This document shows positions 1-20,000 of a stretch of DNA of 20,000 nt, piece after piece (the stretch's first letter is position 1; each line of letters begins with the position of its first letter). The notes beneath the pieces are model-generated. The model did not search any database, had not been told where the DNA came from, and worked only from the letters and a program-made list of their open reading frames with translations. The stretch is from Pseudogymnoascus verrucosus (lineage: Eukaryota): NCBI GenBank assembly GCA_001662655.1, contig KV460254.1; one strand, written 5' to 3'. The translations under genes were made by a program, and so were the position numbers.

Positions 1-555
1 TCACGGATAAGAAGAAGGTATGTCTCACTTCACACACTCTAATTCCTCCGATATAGTCATGATACAAGTGCTAACGCGATACAGTTGGCGGGCATGAGCT
101 ACAACTGCCATGGCGGCAAGGGCCACGTCCAATCCATGGTCTGGGCACTCGACCGCGTCGGCATTGAGATCCTAATGAAGCCCGAAGCCGAAGGCGGCAT
201 CGGCTACTGGTGCCCCTACGACATGGTCAACGCGATCGGCGGCGAGATCCGCTCGACGCCCTCGATCATCAACGCCGGCTACGAGGTCGAGGCGCTGAAC
301 CTGGTGTACCACTCCCACGACGGCGAGGACCACGACAAGGACGGCAAAAAGGATAATAGCCCCAAGGGATACATTGAGGGCTGCACCGACGACGACTTCT
401 TCCATGATAACTACTACTATGGCTTCAATATCCATCCGTACGAGACGATCTTCATGAAGGCCGCGAGGAATATGCAGGATGTCCTTATTGGGAATTTCAC
501 CGAGTGGACTGATGGCAGTGGATACAGCTCCTACGAGGCTTGCGCTCTGAAATAA
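1..555 (+). CDS. 3' part of an uncharacterised conserved fungal protein, 5'-truncated by the window; exons <1-17 and 85-555
   Basis: Intron 18-84 has a GTATGT donor, GCTAAC branch at 70-75 and CAG acceptor. Splicing joins ...TDKKK in frame to LAGMSYNCHGGKGHVQSMVWALDRVG...HPYETIFMKAAR... with stop TAA at 553-555. Strong GC3 codon bias. The ORF-track start at 85 is a TTG at the exon boundary, not a real start. Confidence 0.85.
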
Positions 556-2503
556 AAGAAAAAGAAAAACAGAAACTTTATGCAAGACTGGGAGAATTGA
601 AACGAACGACCAAGATTATCTGAAAAGAAAAAGAAAAATGTTGCAAGAATAACAGGAACCTGCCACCAACGGCGGGCTGGGGGGATGGCGGCGGAAGGGG
701 GGGTGGGGGTTGTGTGGGAGTTGTTCTAATATGTTTCCATGCTTACATGCCGCATCACATCAAGGACGTTTACAAGGCGTTGAACCATAAAGGGAAGGGG
801 GAAATGTTTTTGGAAAGCTGTGTTTTTATTTTCTTCTCCCTTCTTCCTTCCTTCCTGGTATTTTTTGATAGCGAAGAGGAAAAGAAGGAAGGGCGGGAGA
901 GGAGGGGAGGATGGCGGGGGATCTAGGCAGTCTAATTGATGCCGGATACTTGTGCTATTTGTTTGTTGGCTATGCATTTTTTTACTAGTTGGATCGCTGT
1001 ACTTATATCTTACACCGATTTTCCCCAGTTGGTAGTCGGAAGGAGAGGGAGGGGGGGAAGACAATATACATAAATAAGACTTATTAATCAATCAATCCAC
1101 TCAAGCCATATGACGACGGTGATGATGATCGGAGACTGGGATTGATGGACTGGAAGAGGTAAGTGTGGTTTCTTCGGCTGGCCGGGGGGGAGGGGGGAGT
1201 GGTTTAGTTTTGAGAATCGAGATGGGCGTCGTGGTGAGTACGTACGTATGTGTCGTCGTGCCCCGCTGTTTCGCCACCATCGTAGTAGGCATGCCGGCAA
1301 ATAAAGCAATGGTCGATTGAGAGCGAGAGATATCTCGTACCGCCCTCGCTCTCGTGAAGTTACTGAAGCGGAAACTGGGATCCAAGGTGTGGGATTTCTA
1401 GAGCGGAGAAACAGGGATGGGGGAAAGCCGTTCACTGGGATCTATCTCGCCTATTTGCTATTTGTAGGTCAAGCATCAGGGTCAAGCTTCGATCAATCTT
1501 CAACTCCATGCCATTCTGTCTCACTTTTTTGGGGGGGGTGTTTCGATTGTACTACTTCGTTTCGTTCATGGGTTGCCTGTTGTGCTGCTTGGGGAAGGCT
1601 GGCGTGGCGTTCTTAATGCTAGGTGCTGTTTATTTCAAGTTATAATTCCATGTCTGTCGTGTTTGGCACAGCCTTGCTGGATATATGCATGTTATCTGTT
1701 TTAGTGGGAGAAAAGCTTCTGTTTTACTTTCTGGGATTTTATGTATTTGATCTACACTCTACTGTCTGTTTGATCTCCCAATGTTGTTTACTCGTTGGCA
1801 CTTGTAACCTTCTCACGATCTTGAAACGAATCGTCACGTTTCTATCCTTGATGCGGTATGGGTCTCATCCTTGATTCAGTGTCGCGGTTCTAATATCACA
1901 AACTTGTCGATGTGTCATTGTAACATCTCAGCCTTGTGGCCACTGCCAACCAATGAATACGGGTTAAAAAGCTGCCATTATACCTGCTATCAGTGCACCG
2001 GTAAAGCGCATTCGGCTTCATTACTCGGAGAGCCACATCTACAACTCTCTAGCCGGCACATCACCGCCAAAACTTTAGGCATTGAAACTCTCCATCCCCA
2101 GCTTGGCTGTGTCACGACGCTTGCTCTAGAATGACCGACTGTGGTGCATCGGAACGCTGGACGTGCTTCCGTGGACAGGAATCAAGAATTGTGTTCCCCA
2201 ACGACAAATCACGTACGACGTCAACGAGCAGTGACTGGAAACGAATGTGGTATTGCTAGAAGTACTGATTGCAGAAACATAAAAACACTTTGAGAACCAC
2301 CTAAGGGTTACACAGGTTCATACGACCATTCCTCCACGGCTGCCAATAATATGGCCAATGAAAAGGGGCTGAAAGCCAAAAACGTCAACCTCTTGCCATC
2401 AACCATGAGCTTGCCACGCCGACGCTGTGTAACAAAACCTATACCACGCGTCATTACTGGCCTTGTCTGGAGCTTCTGCAATGGAGGGAAACTTACCTGT
2501 TGC

Positions 2504-2754
2504 TTAGCCACATTCTGTGCCACAGTTTCCGCAGATCTTGCCGCGGATAACCCAGACTTCGATCCCATTTGCAAAACAGGTAGGGCATTTTACGCCGGCG
2601 ATCTTTGGGTTGTCAGTTTGGCTCTGCGTCTTATTATGGAGTCACCTACGGGCATCTGTGTGATGCCAGGCACTGGAGTCTGAGAGAACTGTGAAGCTTG
2701 GGAGGTCGCATGATCCTCTTGAGGGAGGATGTTGATTGATACGCGAGGAAGCAT
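2504..2754 (-). CDS. 67-aa microprotein with C-terminal CxxC-x13-CxxC-x3-C zinc-ribbon-like motif; exons 2754-2650 and 2602-2504
   Basis: ATG in ACCATG context at 2754. The 47-nt phase-0 intron 2649-2603 has a GTAGGT donor, ACTGAC branch and AAG acceptor. Spliced product is MLPRVSINILPQEDHATSQASQFSQTPVPGITQMP|IAGVKCPTCFANGIEVWVIRGKICGNCGTECG*. TATAAAG lies about 120 nt upstream. Confidence 0.75.
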
Positions 2755-2873
2755 GGTGCTTGGAGCGCTTTGTTGTGGGGAGTCGCAATGAGTTTGATAA
2801 AGTTGCGTTGAAGTTCAGTATTCTGGTCTATGTGTTGCTGTTGATGTCTCAATTTCAAGGGAAATTCGCTGGG

Positions 2874-2880
2874 CTTTATA
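2874..2880 (-). promoter_or_regulatory. Putative TATA box of the microprotein gene
   Basis: TATAAAG on the minus strand, about 120 nt upstream of the ATG at 2754. Confidence 0.5.
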
Positions 2881-2930
2881 CTTCGATGGGGCATTGGGAC
2901 GGGAAGTGAGAAAGGGCTTCTCAGAGAAAC

Positions 2931-3012
2931 GATTGTCCCTTGGGGGTCTGCAACTGCTTGACTGGGAGAGGGTATTCCCAGCGAAGAGATTGTCCCGCCG
3001 GGGTCTGCAACT
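2931..3012. repeat. Imperfect direct repeat, period 57 bp
   Basis: GATTGTCCCttgGGGGTCTGCAACT at 2931 and GATTGTCCCgccGGGGTCTGCAACT at 2988. Confidence 0.8.
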
Positions 3013-5597
3013 ACGGCTGAGGCATTTCGATTCAACCACGGGTACCTAACTAGGGATTGCGATCTCTACGCCTTTGGCACAATATCTCGTTGAAGTCTCG
3101 GAGCTACACGATGGGCCTGACACGGACTGGGACCCCCACAATATCAGTCAGTCCTATAGACACGATGTATGAGGATGATCTTTACATAAGCGGCGTTCAA
3201 GTCCAATCACCTAGAACTCTTGTCGGCAGTGATAGTCAAAGAAAACGAGCATCAAATGCTTGGTTTTGAATCCATGAACCATCCTGTATCCGGAGCGAAT
3301 GTGGCGGTTTTACAATGCTGTAATAGGCGTCGAGAGAAGCTTCACTTGATGAAGCTACCACACTAGCTGCAGATGTGGAGTCGGACACATCTAAAGTCAC
3401 TGATCATCTTCTTCGTCCATGCGAATGTCCATATCGCGTTTTCTAAAAGAAAGATGCGATTGGGGCGAGTAAAGGGGCTTTCAATCGTCCGAGCCCAGCG
3501 ATACGCGGATCACGGACCGTCCCCGCGTACTCGTGTGTTTACAGCGTATAAAAGACGACATCAACTAGAATGCCCGCGCTTGTAATCCAGATACATTTAG
3601 TGGATTCCGGGCACGGTCACTTCATAATTGAGATCTTCAGATAAAGCTAGTCATCTGCTCACTTCTGCCAAGGCCGCGAGCAGCTGTCACTTTTGGATCT
3701 GCCATGGTGATGGGATCTGAGATGTCCGCTCGCACAGGATATGTTTTGAGCACATAAACCCGCTGTGGATTCGAGCTAAACAAGCGCTCGGTTGCAAAAA
3801 AAAACCATCGTGTGACTTGCGTTTTATGCAATGCCATCAACCATCCCGCGGTTCTATCTTATCACATATCACCGCCGTATCGAAAAATAATCGGATTCTG
3901 ATAACAGCGGCTGTTCAGCGGGACAGGGGTAAAACCGTAATCGGATATCCTCCGAACAAGCTGGTTTTTTGGGATGGGATGGGTTGCTATGCATGCACGA
4001 CCGCGAACCGCTGATATTTGTTTTGGAAGCGGGATAATCTTTGAATATCAAATCACTATACGAGGGCTTAATGTCAATTAAGTTACTCTAGCTGTGGCGT
4101 CCAGAGAAGTGTTTTGAGAGTGAAATTCGTATTGAATCTTCCACACTGAACCAATCAGCTCCACAAGAGTCATGTCTCATTAGCACGGACGTTTCCACAG
4201 CTAAGGATGCACGTTTGCAACAGCCCCAGTTCAAGGACGTCATTAAATTAGGGGTGTGGGACATGGCAGCTGTCACAGCCTTCTTTGTCACTAGGGAACA
4301 TAAGCCGGCCTTTGCTCGTTGAGCAAGGGGCTCAACGGCCAATGTAACTGCATAAGTGAGTATTAAGATGCATAGTCTACTCTGACGGTCTTTTCCGAAC
4401 ATTGCTTTGCTCTCAGTCCGTAGACCCTTCAATGCGATGATGCATCCCAAGCAACTTGCGTAAACCCCACGCGTCGGGTTTCTTGTTTTAGCCTTTTACC
4501 TTACTTCCCTCGACATGTTGCTGACAGATATGAAGCTCGCCTTCACCACTTTGCGCGATATATTTCTTTCAGTCTGCCTCCGCGGCCATGCCTTCGGAGC
4601 TTCTCCGGTTGCTACGTCAGCCAACAAGCCAACCATTGACGATTGGACTATCGCGGAGGAGACTTCCGATCCTGCATGTCAACAATCCCATTAGTGCACC
4701 ATCTTGCGCATGCACATTGGCCTTTAACGTCCTCCCCTCCCCCCGTCTTCCTGCATCTGTGAGACCCCGCCCCGGACCGCTCCCTTCCCGTGTGCTACCT
4801 GCCGCATTGTAAGACATCCCACGGAGCACTGCATCGGGGGGGCGTTTTCACTCGCAGGATCTCAGCGGCCTGTGACTGAGCAGATACTGCGGCAGTGCCC
4901 GCTGCTGGAGTGGTACGGGTTGATGCTTTTGGCATCTCGCGATGCGACGTCGTGGGGGCATGTGTTCTAGCATGAGGCGGGGAGGGGTCCTTCGACTGCA
5001 GCGCCAAGGGAATACTACTGTATGATAGAATACATCGCTCGTCCTCCCGCTGCCGATTCATCACATATATGACAAGTCAGAAGGATGGGATGAGTGCCGG
5101 CGGTTAGCTTCACACACCCCTCCTGTTCTCCCTTGTCTGTACTTCAAGTGCCAGAGATCGGCACCCTCCTCGGTTAGCCGTCTACAGTAACTCAGGCCTG
5201 GCATTTAGGTTCTAGGGGCTTCGAGTGGAATGGCTTGATGGCGCTACATCCCTTCGGTAGGCGCCCTGTCGTCATGGATGGCAATGCTACGCTATAGAAG
5301 TCAGCGACATGCACTGGAGATCTGCAGCTGCTGGTTCGCTGCAACATGCACTTAGTAGCGAGCCACGGGGTCGCATAGAGGGCCCCAGGCCGCAGAGAGG
5401 GCTCTGCACTTGTGCGTTGTAATAAAAATCGATCGAAATTTGACGGGAACGACGGCTAGATAGTTTGTATGGTACCCAGATTATGCTACATCACCTTGGC
5501 GGTACGCCCCTTCAGATCCATTCGCCAGCTCTTCCTTGTGTCCGAAAGCCCCTTTCACCCCACGTCCCATGTGCCTCGCTCGGCCTCTACTCTACCC

Positions 5598-8053
5598 TCA
5601 GCGCTCTACCTTCTCCACGCTAATAAACAGCAGTCCATCCGTCGCCGCCCCCTTCGCGTCCCGCAGCTTCAAAAACCGGTACCCATTCTGGAGTCGATCA
5701 AGCCGCACACACGCCCACGCCGCCAACGTATCCGTGAAGCCGTCATCCTCAATACGGAACCTGCATCACCATTAGCATCCATCCTGTTGCAACCCCACCA
5801 GTCCCCGCCCCCACCAACAAAAGAAAGTGGTGATGCCCAAAGACACACACGCCCAAGGAAGAAGATCCACCCCCGGAAAGTGCCTACTAACCTGACAAAA
5901 CTCAGCTCTTCCACCACCCCCGGCCCCGCCCCGAGGAAATCAAGCCGCTCCCCCTCCCAATCCACGCTCGCCCCCCGCTTCGTCTCCGTATGCCTCTTCC
6001 ACTCCTCGCCCGCCTTCTCCCCCGCCCTCTCCGCATGTACCTCGACCTTGACGCGCGCGCGCAGCTCCTCCTCCCCTAGGATGCGCTGTGCCGCAAAAAT
6101 GCGAATCCGCAGGTCCATTAGCTTCCCCTCCACCTTATGCGCATCGAGCTCTGCGACCTCGGCACCCTCCCGCATCCCAGGCGGCTTTAGCACCCACCCG
6201 TCCGAGCCGTCGAACATGGCTTCGTTGAGCATGGTGCCGTGGTCCCAGACTTGCCAGTTTAGGGCGGCCATTTGGATGCCCTTGCGCCAGAAGCCGGAGG
6301 GATCGGGGTTAGAGGAGTCGATGCGGTGGCCGGCGGGGTAGGCGCGCATCATGTAGTTGCGGTTGTGGGCTAGGAGGGCGTTGGGCGAGGCGGCGAAGAG
6401 CTCGAGGATGTCGCCTTCGGAGAGGGAGTAGATGTGTGATGGGATCGAGGCGGAGGGGGCGGTGAGGGATGAGAAGTGAGAGCTGTGTGTGTAGATTCCT
6501 AGCGCGGAGAGGGAGGGATGGATCCGCGCCTTGTTCTTTGGGGCGGGGGAGCGGGAGGGAGAATGGGAGAGGGATGGGGAACGGGAACGTGAGGATACTG
6601 ATAGGGCGTCGAGAGCGTCGTGGGAGGTGGTCGGAGTTAGGGGTGTAGAGATAGTGGTGGTGGGGGTGAGTGTGGAGGGGCGCGGAGAGAGCGTCGTGCT
6701 TGCAGTCGTGCTTGCAGTCGTGCTTGTTGTCAAGCTTGTTGTCAAAGGCGTGATGGGGTTGCTGCTGGCAGTCATGCTAACATCGGGGCTCGGAGTCTCG
6801 GTTGGTGCGACCTCAGCACTTCTCTTAACCTTGATGAGGATCTTATTCAGGAGCTCATCGAGACGCGGCAGGCGTTCCTCGGGGTGACAGGTCGGGTGCG
6901 CGGTGTCGACAAGAACGCCCGCCCACTCCTCTTTCATGATCTGCACCATCACCTCCTGCTGATCCACATCGCAGCCCACTTGCAAGCTAACAATGAGCGG
7001 CAGGTTCGACGTCTGAAACGCACTCTCGCGCACGGCGCGGCACACTTCGCGAAAGCCGACAGCGCGCGTTAACGTCCAGGCATGCAACACAACCGGCTCT
7101 CCCTTTAAGATCGAACTCGAGCGCCCCCTCGAGTCCTTCTCTCCAGACTCATCATCTAAATCGGAATCGTCGTCGCTGCTGCTGCTGCTGCTGTCGGCGT
7201 CGCTCGTCTTCTCACGACTGATACTCGGCACATTGCTCGCCGTCTTCTTGTGCCCCAGCCTATGTCCCAATCCCGACTTCTCATCTGCGGCCGCGTGCTC
7301 TTTTTTGTCATCGCTCCGACCCCAGGGAATCTTGCCCTTCAAGGAACCGAGCTTCGCTTTGTACTCAGCTTTATACATGCGCTTGTACTTTTTCTTCGCC
7401 TGTATGGCAGATACGGCGAGGTCAGACGGGGTGGTGCCGGTGATATGAGGGATGCGGGAGGAAACGGACACAGGTTCGCCGTTGTGGACATCGATTTCGA
7501 TGCATCGACAGCCGCGGATGAGGACCTATATATCAATTAGCACAAATAAACTTTATCCCCCCACCCCACCAAGTCTTCGAGCCGACCGGGCACTCACATT
7601 TTTATAAGCATCTGTCGTACTCTTGCTCATAAGCTGGTTCCCGCTCAGATACGTATTATGGCTGCTGCTGATATAATAACTGCTGATCGGCTTCCCCAAA
7701 TCCTTATTCCCCGCCAGCGCGCCCACGCCCTCAAACCCACCCCTCATCCACAGCAGCGCCAGCCAGTCCGCAAACGTATACTCCGCGACATCCTCGCTGA
7801 GCGGAATATCCTGCCCCTGCACATCCTTCAGGAAAGCCACCAGCGCCTCGCGCGACACGAACTGCGACTCCCCGCACAGCGAAGTGTAGATCTTCCTCAA
7901 GTGCGCTTGCACGGGATGCGAGAGGTAAGGGACCGTAGGCGGCGAGGGCGCCGTGTGGTGGTGCGTCGGAGCCATGAGGGTTGTCATTGAGACGAGGGAG
8001 TGGAAGGAGAGGTGGTGTTTCTGCGCGACGCTGTGGTGGGGGAGGGGTGCCAT
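5598..8053 (-). CDS. Phosphoinositide-specific phospholipase C (X, Y and C2 domains), about 750 aa; exons 8053-7598, 7525-5892, 5760-5598
   Basis: X-box motifs YYISSSHNTYLSGNQL, RGCRCIEIDV, EPVVLHAWTLT and KILIKVK. Y-box motifs RAYPAGHRIDSSN and GIQMAALNWQ. C2 ending AWACVRLDRLQNGYRFLKL. Introns 7597-7526 (GTGAGT..GCTAAT..TAG) and 5891-5761 (GTTAGT..GCTAAT..CAG) keep the frame (2253 nt total). The start could be a slightly downstream ATG. Confidence 0.93.
6693..6745. repeat. In-frame 12-bp tandem repeats in the PLC X-Y linker
   Basis: About three copies of GTCGTGCTTGCA, then two of GCTTGTTGTCAA, encoding LTTSLTTSTTASTTASTT. Confidence 0.8.
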
Positions 8054-9045
8054 GGGTTTTCCTGGGTGCGGGGTCAGCGGTGCGGGATTTAGGCGATGGG
8101 GATGCGGGAGGGATGGTGCTTACGGTGAGACGACGTGGCGATGGCTACATGCGCTCTCTCGCTGGTACCAGGGCGAGCGGAGGAGGGATGCTGGCGGCGA
8201 GGGGAGGTTGTTTTCGAGGTTGATGAAGGATTATCGTTGTATGTGTTGTCTCCACTGTGTGTCTCCACTGTGGTTCCTGGCTTAGGCCTTGGTGAGCCTT
8301 GTCAGAAGTTATCGCGGTTGTTGCAGCGATTTGGTCAATCTCTCAAAGTATACCAGATGAACAGAGAATATTCGGAGAAAACTCGTATCATATAAATACT
8401 ATGTACAACCCAAATCCCAGCCTGACGGAGGATATAAATCCTTTCCTTGTGGACAACTCAGCCTCAGTCTCTCAGCCTCGAGCTGAAAGAATTGCGGGGA
8501 CGGTCTAGACCCTTTCTACGTCATTGATAGGTACACCGGCCCGCGAATGAGAGCCTGCCAGCCTTGTGTCTGCCGAGCGGCACATCGTAGAGTGCTGACT
8601 TACAATAACCACTATTATCAAGGTTATGCGGAGGTGTTTCAGAGAGACCAGCTGGAGTGATAGGGTGAGACGCCGTCTTAAACTTTGCTGCGCTTCTTAC
8701 CGCGGTGCTGCGCCAATGTAGGCGGCCGAGTGGTCGGCCAAGAGGCGGCGCCTAGGGACGGCCCGCCCTAGGGTCACAACATCGTCCTTCGGCGGGGAAA
8801 TGGATTGGTGCTGATTGATTTTGCTAGGAATTGAGTTTAAGCATTGCGGAGTGGCTAACGGCGAGGCATTTCAACTCCGTATCCGTGGCCTTTGTCTTCG
8901 GGGAGGACGCCAGAGTCTCACTGCATTTACCCCTCGCCGAATGACGCATCCAGCAACCATCAACACCACCACATAAAAAGGCGACCAGCGCACAACCGTA
9001 TCCCCCATTCCAAAGACCCCATCTCCTCCTTCACCAAAATCAATA

Positions 9046-9876
9046 ATGGCTCCAACCCCGCCACCCTCCTCCGTCCTCACAGCCTTCTCCCTCACCACCC
9101 CCCCAACCCCCCTCCCCGGCGGCCAAAACACCTCCTTCCTCAGCGGCACCACAGTCCTCAAACACATCCCTCCCACCCCCACCTCCGAAGCAGAATGGAC
9201 ATCCCACACCCTCTCCCTCCTCCCTCCCTCCCCCCACTTCACCATCCCCACCCCCCTCCTTGCCTCAACCGGCTCCTACGTCCACGAGAACTGGACCGCA
9301 ACCACCTTCTACCCCGGCACAGCCCACCCCGTCGGCCATTGGGACGCCCTATTCTCAGCAGCGCGGCACTTCCACGCCTCTCTCGACGGGATCCCAAGGC
9401 CGGACTTTCTGCGCAAACGCACGCATCCGTGGGCAAGGGCTGATGGCGTCGCGTGGGGTGAGGAGTCCGTCGATATCGTTCCGGCTCTGGCACCGCTGTA
9501 TTCGCGCCTCGTATCTCTACGCAAGGAAGTGGGCGTAGTGATAGCGCAGCTCGTGCACGGGGATTTAAGCGGGAACATCCTCTTTTCTGACGACAAGCCT
9601 CCCGTGATTATCGATTTCTCTCCCTTCTATCGATGCGTTGATTACGCCGTCGCGATCGCTGTTGTAGACGGGATTGCGGATTTCGGGGAGGGAGAGGAAG
9701 AGGTCTTAGGCGCTTCCGGGCTGGGGACGGGGAGACATGCGGTGCAGATGCTAGTTCGGGCTCTGTTGTTTAGAGTCGTGGCGAGGAGTGAGCTTGTGGG
9801 TGTTATGGGGGAGGTGGGGGCGAGGGAGATGAGGGGGTTTGAGAGGGTGATGGGGGTTATTGAGAAGTATGTCTGA
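9046..9876 (+). CDS. Aminoglycoside-phosphotransferase/choline-kinase-fold protein, 276 aa, intronless; resembles the actinobacterial TIGR02569-type family
   Basis: ATG in ATAATG context. Brenner-type motif QLVHGDLSGNILF, metal-binding IIDF and N-lobe LPGGQ...VLK. Family-like segments PPSSVLTAF, FHASL..IPRPDFL, PWARAD.VAWGE and DFSPFYR are recalled from memory, not searched. Confidence 0.85.
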   Translation: MAPTPPPSSVLTAFSLTTPPTPLPGGQNTSFLSGTTVLKHIPPTPTSEAEWTSHTLSLLPPSPHFTIPTPLLASTGSYVHENWTATTFYPGTAHPVGHWDALFSAARHFHASLDGIPRPDFLRKRTHPWARADGVAWGEESVDIVPALAPLYSRLVSLRKEVGVVIAQLVHGDLSGNILFSDDKPPVIIDFSPFYRCVDYAVAIAVVDGIADFGEGEEEVLGASGLGTGRHAVQMLVRALLFRVVARSELVGVMGEVGAREMRGFERVMGVIEKYV

Positions 9877-10145
9877 TGAGGGGGTTATGGGAGCTGGGGG
9901 GGGGGTATGGATTTGTGTTGTGAGAACGCCTGATTGAGAAGCCGAGGAATTATGGGATTTCTACCATGTCACGTCACTGCACACGCTAGAAAGGGATAAT
10001 TGCAAACACAAGATATAGCTGTCAATAAATGGTCTAGAAATTGCATATCCACATCCAACCAGGACCAAAAACACAAATCACAAAAATACCCCTAAATCTA
10101 CCCCTTTTCCCCTCACATTATCCCATTACCCCCCCCTCCCTTCTT

Positions 10146-10275
10146 CCCCCCTCCCCCACCTCACCAAACCTCTTCCACCTCGTCCCCCTTCACCTCTCTA
10201 CACACCCCCCCCTCCCCCACCTCACCAAACCTCTTCCACCTCGTCCCCCTTCACCTCTCTACACACCCCCCCCTC
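10146..10275. repeat. Perfect 61-bp tandem duplication covering the stop codon of the SPATA20-like gene
   Basis: The sequence at 10146-10214 is identical to 10207-10275 (TCACCAAACC at 10161 and 10222). CCCCCCTC microhomology at the junctions. Confidence 0.95.
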
Positions 10276-13247
10276 ACAAACCAACACCCTCTCGCCCTTC
10301 CCTCCCTCCGCCAGCTCCCCTAACCCCCTACTCCTCCCCCCAATCCACGCCCCATACCCGCCCCCCACAAAACTCACCGTCTCGATCCCCCCCTTCGCCT
10401 TCGGCCTCGGCCACGGCGGTAGTTTCGTCCCAGCCTTAGGGGCGGGGTGGGGTGTCTCCCCGGCTTCGACGAGGCCGCCTGAAGGCGTGGTGTCGAGGGC
10501 TATGGGGTGTCGTGGTGGGGTTACGTCGGTCGCGCTGGGGATGCTGGTGGGGGTGTCTGTGGTCGTGGAAGCGTCGGTGGAAGATCCCGTGACAACATCC
10601 ATGACAGAATCCGCGACAGCTGTCGTGATACCGGTCGTGGAAGCGTCCGCAGCAGCGGGGATAGCTGGCTCAGCACCAGCTGTTGCAGGAACAGCAACTG
10701 CGGTACCATCCGCTGCCGCAGACGCGGGCGCAGGAGCAGCCGCATCAGCAGCAGGAGCAGGAGCAGAAACACCAGTCTCCACCATAGGAGCTGCCGTACC
10801 TGCTGTCACGCCAGGCACAACCGGCTCCCCCGCCCCCACCCTCACCACCCCCCTAACCCCCGTCACCCCCGCCACAACACTAGGCATAAAACTGCCAAAC
10901 AACCACGGATACTGCATAATCTCCGCCTCAAACGCGCTCACCGTCTCCTTCGCAAGAGCTTCGTACTTGTCGTCCCCCAGCAGGCTGGCGAGCCGGAACA
11001 GGTTCGAGGCCGAGACGCCGTTGGTGGAGGGTTCGGAGGCGTCCATGCCGTCTTTGAGGCGGAGGATGGTGTGTGGGGCGGCGGCAGCGGTGGCGAAGAA
11101 GCCGGAGGAGAGGGGGTCGAGGAAGTGGGTTATTTGGGTTGCTGTGTGCGCGTTAGCTTGGGTCCAAGATATCCAATCTTCCTAGCCACATGACGAAGCC
11201 GTGGGGTAGGGAAGGGCGGGGGGGTTAGAAAGGGAGACAGAGAAAGGGGCAAAGAGGGAAAGAAAAGAAAATCACTCACCCTGCAGCTCATCAGCCCACC
11301 TAACCCACTCATCCTCAAACGTCGCCTCATACAGTTCCAGCAGCCCCTCAACCAAAAACGCATAATCATCCGCAAACCCCGCCGTCTCCCCCGGCCCATC
11401 GCGCCACACCCTCCTCAGCGTCTTAGCATCCTCATCATACATCTCCCTCCTCACGAACCTCGCCGCCCTAATCGCAGCATCAAGACACTTCTCCGACATC
11501 TCCCCATCCACCTCCCTCAGCGACGATCCCGCGCGCGCCAGCGCCCCAATCGCTATCCCGTTCCACGCGCATACAATCTTATCATCCAGATTCGGAGCGA
11601 CGCGCTCGGCTTCTCGGTGCGCGAGAAGGGTGCGCTTCGCGGCCTTGATCGTCTCCACGACCTCGGACTCGGAGATGCCGAATTGCGACGCGAGTTGCGA
11701 GGGGGTGGAGGCGATGCGGAGGACGTTCTGGTTGATGAACTCGTCGTGCACGTCGTGGCTAGGCGCTACATTGCCATCGGGACTCACACCGAAGAACGCG
11801 GATACGATATCCGCCGCGCCGCCGCTGGGGAGGAGAGTCTCCAGCTCGCGCGCAGTCCAGACGTAGTACGCCCCCTCGCGCGTCTCCTTATCCCCCTTGC
11901 GGTAAAACGAATCCGCATCCTGGGAGCTGTAAAATCCGCCCCCCTCTCTCGCAATGGGCGCAGAAGTCAAATACGCAGCGAGATCGTAAACAACGCCCAG
12001 AAGCTCCGCGTCCGGTTTCTGCAGCCCGAGAAAGGCGTCCAGGTACACATGCAGCAGCTGCGCGTTGTCGTACAGCATTTTCTCAAAGTGCGGCAGCGAC
12101 CAGTCCGCCGTGACGCTGTAGCGCGAGAAGCCGTGGCCGATGTGATCGTGGATCCCTCCCCTCGCCATGGCGCGCAGGCTGGAAAGCGCCATGAACTGCG
12201 CAGATTTGACCTCCTCCGCGCCGACAACATCAAGGACCGGCTGCGGGAAATGCGGCAGCCGGAGCAGGAAGGACAGTTTGCTGGGCGTGGGGAACTTGGG
12301 CGCGGCGCCGAAGCCGGAGTTGGTCGTGTCGAAGGTGGACATGAGGTGCTGGTAGGCCTCATCGATGACATCGAGATCCAACCCCCCTGCTGCTGGCTCG
12401 GCGCCCGCTTTGGTAGCGCTGCCGCCGCCGAGAGTGCCCTCTGCGGCGAAGTCTTTGAGCTGCTGTAGGATCTGCGCGGAATCGAGACGGCATCTGGATT
12501 CCTGCTCGCGCCAGGCTTGGGAGAGCTTGCTGAGGATGCCGAGGAAGTCGACGTGGTCCTCGAGTTCGAGCTGGGGGGTGTTGGAGTGCGGGCCGTGCCA
12601 GTACGTGCCTCCAAACACCGGCTCGAGGGTCGGGGTGACGAAGACATTGAGAGGCCAGCCGCCGGACCCGGTCGTGGCTTGCACGAAGTTCATGTAGATG
12701 CGGTCGATGTCTGGGCGCTCTTCGCGGTCGATCTTGATGGGGATGAAGTCCTTGTTGAGGATCGCGGCGACTTCGTCGTTCTCGAAGGATTCTTTCTCCA
12801 TTACGTGGCACCCTGGGTTATGTTAGCTGGGTATATCGGACGCCGAGGGGAGGGGTAAGGAAACGTACAATGGCAAGCGCTATACCCAATACTAATAAAC
12901 AACAATTTATTCTGCTTCTTCGCCAACTCAATCGCCTCATCCCCAAAAATCTGCCACGCAACTGGATTATTCATATGCCCACGCACCTATCCACCAGTCA
13001 GTCAGTCAGCCGCGGTTCCATCCCCATCCTCCACCTCCACAGCGCCGGCAAAACTCACATAAGGACTCCTACTCTCCCCCGCCCTATTCCTCAGCGTCGT
13101 CACAGCGGGGACATCTTCCTTCGCCGCCGCCGCGCCGGCATCAACAGGAGCAGCAGTCTGCGCTCCCACGCCCCTCTCCTCCCTCGCCTTGAACCCCAGC
13201 TTCTCCGCCGCTTCTCCTAACATCGACTTCCCCTCCGCGCCGACCAT
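10222..13247 (-). CDS. SPATA20/SSP411/YyaL-family protein (DUF255 thioredoxin-like domain plus six-hairpin glycosidase-like barrel), about 919 aa; exons 13247-13059, 12986-12869, 12812-11280, 11141-10222
   Basis: Spliced motifs NR...SRSPY|VRGH..NPVAW, IGYSACH-W-CHVMEKESF (Trp codon split by an intron), DREERPDID, GGWPL, PKFP, PHFEKMLYDNAQL, DADS, EGAYYVWT, DDKIVCAWNG and DGMDASEPSTN. Introns 13058-12987, 12868-12813 and 11279-11142 are all GT..CTRAC..AG. Total 2760 nt in frame. Confidence 0.95.
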
Positions 13248-14505
13248 GACGACAACGAAACAAACGGTGTAGTGCTAGACGTCTCTTCTCTTCTCCAAAC
13301 AACGTAGTAGCAGCTCTAGTCCAGAGCGATAAGAGGTAGGTAGTAGTTCGTCGTTGAGGGTAGCGCAGTGGTCTTTTTTTTTGTATGTATGTACTGCGGG
13401 AAGGGCGGACGTTGCGTGTGCGGCGGATTAATGGGGGATCGAACCCGGGTAGCTGTTCGCTCGCTCGCTCGCTCGCTCGTCGTTCCCCGCCAGTCCGTGC
13501 GGGTGGAGGAGGGGTTGCGGACTCGATTTGGCATGGCGTCATGGCGTAGTGTGGGTGTGGTGATTATGTAATGGGAATCGTGGAAGTCATCGGATAAATG
13601 TAGCGGTCATGGGAGTTAGTCAATGCTAGAGGTAAATTGATGCCCACAATATAATTATATTCACGCTAGCAATTGCGATGATTTTTGTTGAAGAATTACT
13701 GGTATCAGTTTCACGTTTAGATAGTACCGGGGAGAAATTGTAGAGAAAGGTCTGTAATTCCGGATCGAGAAGCTAGCTACAGTAGTATACCCAGCCCAGC
13801 CTCAGACCACCATCCTACAGCTTCTCCAGTGTCATAAATGTGTTCAATCACAACCACCACCCCAAAAAAATCACACAATTGAAGTAGCAGACTTTTTTCA
13901 TATTCATTCACTCATCCCTAACCCATCCCATCTCCATCTCATCCCAGAAAAAAATCCCCTCCAAGACTCGATAAAGATAGGAAACAGAAGCCCAAGAATC
14001 GCATCCACACCCAGAGTCATCGTCGGACAAACACGCAGTAAAAAAACTGGTTACTGTACAAGAAGTGAAAACAAATGTAGATTTTTGAATGATAAAAAGG
14101 TGTGTTCGTTGTATGCCAGCCGCTCAGGCCGTCCTGCACCAGAGTTGTTTTTGTCATGAGGTACAGGCCGTCAATGGCCGTAAAGAATGGTCCAGAAGTG
14201 AAGATACAAAAAAAGGTAAGACGCGCCGCCCTGGGCATCGTCGTCCTCAAAACCACCAAGCCACACCAATGCAGGATTTCTAAATGCTCGCGACGCGCGT
14301 CAGTGGATGTGGGATTGATACCCGATCAGCCCCCAACCGTCTGCCGCCCGCTGAAGGAAAAAAATCAAGTTGCGTAGCACGCTCGCGGAGCATGCTGAAA
14401 GAAGCGAAGAGCGAAAAGGGGGTGTAAAAATGTGTTGATATCCGACGACTCTCTGTGCGTACTGCGTTCTTGGGAAAGAAGAGGAATGTGCGCAAAAGGG
14501 GGCGT

Positions 14506-15691
14506 TTAGCCGACGACCGCGGATTTGCCGAGGGGCTTGAGGACGTTGGCTGCGTATTGGCCACCGACGTTTCCTTGAGGGTGAGTTAGTAAAGGGGTTC
14601 ATTTGTTAGGGAGGGTCGAAAAGGGGGGACGTACCAGGGCTGCCGTAGTTGCAGACGGTGTACCATCCGGAGAAGGGCGCGGAGAACATCGGGCTGCCGG
14701 TATCGCAGAACACTGTTGCGCATCCGACGGTCCCGGTGCCCTTCCAGACGACCTGGCTGAAGTGGCCCCAGCTGTGGAAGTTGGACATGTCCGGGTCGTT
14801 CTGGCCGTACATGGAGGGGTCGAAGAGCGGGAGCTCGCCGTTATACCACTGGTTGGAGATGGCACCTCCGGAGATAGTGGCAGGGTCGCGGGACTTCTCG
14901 TCGCCCGAGCTGCCGGACTGCGCGAGGTTCTGGCCGTAGCCGCCGCCGCCGATGCTCGTGTCGTGCTTGAAGACGCAGGTCTTAGCGAGCTGGGCGGCGT
15001 AGCCGGCGAGCTCGTCGCTGTAGGTCAGGGCCGGGGCGGAGTGGTTGGTGCGGTGCACGTTGTGGTGGAAGAGGACGGCGCTCTTGTAGTCGGTGCCGGC
15101 GGGGGATGCGACGGGGGCAGCGGCGGCGGTGGTCTGCACAACGGGGGCGGCCTGGACTGGTGTCTCCTGGACGACTGGGGTGGTCACGGCGGGGGTGGTG
15201 TCAACTACGACGGCTTGCTGGGGAGCCTGGGTTGTGACGGGTGCCTCAGGGGTGGGGGTTGGTGTCGGGGTCTCGACGATTGGCTCCGGAGTCGGGGTTG
15301 GGGTTGGGATTGGCTGCGGGGTGGTGCTCTCGAGGAAGATGGCATCGGTGAGCACCGGTGCGGGAATAGTTGGGGTCACGACAGGCGGGGTCGAGGTGGT
15401 GGTTGGGACGACGCTGGAGCTGGTCTTGGTCTAATCGGGGTGTTAGCGTGCCGATCGTTCAAGATGAGGATAGCTGATTGGCGACCAAATCGCCAGTCAA
15501 CGCCAATTGAGCACTCGAAAATGCCAAATATTGAGATGGGGGTGTGAAGGAGGACTTACAGTAGAGAGGCCTTCAGTAACGAAGACGGTCACGTAGTCGA
15601 TAACGACGTCGGTGACATATGCGCGCTTCTGGACGGGAGCGGCAAGGGCGAGGGCGGACAACCCCGCGAGGACGATAGCTGAAGAGCGCAT
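14506..15691 (-). CDS. Secreted CAP (SCP/Tpx-1/Ag5/PR-1, Pry-like) protein, 331 aa; exons 15691-15560, 15430-14635, 14573-14506
   Basis: Signal peptide MRSSAIVLAGLSALALA, then APVQKR (Kex2-type dibasic site) and a Thr/Pro-rich stalk. CAP motifs HNVHR, YGQNL, WYNGE, GHFSQVVW, VGCA and YTVCNY..PGNV. Introns 15559-15431 (GTAAGT..GCTAAC..TAG) and 14634-14574 (GTACGT..ACTAAC..AAG). 996 nt in frame. Confidence 0.95.
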
Positions 15692-16123
15692 GTTGATTCT
15701 TGGTAAGTATCGTGGGTATGCGTTAGGTGTTGACGTGCGTGCTTGATCCCAGATCAGCGCTTGCTAAAGCTATTTGGTTTTTGAGGTCGTAAATGGTAGC
15801 TATGAGAGCAATTTGTGGTTGTTTGCTGGTGATAAGCTACTGAGTGAATTTCGATCGACTTGCGATTTTCTGCTTGACTGAACTGGCAGTACAAGTGATT
15901 GTTATCTTCTCGAGGGAAGGATCGATAATTCGAGTGAATGGTGCTGCTGGAATCGATCCAGTCGGGCAATAGCGATCGATCGTGGAGATCTGAGTAAGTC
16001 CGGAGACGTGGGTAATGCAAAGGAGTGTTATAGAAAAAGGACAGTGAATCTTCTTGACCGAAGAAGGAAGTTGTAGAACAAGGAGTGGACGTTGAGTAAC
16101 CCAACAAGTCAAGAGATGGTGGT

Positions 16124-16184
16124 AAAAGAGGAAAGAGGTGAGGAGAGGAAAGAAGAGGGAGAAGAGAAGAAGAGGAAGAAAGAG
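16124..16184 (-). promoter_or_regulatory. CT-rich (polypyrimidine) tract upstream of the CAP gene; possible core-promoter element
   Basis: About 60 nt of almost pure A/G on the + strand (C/T on the coding strand), roughly 430-490 nt upstream of the ATG. CT boxes are common near transcription starts in filamentous fungi. Confidence 0.45.
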
Positions 16185-18787
16185 TGTGGTTGTTGTATGG
16201 TGTTTTGGCGGCGGTGACCCAAGATTGGCAGATTGGGAGCACAGATTAGGGAGCGCGGGAGGGAGATTGGGTGTGTTTGGGTGTTTTGGCAGTGGAGAAA
16301 TGTGAGAGCCTAGAGTTGCTGCTAGGTACGCCAGGAACACCAGGGATTGTTTGTGGGGTGGGATGAGAAGGGTGAGAGGTGACTGGGGGGGAGTTGGACA
16401 AGGGGATGGGTTGGTTGATGGGCGCTGATGGGCGCTGATGGACAACACTAATTTGCTGTACTTCGTTATGGGCCCCGCGCTAATAAAAGGGGAGGAGATG
16501 ATGTGAATGGGCGGTTCTGGGTGAGCTCAATTTGAAACGAGGATAATTTGGAGCATCGTACCTGAAGGTATCGTACCCTTAGTTTGCCTTTATACAAGGT
16601 GAAGGAAGGAAGCTTGTCAGTGTCGCTGTCGATGCCGATGGCACCTAGATCGATATCGACTGTTTACTGTCCATACAGTCAATATCCGTCGCTATGTGGA
16701 CCCTTGATCGATGCAACTCAATTCCCGCCTATCTGCGCGCGTCGTCATTTCATCACAAAGAAGAGACCCCTCTATGCACAGTTGTGGGGTTGTTGTCTCT
16801 TCCAGTCTCCCAGCCAGCACTCCGCCAGCACGATGAGTACCCATAGTATGGTAGGTGAGCGTGGATTCCATCTGAATCAATGTTTCACTCTCGTCGTCGA
16901 TGACGGACGCAAACGGCGACAACAGAAGGCTCAGTATACGGAAGTGGCGGTAATTGCAGTACTTCCCGTACAGTGTTTCCCAGCTCTGTTTCTGTGTACC
17001 TCCTCCTGTCGCACCTACCCGCCGCCAATTCCCAGCACTTCCTCAGTCCCACCGCAACTCCAACTCCAACTCCCAACTCCGTAACGAGAGTCACGTCACT
17101 GGAGTAACACCCAGCAGCAGCCACCAGCCATCCATCACCCAGCCATTGTCTCGCCCACAAACACTCCCTCGGGCCATTACCGCCATCACCGCCACGACCA
17201 CCACGACCACCACCCTGCTGCAAACACGTGTGTTTCCTCCATACGTGCCAGCAACCGGTATCCGTCCACTCTCTGTCTCACTGTGCCGGTACGCATACAT
17301 ACCAGCGCGTACCACTCCCTCATCCCTCCCCAACACCCGCAGGTCCATACGCCGTCATCGCACGATCGGCACCGTCTCCTCCAAACTCTGATCGAAACGA
17401 CCACAATCCAGACCCATCTGCGTCTCCGTTTTTCGCCCCCCTCTTCATCCCAAGTACTGTGCAGTAAAAGTCGCGCACGCACATCCATCATCCACCGTCC
17501 CAGAGCACACGCACACACACACGCACATCATCCCAACTCCACTCTCCCCATCGATCACCCTTCCAAATCTCCCCCCTCATCACCCGCTATCTCCCCCATC
17601 AAGGATCACAATGCTTATCCCTCCCCCCAACCAATCACCCCCTTCCCCACCCCAGCGCCCCCCACAAACCGGCTGTTTGATCATTACCCGCTTCCGTTTC
17701 GACACGGACCCACAGATGGCGCTGATTGGATGATACATTATAATTGTGGGTCGACCCTTGCAGTAGGGCCAGGAACAATCGTGTTAGCTAGCTTGTGAGT
17801 GGGTTGGTGGTGGGTACGTACCGACGACTGGACTGGACTGGACTGTGTGTGAGAAGTGAAGTGAGGATTGGCTGAGGACTGGGTGAGGACTAACTGGGTG
17901 AGGGATTGCATATGGGTATGCACGGTTGTTTGTTTGCGTAGATGGGATGGAGGCTGGATGCACGCAGGTAGCAGGCGGCTGGAGGGACGGTGAGTGAGGT
18001 GGGAGGGCAGGGCAGGGCATGTCGGGCTGGCTGTGCGTGCTTTCGTGTGACTGCAGCATACAGTAACGATAACTGCTGTACCACGACAACTGACTGGCTG
18101 ACTGAGTCGCCAGTACCTCTCGGCATCCCGAACCCAGCCAAACCGACCACCGCCCATCGCCGGTAGCGTGACGTTCCTCAACCCATCCCGGCCTTCTCGA
18201 GTAGAGTGCAGTGAGTACCCTCTACCCTGCGTGATCTCCACCAACACAGGCCCCCATGGCTCGTGCGAGTGTCCTGGCGCTGTAGCTCATTTTAGCGGGT
18301 TTATGCGTGGACTTGGCGGGAGGGGGTCTAGACCAAAGGTGCTGTAGAGATCAAAGGGATGATGTTGCTGGTAGATGTCTGACTGTCTGGCTGAGGATAC
18401 GGATATGGAGATGAGGTATGGAGTGGTTCGTAGTTGGTGGTTGGAGGTGAGAGGTGCAGGTAGATATCTGGCTGGTTAAGGATACGGATACGGAGATACT
18501 ATCCGGCGATACCGTACTGGTGGGTGGTAGAGAATTGGGTTGGATATTCGTACAATATCGTATATCGCTTTATACCACCAAGGTGGTCACGGTATGCAGA
18601 AACCCAGCTTTCCCACCTCAACTCCGAGCTCGAGGTCTGGTGCTACAGCTATACTCACCAGCAACTACATCCATACCGTGTATGTAGGCACGACAGCAAG
18701 ACATCTTCACACCGTATGTAAGCACGAACGGGAGCTACCCACCCCCCCATTCCACCGTTCCAGCCCCAAATCCCGCCGCCAACGAGG

Positions 18788-19049
18788 CCGTTGTTGTTGT
18801 CTCACAACTACCCCTCCCTTCACCGGACACAGCATCATCAGCGGCAACAGGGTTACAGTAAGTCCCGGAGCTCCTCACCGTTTCGTTGTCTCGAAGCTAC
18901 CCCTCCTTCACCGGACACAGCAGGAGCAGCAGCGATAAGAGCTTCACAGTAAGTACGGAGCTAATCGGAATCTCACCGTTTTTATTGTCTCATAGCTATC
19001 CCGCCTCTTGCCTTATACCACACCACACAGCACACCACAGCACACCACA
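18788..19049. repeat. Degenerate tandem array of about 90-98-bp units (about 2.5 copies)
   Basis: Units start with CCGTT at 18788, 18878 and 18976. They share TTGTCTC..CTA.CCC, CTTCACCGGACACAGCA (twice) and ACAGTAAGT..GGAGCT (twice). Confidence 0.8.
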
Positions 19050-19468
19050 GCAGCTACCCTAGAGTACGTGCATCCCCGGAAGTATAAAAGCTTACTACAA
19101 CCGGGGTGGACACACTGCAGTGCTGGCTATCCCGACGCGGTAGGACGACGGAACAGTGCGACGGCGCCGTTGTAGGTGTCTCACTATGCTGTGTTGCGAT
19201 GGGATGGGATGCCGGTGACGTTGGGCTGGGCTGGGCTGTGAGAGTACCCCGCGGTAGCTGGTGTCGATGGTTGGTGCCCGGCGATGGTGAGAGGGTGAGG
19301 TGAAGAGTGAGGAGGAGTGAGGATCCGGGATTAGTATCGCCGGATGGGAGATGAGGAGAGGGGGTGTCGTGGTGGTGAAGTGGTGGGTGGTGAGGTGATG
19401 GGCTGCTGTTCTGTCTACCCCGCCTCTTGCCTTATACCACACCACACAGCACCACACAGCACACCACA
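18996..19468. repeat. Dispersed direct repeat of about 54 bp (18996-19049 and 19415-19468)
   Basis: Exact 34-bp core CCCGCCTCTTGCCTTATACCACACCACACAGCAC at 19000 and 19419 (offset 419), extendable with few mismatches. Confidence 0.9.
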
Positions 19469-19471
19469 ATA

Positions 19472-19565
19472 GATATAAACATACCTTTTAATCCACTTCA
19501 ATTCAAGAAGTCCCAAGAAGTCCCAACTTCTTGAATTGAAGTGGATTAAAAGGTATGTTTATATC
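19472..19565. repeat. Perfect inverted repeat with 40-bp arms and a 14-nt spacer
   Basis: 19472-19511 GATATAAACATACCTTTTAATCCACTTCAATTCAAGAAGT is the exact reverse complement of 19526-19565. The spacer is CCCAAGAAGTCCCA. Confidence 0.97.
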
Positions 19566-20000
19566 ACAGAATCTTCACTGAACCTCTTCATGTCCCAACC
19601 CCCCAACAACCACACAGCAACACAACACACACAAACAGAACCAAAAATAGGATATGAGAATCTAGTTTTTCCTAGAAAAATCAATGAATCACAGCTATCA
19701 TATCTTCAACTTAGATACCGATATTATACATACTATACACCCACCCACCACCTACACCACCCCCTTTTCCGCGCCGAGATCTTTCCCCATTCTACGCCCA
19801 AACCTGGAATCGCCAGCACCCCCCGGGCCCCCCACCCCGCCTTCTTCTCTTTCTTTCCCTAGGACCGTAGATACGCCTTCCAGCGCCCCATCCTAGCGAC
19901 GACTAGCCCCATAAGCCGCCCCTGCCGTCCCCGCCGCATCTCCACCCTCCCCATCGAACCAACGCCGCCGGAACGTGGCTCGAGATGAGTTTGTAGACCA

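What the first reader, a model, noticed from the sequence alone, without database searches (positions are those of the whole stretch)
2504..2754. Hidden spliced 67-aa zinc-ribbon microprotein missed by the ORF track
Seen: in a 5-kb apparently empty gap, a 47-nt intron with donor, branch and acceptor joins two sub-threshold exons. They encode a Q/S/P-rich N-terminus followed by KCPTCFANGIEVWVIRGKICGNCGTECG*. An in-frame TGA inside the intron means the Cys exon needs this splice. Start context and a TATA box fit. Established: paired CxxC knuckles around a beta hairpin form Zn- or Fe-binding ribbons (rubredoxin-like). Inference: a small metal-binding or regulatory protein of a poorly annotated fungal family with unknown function.
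Basis: partly seen in the sequence, partly recalled or inferred. Interest (0 to 1): 0.7.

Follow-up and report, generated by a model that had tools for sequence, protein, structure and literature searches.

The report
Fungal zinc microprotein copied into mitochondria
This is a real, spliced gene for a tiny cysteine-rich protein found across filamentous sac fungi, and intron-less copies of its metal-binding part turn up, conserved, inside several fungal mitochondrial genomes, the reverse of the usual direction of gene traffic.

Summary
The gene is real. It is not hidden: an identical 67-aa model is on record as an uncharacterized Pseudogymnoascus protein. It belongs to a family without a Pfam model (328 hits; named members in four Pezizomycotina classes, none with a function) with a disordered N-terminus and a C-terminal CPxC-x14-CxxC knuckle. 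Intron 1 and the UTR intron are conserved, and a phospholipase C gene lies upstream on the same strand in 13 of 21 distinct loci. The surprise: 19 of 115 loci are AT-rich, mostly mitochondrial. They are intron-less, often carry the spliced junction, and 14 read Trp as TGA. They keep GC1/GC2 while GC3 falls to 0.16, reach 30/31 residue identity to nuclear copies, do not form one clade, and sit beside or fused to cob, cox1, cox2, cox3, atp6, atp9 and nad4. Best reading: a zinc-knuckle binding module captured several times from spliced mRNA into mtDNA and kept by selection. Metal, partner and expression of the mitochondrial copies are untested.

The parts
2650..2754 (-). Coding exon 1, 35 aa, low-complexity and predicted disordered; ends in the family's G-I-x-x-M-P signature
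   Evidence: (pLDDT <50 for residues 5-22). A diverged copy in run X8 aligns from exactly 2504 to 2754 without gaps.
2603..2649 (-). Intron 1, 47 nt, phase 0, with in-frame TGA at 2644; position conserved across the family
   Evidence: Skipped in X1. AG at the same place in 83 of 96 high-GC loci; branch-like motif in 61 of 69 versus 7 in a control window.
2504..2602 (-). Coding exon 2, 32 aa + TAA: CPxC-x14-CxxC knuckle domain with W-V and a fifth Cys
   Evidence: models with pLDDT about 90 over the domain.
2439..2496 (-). Intron 2, 58 nt, in the 3' UTR, 7 nt after the stop
   Evidence: Loose ends of X1 at 2495 and X2 at 2440 fit the junction. Donor-like motif within 30 nt of the stop in 35 of 65 distinct nuclear loci versus 3-7 in later windows; 29 of the 35 have branch + YAG.
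2236..2438 (-). 3'-UTR exon 3 (far end not determined)
   Evidence: Covered by X1 record 1 (2236-2420) and X2 record 3 (2301-2440).
2875..2880 (-). TATA box
   Evidence: GTATAAA in 12 of 40 upstream regions of relatives versus 3 of 91 background segments (best of many k-mers, not corrected for multiple testing).
2918..3012 (.). Two copies of a 38-nt direct repeat (82% alike, 57 nt apart), putative cis-element
   Evidence: Its core 10-mer is in none of the other 116 loci, so local only.
3015..3144 (.). Upstream non-coding block conserved in a diverged copy
   Evidence: X8 record 8 aligns only at 2504-2754 and 3015-3144.
5598..8119 (-). PI-phospholipase C gene (EF, X, Y, C2-like end), upstream on the same strand, with its own stop at 5598; 5' end approximate
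   Evidence: Same arrangement beside 16 nuclear relatives.

Best explanation
SHOWN: a single-copy, three-exon nuclear gene for a 67-aa protein of a Pezizomycotina-wide family, with a variable disordered N-tail and a conserved four-Cys knuckle domain, usually downstream of a PI-PLC gene. SHOWN in other fungi: intron-less copies of the domain lie in mitochondrial DNA, bear the exon1/exon2 junction, are recoded to mitochondrial usage and are conserved at the protein level; they do not form one clade. INFERRED (about 0.85): the four invariant Cys hold one structural metal ion, most likely Zn, and present the conserved W-V-I-P-G hairpin as a binding surface, so the protein is a small adaptor or inhibitor rather than an enzyme. 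INFERRED (about 0.8): spliced mRNA was reverse-transcribed and recombined into mtDNA at least three times, next to duplicated gene ends that supplied a start and a membrane anchor. INFERRED (about 0.45), the mechanism I commit to: the domain's ligand is at the mitochondrial inner membrane (a respiratory-chain assembly or turnover factor, or an anionic lipid surface), and the mtDNA copies are membrane-tethered, mostly matrix-facing versions that deliver the same activity in cis.
For: Splicing and identity to P0007; one match in own genome. Family: 101 hits, 4 judged false by eye; 328 hits with named members in Sordario-, Leotio-, Eurotio- and Dothideomycetes. C1-C4, P, G, W, V invariant in a 44-protein alignment not selected by the DNA pattern. 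Low-GC loci: 19 of 115; 14 use TGA for the Trp versus 0 of 96; 1 of 19 has the acceptor AG versus 83 of 96. Pfam-verified mitochondrial core genes in 11 of the 19, tRNA genes in 3 more. In-frame fusions cob-domain-cox2 (L014), domain-cox2 (L057, P0113), cox1-domain-cox2 (L097, P0114). At 21 codons not fixed by the pattern, GC1/2/3 = 0.59/0.57/0.16 versus 0.62/0.53/0.54. pS 0.6-1.1 versus pN 0.06-0.23 against the nearest nuclear copy; pS>pN also between mitochondrial copies. L009 vs L020: 30/31 aa, 61/93 nt. Exon-1-end signature upstream of 14 independent mitochondrial copies, p<1e-4, and 5e-5 without the Pro column. One mitochondrial clade rejected: p-AU 0.002, 0.012, 0.002. Transmembrane-like segment beside 12 of 16 intact low-GC copies versus 0 of 68 named nuclear models.
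Against: No classical presequence: only 11 of 57 nuclear models have net charge >= +2 with at most one acidic residue in the first 20 residues, and 37 are neutral or acidic. The PLC linkage points to cytosolic signalling and is not explained by a mitochondrial role. Three of 19 low-GC copies are broken, and 3 intact ones with a closed frame have no in-frame ATG. Five of 14 copies score poorly for the junction signature. No RNA or protein data for any mitochondrial copy. Host taxa of the mitochondrial contigs are unnamed. The pattern fixed 10 of 31 codons, nearest neighbours were picked by identity, and the tree has 31 columns with 3 starred branches. In haloarchaea 5 of 14 C(P)XCG microproteins held no zinc (PMC11241148, abstract).
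Confidence: 0.5

Rival explanations
1. The nuclear protein is a cytosolic regulator coupled to the neighbouring PI-PLC (phosphoinositide/Ca2+ signalling); the mitochondrial copies are a secondary use of the same fold.
For: PLC upstream, same strand, 1.8-4.5 kb away in 16 loci; 13 of 21 distinct loci with >=4.9 kb upstream; none downstream or inverted; no other tested neighbour recurs. The linked loci resemble Dothideo-, Eurotio- and Sordariomycete types. No presequence.
Against: Linkage can persist through shared cis-elements or low rearrangement without a shared function; 8 of 21 loci show no PLC within 5 kb. Mitochondrial copies keep non-ligand residues almost unchanged in a compartment where this PLC is not expected (recalled).
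Confidence: 0.25
2. The mitochondrial copies are selfish, CMS-like chimeric ORFs: membrane-anchored mimics that interfere with the nuclear protein's pathway and bias mitochondrial transmission or fitness.
For: Many different insertion sites beside duplicated ends of cox1, cox2, cox3, atp8 and atp9 (ends partly recognised by eye); tandem duplicates (P0113, P0114); three proteins with the domain from contigs of one length, 24,738 bp (P0057, P0069, P0187); broken copies. Gain-and-loss pattern with strong protein conservation.
Against: No phenotype or inheritance data; turnover also fits a dispensable beneficial gene.
Confidence: 0.15
3. The domain is a partner-free metal buffer or one-electron carrier (Cu/Zn chelator or rubredoxin-like Fe site), useful in any compartment.
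For: Five Cys in 26 residues in most members; TATA-type promoter; one activity would explain selection in both compartments.
Against: Lineage-specific non-ligand residues are held tightly, more than chelation needs. Rubredoxin motif order and spacing (recalled) are absent; RUBY_RBDX matches only 5 of 38 members, best E 0.026.
Confidence: 0.15
4. The gene began in mtDNA, or mitochondrial copies came from intron-less nuclear DNA or spread sideways between mitogenomes from one capture.
For: Two of 96 nuclear-type loci (L011, L026) look intron-less. Mitochondrial rows are more clustered than shuffled labels (15 changes versus 22.4), so some share ancestry.
Against: One shared intron position across four classes cannot come from repeated mitochondrion-to-nucleus moves; a single mitochondrial clade is rejected. 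The pattern found no prokaryotic or viral copy: the two single hits look like a fungal contaminant and a mitochondrial contig.
Confidence: 0.12
5. The working product is a 34-aa peptide from the second ATG (2655), and most of exon 1 is leader.
For: Exon 1 varies freely (8 of 9 listed coding changes in X1 are non-synonymous; 23-29 of 35 versus 27-32 of 32 identical residues); 33-aa database forms exist (P0016, P0031).
Against: ATG 2754 has the better context; a diverged copy aligns up to exactly 2754 without indels; many relatives have no Met near the junction, and Capnodiales-type members share a conserved N-terminal motif.
Confidence: 0.1

Closest known systems
C4 zinc ribbons in general (Pfam Zn_ribbon_3 PF13248, zinc_ribbon_6, YhfH, Zn_ribbon_NUD)
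   Same: Two CxxC knuckles; weak matches in up to 17 of 38 members, best E 0.0005-0.003; YhfH-like clusters are the nearest named Atlas look-alikes, score 0.90 with only 116 of 256 features shared.
   Different: No Pfam family for P0004/P0005; own motif with W-V-I-P-G and a fifth Cys; stand-alone microprotein; own Atlas cluster of 150 eukaryote proteins without a common Pfam.
RanBP2/NZF zinc fingers (Npl4, TAB2, Nup153, RBM5)
   Same: About 30 residues, four Cys; 6 of the 8 structural matches at Z>=2 are of this kind.
   Different: Best Z only 2.4, and none with the full-length model; the Trp before Cys1, the Asn and the 10-residue spacing (recalled) are absent.
Haloarchaeal C(P)XCG one-domain zinc-finger microproteins (PMC11241148, abstract; PMC6562870, listing)
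   Same: Under 70 aa, two Cys pairs, one domain, function by binding; Atlas feature look-alikes at 0.87-0.88.
   Different: First knuckle lacks the Gly; no prokaryotic copy found with the pattern; analogy, not shown homology.
Chimeric, CMS-type mitochondrial ORFs and nuclear-derived sequences of plant mitogenomes (PMC4045975, passages and section 10)
   Same: Fragments of core mitochondrial genes + transmembrane helix + foreign sequence; a nuclear gene copied into mtDNA.
   Different: In that paper the nuclear-derived copy is split by a 5-bp deletion and most nuclear-derived DNA is transposons. Here the same small domain recurs in many fungal mitogenomes, in spliced form, under purifying selection.
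Accessory genes of ascomycete mitogenomes (N-acetyltransferase and aminotransferase ORFs, orphan ORFs; PMC7902536, passages) and cox1-cox2 polyproteins (PMC6221350, passages)
   Same: Non-core ORFs in fungal mtDNA; in-frame cox1-cox2 reading frames.
   Different: The passages read name no Cys-knuckle domain, no linker domain and no intron-bearing nuclear parent.

Membership tests
C4 zinc ribbon (fold class) | Two conserved CxxC knuckles | tested here: met
   C41, C44, C59, C62 invariant in 44 proteins and in 30.
C4 zinc ribbon (fold class) | Knuckle/hairpin fold matching solved ribbons | tested here: inconclusive
   Confident models with short strands and one helical turn; Foldseek best E 2.7; VIA best Z 2.4, none for the 67-aa model.
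C4 zinc ribbon (fold class) | Binds one Zn2+ | not testable with these tools
   Needs metal analysis; similar motifs do not always hold zinc (PMC11241148, abstract).
Any curated Pfam zinc-ribbon family | Score at or above the family cut-off | tested here: not met
   0 families for P0004 and P0005; only weak matches, best E 0.0005, across 38 members.
RanBP2/NZF zinc finger | W-x-C-x2-C-x3-N-x6-C-x2-C pattern (recalled) | tested here: not met
   No Trp before Cys1; 14 residues between Cys2 and Cys3.
Rubredoxin | CxxCG first, CPxCG second, about 30 residues apart (recalled) | tested here: not met
   Order reversed, spacing 14; RUBY_RBDX 5 of 38 at best E 0.026.
C1 (DAG-binding) domain | Two His ligands and six Cys (recalled) | tested here: not met
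   No conserved His; considered because of the PLC neighbour.
Haloarchaeal C(P)XCG microproteins | Under 70 aa with two C(P)XCG motifs | tested here: not met
   Length 67 fits; the first knuckle is followed by Phe/Ala/Leu, not Gly.
Processed (mRNA-derived) gene copy, for the mtDNA copies | Intron absent, exon-exon junction retained | tested here: met
   AG in 1 of 19; Pro before the junction in 13 of 19; signature test p<1e-4 on 14 independent copies, 5 of which score poorly.
Processed (mRNA-derived) gene copy, for the mtDNA copies | Poly(A) remnant, target-site duplication, a reverse transcriptase to do it | not tested
   Synonymous sites are saturated, so traces are unlikely to survive.
CMS-type chimeric mitochondrial ORF | Piece of a core mitochondrial gene + transmembrane helix + novel sequence | tested here: met
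   (for example P0184 with ATP-synt_C; L014, L057, L097).
CMS-type chimeric mitochondrial ORF | Effect on fertility or inheritance, nuclear restorer | not testable with these tools
   No phenotype data.

The most novel reading that the evidence does not exclude
A nuclear, intron-bearing fungal gene has been captured repeatedly, through its spliced mRNA, by mitochondrial genomes of several ascomycete lineages. There it is translated as a membrane-anchored metal-knuckle domain, or as a linker in cob-cox2 and cox1-cox2 polyproteins, and is kept by selection: recurrent functional nucleus-to-mitochondrion gene transfer, possibly as a mitochondrial mimic of a nuclear regulator in cytonuclear conflict.
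Probability: 0.6. Interest if true: 0.88.

Novelty: new variant of a known kind. Interest (0 to 1): 0.72.

Why it matters
The window gene alone is a modest find: an annotated hypothetical protein of a widespread family without a Pfam model. Its value is as the entry to the family. Gene traffic between the compartments runs almost wholly from mitochondrion to nucleus (established knowledge), and the nuclear-derived mtDNA described in the plant paper read here is mostly transposons or a broken copy. A 31-residue domain that went the other way several times, via spliced mRNA, and stayed under purifying selection would make three questions testable: how RNA or cDNA enters mtDNA, what orphan ORFs and polyprotein linkers of fungal mitogenomes do, and whether fungi have CMS-like cytonuclear conflict. 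The class-spanning linkage to a phospholipase C gene gives a separate handle on function.

Tried and rejected
Word-based homologue searches with single sequences found only 2 and 3 proteins; the family needed HMMER or a profile. The alignment-based scan of viral contigs found no relative. PDB sequence search with the profile: best E 0.044 (archaeal Rpo12), a partial match. No fold match at Z>=2 for the full-length model. No Rfam match in 500-5600. No Pfam match for the four other frames tested in the gap, including the antisense frame 2294-2683. No RNA holder on record was listed; the spliced contigs come from runs guessed to be RNA. No atp6 match in G000, so this organism's own mitogenome could not be tested. 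Exact look-ups of mitochondrial neighbours gave no host species. Complex prediction of PLC (L064) + Zn + domain: no answer, score 0.00, alignments not used; neither for nor against. A homodimer job was not run. The idea that the Cys exon is a last exon of PLC was rejected: PLC has its own stop, and the spliced contig joins it to exon 1. Upstream k-mer search gave only the TATA motif as a clear signal. Earlier findings: four look-ups, nothing returned. Literature: ten searches listed no paper on this family, on six locus tags, or on such mitochondrial copies. The library lacks most subscription papers and no supplements were opened; ORF tables of mitogenome papers could list these ORFs. Rows left out: 4 false-looking hits; L042, L046, L053 (broken) from selection tests and trees; L057 and L092 (identical proteins) and nuclear loci >=29/31 identical from the tree; 9 long rows and 10 protein-only mitochondrial rows (one row is in both sets).

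Full report
1. The observation. On the minus strand an ATG at 2754 (A at -3) opens 35 codons to 2650. A 47-nt intron follows (GTAGGT, CTGAC, AAG; phase 0), then 32 codons and TAA ending at 2504. A TGA at 2644 closes the exon-2 frame upstream, and the unspliced frame gives 54 aa without the cysteines. TATAAA lies at 2880-2875. Laying four runs on 2200-3200, a contig of X1 skips exactly 2603-2649, while X7 and X8 keep it. X1 is only guessed to be RNA and is a relative (20 other letters in the exon-1 piece, 1 in the exon-2 piece). Loose ends in X1 and X2 fit a second junction that removes 2496-2439, a 58-nt intron 7 nt after the stop. A diverged contig in X8 aligns over exactly 2504-2754 with 48 differences and no gap, which supports the start. 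The spliced product equals P0007, on record as XP_018127141.1, uncharacterized, Pseudogymnoascus. So the gene is real but already annotated. It has one match in G000.

2. The family. phmmer with exon 2 gave 101 representatives at E<=0.001, of which I judged 4 false by eye. A profile gave 328 proteins of 71-2000 aa; the best 120 were listed, and the named NCBI gene models among them carry no function and come from Sordario-, Leotio-, Eurotio- and Dothideomycetes. The Atlas holds a 150-member eukaryote cluster without a common Pfam. The four knuckle Cys, P, three Gly, W and V are invariant in 44 proteins; the fifth Cys is in 144 of 195 domains. N-termini are 29-54 aa, Pro-rich and mostly without presequence character (11 of 57). 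AlphaFold gives a confident domain and a disordered tail. Structural matches are weak: Foldseek best E 2.7; VIA best Z 2.4, mostly RanBP2/NZF fingers; none for the full model. No Pfam family matches P0004 or P0005.

3. Gene structure and neighbourhood are conserved. With our own locus, 96 are GC-rich. In 83 an AG ends at the same phase-0 place as ours, against 0-11 at other in-frame offsets; a branch-like motif precedes it in 61 of 69 distinct cases, against 7 in a control window. Of the 13 others, 11 show a branch motif and an acceptor a few codons further up and 2 look intron-less. A donor follows the stop within 30 nt in 35 of 65 distinct loci, against 3-7 in later windows. The window's PI-PLC gene recurs upstream on the same strand, 1.8-4.5 kb away, in 16 loci, that is 13 of 21 distinct loci with at least 4.9 kb upstream; never downstream or inverted; no other tested neighbour recurs. 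PLC has its own stop at 5598.

4. Mitochondrial copies. The other 19 loci are AT-rich. Fourteen use TGA for the invariant Trp (0 of 96 nuclear) and one has the acceptor AG. Eleven hold a Pfam-verified mitochondrial core gene and three more hold tRNA genes. L092 and L099 share the cassette of L075, L105 matches cob fusions, L096 rests on TGA-Trp and composition, and L046 looks like a decayed nuclear copy. The domain sits in one frame with cob and cox2 (L014), before cox2 (L057, P0113), between cox1 and cox2 (L097, P0114), after cox1, cob, cox2 or nad4, before atp6 or cox3, and behind atp9-, atp8- or cox3-like starts, the last partly recognised by eye. The Cox2 cores of five such hosts are only 62-76% identical. 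Twelve of 16 intact copies have a transmembrane-like segment nearby, against 0 of 68 named nuclear models. In the cox2 fusions the known topology of Cob, Cox1 and Cox2 (recalled) puts the domain on the matrix side. Selection: at the 21 codons not fixed by my pattern, GC1/GC2/GC3 are 0.59/0.57/0.16 against 0.62/0.53/0.54. Against the nearest nuclear copy pS is 0.6-1.1 and pN 0.06-0.23, and diverged mitochondrial pairs show the same imbalance; L009 and L020 share 30 of 31 residues but 61 of 93 bases. Origin: the six residues before the junction match nuclear exon-1 ends better than background in 14 independent copies (p<1e-4; 5e-5 without the Pro column), though five score poorly. The copies scatter among nuclear subfamilies, and one mitochondrial clade is rejected in three tests (p-AU 0.002, 0.012, 0.002). 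Since the intron position is shared across classes, repeated movement out of the mitochondrion is implausible; repeated capture of the spliced form is the simplest reading (inference). The pattern found one hit each in prokaryote genomes and viral contigs; the first looks like a fungal contaminant (476 bp, acceptor and UTR donor in place) and the second like a mitochondrial contig with a cox1 tail.

5. Limits. The pattern fixed 10 of 31 codons and nearest neighbours were chosen by identity. The tree has 31 columns and 3 starred branches. Hosts of the mitochondrial contigs are unnamed, so lineage concordance is suggested (Pyrenophora-type domains beside a cox1-cox2 frame, a layout that PMC6221350 reports for Coniothyrium glycines), not shown. 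Three copies are broken and three closed frames lack an ATG. No expression data exist here for mtDNA copies, and this organism's own mitogenome could not be tested.

6. Mechanism. Shown: gene, family, conserved introns, PLC linkage, recoded and conserved mitochondrial copies. Inferred: a structural metal, probably Zn (0.85 for a metal ribbon; PMC11241148's abstract warns that 5 of 14 similar archaeal microproteins held no zinc); a binding surface on the W-V-I-P-G hairpin; capture through mRNA (0.8). I commit, at about 0.45, to a ligand at the mitochondrial inner membrane, with mtDNA copies as tethered versions, because nothing else explains residue-level conservation inside the organelle as simply. 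The lack of presequences and the PLC linkage count against it and keep alive a PLC-coupled cytosolic regulator (0.25), selfish CMS-like mimics (0.15, compatible with the others) and a partner-free metal buffer (0.15).

7. Comparison with what is known. It looks like a C4 zinc-ribbon microprotein and probably works like NZF fingers or haloarchaeal C(P)XCG microproteins, but fails the defining patterns of NZF, rubredoxin, C1 and C(P)XCG families (patterns recalled, except C(P)XCG from PMC11241148) and matches no Pfam family. The mtDNA copies are built like chimeric CMS-type ORFs (PMC4045975). Papers seen: listings of ten searches; passages of PMC7902536, PMC6221350, PMC11633160, PMC8979003 and PMC4045975 (also its section 10); the abstract of PMC11241148. 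None described this family or such copies; supplements were not opened.

8. Verdict. Observation confirmed, interpretation partly supported. As a lone gene it would score about 0.35. The family's repeated, selected presence in mitochondrial DNA and its linkage to PLC raise the finding to 0.72; new variant of a known kind.

Noticed in passing
L075:1502-3046 (+, table 4): The linker of this cox1-cox2 frame holds a different Cys/His-containing insert (two CxxC pairs after an H-P motif) with an Ala-rich lead-in; it may be a second captured nuclear microprotein.
   Followed up: no
P0057, P0069, P0187 (each from a contig of 24,738 bp): Three proteins with the same domain sequence, one after cox1, one after cob and one behind a cox1-tail-like piece: possibly three copies in one small mitogenome.
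   Followed up: partly
L009:4800-4875: nad4 ends in a degenerate copy of the Cox2 mature N-terminus just before the domain frame; duplicated gene ends flank many insertions.
   Followed up: partly
L117 (viral contigs, 156,707-bp contig): Filed as viral but looks like a fungal mitochondrial genome: cox1 tail, TGA-Trp, endonuclease-like ORFs recognised by eye.
   Followed up: partly
L116 (genome contigs, 476 bp, low coverage): A fungal exon 2 with splice signals inside a bacterial assembly; probably contamination.
   Followed up: partly
window 2918-3012 and 3015-3144: A 38-nt direct repeat pair and a non-coding block conserved in a diverged copy, upstream of the TATA box; putative regulatory elements.
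   Followed up: partly
P0025, P0113, P0114; P0107: Tandem double-domain forms, and one domain at the end of a 1244-aa Zn2Cys6 protein model (possibly a merged gene model).
   Followed up: no
P0135, P0141, P0148, P0152, P0159, P0170, P0179, P0192: Capnodiales-type members share a conserved N-terminal motif (R-L-G-I/V-E-Q-L) that other lineages lack.
   Followed up: no
window 11272-12822 (-), 14606-15430 (-), 8977-9876 (+), 43-555 (+): Other genes: a DUF255/Thioredox_DsbH protein, a CAP-domain protein, and a 299-aa and a 170-aa frame without Pfam match; none recurs beside the relatives.
   Followed up: partly
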